Positions 1-64,000 of a DNA stretch of 64,000 nt are shown piece after piece. This stretch comes from Mobula birostris (Eukaryota): contig NC_092377.1 of assembly GCF_030028105.1 (NCBI RefSeq), positions 4,717,079 through 4,781,078 of the forward strand. The letters run 5' to 3'. The position numbers and the translations under genes were made by a program. Position 1 is the first letter of the stretch, and each line of letters opens with the position of its first letter. The notes under the pieces were generated by a model. It did no database searches. It saw only the letters and a program-made list of their open reading frames with translations, and was not told the DNA's origin.

Positions 1-201
1 ATTTTCCAGGTTACGTGCATCTTGTCATCTTTAATTTTCATTTTATTTCTATTTTTTTCATTTTATTTTAATGCTTGCCTTCTCACTCTTTTTAAAGTAC
101 GTTGAACTACACTGTCAGTATGAAGAGTGCTCTTTGAATAAGTTATTACTATCATTACAGCTCAGCACTGTACAAAGGTGCCTGACTAAAAGCCTGGGCT
201 G

Positions 202-1540
202 GTGAAGGATTTAGATGAACCCACTCAATTTAAGACAAGGTTGGATAGGTTTTTGCATAGTCGGGGAATTAATCTAGGTGATGATAGAGATCTAGAAGAT
301 TATAAGGCTAGCAGGGAGAAGCTTAAGAATGAAGTTAGGAGAGCTGGAAGGGGCCATGAGAAGGCCTTGGTGAGCAGGATTAAGGAAAACCCCAAGGCAT
401 TCTATGAGTATGTGAAGATAATAGGATACGACGTGAGAGAATAGGACCAATCAAGCATGACGGTGGAAAAGTGTGTATGGAATTGGAGGAGATAGCAGAG
501 GTATTTAATGAATACTTTCCTTCAGTATTCACTACAGAAAAGGATCTTGGCGATTGTGGGGGTGACTTACAGTTGACTGAAAAGCTTGAACATATAGACA
601 TTAAGAAAGAGAATGTGCTGAAGTTTTAGGAAATCATTAAGCTGGATAAGTCACCGGGACCAGACGAGATGTACCAGCTACTATGGGAGGTGAGAGAGGA
701 GATTGCTGAACATCTGGCATCATCAATGGTTCCCGTGGATTGGAGGGTTGCAGATGTTATTCCATTATTCGAAGAGTAGAGATAGCCCAGAAAACTATAG
801 ACCAGTGAGTTTTACTTCAGTGGATGGAGAAGATCCTGAGGGGCAGGATTTATGAACATTTGGAGAGGTATAATATGATTAGTAAGTGCATGTTCGTCAA
901 AGAATTGTGGCCGACGGGCCTGTATTGTGCTGTTGGTTTTATATGTTTCTATGTTTTCTAAAGGGCATACAACAAAGCAAAAAATTAGTGGGAAGATAGA
1001 GGATTGGGAAGTTTTTAAGGGTTATGGGGAAAAGGGAGGTAGGTGCAGATGAGTCCATGGCCATATCAGCTATGATCTTATTAAATGTCGAAGGGGGCTC
1101 AGTGGGCCAGATAGTCGACTCCTGCCCGTTTTTTCGAATGTTTTCATGTTAACGCTCCTTCCTCATTCAAACTTATTGATAATTCTACCACTCACTGAAC
1201 AGAAATCTGGAAGATGTTCGGAGACCACCTCCATGGGTTTCGGATAGTTTTGTCCAACTTAGTCAGGGAAGGGATGGTAGAGTGAAGGGACCATGTTTGA
1301 CAAGAGAAGTGGAACATCTAGTCAAGAGGAAGAAGGAAGTACTCTTAAAGTTTAGGCAGTAAAATATCAGACGGGGCTCTTGAGAGATATAAGGTCACCA
1401 GAAAGGATTTTCAGTTGGGACTTGGGAGAGCTGGAAGGAACCTTGGTGAGCAGGAATAAGGAAAACCTCAAGGCATTCTAACATACCTGAGGAACAGGAG
1501 AATGGCTGGACTGAGGGGAGGACTGATCAGGGATAAAGGG
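202..1540 (+). mobile_element. Decayed CR1 LINE ORF2 fragments
   Basis: Translations such as KALVSRIKENPKAFYEYVK and an ENYRPVSFTSV-like motif match CR1 ORF2 seen in better copies in this window; many stops and frameshifts. Confidence 0.85.
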
Positions 1541-1783
1541 AGAGATATTATCAACCGATGCAACATGGTCTTCAGAACTCTCTTGAAACTGTAACAGACC
1601 CCATGACCGCAGGGCTGTCAAACCATCAGAACCAGCCAGATATAACTGACCAATAGAAAACTGTAAATTAATCTTGGGGCTAAAATGTATTTAAATTTTA
1701 GGAATTGTTAAATGCTAGGGAAATATACTGCCTTGTATTGAGCTCCATAAATATACATTAATGTATACATATCCAACACACAG

Positions 1784-2131
1784 ATCCCGCGGATGATCCC
1801 GTCCTTGTGCAGGATCCACCAATCAGCAAGGTGCTGGAGGGTGTAACTGTCCAGCTCCACTGTGCCTTATATAATGCCAGTGTGAATGTCACCGATGTCC
1901 ACTGGTACCACCAGTGGCCTGGGAACAAGAGCGAGTGGGCGTTGAGTCACTTTGTGAATGACTCTGTGAGCAGGTCTGGGTATATTTCTGACCGCTTTCA
2001 GTCTTACAGGAATGTCGTGAGTAACAGTTACATTCTGACCATCAGTAATACATCTATTAGTGACACTGCAGCGTACAACTGCAGCGTGTGGAGTTACATC
2101 TACGGAGGAGGAACACAGCTCAATGTAACTG
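1784..2131 (+). CDS. Ig V-set exon with germline-joined J-like segment (V1); internal exon, phase 1/1
   Basis: Acceptor ACACAG ends 1783; donor GTAAGT at 2132; 348 nt open. PADDPVLVQDPPISKVLEGVTVQLHC...DVHWYHQWPG...DRFQSYRNVVSNSYILTISNTSISDTAAYNCSVWSYIYGGGTQLNVT has the B-strand Cys, C-strand Trp, D-x-A-x-Y-x-C and a J-type GxGT-L-V motif in one exon. Confidence 0.92.
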
Positions 2132-2589
2132 GTAAGTCAATGTCAATTCACACTGACAATAACAGCATCTCAGTATTCAACCTTCACACGATGACTGTCA
2201 GACACAGGGGGTTCTGTAATGTCCCCAGTAGAACAGAAAGTCGGATGGTTTTCCCTGGAGTGTAAACTGGTAACAGTTGGGAAATGGAAAAGTGGGAAAT
2301 GACAAGTATTCTGGAATAATATAGAAAATCTTGGCAAGTCATTTTGTGGATGAACAGGATTTTCTCTGTACCTCAGTACGTGTGACAATAATAAACCAAT
2401 TTACTGAGAGCTCACCCTGTGGGTGTGAGTTGTCAGAACTGGACGATGTTACCAATCGGAAAAACAGTCAGAACAAGTGGAAGGGAGATGAGGATAAAGT
2501 GATGTGTGTAAAAGAAATAGAATGGTCATTAAATTCAAAGTAAGTAAGAGAATACAATTAATGAAAGAAGGAACACTATTAGAGTCATC

Positions 2590-3216
2590 AAGTCATAGAA
2601 AAATACAATAGGCCCTTCAGTCCATCTAGTCTGTGCTGAACGATTTAAACTGTTACACCCATCGACCTGCACTGAGACTCCCGTACCCTGATCATCCATG
2701 TACCTATCCAAACTTCTCGTAAACTTTCAAATCGACCTTGCATGCACCAGTTGTGTTGGCAGCTCGTTCCACACTCTCATCAACCTCTGAGTGAAGAGGA
2801 TTCCCTTCATGTTCCCCTTAAACTTTTCACTTTTCACGCTCAATCCATGTCATTCAGTGGTAGTCCCACCCAATCTCAGAAGAAAAAGTCTGTTTGCATT
2901 TACCCTATCTATACACCCCAAAATTTTGTATCCTTCTATCAAATCTCCTCTCAATTTTATACATTCTAAGGAATGAAGATCTATCCTGTTAAATTTTTCC
3001 TGAGAGCTCTAGTCCTGAAGACATCCTTGAAAATCCTCTCTGTCCTCTTTCAACCTTATTTACATCTTTCCAAATCTACATAAATACTCCAAATTACACC
3101 TCACCAACATCTTATACAACTTCAACATACTCCTATACTCAGTACTTTGATTTATGAATACCAACGAGCCAAAAGTTTTCTTTCTGACCCTATCTACTGG
3201 TAACAACTTCCAATGA
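2590..3216 (-). mobile_element. CR1 3' fragment, part of the segment duplicated at 9756-10570
   Basis: Reverse complement of the CR1 ORF2 C-terminal region; same piece with the same unique flank recurs near 9960-10570. Confidence 0.8.
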
Positions 3217-3625
3217 TTGCAGCAGTTCTGTCAATAGCTGATAGTGTTCCTGCTTGGTTTCAGTCTGCAGGAGTAGATCTACATATTGTACCAAACACTT
3301 GGGTTTTGAAAACCATTTTAACCCTTCACCAAAGTGTTGGTGAAATATAGATTGGGAAATGTGAAACCCCTGTGGCAGGGCAGTCCATGTATACTGCTGT
3401 TCCTGAAAGGTAAATGCAAACGTATCGACACTCTTGTTCTGGTGGGATAGACCAAAGCCCATTATTCACATTGACAACTGTGAACCATTGTGCTCTTTCA
3501 TTCTGTTTGACCACTGTCTATGGGCTAGTTGTTACAGTTAGGGCTGTTAATGGGGTTACTTTATTCAGCTTTCAATAGTCTATTGTCAACCTCCGACTGC
3601 CATCTGGTTTCCTCGCTGGCCATAG
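3217..3625 (-). mobile_element. Endogenous retrovirus reverse transcriptase fragment (decayed)
   Basis: Minus-strand translation with stops and a frameshift: WPARKPDGSRRLTIDY*KLNKVTP...WFTVVNVNNGLWSIP / FAFTFQEQQYTWTALPQGFHISQSIFHQ...LVQYVDLLLQ, matching the retroviral RT motifs LPQG and YVDD. Confidence 0.85.
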
Positions 3626-3659
3626 TGAGTTTAGGAGCCAAGAGGTAATATTGCAGCTA

Positions 3660-5850
3660 TATAACCATACAACCATATAACAATTACAGCACGGAAACAG
3701 GCCATCTTGACCCTTCTAGTCCATGCCAAACTCTTACTCTCACCTAGTCCCACCAACCTGCACTCAGCCCATTACCCTCCATTCCCTTCCTGTCCATATA
3801 TCTATCCAATTTAACTTTAAATGACGACATCGAACCTGCCTCAACCACTTCTGCTGGAAGCTTGTTCCACACAGCTACCACTCTCTGAGTAAAGAAGTTC
3901 TCCCTCATGTTACCCCTAAACTTTTGCCCTTTAACTCTCAACTTATGCCCTCTTGTTTGAATCTCCCCCACTCTCAATGGAAAAAGCCTATCCACGTCAA
4001 CCCTATCTATCCCCCTCATCATTTTAAATACCTCTATCAAGTCCCTCCTCAACCTTCTACTCTCCAAAGAATAAAGGCCCAACTTGTTCAACCTTTCTCT
4101 GTAAGTTAGGTGATGAAACCCGGGTAACATTCTAGTAAATCTTCTCTCTACTCTCTCTATTTTGTTGACATTTTTCCTATAATTCGGTGACCAAAACTGT
4201 ACACAATACTCCAAATTTGGCCTCACCAATGCCTTGTACAATTTCAACATTACATCCCAACTCCTATACTCAATGCTCTGATTTATAAAGGCCAGCATAC
4301 CAAAAGCTTTCTTCACCACCATATCCACATGAGATTTTACCTTCAGGAAACTATGCACCATTATCCCTAGATCCGTCTGTTCTACAGCATTCCTCAATGC
4401 CCTACCATTTACCATGTATGTCCTATTTTGATTAGTCCTACCAAAATGTAGCACCTTACATTTATCAGCATTAAACTCCATCTAACATCTTTCAGCCCAC
4501 TCTTCTAGCTGGCCTAAATCTCTCTGCAAGCTTTGAAAACCTACTTCATTATCCACAACTCCACATATCTTAGTATCATCTGCATACTTACTCATCCAAT
4601 TTACCACCCCATCATCCAGATCATTAATGTATATGACAAATAACATTGGACCCAGTACAGATCCCTGAGGCACACCATTAGTCACCGACCTCCAATCTGA
4701 CAAACGGTTATCCACCACTACTCTCTGGCACCTCTCATCCAGCCAGTGCTGAATCCATTTTACTACTTCAATATTAATACCTAATGATTGAACCTTCCTA
4801 ACCAACCTTCCGTGTGGGACCTTGTCAAAGACCTTACTGAAGTCGATATAGACAGCATCCACTGCTTTACCCTCGTCAACTTTCCTAGTAACCTCTTCAA
4901 AAAATTCAATAAGATTAGTCAAACATGATCTTCCATGCACAAATATATGTTGACTGTTTCTAATCAGACCCTGTCTATACAGATAATTATATATACCATC
5001 TCTAAGAATACTTTCCATCACTTTACCCACCACTGACATCAAACTCACAGACCGATAATTGCTAGGTTTACTCTTAGAACCCTTTTTAAACAATGGAACA
5101 GCATGAGCAATACGTCAATCCTCCGGCACCATCCCCGTTTCTAATGACATTTGAAATATTTCTGTCAGAGCCCCTGCTATTTCCACACTAACTTCCCTCA
5201 AGGTCCTAGAGAATATCCTATCAGGACCTGGAGACTTATCCACTTTTATATTCCTTAAAAGTTCCAGTACTTCCTCTTCTTTAATCATCATAGTTTCCAT
5301 AACTTCCCTACCTGTTTCCCTTATCTTACACAATTCAATATTTTTCTTCTCAGTGAATACCGAAGAAATTGTTCAGAATCTCCCCCATTTCTTTTGGCTC
5401 CACACATAGCTGTCCACTCTGATTCTCTAAGGGACCAATTTTATCCCTCACTATCCTTTTGCTATTAATATAATGGTAGAAACCTTTGGGATTTATTTTC
5501 ACCTTACTTGTCAAAGCAACCTTGTATCTCCTTTTAGCTTTTCTAATTTCTTTCTTAAGATTCTGTTTACATTCTTTATATTCCTCGAGCGCCATATTTA
5601 CTCTATGCTGTCTATATTTATTGTAGATATCTCTCTTTTTCTGAACAAAGTTTCCAATATCCCTTGAAAACCATGGCTTTCTCAAACTTTTAACCTTTCC
5701 TTTCAACCTAACAGGAACATAAAGAATCTGTACTCTCAAAATTTCACCTTTAAATAACCTCCATTTCTTTATTTCTTTTTTTTCCATAAAACAAATTGTC
5801 CCAATCCACTCCTTCTAAATCCTTTCGCATTTCCTCAAAGTTAGCTTTTA
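3660..5850 (-). mobile_element. 5'-truncated CR1 LINE (family A) inserted in the ERV
   Basis: ORFs 3744-4481, 4482-5093 and 5350-5787 give CR1 RT (YRSVSLMSVVGK, PQGSVLGP, YADD); AACCATA-type tail near 3660. Confidence 0.95.
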
Positions 5851-6345
5851 ACCATATAACCATACAACAATTACAGCATGGAAACAGGCCATCTCGGCCC
5901 TTCTAGTCCATGCCAAACTCTTACTCTCACCTAGTCCCACCGACCTGCACTCAGCCCATAACCCTCCATTCCTTTCCTGTCCATATATCTATCCAATTTA
6001 ACTTTAAACGACAATATCGAACCTGCCTCAACCACTTCTGCTGGAAGCTCGTTCCACACAGCTACCACTCTCTGAGTAAAGAAGTTCCCCCTCATGTTAC
6101 CCCTAAACTTTTGCCCTTTAACTCTCAACTCATGTCCTGTTATTTGAATCTCCCTCATTCTCAATGGAAAAAGCCTATTCACGTCAACTCTATCAATCCC
6201 CCTCGTAATTTTAAGCACCTCTATCAAGTCCCCTCTCAACTTTCTATGCTCCAAAGAATAAAGACGTAACTTAGAAACCATATAACAATTACATATAACC
6301 ATATAACAATTACAATATAACCTTATAATAATTACAATTACAATT
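5851..6345 (-). mobile_element. CR1 family A 3' end fragment
   Basis: Near-identical to 3660-4090; ORF 5931-6389 encodes the CR1 C-terminus (RGNFFTQRVVAVWNELP). Confidence 0.9.
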
Positions 6346-6559
6346 GGATTTTCTCCAATCAAAAATCTCAACTCGACACCGAGCACCATCTCTGCCGAGC
6401 GCTTCGACCCCAGCCCCAGTCGCCAGCAGCAGGCAAAGTCGAGGGTTCTGGGGCCTTCTCTCCAGAGATTCTTGATTGCACAGTAGCTGCGGCAGCGAAC
6501 CAGGCATTTCAGAAGTTACTCCAAATATTCCTCCGTGCTCTCACGACTGTCTCTATCAA

Positions 6560-7505
6560 ATCAGAATTGTGATTTTGATTTGCTCCCCCCCTCTCTGACA
6601 GTAGGGCTGTCAGTCGTGCAGACGGTAGCACTGGCTCCCGTTGGTAGGGTGTCAGCGGGAGTTCCATTGGAAATAGTGCTTCGTAATTATTGTAACCGTG
6701 TCCAGAGGCTTCATCTGCTAAATCATGCCAATCAGTGTCTCCATATTCACCTTCCTCCCCTTTTTCAGATCCAAAAGCACTTATTATTCCTCACTGTGCA
6801 GCAAGTTGGTCCTGCAGCTTTTGAATGTGCTTTAAACACTTTGCATGATCACCACTGTTACTCTTCCTTTCCTGTGCTGATTTCTGAATCACATTCAAAG
6901 CCGTCTTTAGATCACTGCACTGTTTCCTTAATCCTTCCACTTCATCCTTCACTTGTTCAGCTGCTTCCTCCAGTTTACTTTTGTCTGTAAGTAATTTCTC
7001 ACACTTCAACTGAAATGGTTCATGTGCATCAAGCCCATACCTCTCTGACCCTGTAAATCAGTAACTGTTTCTCGATAGGTTTCCCGTCCTTTTGGAGCCT
7101 CTTGTGTTCTCCTTCTAACTTATCTCGCTTGGCTTCTGCTTTTTGCCACTTTTCTGTGATTTCCTGTTGTAACCTCTGTCACTCGGCTTCAGATTTTTGC
7201 CAACATTCGTTTTCCAATTCCAATCTATGCTGTTCTGCCTTATCATTTTGTTATCATTCTATCAAATCCTCAATTAAACACCCAACTGCTACTGTTTTTT
7301 TTTGCAATTGTTTAAACTTCCTGCTCAACAGCTTCCCTTGGGCAATTCTCCACAGAGCATCACCAGCAGTTTTCCCTTCACAGCCAGGGTGACCCACAAA
7401 CTCCTTGTACTGTGGCCACTTCCCCAACACGTATTTCTGGAGATATCCCCTCCCAACAAAACAATCCAAGTCCTCTGGACTTGCAGAATCTTCTGAATTC
7501 TTCAT
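6560..7505 (-). mobile_element. ERV first ORF (gag-like, coiled-coil rich), decayed
   Basis: Starts about 100 nt after the PBS: MKNSEDSASPEDLDC..., then heptad-like EQHRLELENECWQKSEAE*QRLQQEITEKWQKAEAKRDKLEGE and KCEKLLTDKSKLEEAAEQVKDEVEGLRKQCSDLKTAL, broken by stops and frameshifts. The gag call comes from position, not sequence match. Confidence 0.65.
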
Positions 7506-7604
7506 CCTGGGTTAGTAACCACTAACTACCCAGACACACATCAATGTAACTCACCCACGTTAGCTGACTTGAGTGTCCTGCTGAACAAAGAGATTTATCC
7601 TTGA

Positions 7605-7622
7605 GCCCACCCAGGGTCGCCA
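7605..7622 (-). promoter_or_regulatory. Primer-binding site, complementary to tRNA-Asn(GUU) 3' end
   Basis: Plus strand 7603-7622 GAGCCCACCCAGGGTCGCCA versus recalled vertebrate tRNA-Asn 3' end GAGCCCACCCAGGGACG(CCA), one mismatch. It lies 4 nt inside an LTR end reading ...TGTAACA on the - strand. Confidence 0.8.
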
Positions 7623-7626
7623 ATTC

Positions 7627-9755
7627 TGTTACAGAAATCACCCCTTGTAATAATGATCAGTGAGGAACAGAGAATCTGTAGTTACTGACAAGTGACTTTT
7701 ATTATTTCAACTACAAAACACATGGGTTCACACTACCTGTGTGCTCCCTACTGGAACCCCTGACACTCCATGAACAGTCAATGAAGAGGAAAGGTATTAC
7801 CCAGGAAAGGAAAATCATGTCTGACGAATCTCATAGAATTTTTTGAGATGTAACTAGTAGAATGGATAGGGGAGAACCAGTGGATGTGGTATATTTGGAT
7901 TTTCAAAAGGCTTTTGACAAGGTCCCACACAGGAGATTAGTGTGCAAACTTAAAGCACACAGTATTGGGGGTAAGGTATTGATATGGCTAGAGAATTGGT
8001 TGGCAGACAGGAAGCAAATAGTGGGAATAAACGGGACCTTTTCAGAATGGCAGGCAGTGACTAGTGGGGTACCGCAAGGCTCACTGCTGGGACCCCAGTT
8101 GTTTACAATATATATTAATGACTTAGACGAGGGAATTAAATGCAGCATCTCCAATTTTGCGGATGACACGAAGCTGGGCGGCAGTGTTAGCTGTGAGGAG
8201 GATGCTAAGAGGATGCAGGGTGACTTGGATACGTTAGGTGAGTGGGCAAATTCATGGCAGATGCAATTTAACGTGGATAAATGTGAGGATATCCACATTG
8301 GTGGCAAGAACAGGAAAACAGATTATTACCTGAATGGCGGCCGATTAGGAAAACGGGAGGTGCAACGAGACCTGGGTGTCATTATATCCCAGTCATTGAA
8401 AGTGGGCATGCAGGTACAGCAGGCGGTGAAAAAGGCGAATGGTATGCTTGCTTTCATAGCAAGAGGATTTGAGTACAGGAGCAGGGAGGTACTACTGCAG
8501 TTGTACAAGTTCTTGGTGAGACCACACCTGGAGTATTGTGGGCAGTTTTGGTCCCCTAATCTGAGGAAAGACATTCTTGCCATAGAGAGAGGACAAAGAA
8601 GGTTCACCAGATCGATTCCTGGGATGGCAGAACTTTCATATGATGAACGACTGGATCGACTAGGCTAATACTCTCTGGAATCTAGAAGATTGAGGGGGGA
8701 TCTGATTGAAACGTATAAAATCCTAAATGGATTGGACAGGCTAGATGCAGGAAGATTGTTCCCGATGTTGGGGAAGTCCAGAATGACAGGTCACAGTTTG
8801 AGGATAAAGGGGAAGTCTTTTTAGGACCGAGATGAGGAAAAACTTCTTCACACAGAGAGTGGTGAATCTGTGGAATTCTCTGCCACAGGAAACAGTTGGG
8901 GCCAGTTCATTGGCTATATTTAAGAGGGAGTTAGATATGGCCCTTGTGGCTAAAGGGATCAGGGGGTATGGAGAGAAGGCAGGTACAGGGTTCTGAGTTG
9001 GATGATCGGCCGTGATCATACTGAATGGCGGTGCAGGCTCGAAGGGCCGAATGGCCTACTCCTGCACCTATTTTTTATGTTTCTATGAAAGGAGTCTCTG
9101 CTGGCCAGGAGTTCCTCATGGTCCCGATCTCCAACTGTCCTTGGGGTCCTCCTTATCCAAGATGGTTTCTCTCTGGCTGCTGGAGAGTTATCACCCCCTG
9201 CGTATTTGCAGTCTTATACGGTTCTTTATCAATTGAATCATTGGATCTCCATCCCATTGGCTCAAGGTCACCTGACCTACCTGGGTCACTTTCATACTGG
9301 TCACTGAACAGGGCTACAACCAACATTGTTTCATGGTTCTGCCCACCCCAGACTTGTGTATTTGTGCCTTTACACTCTGACGTGTCTAAATGAGGCAACC
9401 CAGACAGAGTCTAACAAGATTACAGATTGCTTCTTTGGTAGGTTTGGCATTTTACATAACAAGTAGCCACTCCTCTGAGAATGGTCGCAGGTTTATTGGT
9501 CTGATTAGATTGTCCCAGAATTAAGAATTGGTTCAGAGTCCACACCCTTTACAGAATAAATGGCTACTTGTTTGAGAATGGTCTCAGGTTTTACAGATCA
9601 TTACCTGAAGTTTCCTGTGTCCACATTCAGTTGCTCTGATTAGATTATCCCGGAGCAAGAAACTGTTCAGAGTCCATAAAAAGGGGGGAAACAAAGACAA
9701 CTGGCTTGTCTGCTTCCCCTGTCCTTGATTAGACCGAAGTTTCTTCTGGCCAACA
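7627..9755 (-). mobile_element. ERV 5' LTR (about 850 bp: 7627-7810 plus 9093-9755) split by a CR1 insertion
   Basis: On the - strand it starts TGTTGG at 9755 and ends TGTAACA at 7627 next to the PBS; AATAAA (plus TTTATT 7698-7703) about 70 nt before the end. The interrupting CR1 is flanked by GAAAGG at 7805-7810 and 9087-9092. Confidence 0.7.
7811..9086 (+). mobile_element. 5'-truncated CR1 LINE (family B)
   Basis: ORF 7862-8668 is CR1 RT (YLDFQKAFDKVPH, FADDTKL); TTTCTATG tail; very similar to 39500-40780 and 53690-54970. Confidence 0.95.
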
Positions 9756-10624
9756 CAATAATAAACCAATTTACTAAGGGCTCGCCCTGTGGGTGTGAGT
9801 TGTTAGAACTGGATGATGTTACCAATTGGAAAAACAGTCAGAACAAGTGGGAGGGAGAAGAGGATATAATAATGTGTGTAAAAGAAATAGACTGGCCATT
9901 AAATTCAAAGTAATTAAGAGAATACAATTAATGGCAGAAGGAACACTATTAGAGTCATCGAGTCATAGAAGAGTACAGTAGGCCCTTCAGCCCATCGAGT
10001 CTGTTTTGAACCATTTAAAGCGCCTCTATACCCCAATCATCCAAACTTCTCTCAAACGTGACATCGAGCTCGCATACACCACTTGCACTGGCAACTCATT
10101 CTACACTGTCACCACGCTCTGAGTGAAGGACATTTCCCTCACGTTCTCCTTAAACGTTTCACCTTTCACCCTCAGTCCATGTCATCCAGTGGCTGTCCCA
10201 CCCAACCTCAATGAAAAAAACCTGTTTGCATTTATCCTATCTATACCCCCCATAATTATGTATACCTCTATCAAATCTCCCCTCAATCTTTTATGTTCTA
10301 TGGAATGAAGACCAAACTCATTAAATCTTTCCTCAGAGTTCAGATCTTCTAGTCCTGGTGACATCCTTGAAAATCTTCTCTGTACTATTTTCAACTTATT
10401 TACATCATTCCTACAGGTAAGTCACCAAAATTGCAACAATACTCCAAATTATGCCTCACCGACATCTCATACAACTTCAACATAATATCTCATCTCCTAT
10501 ACTCAGTACTTTGATTTATATGCCAAAAGTTTTCTGTATGACCCAATGGACCTGTGATAACTTCCAATGAATTATAGACCTGTATTCCCAGATCCTTTTG
10601 TTCTACCACACTCCTCAGTGTCCT

Positions 10625-11790
10625 AAAGTTCACAATGTAAGTTCTCGGCCCGAAACTTCAACTGTACTTCTTCCTAGAGATGCTGCCTGGCCTGCTGTGT
10701 TCACCAGCAACTTTGACGTGTGTTGCTTGAACTTCCAGCATCTGCAGAATTCCTCATGTTTGCAATGTAAGATCTACCCTGTTTGGTCCGATTGAAGTGA
10801 AACACCTTGCATTTTTCTGTATTAGCTATTGTCTGCCATGTTTCAGCCCATTTTTCCAGCTGCTCCAGATCCCACTGCAAATTTTGATAGAATTCGTCAT
10901 TCTTCTCTGCACCCCTAATCTTGGTGTCATCTGTTAATCTGCTGATCCAGTTAATCACATTATCATCCAAATTATTTATATTGAGGAAAATCAACAACAG
11001 ACCCTGCACTGATCCCTGCGGCACTCCACGAGTCACAGGCCTGCAGTCAGAGAGGCAACCAGCTACTGCCACCCTCTGTCTTCTCCCACAAAGCCAAGGT
11101 CGAATCCAATTTCAAATGCAGGAAATCAAAATGAACACACACAAAACGCTGGAGGAGCTCAGCAGGCCAGGCAGCATCCATGAAAAAGAGTACAGTTGAC
11201 ATTTTGGGCTGAAACCCTTCTGGAGAAAAAAAGTAGAGGAGTAAGAGAAAAACACAAGGTGATAGGTGACACACACACACACACACAAAATGCTGGTGAA
11301 CGCAGCAGGCCAGGCAGCATCTCTAGGAAGAGGAACAGTTGATATTTCAGGCTGAGACCCTTCGTCAGGACAAACTGAAAGAAGAGATAGTAAGAGATTT
11401 GAAAGTGGGAGGGGGAGGGGGAGATCTGAACTGATAGGAGAAGACAGGAGGGGGAGGGATGGAGCCAAGAGCTAGAAAGTTGATTGGCAAAAGGGATACC
11501 AGGCTGGAGAAGGGAGAGGATCATGGGACGGGAAGCCTGGGGAGAAAGAGAAGGGGGGAGGAGAGCCCGGAGGGTGAAGAGCAGGCAAGTAGTTATAGTG
11601 AGAGGGGCAAAGGGAGAAAAAAAGAGAGAGAAAAAAAAGGGGGGGAAATTTAAAAAATAATTAAATAACCAAATAAGGGATAGGGTGTGAAGGGGAGGAG
11701 GGGCATTAACGTAAGTTAGAAAAGTCAATATTCATGCCATCAGCTTGGAGGCTGCCCAGACGGAATATGAGGTGTTGTCCCTCCAACCTG
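10625..11790. mobile_element. Penelope-derived non-autonomous elements mixed with a CR1 RT fragment
   Basis: Repeated GCTGGAGGA(A/G)CTCAGCAGGCCAGGCAGCATC motif in both orientations, purine-rich tract, CR1 piece at 10760-11100. Confidence 0.7.
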
Positions 11791-12289
11791 ACTGTCGCTT
11801 CATCTTGACAGTAGAGGACAGTAGAGTATAAGCCTACGGACTTTCACAGCCCTACCTGGACTATTCCTCTTCTCACTCTGTCTCTTGCAAAAATGCCATG
11901 CCCTTCTCGCAATTCCTCCCTCTCCGCCACATCTGCTCTCAGGATGAGGCTTTTCATTCCAAGGCAAAGGAGAGGTCTTCCTTTTTGTATGACCCTCCAA
12001 TCCTCCAGAACCTCTCCCATCCCCATTGATGATGCAGAGATAATCGCCAGAGGCTCAGCAATCACTTCCTTGCCTCCCACATTACCCTGGGGTACATCTC
12101 ATCTGGTCCCAGCGATATATCCAACTTTAAGCTTTCCAAAAGCTCCAGCACATTCTCTTTCTTAATATCTACATGCTTAAGCTTTTCAGTCTGCTGCAAG
12201 TCATCACTACAATCACTAAGATCCTTCTCCATAGTGAATACTGAAGTAAAATATTCATTAAGTACCTCTGCTATTTCCATAAGACCATA

Positions 12290-14610
12290 AGACAAAGGAG
12301 AAGTCGGCCATTCGACCCATCGAGTCTGCTCCGCCATTTTATCATGAGCCGATCCATTCTCCTATTTAGTCCCACTCCCCTGCCTTCTCACCATAACCTT
12401 TGATGCCCTGGCTACTCAGATACCTATCAATCTCTGCCTTAAATACACTCAATGACTTGGCCTCCGCTGCTGCCCGTGGCAACAAATTCCATAGATTCAC
12501 CACCCTCTGACTAAAAGAATTTCTTCGCATTTTTGTTCTGAAAGGGCGCCCTTCAATCCTTAAGTCATGCCCTCTCGTACTAGACTCCCCTATCATGGGA
12601 AACAACTTTGCCACATCCACTCTGTCCATGCCTTTTAACATTCGAAATGTTTCTATGAGGTCTCCCCTCATTCTTCTAAACTCCAAGGAATACAGTCCAA
12701 GAACGGACAAACATTCCTCATATGTTAACCCTCTCATTCCTGGAATCATTCTAGTGAATCTTCTCTGTACCCTCTCCAACGTCAGCACATCCTTTCTTAA
12801 ATAAGGAGACCAAACCTGCCCACAGTACTCCAAGTGAGGTCTCACCAGCGCCTTATAGAGCCTCAACATCACATCCCTGCTCCTATACGCTATTCCTCTA
12901 GAAATGAATGCCAACATTGCATTTGCCTTCTTCACTACTGACTCAACCTGGAGGTTAACTTTAAGGGTATCCTGTACGAGGACTCCCAAGTCTGGTTGCA
13001 TCTCAGAACTTTGAATTCTTTCCCCATTTAAATAATAATCTGCCCGTTTATTTTTTCTGCCAAAGTGCATAACCATACACCTTCCAACATTGTACTTCAT
13101 TTGCCACTTCTCTGCCCATTCTTCCAATCTATCCAAGTCTCTCCGTTTCCTCAGCACTACTGGCCCCTCCACCTATCTTCGTATCGTCAGCAAACTTAGC
13201 CACAAAGCCATCTATTCCATAATCCAAATCGTTGATGTACAATGTAAAAAGAAGCGGCCCCAACACGGACCCCTGTGGAACACCACTGGTAACCGGCAGC
13301 CAACCAGAATAAGTTCCCTTTATTCCCACTCTCTGTTTCCTGCCAATCAGCCAACGCTTTATCCACGTATGTAACTTTCCCGTAATTCTATGCCTCATGT
13401 GTGGCACCTTGTCAAAGGCCTTCTGAAAATGCAAATATACAACATCCACTGCATCTCCCTTGTCTAGCCTACTGGTAAATTCCTCAAAAAATTGTAATAG
13501 GTTTGTCAGGCAGGATTTTCCTTTAAGGAATCCATGCTGAGCTCTGCCTGCTTGTCATATGCCTCCAGGTACTCTATAACCTCATCCTTGACAATCGACT
13601 CCAACAACTTCCCAACCACGGATGTCAAGCTAACAGGTCTATAATTTCCTTTCTGCTTCCTTGCCCCCTTCTTAAATAGCAGAGTGACATTTGCAATCTT
13701 CCAGTCTTCCAGAACCATGCCAGAATCTATCGACTTTTGAAAGATCATCGCTAATGCCTCCGCAATCTCCACAGCTACTTCCTTCAGAACACGAGGGTGC
13801 ATTCCATCTGGTCCAGGAGATTTATCTATCTTTAGCCTATTCAGCTTCCTGAGTACTTTCTCTGTCGTAACTGTGACTGCGCACACTTCTCTTCCCTGCC
13901 ACCCTTGAGTGTCTCGTATACTGCTGATGTCTTTCTCGGTGAAGACTGATGCAAAATACTCATTCAGTTCCTCTGCCATCTCCTTATCTCCCATTACAAT
14001 TTCTCCAGCATCATTTTCTATCGGTCCTATATCTACTCTCACCTGTCTTTTACTCTTTATACTTGAAACAGCTTTTAGTATCCTCTTTGATATTATTTGC
14101 TAGCTTCCTTTCATAGTTAATCTTTTCTCTCTTAATGACCTTCTTGGTTTCCTTTTGTAAGGTTTTAAAAACTTCCCAATCCTCTGTCTTCCCACTAATT
14201 TTTGCTTCCTTGTATGCTCTCTCCTTTGCTTTAACTTTGGCTTTGACTTCTCTTGTCAACCATGGCTGCATCCTTTCTCCACTCGAAAGTTTCTTCTTTT
14301 TTGGAATATACCTGTCTTGCAAATTCCTCATTTCTTGCATAAATTCCAGCCACTGCTGCTCTGCTGTCTTTCCCGCCAGTGTCCCTTTCCAGTCAACTTT
14401 GGCCAGTTCCTCTCTCATGCCACTGTAATTTCCTTTACTCCACTGAAATACCGACACATCAGATTTCGGCTTCTCTTTTTCTAATTTCACAGTGAACTCA
14501 ATCATGTTATGATCACTGCCTCCTAATGGTTCCTTCACTCAATCTCTCTAATCACCTCCGGTTCATTACACAATACCCAATCCAGTACAGCCGACACCCT
14601 AGTGGGCTCA
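12290..14610 (-). mobile_element. CR1 LINE ORF2, 5'-truncated (family C)
   Basis: ORFs 12366-13172, 13129-13449, 13506-14042 and 14050-14538 tile CR1 ORF2; CCATAAGA tail near 12290. Confidence 0.95.
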
Positions 14611-14829
14611 ACAACAAGCTGTTCTAAAAAGCCATCTCGCAGACATTCTACAAATTCTCTATCTTGAGATCCTGTGCTGACCTGATTTTCCTCTGGTTCC
14701 AAACACACTTTCCCACTGTCACACTTGATAGGTCCTATTCTTTCATGAATTATCATCTTGCTCTTCACATGCTTGTAGAATGCCTTGGGGTTTTCCTTAA
14801 TCCTGCCCACCAAGGCCTTCTCATGGCCC

Positions 14830-15500
14830 CACTCACAACACGCTGGAGGAACTCAGCAGGTCGGGCAGCATCCATGGAAATGATCAGTCAACGTTTCGGG
14901 CCGAAACCCTTCGTCAGGACTGTAGAGGGAAGGGGCAGAGGCCCTATAAAGAACGTGGGGGGAGGGTGGGAAGGAGAAGGCTGGTAGGTTCCAGGTGAAA
15001 AACCAGTAAGGGGAAATATAAATGGATGGGGGAGTGGAAGCAGGGAGGTGATAAGCAGGAAAGGTGAAGAAGGAATAGGGGAAAACACAATGGGTAGTAG
15101 AAGGAGGCAGAACCATGAGGGAGGTGATAGGCAGCTGGGGGAGGGGCCAGAGTGAAACTGGGATAGGGGAGGGAGGGGGACGGAATTACCAGAAGTTGGA
15201 GAATTCTATGTTCATACCAAGGGGCTGGAGACTACCTAGATGGTATATGAGGTGTTGCTCCTCCAACCTGAGTTTAGCCTCATCATGGCAGTAGAGGAGG
15301 CTATGTATGGACATATCCGAATGGGAATGGGAAGCAGAGTTGAAGTGGGTGGCAACCGGGAGATCCTGTCTGTTGTGGCTGACGGAGCGGAGGTGCTCGA
15401 CAAAGCGGTCCCCCAATTTGCGTCGGGTTTCACTGATATAGAGGAGGCCGCACCGGGAGCACCGGATGCAATACGTGACCCCAGTTTGAACCCAGCATCT
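14830..15500 (-). mobile_element. Penelope-like element 3' part with GIY-YIG endonuclease remnant
   Basis: YCIRCSRCGLLYISETRRKLGDRFVEHLRSV...PVATHFNSASHSHSD...EEQHLIYHLGSLQPLGMNIEF. Confidence 0.85.
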
Positions 15501-15549
15501 GCAGAGTATTTTGTGTTTACTTCTCATGGCCCCTTCTGGCTCTCCTAAT

Positions 15550-17265
15550 TTCCTTCTTAAGCTCCTTCCTATCAGCCTTATAATCTTCTAGATCTCTAAT
15601 ATTACCTAGCTCTCTAAACCTTTTCTAAGCTTTTCTTTTCTTCTTGACTAGATTTATTAAAACCTTTATATACCACGGTTCTTGTACCTTACCATAACTT
15701 CCCTGTCTCTTTGGAATGTGCCTACGCAGAACTCCACACAAATATCCCCAGAACAGTTGCACATATCTTCTGTACTTTCCCCTGAGAACATCTGTTTCCA
15801 ATTTAAGCTTCCAATTTCCTGCCTGATAGCCTCATATTTCCCCTTACTCCGATATTTGTATGTTCTTATCTCTCTCCAATGCTATTGTAAAGGAGATAGA
15901 ATTATGATCACTATCTCCAAAATGCTCTCCCACTGAGAGACCTGACACCTGACCAGGTTCATTTCCCAATACCAAATCAAGTACAGTCTCTCCTCTTGTA
16001 GGCTTATCTACATATTGTGTCAAGGAACCTTCCTGAACACACCTAACAAACTCCACCCCATCTAAACCACTTGCTCTAGGGAGAAGCCAATCGATATTAG
16101 GGAAATTAAAATCTCCCGTCACGACAACTCAGTTATTATTACACCTTTCCAAGATCTGTTTCCCTATCTGCTCCTCGATATCCTTGTTACTATTGGGTGG
16201 CCTATAAAAAACACCCAGTAGAGTTATTGACCCCCTTCCTCTTCCTAACCTCCACCCAGAGACTCCGTAGACAATCCCTCCATGACGTCCACCTTTTCTG
16301 CAGCCGTCACACTATCTCTGATCAACAGTGCCACGCCCCCACCTCTTTTGCCTCCCTTCCTGTCTTTTCTGAAACATCTAAAACCCAGCACTTGAAGTAA
16401 CCATTCCTGTTCCTGAGCCATCCAAGTCTCTGTAATGGCCACCACATCATATCTCCAAGTACTGATCCATGCTGTAAGCTCATCCGCTTTGTTCACAACA
16501 TTCCTTGCGTTAAAATAGACACATCTCAAACCTTCGGTCTGAGCGCATCCCTTCTCAATCACCTTCCTATCCTCCCTCTCGCACTGTCAACATCTTTCTC
16601 TATTTGTGAGCCAACCTCCTCTTCCCCAGTCTCTTCAGTTCAGTTCCCACCCCCCAACAATCCTAGTTTAAACTCTCCCCAGTAGCCTTAGCAAACCTCC
16701 CCACCAGGATATTGTTCCCCCTGGGATTCAAGTGCGACTCATCCTTCTTTTTCACACGTAACACCTGCCCAAAAAGAGGTGCCAATGATCCAGAAATCTG
16801 AATCCCTGCCCACTGCTCCAATCCCTCAGCCACGCATTTATCCTCCACCTCATTCTATTCCTATTCTCACTGTCACGTGGCACAGGCAGTAATCCCGAGA
16901 TTACTACCTTTGCAGTCCTGTTTCTCAACTTCCTTCGTAACTCCCTGTAGCTTGTTTTCAGGACCTCTTCCCTTTTCCTACCTATGTCATTGGTACCAAT
17001 ATGTACCATGACCTCTGGCTGTTCTTCCTCCCACTGCAGGATATCTTGGACGCGATCCAAAACATCCCAGACACTGGCACCTGGGGGAGGCAAACTACCA
17101 TCTGTTTCCTTCCTGCGTCCACAGAATCATCTGTCTGACCCCCTAACTATAGAGTCCCCTATCACTACTGCCTTCCTCTTCCTTTCCCTACCCTTCTGAG
17201 CCATAGGGCCAGAATCTGTGCCAGAGGCACGGCCACTGTCACTTCCCCCAGGTAGGCCGTCCCTC
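15550..17265 (-). mobile_element. CR1 ORF1 (esterase-like) and ORF2 endonuclease fragment
   Basis: VIGDSIVRGSDR, VHIGTNDIGR, YFNARNVVNKADEL and MTGDFNFPNIDW motifs; cut off at about 17265, just upstream of the V2 leader-like segment. Confidence 0.9.
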
Positions 17266-17277
17266 TCGGCTTTCAGT

Positions 17278-17321
17278 GGAATTCTGCAGACAGTGTTTGT
17301 TCTCGCCACCTCTGTGTCTCA
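17278..17321 (+). pseudogene. Possible degenerate signal-peptide exon of the V2 gene
   Basis: GILQTVFVLATSVS is hydrophobic, with GTAACA at 17322 and a 91-nt gap to the V2 acceptor. There is no ATG, and in this frame the donor is phase 2 while the V2 acceptor is phase 1. Confidence 0.4.
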
Positions 17322-17412
17322 GTAACATTGTTCAAGACCACGTTCCCCACACAGCAACTCCATCCAACTACCCCTCAAGCTGGGTTTAAAGTGATGATAT
17401 TCTCCCTTTCAG

Positions 17413-17757
17413 GTGCAGTCGTTCCTGTCCTTATCCAGTCCCCGAGCATACAGCGTGTCACTGAGGGTCACACGGCGTGGTTATGGTGTACCATGAGAAA
17501 CGCCAGGCTGGAAGACACCGACGTCCACTGGTATCAGAAACTGCCTGGGCAGGACATGGAGTGGGTTTTAACACACAGGGCAGGAGGCAGCCCAGAGTGG
17601 GGACAGGGTTTCACTGGGAGGTTTCTGCCCTACAGAGACACGTCCAACAGCAGCTTCACCCTAATAGTCACAGACGTGGTGCACAATGATTCTGCCGTCT
17701 ATTACTGCAGAGTGCGGGGAGGCATCAATGGGAACGGCACCCAGCTCATCGTAACCA
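17413..17757 (+). CDS. Ig V-set exon with germline-joined J-like segment (V2), phase 1/1
   Basis: Acceptor TCTCCCTTTCAG ends 17412; donor GTGAGT at 17758; 345 nt open. AVVPVLIQSPSIQRVTEGHTAWLWC...DVHWYQKLPG...GRFLPYRDTSNSSFTLIVTDVVHNDSAVYYCRVRGGINGNGTQLIVT. Confidence 0.95.
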
Positions 17758-18825
17758 GTGAGTACAAGTTCTATTTATTCAGCAGTGTGTTCCTGAATGG
17801 ATTTATTAGATATAGTAAGCACGACGTTGTGTGTGGAAAGTCACATTCAATCAGCTTGACTGAGTTTTCTGAGGAGCTGAAGAAGATAATGAAGGATTGG
17901 GAAGTGGATGTTGTCTACGTTAACGTTAGTAAATCTTTCAATCATGTGACACGGCAATGTAGCGGTTTGCATAATGACTTACAGAGATAGTGATCGAGGT
18001 TCAAATCCTACAAAATACTGGAGGAACTCAGCAGGCCAGGCAGCATCTATAGAAATGAGCACAGTCCAGAGAACAAAGAATGGGAAGAGAGGGTGATTGT
18101 CTGGCTGGAAGACTGTCAGTAGTGACTAGGATCAGGGCTGTGCCCCAGCTCCAACAATCTGTATCGATGAGGGGACCAAGTGTATCCAAGCCTGTCGGGG
18201 ATGCAGAGGTGCTGGCAGGGTGATTGGTCAGGAGGATGCAGAGACGTACGGGGATGTCGACACACGGAGTGAATGTGCAAGGTGAAGACAGTTAGAATAT
18301 CATGTGGACAAATGTGAGATCATTCTCTTGGTAGGAAAAATAGAAACAAAGAGTAATTTCTGAATGGAGAGAGACTGAGGGATATTCATGTCCTGGGGAA
18401 TCTGGGTGGCCTCGTACACAAAGATCAAACCCAGCAGGCAGGTACAACTGGTGATTCGGAAAGGAACCCCTTGTCCATTATTGTGGGACAGATTTGAGTA
18501 CAAGAGTAACGATGCCTTACTGGAATTATGGTCTCCAGTGAGACGGCAACAAGAAACAGGAAGTCTCTGAGGGTCGTGCTTTATTCAGTCACCCACTGGG
18601 TCAGTTGGTACAAGCAGGTGGAACAGCATCATTCCTTCAGGGATTGGGTAAATATTTGGAAAGGACATTTCACAGGACTCTGGGGAATGAGGGGACTGGG
18701 ATCAGTGAGCATCTTTTTCAAAGAGCTGGCACAGGAGGATGGGCTGAATGGATTCCTTCTACACTGACAGTGAGCTTCCCAGATGTTTACCCACTGATGT
18801 GATTTCCTTTCCGTTCCTCAAACAG

Positions 18826-18945
18826 AGATGTCCCGAGCCCCATCGTACCTGGCCTGGCTCATTCTGGCTGTCGTGCTGGGAGTTCTCGCTGTCACTGGAG
18901 GCATTTTCCTCATCAGACGCAGAGCGTTTAGAAACCACCCGTCCC
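18826..18945 (+). CDS. Transmembrane exon of the V2 receptor
   Basis: Acceptor CCGTTCCTCAAACAG, donor GTACGT at 18946, phase 1/1. (K)MSRAPS-YLAWLILAVVLGVLAVTGGIFLI-RRRAFRNHPS: 23-aa uncharged helix followed by a basic stop-transfer. Confidence 0.9.
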
Positions 18946-19111
18946 GTACGTGTGACTAAATGGTTCATTCTGATCCCATTGTTGTGTGGGGTTATTAAAA
19001 TGTGAAGGTCGGGGACTGATTGTGAAAGAGCCCGTCGTTGTGTTGTGACAGCAATGTGGGACTCACAGCTCGGAGACGGCTGTTACTGACACTTTATACT
19101 CTATTTCACAG

Positions 19112-19185
19112 ACCCACCCACAGAAACTGATCACCGGAGCCCAGGGGTAGATTATGAAAATGTTTCCATGGCCAGGGATGTCCCG
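19112..19185 (+). CDS. Cytoplasmic exon 1, with VDYENV (ITIM-like / YxN)
   Basis: Acceptor CTCTATTTCACAG, donor GTGAGT at 19186, phase 1/0; (H)PPTETDHRSPGVDYENVSMARDVP. Confidence 0.88.
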
Positions 19186-20009
19186 GTGAGTTCTGATGCT
19201 TTTCTCAGATGAGTAGAATTGTGTGAGGGTCGCTCTGGTATGTTCTTGGCTTCTTACATCAGGGATATTCCCCAGTGACATTGTGGTTCATTGAATATTT
19301 CTGCAATGTCTGAATGATCTGCAAATGTATGTGGTGTAACTGTTCCTGGATATTGACCACAGACCATACAGCAGTACAGCACAGAAACAGGCCCTTCTGC
19401 CCATCATGGCGGGAGGGGAGGGGGCATAAGCTAGAAGGTGATAGGTGAAGCCAAGTGAGTGGGGGAGGAGGATGCAGTGAGTAGCTGAGTGGTGTCAGTG
19501 GAAAAGTTAAAAGACTGAAGACACACAGGAAAAGGTGATAGTCAAATAAAGAGGTAAGAAGAGAGCCAGAGTGGGGAACGGAAGAAGAGGGAAGGAGGAT
19601 GTGAGAATTTACTGGAATATGGAGAAATCATTGATCTAGCTATCAGTTTTGAGTCTGCCCAGATGGAATATGAGGTGTTTCTCCTTCAACCTGAGAGCAG
19701 CCTCATCATTGTAGTAAAGACAGCCATGGATCAACATGTTGGAATTGGAATGGGGATTGGAATCAAAGATGAGAGGACAGAAGGCAATGGAAGAAAGGAA
19801 CATGGGAGGATCACCAGAGGGAGCAAATGGGCAGGTAAGGAGGTAAATAGGAATGGGGAATGGTGAATGAGTGGGGCATTACAGTACTTTTTTCCATAGA
19901 TGCTGCCTGACCTGCTGAGTTCCTCCAGAACTTTGTGTCTCTTACTTGGATTTCCAGCATCTGCAGATTTTTCTCTTGTTTGTAATGATTCAGTTGCGTT
20001 CTGTTGTAG

Positions 20010-20051
20010 GGTTCAGGAGGTCACCAGGTCGATTCAAACAACACCTACATG
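20010..20051 (+). CDS. Cytoplasmic exon 2 (first part of ITAM)
   Basis: Acceptor TTCTGTTGTAG, donor GTAAGG at 20052, phase 0/0; GSGGHQVDSNNTYM. Confidence 0.85.
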
Positions 20052-20141
20052 GTAAGGAAGGTCACCTCTGGAACATTGAAGCTTTTTCCACAGCATGAGC
20101 TGTCAAGCTGTTGTTCACACCATTTCTGTTTTCTCTACTAG

Positions 20142-20184
20142 GCTCTGCAACATCCCACTCAGTCCATCTACGGTCATCTCCAAG
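20142..20184 (+). CDS. Cytoplasmic exon 3 (rest of ITAM)
   Basis: Acceptor TTTTCTCTACTAG, donor GTACGT at 20185, phase 0/1; ALQHPTQSIYGHLQ completes YMAL-x7-YGHL. Confidence 0.87.
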
Positions 20185-20779
20185 GTACGTTGCAACATCT
20201 TTGGACAGGCCGGCTAAACCATATCAACTGCTGTGGAAGTGGTGAGACTGGAGAAGTCTTTATACAGGAACAGCCAGTGAGCAATGAGCCCCGTGTGGTG
20301 ATGGATCAGCGGCAGCTCAGTCTGATCACCAATTGGACCAGGGTGTGAATTCACACCTTTTACTGAATCAGGTCACTCAGCCATGCACAGACATCCTCAC
20401 AGTCCTGGTAAAGCTGAGTGTCTAAAAGACCCAGTGCTGTTCATCACCTCCATTGGTTTCAAGGCTGAGCAAGTGTTGTCCCTGATTTTTCCAGCAGGAT
20501 CTGTTACATGAGTTGCTGGAATTTGGAAGTTGATGCCCAAGGCAAAACTCCCACCCACACACCCCGTCCTCTTCTGGACCCATCAGTAATTCCTCATGGT
20601 TTCAGAGAAAGGATATCCATCCCTGAGCAAGCTCATAGTGTCATCTGAACGAGATCTACTGGCGAGATGAGGCAGAGTTCAATGTTCTCGGCCATTTGCA
20701 CAATTAGATTGCAGTGCTCTCAGTATAGACATGTTTAGAAGAGTTCATTTTCATGTTCAAGTTTCTTCAAGCCAGTCTA

Positions 20780-21190
20780 TGGTGTCCTGGTATCAGCACC
20801 GGACTTCAATCCGCTCCCAGGTTTGAATCTGTCCGGTACCTGGCACACTTCCTGTCTGTGCTCAGTGGAGTGCTGAGCTGTCAACTCAAACTCATGAAAA
20901 CAGATAAATGTTAACGAAATGGCTGGATTGCCACCCGATGCACCACAAGGCATGGAGAGGAAGCACAACCAGGTGTATTCAAGACCCCGATGGCAGTGGG
21001 AAAGAAGCTGTTGTTGTACCTCGATGTGTGTAACTTCAGGCTCCTGTACCTGCTGCCTGAAGATGGCATTAAGTAGCGGATATGGCCCGGATGGTGGGGT
21101 TCTCTGATGGATGGCACCTTCCTGAGACATCATTCCTTGTAGATGCTCTCAATGGTGGGAAGAGTTGTACTCATGATGGAACTGGTTGAG
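20780..21190 (-). mobile_element. Rex1/Babar- or L2-type LINE 3' fragment
   Basis: SIREPHHPGH...SGSRYRSLKLHTSRYNNSFFPTAIGVLN is the typical C-terminus of this LINE group. Confidence 0.75.
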
Positions 21191-21404
21191 TCCTGGACTC
21201 TCTGTAGACTCTTGTGTTCCTGTGTACTGGAGATCCCACACCAAAACGTGGTAAAACTAGGTGTGATATCACTGAATCCCTTGTGTTCCTGTTTACTGGA
21301 GATCCCACCCAGAATGTGATACAAGAGGAGCTGCCAATGTCAATGGAGTCCACTCTCATGGATGCAGAGAAACCATTTGTTCCATGGGGAATCCAGAACA
21401 TGGG

Positions 21405-24400
21405 GCATAGAAACATAGAAAATAGGTGCAGGAGTAGGCCATTCGGCCCTTCAAGCCTGCACCACCATTCAGTATGATCATGGCTGATCATCCAACTCAG
21501 AACCCTGTACCGGCCTTCCCTCCATACCCCATGATCCCTTTAGCCACAAGGGCCATATGTAACTCCCTCTTAAATATAGCCAATGAACTGGCCTCAACTG
21601 TTTCCTGTGGCAGAGAATTCCACAGATTCACCACTCTCTGTGTGAAGAAGTTTTTCCTCATCTCGGTCCTAAAAGGCTTCCCCTTTATCCTCAAACTGTG
21701 ACCCCTCGTTCTGGACTTCCCCAACATCGGGAACAATCTTCCTGCATCTAGCCTGTCTAATCCATTTAGGATTTTATACGTTTCAATCAGATCCCCCCTC
21801 AATCTTCTAAATTCCAACGAGTATAAGCCTAGTTCATCCAGTCTTTCATCATATGAAAGTCCTGCCATCCCAGGAATCAATCTGGTGAACATTCTTTGTA
21901 CTCTCTCTATGGCAAGGATGTCTTTCCTCAGATTAGGGGACCAAAACTGCACACAATACTCCAGGTGTGGTCTCACCAAGGCCTTGTACAACTGCAGTAG
22001 TACCTCCCTGCTCCTGTACTCGAATCCTTTTGCTATAAATGCCAGCATACCATTTGCCTTTTTCACCGCCTGCTGTACCTGCATGCCCACTTTCAATGAC
22101 CGGTGTATAATGACACCCAGGTCTCATTGCACCTCCCCTTTTCCTAATTGGCCACCATTCAGATAATAATCTGTTTTCCTGTTTTTGCCACCAAAGTGGA
22201 TAACTTCACATTTATCCACATTAAATTGCATCTGCCATGAATTTGCCCACTCACCTAATCTATCCAAGTCACCCTGCATCCTTTTAGCATCCTCCTCACA
22301 GCTAACACTGCCGCCCAGCTTCGTGTCATCCGCAAACTTAGAGATGCTGCATTTAATTCCCTCATCCAAGTCATTAATATATATTGTAAACAACTGGGGT
22401 CCCAGCACTGAGCCTTGCGGTACCCCACTAGTCACTGCCTGCCATTCTGAAAAGGTCCCGTTTATTCCCACTCTTTGCTTCCTGTCTGCCAACCAATTCT
22501 CTATCCACATCAATACCTTACTCCAATACCGTGTGCTTTAAGTTTGCACACTAATCTCCTGTGTGGGACCTTGTCAAAAGCCTTTTGAAAATCCAAATAT
22601 ACCACATCCACTGGTTCTCCCCTATCCATTCTACTAGTTACATCATCAAAAAATTCTATGAGATTCGTCAGACATGATTTTCCTTTCACAAATCCATGCT
22701 GACTTTGTCCGATGATTTCACCGCTTTCCAAATGTGCTATTATCACATCTTTGATAACTGACTCTAGCAGTTTCCCCACCACCGATGTCAGGCTAACCGG
22801 TCTATAATTCCCTGGTTTCTCTCTCCCTCCTTTTTTAAAAAGTGGGGTTACATTAGCCACCCTCCAATCCTCAGGAACTAGTCCAGAATCTAAAGAGTTT
22901 TGAAAAATTATCACTAATGCATCCACTATTTCTTGCGCTACTTCCTTAAGCACTCTGGGATGCAGACCATCTGGCCCTGGGGATTTATCTGCCTTTAATC
23001 CCTTCAATTTACCTAACACCACTTCCCTACTAACATGTATTTCCCTCAGTTCCTCTATCTCACTGGACCCTCTGTCCCCTACTATTTCTGGAAGATTATT
23101 TATGTCCTCCTTAGTGAAGACAGAACCAAAGTAATTATTCAATTGGTCTGCCATGTCCTTGCTCCCCATAATCAATTCACCTGTTTCTGTCTGTAGGGGA
23201 CCTACATTTGCCTTAACCGATCTTTTTCTTTTCACATATCTATAAAAGCTTTTACAGTCAGTTTTTATGTTCCCTGCCAGTTTTCTCTCATAATCTTTTT
23301 TCCCCTTCCTAATTAAGCCCTTTGCCCTCCTCTGCTGAACTCTGAATTTCTCCCAGTCCTCAGGTGAGCCACTTTTTCTAGCTAATTTGTATGCTTCTTC
23401 TTTGGAATTGATACTATCCCTAATTTCCCTTGTCAGCCACGGGTGCACTACCTTCCTTGATTTATTCTTTTGCCGAACTGGGATGAACAATTGTTGTAGT
23501 TCATCCATGCGATCTTTAAATGCTTGCCATTGCATATCCACCGTCAACCCTTTAAGTGTCATTTGCCAGTCTATCTTAGCTAATTCACGTCTTATACCTT
23601 CAAAGTTACCCTTCTTTAAGTTCAGAACCTTTGTTTCTGAATTAACTATGTCACTCTCCATCGTAATGAAGAATTCCACCATATTATGGTCACTCTTACC
23701 CAAGGGGCCTCCCACGACAAGATTGCTAATTAACCCTTCCTCATTGATCAATACCCAGTCTAGAATAGCCTGCTCTCTAGTTGGTTCCTCGACATGTTGG
23801 TTCAAAAAACCATCCCGCATACATTCCAAGAAATCCTCTTCCTCAGCACCCTTACCAATTTGGTTCACCCAATCTACATGTAGATTGAAGTCACCCATTA
23901 TAACTGCTGTTCTTTTATTGCACACATTTCTAATTTCCTGTTTAATGCCATCCCCAACCTCACTACTACTGTTAGGTGGCCTGTACACAACTCCCACCAG
24001 CGTTTTCTGCCCCTTAGTGTTATGCAGCTCTACCCATATCGATTCCACATTCTCCCGGCTTATGTCCTTCCTTTCTATTGCGTTAATCTCCTATCTAACC
24101 AGCAACGCCACCCCACCTCCTTTTCTTTCATGTCTATCCCTCCTGAATATTGAATATCCCTGAATGTTGAACTCCCATCCTTGGTCACGCCTGCGCCAAG
24201 AGAGGTCCCAATGATCCAAAAACTTGAATCCCTGCCCCCTGCTCCAATCCCTCAGCCACGCATTTATTCTCCACCTCATCGCATTCCTACTCTCACTGTC
24301 ACGTGGCACAGGCAGTAATCCCGAGATTAATAATCTCGGGATTACTGCCTGTGCCACGTGACAGTGAGAGTGGCAAGCATTTAAAACTCCCTTCCTAGCT

Positions 24401-25347
24401 CCCTATATTCTCCTTTCAGGACCTCTTCCCTTTTCCTACCTATGTCATTGGTACCTATATGTACCATGACTTCTGGCTCCTCACCCTCCCACTTCAGGAT
24501 ATCTTGGACACGATCAGAAATATCCCGGACCCTGGCACCAGGGAGGCAAGCTACCATCCGGGTCTCTGGACTGCGTCCACAGAATCACCTATCTGACCCC
24601 CTTACTATCGAGTCCCCTATCACAACTGCCCTCCTCTTCCTTTCCCTACCCTTCTGAGCTACAGGGCCAGACTCTGTGCCGGAGGCACGGCCACTTTCGC
24701 TTCCCCCGGGTAAGCTGTCCCCCCCAACAGTACTCAAACAGGAGTACCTGTTGTTAAGGGGCACAGCCACCGGGGTACTCCCTATTACCTGACTTTTCCC
24801 CTTCCCCTCCTAACCGTGACTCACTTGTCTGCCTCCCGTGGCCCCGGCGTGACCACCTGCCTGCAACTCCTCTCTATCACCTCCTCACTCTCCCTGACCA
24901 GACGAAGGTCATCGAGCTGCAGCTCCAGTTCCGTAACGCGGTCCCTTAGGAGCTGCATCTCGATGCACTTGGCGCAGATGTAGACGTCCGGGAGGCTTAG
25001 AGACTCCAGGGCCTCCCACATCTGACACCGAGAACAGCAAACTGCCCTCACACTCATACTGCCCCTCTCCTCAAATAACAACAGAAAATGAATGCCAAAC
25101 CTTCCTCGCCTTGCCCGTTTCCGCCTAAACCCGGTGAGCCGAAGCCCTTAAGCCTTCGCTCTGCTCCCGGCTCACTCTGCTGCCCGCTGTATGAGGCTCT
25201 GTTCCTTTTAAATCTGCCGCGCTGCACAGCCCGACGTCACACGCCTGCGCAGTCCCGCCTCTCAGAACGCCGATGGAAAAAAACCCGAAAAATTCAAAAA
25301 TGTCTTCCTCCGCACTCCCGCTCCGATTCTCAGACTTCCTTCTTCGA
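21405..25347 (-). mobile_element. Near full-length CR1 (family B) in the receptor's last intron, with internal deletion and palindrome
   Basis: 5' UTR at 25080-25347 matches 36421-36680; ORF1 pieces; ORF2 as 22510-24048 (512 aa), 22124-22513 and 21497-22096; CATAGAAA tail at about 21405. Confidence 0.95.
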
Positions 25348-25900
25348 ATCAACACCACCATAGCCCGGCTGCTCTGGAAACACTGGTGTTGCCATGGAGA
25401 TGTACAACCCTCTCCAACACAGGTGGGAATTCCCGGTTGGAACCGGATGGAATTTGCTGGTTTTGTACTGTGAAGGTTGGTCAGAGCTGAAACACATCGG
25501 CCAGTATCTGATCAAGTGACAGAATGGATTGGAGGGACTGAGTGGTTTTTTCTCCACACCCACTTTGCAGAGTCTGTTCAGGGCCCCTGATATGAGTCCA
25601 GCATTAGGACAGCAGCATTGTGTTGCTGATAGAGTCCCCCACCCATGGGTGCTATTGCCCTCAGCACCCTGCATCCAGCAGTAGCCTGGCATGGTAGTTA
25701 GAAACATGCATGTTGTCCATATCATTATCCCTGGCCACAGGTCCATGTTCAGGGTTAGCAGAGGTGACTTATCCCTGAGACCCCAAAACCCTGACAGTCA
25801 GAGACTCAGGAAAACCACTCAGACAGTGCCTGCCACATAGTTTAACTCTCCCATTCTTCACCGGCTCACCTCACACAACTCATTGTTGTTTTTGTTTCAG

Positions 25901-25929
25901 CCGACAATAAACCACCGTCTCGCAGCTGA
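25901..25929 (+). CDS. Probable terminal coding exon of the V2 receptor
   Basis: Strong acceptor TTGTTGTTTTTGTTTCAG; phase 1 gives (A)DNKPPSRS-stop. Alternative acceptors exist nearer, e.g. 20498 giving GSVT-stop, so this is not unique. Confidence 0.45.
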
Positions 25930-26679
25930 ACCGCAGTGGGAATCGGTCTGTATGACCTCGGCTGGGGGAGGAACCCTGGATGGATTTCTGCACAGACACA
26001 CTCATCAGACATGGAAAAGTTTAAGGCTCAGACATTCTACTCATTTGATGTGCAAGACAAGAATTTTACCAGAGACAACATTTGGGATGTTTCTATCAGG
26101 GGAAACTGACCCTGGTGGATGGTTGAGATCGAGGGGGTGGAATATGATCAGAGCCCAGTTGTTGGAACATAGAACAGTACAGCACTGGACTGGCCATTCC
26201 GCCCACAATACTGTGCTGATCTTGGTGACAATTTGTACTAAATGTCCTCCTCCTGTGTATCATCCATATCCCTCCGTTCCCTTCAATGTCATTTCGAACA
26301 TCGGCCACAGAACAATATTGCACTGGAACAGACCCTTTGGACTTGATGTGTCAAAATAATTAAAATTTGCAATCAAATGCCCAGTGAATCTAATTATTTC
26401 TGCCCACACAATGTCCATATCCCTCCACTTCCTGCCAATTCATGTGTCTACCCAAGGACATCTTGAACGTCTCTGTCACATTTGTCAGCAGCGCCACCCC
26501 GGCAGTGAATTCCAGACTCTCCCCCTCTCTGTTTCAGAAACTTGCCCCTCGTATCTCCTTTGAAATTACCCTCTCTCACTTTCAATGCCTGCCCTCTGGG
26601 ACGAGACATTTCACCGGTGGAGAAAAGACACTGGTATCTATCTGTGCCCCACATAATATTACATACATTAATATATTTG

Positions 26680-26945
26680 GGCACCACGGTTGGGTAGCGG
26701 TCAGCGCGATGCTATTTCAGCTCGTGACGTCGGAGTTCAGAGTTCAATCCTGGCATCCTCTCTGAGGATTTTGTACGTCCACCCTGTGGAATGTGTGGGT
26801 TTTCCCTGGGTGCCTCGGTTTCCTCCCACAGTCTAAAGATGTATCAGAGAGGTTAATTGGTGATTGGGTTCGGGTTAAATCAGGTCTGTTGGTGGTTGCT
26901 GGTCTACACGGGTCGATGGGCCGGAAGGGCCGACTCCACACTCAA
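26680..26945 (+). mobile_element. tRNA-derived V-SINE (HE1-like)
   Basis: tRNA-like head with GGAGTTCAGAGTTCAATCC and the V-domain GGGTTTTCCCTGGGTGCCTCGGTTTCCTCCCACAGTCTAAAGA. Confidence 0.8.
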
Positions 26946-27098
26946 TCTGTAAACAAACAAACAAACTTCTAACAAATCCGAGATATGCAATTCACCAGAT
27001 CCAGGTCCCATCACGGTTCAGGTGGAGGAACTCAGCAGGCCAGGCAGCATCTGTGGATAAAAACACAGTCAATGTTTCGGGCTCGGATTTCCAGCATC

Positions 27099-27515
27099 TG
27101 TCACAACCACGGATTCGGCAGCGCAGCAGATTCAGCAATTGCGCTCGTCAATACGCACGTGTCAGCTTGTTATCATTTCATTGTGATAGTATTTAACTCC
27201 ATTCATTCCGTCGCAGTTTTTGTCGAGATTTGAACATAGCTACGCTTCGTTATCTGCATTCCACCTTGCCTGAGAAATTGGACCATCGAGTCAACTGTCT
27301 CTGAAGACCAGCGATATTCGTTTAATTCTTAGTTGTTCTTTTCAGCCACAGTGTAGACTTCGTTTTCGATTTGAGCGTTTTAGTTAACGGCTCTGTTTGG
27401 CCTAGTGTTGACTGTTTTCTTTCCCTTTAACACTGTTCGCAATAAAGTCTGTGAACTATTGACCTGCTTCAGTGTCTCTCACTCCGCACTTGGGCCCTGT
27501 CTGAACCGGGTGACA
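27099..27515 (+). mobile_element. Solo LTR (417 bp) with 5-bp TSD
   Basis: TGTCAC...GTGACA ends, AATAAA at 27441, GCATC at 27094-27098 and 27516-27520; inserted in a Penelope-derived repeat. Confidence 0.9.
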
Positions 27516-29174
27516 GCATCTGCAGGTTTTCACTGTTTTATGGTTCAGGTGGAGCCCGTCCCAATGGAACAGCTCCCTCCTTCCCCAGTACTGGTGCCAG
27601 TTCTCCATGAATTCAAACCCACTTTCCTACACCAATCCTCAAGTCACGCATTTAACTCTCTAATCTTCTTCACTCTGTGCCAATTTGCACGTGGCTCAGG
27701 TAATAAACCAGAGATTACCAGCTTTTTGGCTCAGGCTAGGAAACACCATCTCCTCTGTAATCTGTAAGAGTCTATGAGGTTGATGCCACTTTACCTCACT
27801 TCTATAGAGGCTGCATCTGGCTCCTGTCTAAATACAGATGCAAAAGTTTATTCAAGATTTATTTTCTGGTTTAAGATGGCACTGGTGCAGCTCAGTGATG
27901 ACTTGCTGGTGGCAAATAAAACAAAGAAAGGAACTAAATACTTTATAAATCACACTTTTACTGGGAAACGATTACTGCAAATAATAGACTGTAACTTCCC
28001 TGCCGGAGTTGAGCTTTTGAACGGACTGTACGACCTGGCGGTGGGAACTGCAGTCTCAAAGGTGCAGGACGGTCGTAGCGCGGTGAGTACGGGCTGAATC
28101 GAGGCAGCGGGGTCTGGGTGAGAGAGCCGAGAAACGAGATTCCCGGATGATATGTTTCTCGTTCTCACCCACAGAACCTCCTTTCCATTCTCCTATCTAA
28201 TGAATCCCCTATCGCCACAGCTTGTCTCTTCTCATCACTTCTCTTTTGAGTCAAGTGCCAGACGCGTGTGATTTTCCTCTGCTGCGTCGCTCTCTCCAAC
28301 AGCAGGCAGAGTGATAACCTGTTGTTGAGGGGGATGGCAAAAGAAAGCCACTCTGTATCTCTAAATACATAAAGATCAATCTGAACCTTTTCTCTCACAT
28401 TACCCTCCATTGTTCTATCATGTATGCACCTCTTAAAGGTCCCTAGTGTTTCTGCCTCTACAACCACCCCTGGCAAAGCATTGCACACACACCCTCTACT
28501 CTCTGAGTAAAAACCTACCTCTGACACCCCTCCCCATACATTCCTCCAATCAACCTAAAATTATGCCCCTTGTGTTAGCCATTACCCTGGGAAGAAGTCT
28601 CTGGCCATCTACTTGATATATGACCTATCACCTTGAACACCTCTATCAAGATACCTCTCATCCTCCTTCTCTCCAGAGGGAAAAGCCCAGGTTTGCTCAA
28701 CCTATCCTTATAAGACATTCTCTCTAATCCAGGCAGCATCCTGGTAAATCTTCTCTGCTCCTCTCAAAAGCTTCCACAACCTTCCTATAATGGTGTGACC
28801 AACTGAACACAATATTCCAAGTGTGGTCCAACCAGAGTTTTATACAGCTGCCATATCATCTTGCATCTTTGAACTCAATCCCCTGACTAATGAAGACCAA
28901 TAGATGCAAGTATCTTCTGGAATATTCCATTTCATTGAAGAAACATCAACCCATTGATGAAAATTTTACTGAGTCACCACAAATCCAAAATATTATAAAA
29001 TATTTTTATTAATATCTATTTTCATTAAAATGCAGCATTGGTAACAGCTGGGTTGAGAGAGTGGTCCTGGTGTTCAGTGCGTGGGAGCACAGCTAGCCCC
29101 TGACTCAGAGAACTGGAGCACGGTAGTCAGGGTCGGTTGGAGTGTGTTATCCTGGCTCAACTGTCCTCCCACCT

Positions 29175-29300
29175 TCAGATAATTCCAGCCAGCCATGGGG
29201 GCAGGAAGAGTCCATTGGTTCCCAACAGGCAAGCAGTGATGAATATCCAGAGAAAAGTCCAGTCAATCACCATGGCAAAGTACTTCCAATCTTGTTTGAC
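29175..29300 (-). pseudogene. CHRNA4: Last (TM4) exon of a neuronal nicotinic acetylcholine receptor alpha subunit, CHRNA4/CHRNA2-like, apparently inactivated
   Basis: [41 protein letters not shown]-stop versus recalled alpha4 C-terminus [41 protein letters not shown]. The pyrimidine tract ends CTACAT instead of AG. AATAAA lies downstream (plus TTTATT 29005-29010). Alpha4 versus alpha2 is uncertain. Confidence 0.85.
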
Positions 29301-30579
29301 ATGTAGTGGTGGAGGAGAATGGGGAAAAGTCAGGTGAAATTGGGAAAATGGAATGTGCAGCAGTTGTGGGATATCTGCTACTCTCCATCTGAACAGAGAA
29401 CTTTGAACTTTGAACTTCTCCAGGGTGTGGTCTAGAAATCCCAGGTCTACTAGATATTCAGTGCAAAGTGTGCCATACACCTAGAAATGAGTGAGAGAGA
29501 CAGAAAGTAGCAAGGACCTGCAACTTTTTGAGCAGCGTAACAAACCTCTGGACGTTGCAGAATTCTTGGGGAAATTAAGATTAATCTCCTGAGCTCTGCT
29601 CTCACCAGAACCTGGGAGCACACTCTTCAGGCATTTTTGTCACATTGGAACCATGAGAGACGGCTGACAACACTTGAGGGACTGAGGTATAGAGAGAAGT
29701 TGGACTTTATTCATTAAATCGCAGGAAACTGAAGGGTGATCTGAAAGAGAAGCATGGATCAGGTAGGTACAGAAAACCACAGGAGCAGAATTGGGCCACT
29801 TGGCCTATTGAGTCAGATGTGGTTTTTCATTACGACTGATTTACAATCCCATTCAGCCCTATTCTTCTCCCTTCTCTGTGTAATGTTTAACATCCAAACT
29901 AATCAAAACTTATCAACCTCCACTATAAATATACCCAATGACTTAGAGTCACAGCCGTCTATGCCAATGAATTCCACAGTTTTGCCATTCGTTGGCTGAA
30001 GAAACTTCTTGTCATTTTTGTTCTAAAGGGATAAAACTATTCTAAGGCTGTGCTGTCTCCTCCAACACTCGCACATTATTGGAAACATCCTCTCCACGCC
30101 AACTGTATCTCGGCCTTTCAATATTCGATAAGTTTCAATGAGATCCCTGCTCATTCTTCTAAACTCCAGTCGCTATAGACCCACAGCCATCAAGCACTCC
30201 CGGAATCATTCTTGTGAATCTCCTCCGGACCCTTCCAATTCCAACACATCCTTTCTAAGATGAGGGACCCAGAACTGCTTGCAATGCTCCAAGTGTGGTC
30301 TGGCCAAAGCCTTATAAAGCCTCAGTCACTCAGTCTTTTTCCCAGAGTTGTGCAATTATGAACTGGCAGGGAGGAGAGATTTGATTAAAATTTGTGTTGC
30401 AACTTCCTTACAAAATATGATGGTATCTATGTGGAAAGAGCTGCCAGACAAAGTGGTTGAGACAGGTACAATAACAACTTTTAAAAGACACTTGACACAT
30501 TTCTTTAATAGCTTAAGCAAGAAAGCTTCTTTATTTCCATCTTTTACAGTTTCAAAATAACAAAAAAGGAAAAGGGCCC

Positions 30580-31251
30580 AAAGCAAAAGTTTGGGCACCC
30601 TGCATAGTCAGTACTTAGTAATACCCCCTTTGGCAAGTATCACAGCTTGTAAACTCTTTCTGTGGCCAGCTAAGAGTCTTTCAATTCTTGTTTGGGGGAT
30701 TTTCACCCATTCTTCCTTGCAAAAGGTTTCTTGTTCTGTGAGATTCTTGGGCCATCTTGCATGCACTGCTCTTTTTGTGGTCTATCCACAGATTCTCGAT
30801 GATGTTTAGGTCAGGGGACTGTGAGGGCCATGGCAAAACCTTCAGCTTGCGCCTCTTGAGGTAGTCTATTGTGGATTTTGAGGTGTGTTTAGGATGATTA
30901 TCTTGTTGTAGAAGCCATCCTCTTTTCATCTTCGGCTTTTTTACAGATGGTGTGATGTTTGCTTCCAGAATTTGCTGGTATTTAATTGAATTCATTTTTC
31001 CCTCTACCAGTAAATGTTCCCTGTGCCACTGGCTGCAACACAAGCCCAAAGCATGATCAATCTACCCCCGTGCTTAACAGTTGGAGAGGTGTTCTTTACA
31101 TGAAATTATGCACGCTTTTTTCTCCAATCATACCTTTGCTCATTGCGGCCAAAAAGTTCTATTCAAAAGGTTCAAAGGGACGTCCAAACAAGCCTGATGC
31201 ATTTTGGAAACAAGTCCTGTGGACTGAAGAAGTTAAAATAGAACTTTTTGG
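30580..31251 (-). mobile_element. Tc1/mariner transposase fragment with inverted internal piece
   Basis: Minus strand QQDNHPKHTSKST...WPSQSPDLNIIENLW; plus-strand piece 31164-31251 PNKPDAFWKQVLWTEEVKIELFG. Confidence 0.88.
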
Positions 31252-31563
31252 TTCAATTACATTGTTTAGTGTAGAGATCAGCACAACGTTATCACAGTGC
31301 GCAGTGTTGGAGATTGAAACTGAATCCCAGGGATCAATTGTGTCAGGTAGTGTAATCTTATCACAAAGTTATCACAGCTCAGGGCGTCGGAGTTTGGAGC
31401 TCAATCTCCGAACTCTAAGGATTTACAGTTCAGGCTGAATGGTCTAAATCAGGGTACACATGTACACAGTGTATTGAAAGGACAGCAGGTAGGCAGAGGA
31501 GCAGGGTGGCTCTATTTGTAAAAAATGAAATCAAATCCTTAGAAAATAGGATCAGATGATATA

Positions 31564-31793
31564 AAAGGAAAATAAACATTTAAATAGATAATTATGTACT
31601 GTGGTAAATCTAACCTATTAGGCTAAGTAATGAAATTAGTTGTTAAGAAAAATTATATCATCTCAATGTGTACTTAAGAATGTATAAATAATTGTAGTTT
31701 TATACATATAAAAAATGGAAAAGGTTATATGTGTGAAAAAAGTACATGATATTTGTGAATTCCTTGTCCAAATAAAAATAAAATTAAAAAATA
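31564..31793 (+). mobile_element. AT-rich retroposed 3' end (L1/Tx1-like) with 23-bp TSD
   Basis: Ends ...CCAAATAAAAATAAAATTAAAAAATA; flanked by AGAAAATAGGATCAGA(T/A)GATATA at 31541-31563 and 31794-31816; sits inside a CR1 endonuclease region. Confidence 0.7.
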
Positions 31794-33069
31794 AGAAAAT
31801 AGGATCAGAAGATATAGATTCCTTGTGACAAAAGTTAAGAAACCCCAAGAGTAAAAAGACACTGATGGAACTGATACAGGCCTCCGAACAGCAGCCAGGA
31901 TGTACGATACAAGTTATGGGAGATAGAAAAGGCATATAAAAGGGGCAATGTTACGATAGTGAAGGCAGAGTTCAATATGCAGGTAGACTGGGAAAATCAA
32001 GTTGGTGCTAGATACCAAGATAGTCAATTTGTAGAATGCCTATGAAATGGCTTTTTGAGCAGCTTGTGGTCGAGCACACGAGGGAAAAGGCTGTTCTGGA
32101 TTGGGTGTTGAGTAATGAACCTACTTTGATTAGGGAGCTTAAGGTAAAGGGGGCCTTAGGAGGCAGTGATCATAATATGATAAAATGGATGACAGCAATT
32201 GCTGGAGTTTCTGGGAGCAATTCAGAAGGCACAGGATTGATACATCCCTAAGAGCTAGTATACTAAAGGCCGGATGGCACAACCATGGCTGACAAGGGAA
32301 GTCAAAGCCAACATAAAAGCAAAATAGAGGACATATAATAGAACAGATGTAGGTGGGAAGTTAGGGGATTGGGAAGCATTCGAAAACCAACAGAAGGCAA
32401 CTAAGTAGCTATAAGGAAGGCAAGGATGAAACATGAAGGTCAGATCGTCAATCACATCAATGGTTCAATGTATCATTTTAATATCAGAGAATGTGTACAA
32501 CCTGAAACGCTTACTCTTCACAAACATCCACAAAACAGGAAAAAAACCCAAAGAATGAATGAAAGAAACATCAGAACCCTGAAGGCCCCACTCCCCCCCC
32601 AAGCAAAAAGCATCAACACACTTGCACCAGTCCCCTCCCCCACCCCACGCAAGCAATAGCAAAAGTCCCCCAAAAAGACCTTGATCTTGAGTCCATCCCA
32701 GCATTTCAGTATCTTAGGCAGGCTCTCTCTCGCTCACGAGGGAGAGAGAGGTCGCTCCTGCAACAAGAAGAGTGAGAGACCAGCTTATGATGTTATATTT
32801 CTCTGCATTGTGGAAGACATGAGAAGTAAGCCAGACGTTTCAGAGTGTTGGAGGGCAGAAGTGGGTGCAATCGCTATTACTAAGGAGAAGGTGTTTGGGA
32901 AGCTGAAAGGTCTGAATGTAGATAAGTCACCTGGACCAGATGGAGTACACCCCAGGGTTATGAAAGAGGCAGCTACAGAGATTGTGGGGAATTAGCAATG
33001 ATCTTTCACAAATCACTAAATTCTGCCTTGGTTCCGAAGGACTGGAGAATTGCAATGTCACTCCATCCT

Positions 33070-36000
33070 ATAACCATATAATCATATAAAAATTACAGCA
33101 CGGAAACAGGGCATTTCGGTCCTTCTAGTCCGTGCCGAACTTTTACTCTCACCTAGTCCCACTGACCTGCACTCAGCCCATAACCCTCCATAACTTTCCT
33201 ATGCATATATCTATCCAATTTAACTTTAAACAACAACATCAAACCTGTCTCAATCACTTCTGCTGGAAGCTCGTTCCACACAGCTACCACTCTCTGAGTA
33301 AAGAAGTTCTCCCTCATGTTACCCCTAAACTTTTGCCCCCTAACTCTCAACTGATGCCCTCTTGTTTGAATCTCCCCCACTCTCAATGGAAAAAGCCTAT
33401 CCACATCAACTCTATCTATCCCCCTCATAATTTTAAATAGCTCTATCAAGTCCCCCCTCAACCTTCTACATTCCAAAGAATAAAGACCCAACTTGTTCAA
33501 CCTTTCTCTGTAACTTAGGTGATGAAACCCAGGTAACATTCTATTAAATCTTCTCTGTACTCTCTCTATTTTGTTGACATCTTTCCTATAATTCGGTGAC
33601 CAAAACTGTACACAATACTCCACATTTGGCCTCAACAATGCCTTGTACAGTTTCAACATTACATCCCAACTCCTATACTCAATGCTCTGATTTATAAAGG
33701 CCAGCATACCAAAAGCTTTCTTCACCACCCTACTCACATGAGATTCCACCTTCAGGGAACTATGCACCATTATTCCTAGATCACTCTGTTCTACTGCATT
33801 CTTCAATGCCCTACCATTTACCATGTATGTCCTATTTTGATTAGTCCTACCAAAATGTAACACCTCACATTTATCAGCATTAAACTCCATCTGCCATCTT
33901 TCCGCCCACTCTTCTAACTGGCCTAAATCTCTTTGCAAGCTTTGAAAACCTACTTCACTATCCACAACTCCACCTAGCTTAGTATCACCTGCATACTTAC
34001 TCATCCAATTTATCACCCCATCATCCAGGTCATTAGTGTATATGACAAATAACATTGGACTCAGTACAGATTCCTGAGGCACACCACTAGTCACCAACCT
34101 CCAATCTGACAAACAGTTTTCCACCACCACTCTCTGGCGTCTCCCATCCAGCCACTGCTGAATCCATTTTACTACTTCAACATTAATACCTAACGATTGA
34201 ACCTTCCTAACCAACCTTCTGTGTGGGACCTTGTCAAAGACCTTACTGAAGTCCATATAGACAACATCCACTGCTTTACCCTCGTCAACTTTCCTCTTCA
34301 AAAAATTCCATGAGATTTGTCCAACATTACCTTCCACGCACAAATCCATGTTGACTGTTCGTAATCAGACCCTGTCTATCCAGACAATTATATATACCAT
34401 CTCTAAGAATACTTTCCGTCAATTTAACCACCACTGATGTCAAACTCACAGGCCGATAATTGCTAGGCTTACTCTTAGAACCCTTTTTAAACAATGGAAC
34501 AACATGAGCAATACGTCAATCCTCCGGCACCATCCCTGTTTCTAATGACATTTGAAATATTTCTGTCAGAGCCCCTGCTATTTCCACACTAACTTCCCTC
34601 AAGGTCCGAGGGAATATCCTGTCAGGACCCGGAGACTTATCCACTTTTATATTCCTTAAAAACTCCAGTACTTCCTATTCTTTAATCATTACAGTTTCCA
34701 TAACTTCCCTACCTGTTTCTCTTACCTTACCCAATTCAATATCCTTCTCCTTCGTGAATACCGAAGAAAAGAAATTGTTCAGAGTCTCCCTATCTCTTTT
34801 GGCTCCACACATAGCTGTCCACTCTGATTCTCTATGGGACCAATTTTATCCCTCACTATCCTTTTGCTATTAATAAACTGTAGAAACCCTTTGGATTTAT
34901 TTTCACCTTACCTGCCAAAGCAACCTCATATCTTCTTTTAGCTTTTTTGATTTCTTTCATAAGATTCTTTTTACGTTCCTCAAGCACCTCATTTACTCCA
35001 CGCTGCCTATATTTAGTGTAGATAGCTCTCTTTTTCCGAACCGAGTTTCCGATATCCCTTGAAAACCATGGCTCTCTCAAACTTTTAACCTGTCCTTTTA
35101 TCCTAACAGGAACAAAAAGATTCTGTACTCTCAAATTTTCACCTTTGAATGACCTCCATTTCTCTATTATATTCTTCCCATCAAACAAATTGTCCCAATC
35201 CACTCCTTCTAAATCCTTTTGCATCTCCTCAAAGTTAGCCTTTCTCCAATCAAAAATCTCAACCCTGGGTCCAGACCTATCCTTCTCCATAGTTATATAG
35301 AAACTAATAGCATTGTGATCACTGGACCCGAAGTGCTCCCCAACACAAACATCTGTCACCTGACCTATCTCATTCCCTAACAGGAGATCCAACACTGCCC
35401 CTTCTCTAGTTGGTATCTCTGTGTATTGCTGCAAAAAACTATCCTGCACACATTTTACAAACTCCAAACCACCCAGCCCTACAGTATGGGCTTCCCAGTC
35501 TACGTGTGGAAAATTTAAATCTCCCACAATCACAACTTTGTGCTTACCACAAATATCTGCTATCTCCTTCCAAATTTGCTCCTCCAATTCTCGCTCCCCA
35601 TTTGGTGGTCTATAATACACCCCCATAAGAGTTACTACACCTTTCCCATTCCTTAATTCCACCCAAATAGCTTCCCTAGATGAGCCCTCTAATCTATTCT
35701 GCCAGAGCACCGCTATAATATTGTGTCTGACAAGCAATGCAACACCTCCCCATCTTGTCCCTCCGATTCTATCACACCTGAAGCAATTAAATCCAGGAAT
35801 ATTTAGTTGCCAATCACACCCCTCCTGTAACCATGTTTCACTAATAGCTACCACATCATACTTCCAGGTATCAATCCATGCTTTAAGCTCATCCACCTTT
35901 CTTATAATGCTCCTAGAATTAAAATAAATGCATTTATGAAATGTTCCACCTTACTCTCTGTTTATCACTAACGGTGCAAACAACTTTACTATTTTCTTTT

Positions 36001-36420
36001 TCTTCCTTCTTCCCTACATCTGTTCCTACGCAGTGGTTCTTCTCCCACCTCGTATGTAGTTTAAATCCATCGGAGCCTGTCTAGCAAATCTATCTGCAAG
36101 AATATTTGTCCCCCTCCAGTTCAGATGTAGACTGTCCCGCCGGAACAGGTCCCACCTTCCCTGGAAAACTGCCCAATTATCTATAAATCTGAAGCCCTCC
36201 CTCCTGCACCATGTCTTCAGCCACGTGTTGATCTGCGCTATCTTACTATTTCTAAACCCGCCTGCATGTGGCACTGGTAGCAATCCTGAGATTGCTATCC
36301 TGGAGGTCCTGTCCTTTAACTTGGCTTCTAACCCACTAAGCTCTCCTTTCAGGTCCTCCTCACTCCTCCTATCCACGTCATTGGTCCCTACATGGACCAC
36401 AACATCATGACTGCTCACCC
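33070..36420 (-). mobile_element. CR1 family A, near full-length, continuing at about 40790-41010 beyond a nested CR1
   Basis: ORFs 33153-34349 (398 aa RT), 34856-35896 (endonuclease) and 36026-36424 (ORF1); ORF1 resumes at about 40790 (PGAKVHDILD, VIGDSIVRGTD). Confidence 0.92.
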
Positions 36421-39400
36421 TCAAAGAAAGAAGTCTGAGAATCGGAGCGGAAGTGCGGAGGAAGCCATTTTTGATTTTTCGTTTTTTTTTCCATCGGCGT
36501 TCAGAGAGGCGGGACTGCGCAGGCGTGTAACGTCAGGCAGTGAAGCGCGGAAGATTTAAAAGGAACAGAGCCTCATACAGCGGGCAGCATAGTTTGCGGG
36601 TGGAGGAGTGAGCCGGGAGCAGAGTGAGGGCTTAAGGGCTTTGGCTCAACGGGCTTAGGCGGAAATGGGCGAGGCGAGGAATGTTTGGTATTCATTTTTT
36701 GTTGCTATTTGAGGAGAGGGGCAGTATGAGTGTGAGGGCAGTTTGTTGTTCCCGGTGCCGGATGTGGGATGCCCTGGAGTCTCTAAGCCTCCCAGACGTC
36801 CACATCTGCGCCAGGTGCGCTGAGATGCAGCTCCTAAGGGACCGCGTTAGGGAACTGGAGCTGCAGCTCGATGACCTTCATCTGGTGAGGGAGAGTGAGG
36901 AGTTGATAGAGAAATGTTACAGGCAGGTGGTCACACCGGGGCCACGGGAAGCAGACAAGTGGGTCACGGTTAGGAGGGGGAAGGGGAAGAATCAGATAAT
37001 AGAGAGTACCCCGGTGGCTGTGCCCCTTAACAATAGGTACTCCTGTTTGAGTACTGTTGGGGGGGACAGCTTACCTGGGGGAAGCGACAGTGGCCGTTCT
37101 TCCGGCACAGGGTCCGGCCCTGTAGCTCAGAAGGGTAGGGAAAGGAAGAGGAGGGCAGTTGTAATAGGGGACTCGATAGTAAGGGGGTCAGATAGGCGAT
37201 TCTGTGGACGCAGTCCAGAGACCCGGATGGTAGTTTGCCTCCCTGGTGCCAGGGTCCGGGATATTTCTGTCCAAGATATCTTGAAGTGGAAGGGTGAGGA
37301 GCCAGAGGTTGTGGTACATATAGGTACCAATGACATAGGTAGGAAAAGGGAAGAGGTCCTGAAGGGAGCATATAGGAAGTTAGGAAGGGAGTTGAGAAAA
37401 AGGACCGCAAAGGTAGTAATCTCGGGATTACTGCCTGTGCCACATGACAGTGAGAGTAGGAATGCGATGAGGTGGCGGGTAAATGCGTGGCTGAGGGATT
37501 GGAGCAGGGGGCAGGGATTTAAGTTTTTGGATCATTGGGACCTCTTTTGGCGCAGGTGTGCCCTGTACAAAAAGGATGGGTTACACTTGGATCCTAGGGT
37601 GACAATATCCTGGCAGGGAGATTTGCGAGGGTTACTGAGGTGACTTTAAACTAGAATGGTTGGGGGGTGGGAATCAAATTAAAGAGACTAGGAGAGAGGA
37701 GGTTAGTTCACAACACGGGGATGGGAACCAGTGAAGAGAGACAGAGGGGTGTAAAATAAGGGTAGAAGCAAAAAGTAGTAAGGTGAAAAGTAAAAGTGGC
37801 AGGCAGGCAAATCCAGGGCAAAAATCAAAAAGGGCCACTTTTCAGCATAATTGTATAAGGGCTAAGAGAGTTGTAAAAGAGCGCCTGAAGGCTTTGTGTG
37901 TCAATGCAAGGAGCATTCGTAATAAGGTGGATGAATTGAAAGTGCAGATTGTTATTAATGAATATGATATAGTTGGGATCACAGAGACGTGGCTCCAGGG
38001 TGACCAAGGATGGGAGCTCAACATTCAGGGATATTCAATATTCAGGAGGGATAGGCATGAACCAGAAGGAGGTGGGGTAGCATTGCTGGTTAGAGAGGAG
38101 ATTAACGCAATCAAAAGGAAGGACATTAACCGGGAGGATGTGGAATCGATATGGGTAGAGCTGCGTAACACTAAGGGGCAGAAAACGCTGGTGGGAATTG
38201 TGTACAGGCCACCTAACAGTAGTAGTGAGGTTGGGGATGGTATTAAACAGGAAATTAGAAATGTGTGCAATAAAGGAACAGCAGTTATAATGGGTGACTT
38301 CAATCTACATATAGATTGGGTGAACTAATTTGGTAAGGGTGCTGAGGAAGAGGATTTCTTGGAATGTATGCGGGATGGTTTTTTGAACCAGCATGTCGAG
38401 GAACCAACTAGAGAGCAGGCTATTCTAGACTGGGTATTCAGCAATGAGGAAGGGTTAATTAGAAGTCTTGTCATGAGAGGCCCCTTGGGTAAGAGTGACC
38501 ATAATATGGTGAAATTCTTCATCAAGATGGAGAGTGACATAGTTAATTCAGAAACAAAGGTTCTGAACTTAAAGAAGGGTAACTTTGAAGGTATGAGACG
38601 TGAATTAGCTAAGATAGACTGGCAAATGACACTTAAAGGATTGACGGTGGATATGCAATGGCAAGCATTTAAAGATTGCATGGATGAACTACAACAATTG
38701 CTCATCCCAGTTTAGCAAAAGAATAAATCAAGGAAGGTAGTGCATCCGTGGCTGACAAGGGAAATGAGGGATAGTATCAATTCCAAAGAAGAAGCATACA
38801 AATTAGCCAGAAAAAGTGGCTCACCTGAGGACTGAGAGAAATTCAGAGTTCAGCAGAGGAGGATAAAGGGCTTACTTAGGAAGGGGAAAAAAGATTATGA
38901 AAGAAAACTGGCAAGGAACATAAAAACTGACTGTAAAAGCTTTTATATATATGTGAAAAGAAAAAGATTGGTTAAGACAAATGTAGGTCCCCTACAGACA
39001 GAAACAGGTGAATTGATTATGGGGAGCAAGGACATGGCAGACCAATTGAATAACTACTTTGGTTCTGTCTTCACTAAGGAGGACATAAATAATCTTCTGG
39101 AAATAGTAGGGGACAGAAGATCCAGTGAGGTGGAGGAACTGAGGGAAATACATGTTAGTAGGGAAGTGGTGTTAGGTAAATTGAAGGGATTAAAGGCAGA
39201 TAAATCCCCAGGGCCAGATGGTCTGCATCCCAGAGTGCTTAAGGAAGTAGCCCAAGAAACAGTGGATGCATTAGTGATAATTTTTCAAAACTCTTTAGAT
39301 TCTGGACTAGTTCCTGAGGAATGGAGGGTGGCTAATGTAACCCCACTTTTTAAAAAAGGAGGGAGAGAGAAACCGGGGAATTACAGACCGGTTAGCCTGA

Positions 39401-40789
39401 CATCGGTGGTGGGGAAACTGCTAGAGTCAGTTATCAAAGATGTGATAATAGCACATTTGGAAAGCGGTGAAATCATCGACAAAGTCAGCATGGATTTGTG
39501 AAAGGAAAATCATGTCTGACGAATCTCATAGAATTTTTTGAGGATGTAACTAGTAGAGTGGATAGGGGAGAACCAGTGGATGTGGTATATTTGGATTTTC
39601 AAAAGGCTTTTGACAAGGTCCCACACAGGAGATTAGAGTGCAAACTTAAAGCACACGGTATTAGGGGTAAGGTATTGATGTGGCTAGAGAATTGGTTGGC
39701 AGACAGGAAGCAAAGAGTGGGAATAAACGGGACCTTTTCAGAATGGCAGGCAGTGACTAGTGGGGTACCGCAAGGCTCAGTGCTGGGACCCCAGTTGTTT
39801 ACAATATATATTAATGACTTGGATGAGGGAATTAAATGCAGCATCTCCAAGTTTACGGATGACACGAAGCTGGGCGGCAGTGTTAGCTGTGAGGAGGATG
39901 CTAAGAGGATGCAGGGTGACTTGGATAGGTTGGGTGAGTGGGCAAATTCATGGCAGATGCAATTTAATGTGGATAAATGTGAGGTTATCCACTTTGGTGG
40001 CAAAAACAGGAAAACAGATTATTATCTGAATGGTGGCCGATTAGGAAAAGGGGAGGTGCAATGAGACCTGGGTGTCATTATTCACCAGTCATTGAAAGTG
40101 GGCATGCAGGTACAGCAGGCAGTGAAAAAGGTGAATGGTATGCTGGCATTCATAGCAAGAGGATTCGAGTATAGGAGCAGGGAGGTACTACTGCAGTTGT
40201 ACAAGGCCTTCGAGAGACCACACCTGGAGTATTGTGTACAGTTTTGGTCCCCTAATCTGACGAAAGACATCCTTGCCATAGAGGGAGTAAAAAGAAGGTT
40301 CACCAGATTGATTCCTGGGATGGCAGGACTTTCATATGATGAAAGACTGGATCAACTAGGCTTATACTCATTGGAATTTAGAAGATTGAGGGGGGATCTT
40401 ATTGAAATGTATAAAATCCTAAAGGGATTGGACAGGCTAGATTCAGGAAGATTGTTCCCGATGTTGGGGAAGTCCAGAACGAGGGGTCACAGTTTGAGGA
40501 TAAAGGGGAAGCCTTTTAGGACCGAAATGAGGAGAAACTTCTTCACACAGGGAGTGGTGAATCTGTTGAATTTCCTGCCACAGGAAACAGTTGAGGCCAG
40601 TTCATTGGCTATATTTAAGAGGGAGTTAGATATGGCCCCTGTGGCTAAAGGGATCAGGGGGTATGGAGGAAAGGCTGGTACAGGGTTCTGAGTTGGATGA
40701 TCAACCATGAACATACTGAATGGCGGTGCCGACTCGAAGGGCCGAATGGCCTACTCCTGCACCTATTTTCTATGTTTCTATGTTTCTAT
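36421..40789 (+). mobile_element. Full-length CR1 family B with ORF1 (zinc-binding motif + esterase) and ORF2, inactivated by stops and frameshifts
   Basis: 5' UTR, ORF 36681-37643 (CSRC...CARC; GDSIVRG; HIGTND), ORF2 pieces from 37783 to 40691, TTTCTATG tail. Confidence 0.95.
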
Positions 40790-41465
40790 CTTTCTCCCTC
40801 TTGAGATTATCGAGGACTCAATCTAAGATATCATGGACCTTGGCACCAGGGTGGCAAGAAACCATCCTGGATTCTCGATCTCTTCCACAGAACCTGTTAT
40901 CTGTCCCCCTAACTATCGAATCCCCTATCACTGCTGCTCTCCTCTTTTCCCTCTTTCCCTTCTGAGTTGAGGGTCCCATCTCGGTGAAAGAGACACCACC
41001 ACAGCAACTTGTCCCTGGTAGGGCTGGAGGCAGGATCTTGCCTGACAAGTCTGTTGGATTTCTTCGAAGAAATAACAAGCAGGATAGATATTGGAGAATC
41101 GGTTGATGTCGTGCACCTGGATTTTCAGAAGGCCTTTGATAAGGTGCCACACATGAGGCTGCTGAACAAGATAAGAGCCCATGGGATATATATTAGCATG
41201 AATAGAGCATTAGCTGCCAGTGACTAGCTGTGTACCGGAGAGGTCAGTATTGGGACCACTTTTCCGTATGTCGTATGGCAATGGTTTGGATGATAGAATT
41301 GATGGTCTTGTGACCAGGTTTGTGGACAATACAAAGACAGGTGGAGGGCTAAGGAGTGCTGGGGAAGCAGACAGTCTGCAAAAGGACTTAACAGATTAGG
41401 AAGTTTGAGTCTGTGGTGAGGATGGCACATGCGAGGACTGGAATAAAAAAGCAAGGAAGTAATGC

Positions 41466-42457
41466 TGAGGGGATCCAGGAGTGCCCCTGCTAACTGTTTG
41501 AAGAGAGACAGAGAGAGACATTCATCATTGATGGTTTATTTGGAAAGGAGAGAGAGACAGAGTTATTTATCACTGATATGTTGCTTTTGAAAAGAGAGAG
41601 AGACAAAGATCAATGGTTGGACTGTCACTTTAAGGCATTGGAAGTAACTTTGGATTTTACTGAGTTTGGAGTTGGAAACAGTACCGAGCAGCTTGTAAGT
41701 TGCTATGGTGACCGAAGGCGGTGTTATTTAATGGACACTCCATATTATGATTTTCAGCAGGTTGTTGATACTTCTTCAAGGACTTGTTGCCTGCTTTTGC
41801 ATTTCCTTTACAGACAAAGGAAGGAGGGGCTCTTTGAATGACAGGTGATGCTCAGCACAGAGAAATAAATGGGAGGTCAGATGACACAGACCTCAGACAC
41901 ATGATCTGGACACTGAATGAGCATTGTTGTGGCCGCAGGAGAGTGGGTTTTGGAGGATTGATCAAGCGGATCGATCCAAATTGTCATTCCACCGGTGAAG
42001 AAGGGGTTGACTGGTGGGGAGTTGTCTATGTGTCCACCCTTGCCAGGGTGATAGCTCCACCACAGGAAGACCGGTCCCCCGGTTAAAGTCACAGTCGGTG
42101 ACTTGTAAAGGATTTCGGAGGACGACGAGAAGATCGATGGCATCAGCTCACCTGAAGACTCAACTCTCTCTCTCTCTCTCTCTCCATCACTATTCAACTA
42201 AATAACACGAAGTGAACTGAACTGAACTTTACTCAACATCGTAAGTCTGTATCTTTTTACCCCTAGACTTAAAGAAGCTTGGTTTTCATACATATATATT
42301 CCACACTTACTTTTATATATAATCATTGCTAACCTGTTTGATTTATCTACATTTATATTACTGTATTGCATAGATATTATTAGTTAATAGCAATACTGGA
42401 CTCCAAAGTGTTTTCCATCTCTGCTGGTTCTTTATTCCCGTCATGGGGTACGTGACA
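41466..42457 (+). mobile_element. Solo LTR inserted in a CR1
   Basis: Ends GGGGTACGTGACA; same family as 51154-51949; flanked by TAATGC (extends to TAATGCTGAGG). Confidence 0.8.
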
Positions 42458-43049
42458 TAATGCTGAGGCATTACAAGGCACTGCTGGGGCCGCACTCAGA
42501 GTATTGTGAGTGGTCTTGTGTTCCTTATGTCAGAAAGGATGTGCTGGCATTGGAGAGGGTTCAAAGGAGGCTCACGAAAGTGATTCCAGAAATGAAATGA
42601 TTATCAGATGATGAGAGTTTGATGGTTCTGAGCCTGTACTCGCTGGAATTTAGGAGTATGAGGTGGAATCACATTGAATACTATCGAATAAATGGCAGAG
42701 TTTCGAGCCAGGTTTCACTGAGTTAGGCAATCCACAGAAGGGGTGTGTGAAAGGAGCTACTTTTTAAACTGTGTAAAAGCCAAAGAAAGGGCAGATAAGG
42801 TAGCAGAAGTCATTCTGCTAATTCTGCTCATATGTCTTATGGCCTTAATCAGGCGGTGTTCAAGATTTCTAAGGCAGAGTTTTGTGGCAGAGTCTCTGAG
42901 TTGAGGAGCAACCAATCTGCAAGAAGCTTTCATTAGAAAGTGGGAATATAATTCATCCAGATGTAAGCAGAGCAGCTATTCTTGAAGTGGTTATTGTTCT
43001 GGAGTGGCCTTGGCTCATCAGGCTTAGGTGAGATCAGGTTTTGCTGATG

Positions 43050-46000
43050 TAGATTGTCTTGTAAATTACTTTCTCTCTGTTTTTATTTCTTTATTCCTCA
43101 TCTATTAGTGCATAGTATAGAAAATGGCTCCAGGATCTGGGTTTTGTATGCAGGCAGGATATAGGAAGTCTGGGAGACCTCCAATCACCTGGATTAACAC
43201 GCCCGCACGAGGTGCACCAAGCTGCAGCTCCTGAGAGAATATATTAAGGAACTGGAGCTGTAGCTCAGTGACCTTCGACTGATACGGGAGAATGAGGAGG
43301 TGACAGACAGGAGCTATAGGGAGGTAGTCACCCCTAGCTTGCAGGAGACAGGTAACAGGGTGACAGTCAGAAGAAGGAGGGGAAATGCACAGCCATTGAA
43401 GAATACACTTGTGGCTGTTCAGTTCAAAAATATTTACATTTAGATACAATTGAGGAGATCATTCTACCATGGTGGTGGGGTGGGGGAGCCACAGTGACCG
43501 GGTCTCTGGCACTGAGTCTGATGCTGTGACTCAGAAGAGCAGAGAGGTGAAGAGGACTGCAGTGTTGATAGGAGATGCCTTAGTCAGAGGAACAGAGACA
43601 AGGTTCAGTGGCCGCGACAGAGACACTGGGACGGTATGTTGCCTCCCTGGTGCCAGGATCAGGGACGGCTCGGATCATGACCACAGCATTCTCAAGGGTG
43701 AGTGTGAGCAGTCAGAAGTCTTGATACATATTGGCACCAATGACTCAGGTAGACAAGGTGAGGAGGTCTTGAAGAAAGGTTTTGGGGAGCTAGATAGAAA
43801 GCTGAGAAACAGGACCTCCAGAGCAGTACTTTTAGATTTCTACCTGTGCCACAAGCCACTGAAGGGAAGAATAGGATGATCTGGCAGGTGAATGCATGGC
43901 TGAGGAACTGGTGCATGGGGCAGGGTTTCAGATTCATGGATTACTGGGATCTCTTCTGGGCAAAGTATTCCCTGTACAAAAGGGACAGCAAGGGGGTCCA
44001 ATATCCTTGTGGGCAGTTTGGTTAGACTTGTCTGCATTGATCGAAGCTAATGGCAGTGTAATGGGAACTGGAGTGACAGTGCTGAAGATGAGGTAGTTGG
44101 TTTACAAAGAGAGGCAATGTATGGTGAGACTCCTAGCGAAGAGAGGCTGATGATAGGGGAAAATTATAGTCAACAGGATGAGTTGTAACGTAAGAGGTGG
44201 ACAAAATTTAAAAAGGTGAACAGAGAACTTAAGGTGTTACATTTTAATGCAGCTGTATACAGAATAAGGTAGATGAACTTGCAGCACAGTTACAGATTGG
44301 CAATTATGATGATGTAGGCATCACTGAATCATGGCTGAAAGAAGATTATAGCTGGGAGTTTAATGTCCAAGGATACAAATTGTATCAAAAGGACAGGCAG
44401 GAAGGCAGAGTGGATGGCGTTGGTCTGTTGGTAAAAAATGAAATTACATCATTAGAAAGGGTGGAAAGGTGTTGCATCATTGTGGATAGAGGTAAGGAAC
44501 TGCAAGGTCAAACAGATCCTGTTGGGGTTTATAACAGACCACAAAAGAGTAGGAAGGACGTGCCCTACAAATTACAACAGCAGATATAAACTGCATGCTG
44601 AACGGCAATGTTACAATAGTCATGGGGTCCTCAATATGCAGGTAGACTGGGAAAGTCAGGCTGGTTTGGTGCAGGATTCCATGAGGGGGAATTGCTAAAA
44701 TGACTACAGGGTAGTTTTTTAGTGCAGCTCGTGGTTGAGCCCAATGTGGATTCAGCTATTCTGGATTGGGTATTGTGCAATAAATCAGAATTGATGAGAC
44801 AACTTAAGGTAAAAGAATCCTTAGGGGAAAGTGACTATAATACGATCAAATTCACCCTGAAATTTGACAACATAATGGCCAAAGTGAGGGCATGTAACAC
44901 AGCAAAAATTAGTGGGCAGTTAGAGGATTGGGAAGCTTTTAAATACCAAAGAAGGCAACTAAAAAAGTCATTAAGAAGGTGAAGATGGAATATGAAAGTA
45001 TGCCAGCTAATAATATTAATGAGGATACCAAAAGTATCTTTGGATACATGAAGTGTAAAAGAGAGGCAAGAGTGTATATTGGACCGCTGGAAAAAGATGC
45101 TGGACAGGTAGTAATGAGGGACAAGGAAATGGTGGATGGACTGAATAAGTATTTTGCATCAGTGTTCACTGTGAAAGACGCTAACAGTACAGTGGACGTT
45201 CCAGGTGTCAGGGGTCATGAAGTCCGTGAAGTTACCATTACTAGGGAGAAGGTTCTTCAGAATCTGGGAGGTCTGAAGATAGATAAGTCACCTGGACCAA
45301 ATGGTGTACACCCCAGGGTTCTGAAAGAGGTGGCTGAAGTGATTGTGGAGGAATTAGTAATGATATTTCAAGGATCACTAGATTCTGGAATGGTTCCAGA
45401 AGGCTGGTAATTTGCAAATGTCGCTCTACTCTTCAAGAGGAAAGAGGAAGAAGAAAGGAAATGATAAACCAGTTAATTTGACAGTGGTTGGGAAAATGTT
45501 GGATTTGATGGTCAAGGATGTGGTTTCAGGGTACTTGGAGGCACTGGACAAATAGGCCATAATCAGCTTGGTTTCCAGAAGGAAAAATCTTGCATGACAA
45601 ATCTGTTGGAATTCTTTGAAGAAATAAAAAGTAGGATGAACAAAGAAGAATTGGTTGATGTGTGTACCTACATTTTCAGAAGGCCTTTGACAAGGTGCCA
45701 TACATGAGGATGCTTTACAAGCTACAAGCCCATGGTATTACAGGAAAGATTCTAGCATGGATAAAGTGATGGCTGATTGGCAGGAGGTAATGACTGGGAG
45801 TCAAGGGAGCCTTTGCTGGTCGGCTGCTGGTGACTAGTGGTGTTCCATAGGGTCTGTGTTGGGACCTATTCATTTTACGTTATATGTCAATGATTTGGAT
45901 CATGGAATAGATGACTTTCTTGCAAAGTTTGTGACGATATAAAGATAGATGGAAGGGCAGATAGTATTGAGGAGAAAGAGAAGCTACAGAAGGACTTAGA

Positions 46001-46890
46001 TTAGGAGAATGGGCAAAGGATTGGCAGATGGAATACAGTGTCAGGAATTGTATGGTCATGCACTGGTAGAAAAAATAAAAGGGTTGACTATTTTCAAAGT
46101 GAAGAGAATATACTGAGGTGCAAAGGGACTTGGTAGTCCTTGTGCAGGATACCCTAAACATGAATTTGCAGGTTGAATCTGTGGTGAGGAAGGCAAATGT
46201 AATGTTATTATTCATTTCAAGAGGATTGTAATATAAAGTGTGTATACTACTGGTGACTGTGGTGGAGGCAGATACAACAGGGTCTTCTAGGAAATTCTAA
46301 GAGCTTAGAATAATAGAGGGCTATGTGGTAGGGAAATTCTAGGCAGTTTCTAGAATAGGTTACATGGTCTTCACAACATTGTGGGCTGAAGGGCCTGTAA
46401 TGTGTTGTAAATTTCTATGTTCTATAAAGGCAAGGATGTAATGTTGAGACTTCATAAAGGACTGGTGAGGCCTCTCCTGGAGTATTTTGAGCAACTTGGG
46501 CTCCTTATCTTAGGATGAATATGCTGAAACTGGAGACGGGTTCAAGAGAGTTTCACAAAAATGATTCCAAGATTGAACGGCTTATCATATGAAAAGCACT
46601 TGCTGGCTCTGGACCTGTATTCACTGCAAATCGGAAGAATGAGCGGTGACCTCATTGAAACCGATGAAATGGCTAAAGGTCCTGACAGAGTGGATGTGGA
46701 GAGGATGTTTCCTATGGTGTGAGCGTCAAAGAGCAGAGGATACAGCCTTAGAATAGAGGCATGTCCTTTTAGAATGGTGATGAGGAAGAATTTCTTTAAC
46801 CAGAGAGTAGTGAATCTGTTGCCACAGACAGCTGTGAAGGATGTCATTATGTTTATTTAAGCAGAGGTTGACAAAATCTTGTTCGATCGT
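43050..46890 (+). mobile_element. Old, decayed near full-length CR1
   Basis: ORF1 remnants (LIGDALVRG, HIGTND) followed by fragmented ORF2. Confidence 0.85.
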
Positions 46891-47499
46891 AAGAACATAA
46901 GAAATAGAAGTAGGAGTCGGCCGTTTGGCCCATCGAGCCTGCCCCACCAGTCAATAAGATCATGGCTGATCTGACCATGGACTCATCTCCACCTACCTGC
47001 CTTTAATTGCCCCGTTATGCAAAAATCTATCCAACCTTGTCTTAAATATATTTACTAAGGTAACCTCCACTGCTTCATTGGGCAGAGAATTCCAAAGATT
47101 CACCGCTCTCTGGGAAAAGCAGTTCCTCCTCATCTCTGTCCTAAATCTGCTCCCTCAAACCTTGAGGCTACGTCTCCTAGTTCAAGTCTCACCTACCAGT
47201 GGAAACAACTTCCCTGCCTCTATCTTAACTGTCCTTTACATAAGTTTATACATTTCTATAAGATCTCCTCTCTTTCTTCTGAATTCCAAAGAGTACAGTA
47301 CCAGGTAACTCAATCTCTCCTCATAGCCTAACCCCCCTCATCTCCAGAATCAACCTGGTGAACCTCCTCTGCACTGGTCAGGGCATGAAGGGATACGGAG
47401 GGAAGTCAAGAGATTGGGGCTGAGAGAAAAAATGGATCAGCCGTAATGAAATGATAGAGCAGACTCTATAGTCCAAATGGCCTAATTATGCTCATGTAT

Positions 47500-48660
47500 C
47501 TTATGGCCTTATAGTCTTAACATATCTGTAGAATCCCCTAGGATTTCTCTTCACCTTGTCTGCTCAAGCAACTTCATGTCTTCTTTTAGCTTTCCTGATT
47601 TTTTCTTCAGTATTCTCTTGAATTTCTTGTACTCCATGAGTATCTCATTTGTTCCAACTTGCCTACACCTGCAATGCGTCTCCTTTTTTTCTCTCAACCA
47701 GGGCATCAATATCTCTTGAAAACCAGGATTCCCTCCCCTTGTTATCTTTAACTTTTATTCTGACAGGCACATACAAGATTTCTACTCTCAAAACTTTGTT
47801 TTTGAAGGCCTCCCACTAACCAAGTACACCTTTGCCAGAAAGTAGCCAGTCCCAATCCACACTTGCCAGATCATTTCTGATACCATCAAAATTGGTCTTT
47901 CTCCAGTTTAGAATCTCAACCCGCCAGACCTATCCTTTTGCATTTTTGCTTTGAAACTAACAGCATTGTGATCACTAGATGCAAAGTGTTTTGTTACACA
48001 AATTTCTGTCACCTGCCCTGTCTCATTCCCTAACAGCGGATCCAGTATCGCACACTCTCTCATTGTGACTTCTACACGGATGAAGGCAGTTTGTCTGAAC
48101 ACATTTCTTGCAAGAGTCTGCGATCTCTTTATGAATTTGTTCCTCTAAATTCCTAGGACTGTTGGGTGGTCTGTAATATAACCCCATTAACGTGGTCAAA
48201 CCTTTCTTATTTCCCAGTTCCACACATAACGCCTAGCTAGATGAGTTCTTGTCTGTCCTGACAAAGTACTGAGTGACATTTTCCCTGAATAATAACTCCA
48301 CTCCTGCTCCTTTAACCCTGCCCACTCTGTCATGATTAGAACAATGGAACCCAAGAATATTGAGCTGCCAGTCCCGCCCCTCCTGCAACCAAGTCTCTCT
48401 AATGGCTACAATATCATAAATCCAGGTGTTGATCCATGACCTGAGCTCATCCACCTTTCCTACAATACTTCCTGCATTGAAATATGTGCATCTCAGGACA
48501 CCACTCGCACAATGCTCAACCTATTCATTACCGACTTTGTGTGAGATCTTACGAATATCTGCCTCCACAACCTCTCCACGAACTGTCTGACACTCCAGTT
48601 CCAAACTGCCTGCAACTCTAGTTTAATCCCCACCATGCAGTATTAGTAAACCTTCCCGCT
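47500..48660 (-). mobile_element. CR1 endonuclease-region fragment
   Basis: MDELRSWINTWIYDIVAIRETWLQEG, MGLYYRPPNS. Confidence 0.8.
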
Positions 48661-49871
48661 GGGATATTAGTTCCCTACAGTTCAGCTTGCATTTCTTCAT
48701 TAGAATGTGATATGTCTGTGAGTCCACAGGTAGGCATTGAAAGCCTTTTGTTTTACATTTTGTTTCAGAGGTACATTTCATTTTTTTGAAATGTGGGTCA
48801 ACACAAGAAGCTTTGCTGAATTTCCAGCAGGAAAGAGCTAGAGCAAGGAATGCTGAATGGGTGGATTGGATGGGATTTTGCTTGTCAACTGAGAGGGAAA
48901 CTGGTCTGACTGTAGTGTGGAGAATGCTATAGAAAATGAATGTTGCCAGAGGTTATCACCAGATTCCAGTGTTAGTGGAGAGTAGAAATTTGGCAACATG
49001 GACATAGAAAAGGCAGAATGTCTATGAAACACGTTTGCAAAGAAATGTAGACTAGGCAATTTAGGGGAGGAGTATATTAAGAGACAATAGCATATTATGA
49101 TGGAGAATGGGAAGATTTGTCAGAAACGAGGTGATAGAGGGTCAAGAAAATGCTGAACCATTGTGGGTTAAGTTAAGAAACTGCAAGGGTTAAAAAAGCT
49201 TTATGGGAATAATATATAGGCCTCCAAATAGTGGCCAAGATGTAGGATTGAGATGGCAAAGGGAGCTGGAAAGGGCATGTAATAAGGGTCATGTCAAAAT
49301 TGTAATGGGTGGTCTTCAATATGCAAGGAGATTGGGGAAATCTGGTTGTCATAAGATATCAAGAGAGGAAATTTGGTGAATGCCTCTGAGGTGGCTAATT
49401 AGAGCAACTTGTGCTTGAGCCTACTTGGGAAAAGGTATGTTTGATTGGGTGTTCTGTAATAATCCAAGTTTTATTAGAGAAGCTTAAGGTAAAAGAACAC
49501 TTAGGAGCAGTGATCATAATATAGTTGAATTCATACTACAATTTGAGAAGGAGAAGCATACATCAAATGTATATGTATCACAATGGAAGAAAGCGTTTAA
49601 TTGGAGTAAGGGGGATATGAAGCTATCAGGCAGGAACTTGGAAGCATAAATTGGGAACAGATGTTCTCAGGGAAATGTACGGCAGAAATGTGGCAAATGT
49701 TCAGGGGATATTTGTGTGGCGTTCTGCATAGGTATGTTCCAATGAGACAGGGAAAGGGTGGTAGGGTACAGGAACTGTGGTGTACAAAGTCTGTTGAAAA
49801 TCTAGTCAAGAAGAAAAGAAAATCTTACAAAAGGTTGAACAAACTAGGTAATGAAAGAGATCTAGAAAATT

Positions 49872-50327
49872 GAGGGTAGCAGGCACCAACAGGATCAACA
49901 AACTCATTCGTAAGGCCAGTGATGTTGTGGGGATGGAACTGGACTCTCTGATGGTGGTGTCTGAAAAGAGGATGCTGTCCAAGTTGCATGCCATCTTGGA
50001 CAATGTCTCCCATCCACTACATAATGTACTGGTTGGGCACAGGAGTACATTCAACCAGAGACTCATTCCACCAAGATGCAACACAGAGCATCATAGGAAG
50101 TCATTCCTGCCTGTGGCCATCAAACTTTACAACTCCTCCCTTGGAGGGTCAGACACCCTGAGCCAATAGGCTGGTCCTGGACTTATTTCCTGGCATAATT
50201 TACATATTACTATTTAACTATTTATGGTTTTATTACTATTTAATTATTTATGGTACAACTGTAACAAAAACCAATTTCCCCTGGGATCAATAAAGTATGA
50301 CTATGACTATGACTATGAGGCAAGCAG
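49872..50327 (+). mobile_element. Rex1/Babar-type LINE 3' end with ATGACT-repeat tail, nested in CR1
   Basis: RINKLIRKASDVVGMELDS...HPLH...RKSFLPVAIKLYN; AATAAA then TATGAC repeats. Confidence 0.75.
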
Positions 50328-50511
50328 GAAATGAGTTTAAGAATGAAATTAGGAGACCTAGAAGGGTCCGTGAGAAGGCCTTGGCAATCAGGATTAAAGA
50401 AAACCCCAAGACATTCTGGAAGACACCCAGGTTAGTACTTAGTTGTGGGCATGTTATGTTGGTGATGGACGTATGGTGACACTTGTGGGATTCCCCAGCA
50501 CATCCTCGGAC

Positions 50512-52276
50512 TATCATGGTCCGGTCCGTAAAGTCCACATTCCGGTTCATGGTCCAGTCCATTGACCCTTGTTCCAGGTTTTTCTGTTTACCCCATTTCT
50601 GTTGAGCACTCTAATTGAGCCACATGATTCTAGTTTGGTCAGACTCATAAATACCTCCAGAGACCAGGGCTTAGTTGCTGGATTGGTCCTGTCTGAATCC
50701 CTTCCCTTCCTTCTGTTGCCTCGCCTTGCCTCTCATCCGTCTTGCCTTGGAGCATCCCACCGGTGGAAGGCTAGTGCAGTCTTCAAGATATGGATTTGGC
50801 TGTTCCATAGCCTGCTGAGGTTACCAGCTGCCTCGAGTCTTGGAGCCACCCCGGACCTAGCTCCCTTCCTGTCCTGTGCCTCTGTCAGGTAAGCCAGGCT
50901 ATTTGCCGTTACTCTGCGGTTGGTTCTGTCCCTTCCTGTCCCTTGTTTCTGTTGGGTAAGCCAGGCTGTTTGCCGTTACCCTGCAGTTGGTTCTGTCCCT
51001 TCCTTTCCCTTGCCTCTGTTGGGTTGGAGACCTGCGTCCTGCCCAGGAGTTGCCTCGAAGTACACTTACCCTGTCTTGTCCTCGTCTGGCCTTCAAGACC
51101 AAGACCCCAGCCTCAAGCCTTGAGACCAAGATCCCAGCCTCAAGCCTCAGGACTGTGATGGGGTCCTGAATTACACCTATGAACTGAGCTTTGGAAAAGA
51201 GAGAGAGGGGGAGAGAGAGTTATTTAACACTGACATGTTGCTTTAAAAGAGAGAGACAAAGACTGCTTACAGGTTGTTTATGCTTTCTTCAAGGACATTT
51301 GCCTGCTTGAGATTTCTTCCACAGAGAGGAAGGAGTTATTTGAATGACAGCTGGTATCCAGTATGGTGAGATAAATAGGAGGTCAGATGATATAGACCTC
51401 AGACACATGTTTTGGACTCTGAATGAGCTTTGTTGTGCCTGCAGAAAAAGTGGGTTTTTGGAAGATTGATCAGTGGCTCTTGCAGTGAAAAGAAAAGGCA
51501 GTGACTGGTGGGTGTCCATGTACCACCCTTGCCTGGGTTGATAGTTCCACCACAGAAAACTGGTCCCCTTTGCTGTGGTCACATTCGGTGACTTTTAAAG
51601 GGATTTTGGAGGACAATGAGAAGATCGATGGTGTCAGCTCATCTGAAGACTCAAATCTCTTCCTCTCCCTCTCTCTCCATCACTACTCCACTCAATACCA
51701 CGAACTGAACTGAACTGTACTCATTATCGTAAGACTACCTATTTACCCCTAGACTTGAAGAAGCTTGACTTTCATAGTTCCACACTTACTGATTTACTTA
51801 TTTATATATAATCATTGCTAACCTGTTTTTATTTAGTTATATTACTGTATTGTGTAGTTACTAATACATATCATTAGTTAATAGCAATACTGGACTCCAG
51901 TGTTTTCCATCCCTGCTGGTTCTTTATTCCCGTCACGGGGTACGTGACAAGACCAATACCCCAGCCTCCAGACTTGAGACCACGACCCCAGCCACGTCAG
52001 GTCATACCCTTGCCTGGTTCTGGGGCCTGAGCCCGAGGCAAGACCCAGGTTCTGGGTCCTTGTCCAGTCTCTGGCTCAGAGCCCAAGCCCAGGCTCCTAG
52101 TGCATAGGTCCTTGTCCGGGTTCCCTGTCTTGTCCATGCCCTAGCCCAAGTCTGCGTTCTTGTCCCTGCTCCTGGTCTGAATCCTATCACGTCCCTATTC
52201 TAGTCAAGTCATGTTCCTTGTACTTCAGTGTCTGTGTCTTGCATTTGGGCCCGTTCCCAGCACCCCCCTTGTGACA
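50512..52276 (+). mobile_element. Solo LTR with CGGAC TSD, containing a nested LTR
   Basis: TATCATGG (decayed TG) start and GTGACA end; CGGAC at 50507-50511 and 52277-52281; internal short tandem repeats. Confidence 0.8.
51154..51949 (+). mobile_element. Nested solo LTR, same family as 41466-42457
   Basis: Colinear similarity to 41466-42457; ends GGGGTACGTGACA; approximate (G/A)GAC flanks. Confidence 0.78.
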
Positions 52277-53529
52277 CGGACTGTGTTGGTCATTGACACA
52301 AACAATGTATTTCACTATATGTTTTGATATTTTGATGTACATATGACAAAAAGCTAATCTCTAGATTCAAGCAAATGGTTCACATGTACTGAGTTACAGT
52401 GAGAGACGTGGTTTACCATGGCAACTGTGCTGATCATTTCATCTTTTCAGTACGTTGAGGTAGTACAAGGGGAAAACAATCTGCAGAGTGTTACATGTCC
52501 GGAGACAGTGAGGTGCAGACAGACAATAAAGTGCAAAGAATATAATGAGGTGTATTGTCAGGTCATGAGTTCATCTTCTCAATGCTCTTATAGAACCTGC
52601 CATTTACTGTGTTACTGTATTTACCTCGTAAATTTGTCCTTCCCACGTGTAACATCACACTCCATTTGTCACTTCTCTGCCCACATATACAACAGATCTA
52701 AATCCCAGTGAAATCTTTGACAATCTTCCTCAAATTCCAGAACTCTATCAAATTTTATGTCATCTGCATACTCCCTAATCAGCTCACCTATATTTTAGAT
52801 GATAAGACCCATAAGACACAGGAGGAGAATTATGGTAATTGGCCTGTTGAGTCTGCTCCACTGTTTAATCATGACTAATAATTTTTTTCCTCCTCAACCC
52901 CCATTTCCTGGCCTTCTCCACGTAACCCTTGATGTCATGTCCAATCCAGAGCCTATCAACCTGACCTCCATAGCTGCATGTGGCAACAAATTCCACAATT
53001 TCACCATCCTCTGGCTAAGGAAATGTCTCCACATCTCTGTTTTGAATGGATGCCCCTCTAAATTGAGACAGAGCGCTCTTGTCCTAGACTCTCCCTTCAT
53101 GGGAAACATCCACATCTACTCAGTCTAGGCCTTTCAACATTCAAAAGGTTTCAATGAGATCCCCCCTCATCCTTCTAAATTCCAGCAACTACAGACCTAG
53201 AGCCATCAAATGTTTCATATATGATAGACCTTTCATTCCTGCAATCATCCTTGTGAACTGCCTCTGGACCCTCTCCAATGCCAGCACATATCTTCTAAGA
53301 TGAGCAGTCTTAGAATACTCAAGGTGAGCCTCATCAGCACCTTATAAAGCCTCAGCATCATATCCCTGCTGTATTATTCTGGATGACTTGAAATGAATGC
53401 TAACATTGCATTTACCTTCCTCACCACTGATTCAACCTGCAAGTTAACCTTTAAGGTGATCTCACAAGGACTCCCAAGTTCCTTTGCATATCAGATGTTT
53501 GGATTTAGATTTAGATTAGATTATGAATT

Positions 53530-54970
53530 ATGAATTTTTTAAAAACGGAGGGAGAGAGAAACTGAGGAATTATAGACCGGTTAGCCTAACATCGGTGGTG
53601 GGGAAAATGCTAGAGTCAGTTATCAAAGATGTGATAACAGCACATTTGGAAAGCGGTGAAATCATCGGACAAAGTCAGCATGGATTTGTGAAAGGAAAAT
53701 CATGTCTGACGAATCTCACAGAATTTTTTGAGGATGTAACTAGCAGAGTGGATAGGGGAGAACCAGTGGATGTGGTATATTTGGATTTTCAAAAGGCTTT
53801 TGACAAGGTCCCACACAGGAGATTAGTGTGCAAACTTAAAGCACATGGTATTGGGGGTAAGGTATTGATGTGGATAGAGAATTGGTTGGCAGACAGGAAG
53901 CAAAGAGTGGGAATAAATGGGACCTTTTCAGAATGGCAGGCAGTGAATAGTGGGGCACCGCAAGGCTCAGTGCTGGGACCCAGTTGTTTACAATATATAT
54001 ATATTAATGACTTAGATGAGGGAATTAAATGCAGCATCTCCAAGTTTGTGGATGACACGAAGCTGGGCGGCAGTGTTAGCTGTGAGGAGGATGCTAAGAG
54101 GATGCAGGGTGATTTGGATAGGTTGGGTGAGTGGGCAAATTCATGGCAGATGCAATTTAATGTGGATAAATGTGAGGTTATCCACTTTGGTGGCAAAAAC
54201 AGGAAAACAGATTATAATCTGAATGGTGATCGATTAGGAAAATGGGAGGTGCAACGAGACCTGGGTGTCATTATACACCAGTCATTGAAAGTGGGCATGC
54301 AGGTACAGCAGGCGGTGAAAAAGGCGAATGGTATACTGGCATTCATAGCAAGAGGATTCGAGTACAGGAGCAGGGAGGTACTACTGCAGTTGTACAAGGC
54401 CTTCGAGAGACTACACCTGGAGTATTGTGTGCAGTTTTGGTCCCCTAATCTGAGGGAAGACATTCTTTCCATAGAAGGAGTACAAAGTAGGTTCACCAGA
54501 TTAATTCCTGGGATGGCAGGACTTCCATATGATGAAAGACTGGATCGACTAGGTTTATACTCGCTGGAATTTAGAAGATTGAGGGGGGATCTTATTGAAA
54601 CATATGAAATCCTAAAGGGATTGGACAGACTAGATGCAGGAAGATTGTTCCCGATGTTGGGGAAGTCCAGAATGAGGGGATCACAGTTTGAGGATAAAGG
54701 GGAAGCCTTTTAGGACTGAGATGAGGAAAAACTTCTTCACACAGAGAGTGGTGAATCTGTGGAATTCTCTGCCACAGGAAACAGTTGAGGCCAGTTCATT
54801 GGTTGTATTTAGGAGTTAGATATGGCCCTTGTGGCTAAAGGGATCAGGGGGTATGGAGAGAAAGCAGGTACAGGGTTCTGAGTTGGATGATCAGCCATGA
54901 TCATACTGAATGGTGGTGCAGGCTCAAAGGGCCAAATGGCCTACTCCTGCACTTATTTTCTATGTTTCTA
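53530..54970 (+). mobile_element. 5'-truncated CR1 family B
   Basis: ORF 53523-54713 (396 aa RT); TTTCTATG tail. Confidence 0.95.
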
Positions 54971-55569
54971 TGAAGACACACAGTCCTCTTTTATTGTCAT
55001 TTAGTAATGCATGCATTAAGAAATGATACAATATTTCCTCCAGTGTGATATCACAAAACACAGGACAGACCAAGACTGAAAAAACTAACAAAACTACATA
55101 ATTATAACATATAGTTACAACAGTGTAACAATACCATAAACTTGATGAAGAACAGTCCATGAGCACAGTAAAAAGTTCAAAGTCTCTCAAGTGGCCCACA
55201 TCTCACGCAGACGAGAGAAGGAAGAAAAACTCCCTGCCATGCCTGACCACAGTCCGACTCTGAGTCGTCCGAAAACTTCGAGCCTCCGATCAGCTCTCCA
55301 ACACCAAGTACTGAGCACCATCTCTATCCGAACGATTTGACCTCAATCTCGGTCACCAACAGCAGGCAAAGCTGGGGATTTTGAGGCCTTCCCTCCAGAA
55401 GATTCTCGATCGCGCAGTAACAACGGTAGTGAACTACCGTTTCAGGAATTTCTCCAGATGTTCCTCTGTGCTTTCATGTCTGTCTCCATCAAATCAGAAT
55501 TGTCCATGGCCCCTATTTAACGGATACAATATCATTTTCACCGGAGGGCTGCGCACACGCGACGTGCTG

Positions 55570-57150
55570 CTACCTCCCCATTTTGAAAATAGTCCACACA
55601 TTTATTTCTACTACCAAAATGCATGACCATGCGTTGTCCAACATTGTATTTCATTTACCACTTTCTTGCCCATTCTCCTAATCTAATCTAAGTCCTTCTG
55701 CATTCTATCTGTTTCCTCAACACCACCTGCCCCTCCACGAATCTTCATATCAGTTTGTCAACCAAGCCATTTATTTCATCATTTAAATCATTAACATACA
55801 GCATAAAAGGAAGTGGTCCCAACACAGACCCCTGTGGAACAGCACTAGTCACTGGTAGCCAACCAGATAAGGATCCATTTATTCCCACTCGCAGCCTTCT
55901 TCCAATCAGCCAATGCCCTAACCACCTTACTAAATTTCCTGTAATACCACAGGCTCTTAACTTGGTAAGCAGCCTCATGAGTGGTACCTTGTCAAAGGCC
56001 TTCTGAAAATCCAAATATACAACATCCTCTGCATCCCCTTTATCTATTCTACTTGTAATCTCCTCAAAGAATTCCAACAGGTTCGTCAAGCAGGATTTTC
56101 CTGTTTCACCAAGTACTCCATCACCTTGTCTTTAACAATTGACTCGAACATCTTCCCAACCACTGAGGTCAGGCTAACTGATCTATAATTTGAAAGAGTG
56201 GAGTGACATTTGCACTTCTCCAGTCCTCTGGCACCATGCCAAAGTCCAATGACTTTTGAAAGATAATTTCTAATGCCGCCCCAATCTCTACCACTACCTC
56301 TTTCAGAGCCCTAGGGTGGTCATCTGGTCTGGGTGAGTTACGTACTTTTAGATCTTTCAGCTTTTTGAGAACCTTCTCTCTCGTAACAGTAACTGCACCC
56401 ACTTCTCTTCCTTCACATACAACAATATCTGGCACACTGCTAGTGTCTTCCACAGTGAAAACTGATGCAAAATACTTATTTAGTTCATCAGCCATCTTGT
56501 TCCCTGTTATTATTTCTCCTGCATCATTTTCTAACGGTTCTATATCCACTCTCATCTCTCATTTATTTTTTTCATACTTGAAAAAGCTTTTAACATCCAC
56601 TTTGATATTATTTGCTAGCTTGCTTTCATATTTAATCTTCTCCCTTCTATTGATTCTTTTAGTTGCTCTCTGTAGATTTAAAAAAACTTCCCAATCCTCT
56701 ATCTTTTCACTAATTTTTGCTTTGTTGTATGCCCTCTCTTTTGTTTTCACATTAGCTTTGACTCTCCTTGTCAGCCATGGTTGTACTATTTTGCCATTTG
56801 AGTATTTCTTCATTTTTGGAATGCATATATCCTGCATCTTCATTTTTTTCCCAGAAACACACGCCATTACTGCTCTGCTGACATCCCTGTCAACAGCTCC
56901 TTCCAATTTACTTTCACCAGCTCCTTCTCTCATACCACTGTAATTTCCCCTACTCCACTGAAATACTGCCACATCAGACTTTACTTCCTCCCTATCAAAT
57001 TTCAAGTTGAACTCAATCATATTGTGATCACTGGTTCCTTTACCTTAAGCTCCCTAATCACCTCCAGTTAATTACATTACACTCAATCCATGAGAGCTGA
57101 TCCCCTAGTAGGCTCAACGACAAACTGCTCTAAAAAGCCATCTCTCTGAT
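55570..57150 (-). mobile_element. CR1 ORF2 fragment (family C-like) with internal deletions
   Basis: ORFs 55745-56089, 56169-56555 and 56559-57020. Confidence 0.85.
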
Positions 57151-57699
57151 TTTTGTCCAGTGCAGTCCAATAACAGCATTAGACAGCTGTAGTTGAGTCT
57201 GTTTGTATGTACCTCCAGGTTTTTGTATCTTCTGTTGATGGGAGAGAAGTGAAGCGAGAATTTCCAGGGGGGGCTGGGTCTTTGATTATGCTGGCTATTT
57301 TACTGAGGCAGCAACAAGTGGAGACTGCTCACGGAGGAGGGTAGGGAAGATGTCTGGTTTCCACTTTGTGTTGAGTTGTGTTCAAAACACTCCACTGTTT
57401 CTTGCAGTCTTGGCCAGCGTAATTGCTGTACCAATCTGTGATGTATCCAAACAAAAATACTTTTATGATACACTGATAAAAATTTCTGAGATTCAGAAGC
57501 AACTTGCCAAATTTCCTCAGTGTTCTGAGGAAGCAGGTAACCTGATCCTGGGTCCTGAAGAAGCGTCTCGGCCTGAAATGATTATTTATTCATTTCCATA
57601 GATGCTGTCTGACCTGCTGAGTTCCTCCAGCATTTTGTGTGTGTTGTCCTGCTGCCTACGTGGTTTGACCAGAACAGGCTGTTTGTGATGTTCAGATTT

Positions 57700-59200
57700 G
57701 TCACGGAATGTTGCAGAACACGTTCACCAGGATGCTGCCCGGAATAGCATGTATTTGCTGCAAGGACAGGCTGGGCAAACTTGGGCTGATTTCTCTGGCG
57801 TGTTGGAGGTTGTGGTTCCTATGGGTGCAATCTCCGGGGGAGGGTTCAGAGCCACAGATCCAGGCTCGAGACAAACTGTGCAATGTGATTAACAGGCATG
57901 AAATAGCACATCCTGATGCTTTCCCCTTCATCATGGGGGATTTTAGCTTGAAAAAAATCTCTAAATAATAATATCTACAAATCACCTGTAGTATCAGAGG
58001 AACCAACACACTGGACCACTGCTACACCACCATCAAGAGTAAGATATCCCATACTCAGTCTGATCACCTGGCTGTAACTCTACTCCCTGAGTATTGACAG
58101 AGACTGTAGACTGCAGCACCAGTAGAGAGGACCAAGAAGGAATGGACAAGGGAGGGACAGGAGAGCTTACAGCAATGCTTGGAATTGGTGGACTGGACTG
58201 TATTCAGAGATTAATTTTCGAGTCTTGAAAGAGTACACCACAGCAGTCGCTGAGTTCATTAAAACCTGTGTGGATGATGATATGCCCACAAGAACTTACT
58301 ATCCACACTCAAGTCAAAAGCCCTGGATGAATCAGTAGATTCGTAGTCTGCTGACGGCTCGATCTGTGGCATTCAAGTCTGGTGACTCACATCTGTACAA
58401 GAACACCAGGTATGACTTGCGGAAAGCTATTTCAGGAGCTAAAGAACAGCAGTGAATGAGGGTGGAGGCGAAATCAGATGCACATCAACTCTGGCAATGG
58501 TTGCAGCCCATTACTTCCTACAAAGCAAAACCCAACATCGTGAATGGCAACAATGCTGCACTACCAAACGAGCTCAATGCCTTTTATGCACACTCTGAAA
58601 GGAGAATAAAACTACAGCTATGAGGATCCCTGCAGCCCCCAGTGACCCGTGATCTCTCCCTCGGGCTGACGTCAGCCTGTCTTTTGAGAGGGTGAACCCT
58701 CACAATGCAATGTGACCCTATGGAGTGCGTGGTAGGGCTCTAAAACCTGTGTCAACTAACTGGTATGGGTGTTTGAAACATTTTCATTCTCTCCTTGCTA
58801 CACTTGGAAGTCCAATCTGCTTCAAATGGACAGCAATTATACCAATACCTGAGAAGAACAGGTGAGCGGTCCTAATGACGTGCATCTAGTAGCACTTGCA
58901 TCTCAGGTGATGAAGTGTTTTGAGAGGTTGGTTATGGCTAGAATTAATTCCTGTATCAGCAAGGGCCTGGATCCATTGTAGTTTGCCTATTGCCAAATGT
59001 GTGCTTAGCCGACTGCTCTTCTCTCTCTATGCCCATGGTTGTGTGGCTAGGAACAGCCCAAACGCCATCTATAAATTTGCTGATGACACAACCATTGTTG
59101 CCAGAGTTTCAGATAGTGATGAGCGGGTGTAGAGGAGAGAGAGATATCTCAGGTAGTTGAGTGGTGTTGCAGCAACAAACTGATTGTACACATCAGAAAG
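57700..59200 (+). mobile_element. Decayed Rex1/Babar- or L2-type LINE (endonuclease + RT)
   Basis: IMGDFS, LDHCYTTIK-like and YKFADDTTIV motifs. Confidence 0.7.
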
Positions 59201-59959
59201 GGTAAGATGACAGAATACACACCAGTCATCAATCAGGGATCAGAAGAAGAAAGAGTGAGCAATTTCAAATTCAAGAAATTTCTAACGGCAGGAAAGGTAC
59301 CAGAGGATTGGAGGGTAGCCAATGTGGTTCCGTTGTTTAAAAAAGGTTCTAAACAGAAACCAGGAAATTATAGGCCGGTGAGTCTGACATTAACTGTGGG
59401 AATGTTTTTGGAAGGTATTCTAAGGGACCGGATATATAAGCATTTGGATAGATGTGGACTGATTAAGGATAGTCAGCATGGAATTGTGCATGGTAGGTTA
59501 TGTCTAAGCAACTTAGAGTTTCTCAAGGAAGTTACCAGGCAGTGCATGTTGCCTACATGGACTTTAGCAAGATATTTGACAAGATACCACATGGAAGTTT
59601 GGTCACTCAGCATTCAAGATGTTGTAAATTGGATTTGACAATGGTTTGTGGGAGAAGCCAGAGAGTGGTGGAAGATGTTTGCCTTTCAGACTTGAGGCCT
59701 GTGACTAGCGGAGTGGTGCAGGGATTATTACTGGGTCTGCCGTTGTTTGTCATGTATATCAATGATTGGGATGATAATGTGGTTAAATGGATCAGCAAAT
59801 GTTCGGATGACACCAAGATCTGGGGTGTAGTGGGCCGCGGGGAACGTTACCATGGCTTGCAGAGTGATCTGCATCAGCTGGAAAAAATGAGCTAAAAAAT
59901 GGAAGATAGAATTTAATGCAGACAAGTGTGAGGTTTTGTACTTTGATAGCACCAACCAG

Positions 59960-61790
59960 GTTGGCTCTTACACAGTAACACACACAAAATGCTGGAGGAA
60001 CTCAGCAGGCCAAGCAGCATCTATGGAAAAGGGTTCAGTTGACGTTTCAGTCTGAACCCTTCATCAGGATTGGAAAAAAAAAGATGAGAAGTCAGAGCAA
60101 GGTTTGGGGGGGGGGGTAGGGGAGGAAGAAGTACAAGGTGGTAGGTGATAGGTGAAACTGGGGGAAGGGCAGGGCTAAAGTAAAGAGCTGGGCAGCTGAT
60201 AGGTGAAAGAGATAAAGGACTGTTGAAGGTGGAAACTGATAGGTGAGGGCAGGAGGCCATGGAAGAAAGAGAAGGGGGAGGAGCACCAGAGGGAGATGAG
60301 GGGTAGGAAATGAGATAAGATGAGAGGGAGAAACAGGAATGGGGGAATGGTGAGGGAGAAAGAGCAATTACCAGAAGTTTGAGAAATTGATGTTCATGCC
60401 ATTAGGTTGCAGGCTACCCAGATAAGCTGCTGCTCCTTCAACCTGAGTGTGGCCTCATCGCAGCAGCAGAAGAAGCCATGTACTGACCTGTCAGAATGGG
60501 AATGGGAAATAGAATTGAAATGGGTGTCCACCGGGAGATGCTGCCTTTTCCGGTGGGTGGAGCTTATCTGCTCGGAAAAGTGGTCTTCAAGTGCTCTGAG
60601 GTCGGTGAGACCCAAAGTAGATTTGGTAACCACATTATCATCTAGATCATTGATGCAGATGACAAACAACAATGGACCCAGCACTGATCCCTGTGGCACT
60701 CCACTAGCCAATAGGCCTCCAGTCAGAGAAGGAACCATCTACTACTACTTTCTTGGTTCATCCACATAGCCAATGTCTAATTCAGTTTACTAACGTATCT
60801 TGAATAACAATCAACTGAACCTTCCTGGTCAACCTTCCATGCAGGACCTTGTCAAAATCCTTGCTAAAGTTTATGCTGACAACATCCACTGCCTTGCCTT
60901 CATCCACTTTCCTGGTAATTTCTTCAATAAACACTAAGATTAGTAAGGCATGACCTGACACAAACAAAGCCATGCTGACTATCCCCCATCATAAGACCAT
61001 AAGTTTTAGGAGCAGAATTAGGCCATTTGGCCAATCAAGTCGGTGCTACCATTTATAATTTGCTGATCCAGTAACCACAATAGATGATCTCCAAGTGGGC
61101 TCAACCACAAGAGTGTGATGTACTGCCTCCGGTACTCCTGGTATGGCCGATGCAGACTGGGAGACCGCTTCACTGAACACCTACGCTCTGTCCACCAGAG
61201 GAAGCAGGATCTCCCAGTGGCCACACATTTTAATTCCACGTCCCATTCCCATTCCAATATGTCAATCCATGGCCTCTTCTACTGTGGAGATGAAGCCACA
61301 CTTAAGTTGGAGGAAGAACACCTTATATTCCATCTGGGTAGCCTCCAACCTGATGGCATGAACATTGACTTCTCTAACTTCTGTTAATGCCCCACCTCCC
61401 CTTCTTACCCCATCCCTAATTTATTATTTATTATTATAATTTTTTTTCACTCTTTCCCTCTCACAATAACTCCTTGCCTATTTTCCATCTCCCTCTGGTG
61501 CTTCCCTCCCCCTTTCTTTCTTCCAAGGCCTCCCGTCCTGTGATACTCCCCCTTCTCCAACCTTGTATCCCTTTTGCCAATCAACTTCCCAGCTCTTGGC
61601 TTCATCCCTCCCCCTCCTGTCTTCTCCTATCATTTCAGGTCTCCCCTCTCCCTCCCACTTTCAAATCTCTTACTATCTCTCTTTTTCTGTTAGTCCTGAC
61701 GAAGGATCTTGGCCTGAAACATCGACTGTACCACCTCCTATAGATGCTGCCTGGCCTGCTGTGTTCCACCAGCATTTTGTGTGAGCTCCT
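59960..61790. mobile_element. Penelope-like GIY-YIG remnants in both orientations around a CR1 fragment
   Basis: RLGDRFTEHLRSV...PVATHFNSTSHSHS...LGSLQPDGMNIDFSNF (+, 61115-61387) and a minus copy near 60400-60600. Confidence 0.8.
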
Positions 61791-63094
61791 CTAAAAAAAC
61801 CATCTTATAGGCATTCCTCAAATTCCACCTTTTGGATCCAGCACCAACCTAATTTTCCCAATCTATCTGCCTGTTGGACTTGGATGTGTCGAAACAATTA
61901 AAATTCACAATCAAATGTCCAATTAAACTAATCACTTCTGCCCACACAATGTCCATTTGCTTCCATTCACTGACAATTCTGTTTCTATCCAAGGCATGTG
62001 CCCCCTCCCCCTCCCCCTTGATGATCCATTTAACCACATTATCATCCCAATCATTGATATACATGACAAACAACGGCAGACCCAGTAATAATCCCTGTAC
62101 CACTCCGCTAGTCACAGGTCTCTAGTCTGAAAGGCAACCCTCGATGGTGCTGGAGTCTTGGTTCCTGACCAAAGTTTAATTGATGTGGATTTTGGATTGG
62201 TCTCTGAAATTCATGTTATGTGTGTTTCTGGTTTCTGGTTACTCCTCTTTTTGTTGCTATTTTGTGCAATTTTGAACAGCGCAACCTGGCTTTGTGGCCT
62301 GAAGTCAAGGAATGATGCAACTTTAAATTGAACTGAACTCGACAGAACATTTCTAGAATGTTTCAAAGATTCTGTCGTTTTGATATTTTATATGTTGTGT
62401 GTTTTTCATTCACTTTTTAGCCATTTGCAAGATTTGCTCTTTTTTTGAGTATTGAGTGTCTGGTGTTTTCTTTGAACAGCTTCCAAGGTGTTTCTTTGTT
62501 TTGTGTCTGTCTGTGAAATGAATCTCAGGGTTAAATACTGCATAGATACTTTGATTCATTGAAGCATATTTGTCTCCAGCACCAGCCCTGGCACTGAATT
62601 CCAGCCACTCCCCACACTGATATGCTTATCCGAAAGGCAAATGGTATGTGACCTATTAAGAGGTGTGTCTATCTAAAAGTCTTTTAAACTCCACCAAACT
62701 GCCTACTTCCATAACCATCCCTGCAAAACCCTTACCATATACCTACTGTCTATAAAAAATACTTGACATCAGCAGGATCGAATCCGGATCTTAGTGACAC
62801 TGTGAAGCATTACACTAACAGATACACTGACCCATATACTCCAACAATCTAGGGGGGATAGCACATGTTTATCCAATCTTTTGTCAGGGTGATGTTGTCA
62901 CATAAAGGCCAGTGGGAGTGTGGACCACCCCCCGACAGTGGTGGGAGTCAGCAAATTTGTAAAAAAGTGATCTGAAACAGAACAGAGTAGCTGTCATGAC
63001 CTCGGGTCCTTGGCAGAGTATTCTGAGGGCTCTGAGTATTTGCTGTTGTTTTTTTTAATACACTTGTGTTTTATTAATTATTATTACCTGTATT

Positions 63095-63692
63095 GTTGGG
63101 ATTGATTTCAAGAGCCAAGAGGTAATGTTGCAGCTATATAGAACCTTGGTCAGACCCCACTTGGAGTACTTTGCTCAGTTCTGGTCACCTCACTGCAGAA
63201 AGGATGTGGAAACTATGGAAAGGGTGCAGAGGAGATTTACAAGTATGTTGGCTGGATTGGGGAGCATGCCTTAAATAGTTTGAGCGAACTTGGCCTTTTC
63301 TCCTTGGAGCGATGGAGGATGAGAGGTGACCTGATAGAGGTGTATAAGATGAGAGGCACTGATCGCGTGGATAGTCAGAGGCTTTTTCCCCGGGCTGAAA
63401 TGGCTAACATCATTGGGCACAGTTTTAAGGTGCTTGGAAGTCGATACAGAGGAGATGTCAGGGGTAAGTTTTTTATGCAGAGAGTGGTGAGTGTGTGGAA
63501 TGGGCTGCTGGCGATGGTGATGGAGGTGGATACGATAGGGTCTTTTAAGAGACTCCTGGATAGGTACATGGAGCTTAGAAAGATAGAGGCTATGGGTAAC
63601 CCAAGGTAATTTCTAAAGTAAGTACATGTTTGGCACAGCATTGTGGGCCGAAGGGCCTGTATTGTGCTGTAGATTTTCTGTGTTTCTATGTT
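63095..63692 (+). mobile_element. CR1 3' fragment
   Basis: ELGLFSLERWRMRGDLIEVYK...FFMQRVVSVWNGL; TTTCTATG tail. Confidence 0.88.
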
Positions 63693-64000
63693 TTAACTCC
63701 AAGGACGGTCCTGTATAGGGAGGTCTGTGATGGTCCTCACGATGTCTCCTAATCCTACGACCTCTGAGGTATACGTTGTCCACTTTATTGTCTGGGCTTG
63801 ACATGGAACTTTGCCCTTTGGCATTTATAGACTCCAGCTCCACTGGGAATTGTTTTGATCTGGGGGTGGCTCGACAGATGATAATCCCAATCTCTATGTT
63901 AGATCATCCTTTGACAGCCACCATGATGGTGACGGTAGACCACTTGAGCCAAGAAAGGTGTGTCATGTTTCAGAGCCCCTTGGCTTTGAGACAGAGGACC

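What the first reader, a model, noticed from the sequence alone, without database searches (positions are those of the whole stretch)
19112..20184. One cytoplasmic tail carries both an ITIM-like motif and an intron-split ITAM
Seen: tail reads ...PGVDYENVSMARDVP|GSGGHQVDSNNTYM|ALQHPTQSIYGHLQ. VDYENV fits the ITIM consensus (V/I/L/S)xYxx(L/V) and YxN (Grb2-type). D-x4-YMAL-x7-YGHL fits the ITAM consensus. The ITAM exists only after splicing, with a phase-0 intron inside the first YxxL. Known: as recalled, FcR-gamma/CD3-zeta-type ITAMs are split at the same position. Inference: this is a dual activating/inhibitory receptor. Skipping the 42-nt phase 0/0 exon (20010-20051) would remove the first ITAM tyrosine in frame and leave VDYENV plus SIYGHL, a two-ITIM-like form.
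Basis: partly seen in the sequence, partly recalled or inferred. Interest (0 to 1): 0.75.

Follow-up and report, generated by a model that had tools for sequence, protein, structure and literature searches.

The report
Manta-ray receptor tail with built-in ITAM
The tail of this manta-ray immune receptor gene really carries a spliced, well-conserved activation motif (ITAM), but its supposed inhibitory motif is a one-copy quirk, so this is a solid example of a known receptor design, not a new dual switch.

Summary
Six exons with AG/GT borders translate exactly to residues 139-354 of an NCBI-predicted Mobula birostris protein. Contigs of four public runs carry the junctions 19185|20010 and 20051|20142.

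The ITAM (N-x-x-YMAL-x7-YGHL) is real. Both tyrosines are invariant in 13-15 tails from nine ray and shark species. It is cut Yx|xL by a phase-0 intron, the position two papers call typical of classical ITAMs.

The ITIM reading is weak. The valine at -2 of VDYENV occurs only in this copy, relatives have alanine, and two have alanine at +3. The conserved core is Y-E-N, a Grb2-type site. An ITIM-like match arises by chance in about 5% of shuffled tails.

No evidence supports skipping of the 42-nt exon. Skipping of the membrane exon is seen instead.

The gene is best read as the activating type in a large, apparently unnamed elasmobranch family of paired V(J)-domain receptors with ITAM or ITIM tails. 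Fish NILT and NITR receptors, CEACAM3 and FCRL are precedents. This scan had already found paralogues of the family elsewhere in this genome.

The parts
1784..2131 (+). Intact V(J)-type exon, phase 1/1, ending GGGTQLNVT. It is probably an optional cassette exon of the same gene.
   Evidence: Pfam V-set hit, cacag| acceptor and |gtaagt donor. It is 92% identical to the corresponding V domain of paralogue P0019. The four-V paralogue P0055 has this V type directly before its membrane-proximal V.
17413..17757 (+). Membrane-proximal V(J) domain exon, phase 1/1, ending GNGTQLIVT.
   Evidence: 100% identical to P0004 and P0011.
18826..18945 (+). Exon for a short stalk, an uncharged transmembrane helix and the start of the tail (phase 1/1).
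   Evidence: A contig in run X1 covers 18826-18945 with one mismatch.
19112..19185 (+). Tail exon 1 (74 nt, phase 1 to 0), encoding PPTETDHRSPGVDYENVSMARDVP. It holds the Y-E-N-V site, which is ITIM-like only in this copy.
   Evidence: Joint 19185|20010 in runs X1, X5 and X2.
20010..20051 (+). Tail exon 2 (42 nt, phase 0/0), encoding GSGGHQVDSNNTYM. This is the first half of the ITAM up to Y-x.
20052..20141 (+). 90-nt phase-0 GT..AG intron that cuts the first YxxL between YM and AL.
   Evidence: Joint 20051|20142 in runs X1, X5, X2 and X3. The position is the one described as typical in PMC4536121 and PMC2110893.
20142..20184 (+). Tail exon 3 (43 nt, phase 0 to 1), encoding ALQHPTQSIYGHLQ. This is the second half of the ITAM.
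25901..25929 (+). Coding part of the terminal exon, (A)DNKPPSRS plus the stop codon.
   Evidence: exact match to the C-terminus of P0004. The C-terminus is conserved in stingray homologues. This junction was not covered by the read-laying run.

Best explanation
This is the signalling tail of an expressed Mobula birostris gene for a type I membrane receptor. The receptor has antigen-receptor-like, germline-joined V(J) domains, an uncharged transmembrane helix and its own classical ITAM.

The ITAM (N-x-x-Y-M-A-L, seven residues, Y-G-H-L) is assembled by splicing two mini-exons across a phase-0 intron at Yx|xL. This is the hallmark arrangement of the ancestral ITAM exon pair. By inference, Src-family kinases phosphorylate both tyrosines after ligand binding, and a Syk/ZAP-70-type kinase docks through its tandem SH2 domains. 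On this reading the gene is the activating type of a paired-receptor family whose sister genes carry ITIM/ITSM-like tails on very similar V domains.

The membrane-proximal tyrosine is best read as a conserved Grb2-type pY-E-N docking site that supports activation. Its ITIM look in this copy comes from a private alanine-to-valine change at -2.

Shown here: the exons, the splicing, the conservation and the paired family. Inferred: phosphorylation, kinase and adaptor binding, and the activating outcome.
For: The exon model translates exactly to NCBI model P0004. The spliced junctions occur in contigs of four runs from two studies.

T-Y, L-Q and the second Y are invariant, and D/N sits at -3, in tails from nine ray and shark species. 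The chance of an ITAM is 0.03-0.24%.

[quoted passage not shown] The transmembrane helix has no charged residue, so no adaptor is needed.

Paralogues with 74-89% identical V domains carry ITIM-type tails. A V-domain tree mixes the two tail types as much as shuffled labels do.

Y-E-N is kept in 13 of 15 aligned ITAM-type tails, and also in P0057, P0059, P0060 and P0063, while -2 and +3 vary. pYxN as the Grb2 SH2 motif is established knowledge.
Against: No binding or signalling data exist for any member. The runs are only guessed to be RNA, and the contigs may come from a near-identical paralogue or another individual (1-4 mismatches per exon). The second ITAM tyrosine sits in a conserved S-x-Y-x-x-L/I context that also fits the ITIM consensus. 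This copy's V-D-Y-E-N-V does fit the ITIM pattern. The leader and first V exon of the NCBI model lie outside the window.
Confidence: 0.7

Rival explanations
1. One reading: one tail combines a working ITIM (VDYENV, recruiting SHP-1/2) with a working ITAM. The receptor is then truly dual, tunable by skipping the 42-nt exon.
For: VDYENV matches (S/I/V/L)xYxx(I/V/L) in this copy. Skipping cyt2 is in frame. Tails combining both motif types are known: trout NILT1 is listed as ITIM/ITAM (PMC3022915), and FCRLs carry mixed motifs (PMC2413239).
Against: The valine at -2 is private to this copy, and relatives have alanine. Two relatives have alanine at +3, which breaks the ITIM pattern but keeps Y-E-N. 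An ITIM-like match arises in about 5% of shuffles of the tail. Asparagine at +2 favours Grb2 (established knowledge). No cyt2-skipped joint is listed, and no family protein has that form.
Confidence: 0.12
2. The motif works mainly as an inhibitory module. The conserved S-x-Y-x-x-L/I second tyrosine would act as an ITIM, or the ITAM would signal in inhibitory (partial phosphorylation) mode.
For: Serine at -2 of the second tyrosine is at least 90% conserved. Both consensus patterns overlap there.
Against: The family already has a separate, clearly different ITIM/ITSM-type tail on sister genes. The exact seven-residue spacing, D/N at -3 and the classical exon split are all kept. An isolated ITIM would not require any of these.
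Confidence: 0.08
3. The tyrosines are chiefly YxxPhi sorting or endocytosis signals, and the ITAM spacing has no function.
For: YMAL and YGHL both fit YxxPhi (sequence).
Against: Sorting signals would not need conserved seven-residue spacing, D/N at -3, or the ancestral phase-0 exon split across rays and sharks.
Confidence: 0.05
4. This particular copy is a decaying or unexpressed paralogue, and the spliced contigs come from sister genes.
For: The contigs carry 1-4 mismatches per exon. The first V and leader exons are outside the window. The locus is full of transposon remains. An earlier scan note reports one dead copy in the cluster (unchecked).
Against: All six exons in the window are open with consensus splice sites and equal the NCBI model residue for residue.
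Confidence: 0.05

Closest known systems
Classical ITAM exon pair of the signalling subunits (FcR-gamma, CD3 chains, CD79a/b, DAP12)
   Same: Same consensus, D/E/N-x-x-Y-x-x-L/I-x7-Y-x-x-L/I. Same two-exon coding with the border inside the first tyrosine module, in phase 0 (PMC4536121; PMC2110893; window).
   Different: Those proteins are small adaptors with an acidic transmembrane residue and almost no ectodomain. Here the ITAM sits on the ligand-binding chain itself, and the transmembrane helix is uncharged.
ITAM-bearing CEACAMs (human CEACAM3/4, dog CEACAM23-30), paired with ITIM-bearing CEACAM1
   Same: IgV-type ectodomain, transmembrane exon, and several tiny tail exons with an ITAM split by a phase-0 intron. 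Activating and inhibitory forms are paired, and TM/tail exons are exchanged as modules (PMC2110893). A horn-shark CEACAM/PSG-like protein (P0063) carries a tail of the same layout, A-Y-E-N-F followed by S-T-Y-M-x-L...Q-S-I-Y-x-x-L. It is 37% identical over 68 residues, E 6e-8 pairwise.
   Different: The ectodomains here are antigen-receptor-like V(J) domains with the canonical cysteines and a GxGTxL J motif. They are not cysteine-less CEACAM N domains.
Teleost NILT and NITR receptors
   Same: Multigene families of V-type IgSF receptors with an ITAM or ITIMs in their own tails. Trout NILT1 is listed as ITIM/ITAM, and 'a few' NITRs carry an ITAM. NITR V domains have J-like motifs (PMC3022915).
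   Different: NILT V domains are NKp44-like with CX3C-type motifs, and the second NITR domain is V/C2-type. Here all domains are V(J). The tail profile found no teleost protein. A review notes no NITRs reported outside ray-finned fish (PMC6795676). Orthology was not tested.
Mammalian FCRL1-6 and Fc-gamma-RIIA
   Same: Ligand-binding IgSF chains that carry ITAM or ITAM-like motifs, in FCRLs together with ITIMs, in one tail (PMC2413239; Fc-gamma-RIIA from general knowledge).
   Different: They have C2-type ectodomains and non-classical ITAM spacing or an 'ITAM-like' sequence. No sequence relationship was detected.

Membership tests
Classical ITAM | Sequence consensus D/E/N-x-x-Y-x-x-L/I-(x)7-Y-x-x-L/I | tested here: met
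   N-N-T-Y-M-A-L, then Q-H-P-T-Q-S-I, then Y-G-H-L. The consensus wording is from PMC4536121.
Classical ITAM | Encoded by two exons, border inside the first tyrosine module, phase-0 intron | tested here: met
   Border YM|AL at 20051/20142, 90-nt GT..AG intron, phase 0. The junction is seen in contigs of four runs. Literature.
Classical ITAM | Both tyrosines and the +3 L/I conserved among homologues | tested here: met
   Y49 and Y60 are invariant, L52 is invariant and L63 is at least 90% conserved in 13 tails. The 15-sequence alignment from nine species agrees.
Classical ITAM | Doubly phosphorylated motif binds the tandem SH2 domains of Syk/ZAP-70 | not testable with these tools
   Needs peptide-binding or cell assays.
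ITIM | Consensus (S/I/V/L)-x-Y-x-x-(I/V/L) at the membrane-proximal tyrosine, kept among homologues | tested here: not met
   The pattern is met in this copy only (V-D-Y-E-N-V). Position -2 is alanine in 12 of the 13 aligned tails that carry this motif (Y-E-N, with +3 varying), and +3 is alanine in two copies. The chance rate is about 5%.
ITIM | Recruits SHP-1/SHP-2/SHIP when phosphorylated | not testable with these tools
   Needs pull-down or reporter assays.
ITAM-bearing transmembrane signalling subunits (FcR-gamma, CD3-zeta, DAP12) | Acidic residue in the transmembrane helix and a minimal ectodomain | tested here: not met
   The helix LAWLILAVVLGVLAVTGGIFLI has no charged residue, and the protein carries V domains.
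Paired activating/inhibitory IgSF receptor family | Closely similar ectodomains joined to opposite tail types within a species | tested here: met
   M. birostris P0008, M. hypostoma P0012 and Hypanus sabinus P0014 have V domains 86-89% identical to this one but carry ITIM-type tails. The V tree needs 10-12 tail-type changes, as many as shuffled labels.
Teleost NITR | N-terminal V with J motif plus a second V/C2 (I-type) domain; orthology to bony-fish NITR genes | tested here: inconclusive
   The J motif is present, but all domains are V(J). No teleost hit came from the tail profile. No direct comparison with NITR sequences was run.
CEACAM family | Cysteine-less IgV-like N domain | tested here: not met
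   The V domains here keep the canonical C...W...YYC pattern. Only the tail resembles that of shark CEACAM-like P0063.

The most novel reading that the evidence does not exclude
The YEN-plus-ITAM tail is an ancient mobile cassette of mini-exons. In elasmobranchs it has been grafted onto unrelated ectodomains: antigen-receptor-like V(J) domains here, CEACAM-like N domains in the horn shark, and ITIM-type TM/tail stems in catshark and whale shark. In this one manta copy, a private A-to-V change has turned the Grb2-type site into a working ITIM as well, giving a natural single-chain receptor with switchable output.
Probability: 0.12. Interest if true: 0.55.

Novelty: new member of a known kind. 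Interest (0 to 1): 0.38.

Why it matters
It documents, with splice evidence, a classical ITAM with its ancestral exon split on a ligand-binding, antigen-receptor-like V(J) chain in cartilaginous fish. The elasmobranch family that carries it is large and apparently has no name. That is useful for two questions: how antigen-receptor-type V domains were coupled to signalling before or beside rearranging receptors, and how ITAM and ITIM tail cassettes are shuffled between receptor families. The specific claim of a dual switch would matter more, but the evidence speaks against it being a conserved feature.

Tried and rejected
- Exon structure in other species. The look-ups gave nothing usable: no record for the horn-shark protein and no DNA for the stingray gene because the file was too large. 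The one locus fetched (L001, bamboo shark) held only an ITIM-type gene, whose two tyrosine motifs sit in a single last exon.
- Family name. Four full-text searches found no description of the family. One further search was rejected for a term that was too short.
- NCBIfam gave nothing. The PDB sequence search gave only antibody V domains.
- A profile of the tail, run against 1.8 billion proteins, found only elasmobranch relatives plus three repeat or low-complexity hits that I disregard: P0058, P0061 and P0062.
- ITIM-type tail exons of paralogues are not present in the window, so alternative ITAM/ITIM tails within this gene are rejected.
- Cyt2-exon skipping. It is in frame, but it is absent from the listed joints and from all family proteins. 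Note that 65 joints were not shown, and contigs drop rare forms.
- The first attempt to find sequencing runs failed because the server was busy.

Full report
**What is in the sequence**

The window is vertebrate DNA, rich in LINE-type remains. The best protein matches show that it comes from the giant manta ray, Mobula birostris. Two NCBI models, P0004 (354 aa) and P0011 (292 aa), are 100% identical to the V exon.

I re-derived the exons from the DNA:

| Exon | Coordinates | Size / phase |
|---|---|---|
| V(J) exon | 17413-17757 | phase 1/1 |
| Stalk + transmembrane exon | 18826-18945 | phase 1/1 |
| cyt1 | 19112-19185 | 74 nt, phase 1 to 0 |
| cyt2 | 20010-20051 | 42 nt, phase 0/0 |
| cyt3 | 20142-20184 | 43 nt, phase 0 to 1 |
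| Terminal coding piece | 25901-25929 | ends in the stop codon |

All borders are AG|exon|GT. Joined together, the exons translate residue for residue to P0004 139-354. The only correction is that cyt1 ends at 19185, because the GT donor begins at 19186. The leader and first V exon of the NCBI model are not in the window.

**Is it spliced?**

I laid the contigs of four public runs, from two studies and two coded organisms, on 17400-20400.
- The joint 19185|20010 appears in three runs.
- The joint 20051|20142 appears in all four runs.
- Both joints have GT..AG ends.

The runs are only guessed to be RNA, and low-depth intronic contigs are present too. The contigs carry 1-4 mismatches per exon, so they may come from another individual or from a near-identical paralogue. 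Spliced joints still argue for transcripts of this gene or its closest kin.

The last junction (20184 to 25901) lay outside the stretch I could lay. It rests on the exact match to the NCBI model and on the conserved C-terminus.

**The ITAM**

The motif is N-N-T-Y-M-A-L, then seven residues, then Y-G-H-L. It fits the consensus D/E/N-x-x-Y-x-x-L/I-(x)7-Y-x-x-L/I as quoted in PMC4536121.

Chance is a poor explanation. The pattern occurs in 0.03% of shuffles of this tail and in 0.24% of random tails of average composition.

Conservation is strong. I compared 13-15 tails from Mobula (two species), Hemitrygon, Hypanus, Pristis, Pristiophorus, Heterodontus, Rhincodon and Scyliorhinus.
- T-Y, L-Q and the second Y are invariant.
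- The final L/I is kept throughout.
- Position -3 is always D or N.
- Two Chiloscyllium proteins add a further genus.

The intron cuts the first module as YM|AL in phase 0. [quoted passage not shown] That the exact cut is Yx|xL in FcR-gamma and CD3-zeta is my recollection, not something I tested here.

It argues that this ITAM descends from the ancestral ITAM exon pair rather than being a look-alike.

**The ITIM-like motif**

V-D-Y-E-N-V fits the ITIM pattern, but the fit is private to this copy.
- Two other M. birostris paralogues read R-A-D-Y-E-N-V (P0055) and G-A-D-Y-E-N-V (P0057).
- Both M. hypostoma homologues, the stingrays, the sawfish, the sawshark and the horn shark have alanine at -2.
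- Two copies have alanine at +3 (Y-E-N-A), which breaks the ITIM pattern.

The part that is kept is Y-E-N. Tyrosine followed by asparagine at +2 is the established Grb2-SH2 motif.

With three tyrosines in the tail, some ITIM-like match turns up in about 5% of shuffles. The only conserved ITIM-consensus context is S-x-Y-x-x-L/I around the second ITAM tyrosine, where serine at -2 is at least 90% conserved. I keep that as a minor rival reading.

**Alternative splicing**

Skipping the 42-nt exon would indeed be in frame, leaving VDYENV plus SIYGHL. I found no trace of this form. No such joint is among those listed, although 65 joints were not shown and contigs drop rare forms. None of about 70 family proteins has it.

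Other events do appear:
- One contig joins 17757 directly to 19112, skipping the transmembrane exon in frame (run X2 record 10).
- The same form is predicted in sawfish (P0016) and bamboo shark (P0066, P0067).
- A paralogue model (P0057) skips cyt3 and loses the second half of the ITAM.
- A stingray model (P0026) retains an intron.

**The family**

Homologues are numerous in rays and sharks. NCBI labels them 'uncharacterized' or gives them misleading names such as kappa light chain-like or JAML-like. They carry two to six V(J) domains.

The tails fall into types:
- the ITAM type described here;
- an ITIM/ITSM-like type, T-V-Y-A-T-V ... F-Y-A-D-I-Q-F ... T-E-Y-A-V-I-K;
- a third type with two Y-x-N sites.

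V domains 74-89% identical to this one sit on ITIM-type tails in the same or sister species. A maximum-likelihood tree of the membrane-proximal V domain mixes tail types as thoroughly as shuffled labels: 10-12 changes against a shuffled mean of about 11. I left out rows without a recognisable tail and two duplicate isoforms. This mixing is the signature of paired activating and inhibitory receptors.

The ITAM mini-exons also seem modular. In catshark, whale shark and bamboo shark they follow an ITIM-type transmembrane and cyt1 segment.

A profile of the tail, run against 1.8 billion proteins, found only elasmobranch proteins. Among them is a horn-shark CEACAM/PSG-like protein with cysteine-less V-like domains and a tail of the same layout. 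That tail is 37% identical over 68 residues, with E 6e-8 pairwise and E 9e-5 library-wide.

I found no paper describing the family.

**How it most likely works**

An uncharged transmembrane helix and an intrinsic classical ITAM mean the receptor needs no adaptor chain. By analogy with all studied ITAMs, Src-family kinases would phosphorylate both tyrosines after ligand binding. A Syk/ZAP-70-type kinase would then dock, and the upstream pY-E-N site would recruit Grb2-type adaptors. These steps are inference.

The design is known. Carp and trout NILTs carry ITAMs, trout NILT1 is listed as ITIM/ITAM, and a few NITRs carry an ITAM (PMC3022915). CEACAM3/4 and dog CEACAMs have the same split ITAM on IgV receptors. 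FCRLs mix ITAM-like and ITIM motifs.

**Verdict**

The claim of a dual activating/inhibitory receptor rests on a copy-specific residue and is not supported as a family feature. The proposed exon-skipped isoform has no evidence.

The gene is already in public annotation. Earlier notes of this scan (unchecked by me beyond my own locus) report paralogues of the same family, with the same split ITAM, from about 850 kb before to about 350 kb beyond this window. I class the finding as a new member of a known kind, of moderate interest mainly to comparative immunologists.

Noticed in passing
window 1784-2131 (+): An intact V(J) exon (phase 1/1, seven N-x-S/T sequons) lies 15 kb upstream of the membrane-proximal V exon, with no transmembrane exon of its own in the window. 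The four-V paralogue P0055 has this V type directly before its last V. It is therefore probably an optional cassette exon of the same gene that the NCBI models skip.
   Followed up: partly
window 17757|19112 (run X2, record 10): A contig joins the V exon directly to tail exon 1, skipping the transmembrane exon in frame. That would give a secreted form carrying the tail. The same form is predicted in sawfish (P0016) and bamboo shark (P0066, P0067).
   Followed up: partly
P0063, P0068, P0069 (Heterodontus francisci, 'pregnancy-specific glycoprotein 22-like'): A shark CEACAM-like protein with three cysteine-less V-like domains carries a tail of the same layout (A-Y-E-N-F ... S-T-Y-M-D-L ... Q-S-I-Y-H-D-L). 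This suggests exchange of the TM/tail cassette between unrelated IgSF families.
   Followed up: partly
P0039 vs P0040 (Scyliorhinus canicula); P0029 vs P0031 (Pristiophorus japonicus): In each pair the V domains are near-identical, and the catshark pair also shares an identical transmembrane segment and first tail part. Yet one member ends in the ITAM and the other in the ITIM-type sequence. These could be alternative 3' exon sets of one gene or very recent duplicates.
   Followed up: no
window 18010-18058 and 19891-19971: These short stretches are covered at depths of tens of thousands to about 200,000 in all four runs. Many contigs run off into unrelated sequence there. They are pieces of a very abundant, transcribed interspersed repeat inside the introns.
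   Followed up: no
L001 31975-32088 (Chiloscyllium punctatum): In an ITIM-type family member both distal tyrosine motifs (Y-Y-A-D-I and E-Y-A-T-I) lie in one last exon. This contrasts with the split ITAM.
   Followed up: partly
window 25906-25911: An AATAAA hexamer lies inside the coding part of the terminal exon. The next such signals are at 26359 and 27441. The 3' end of the transcript was not determined.
   Followed up: no
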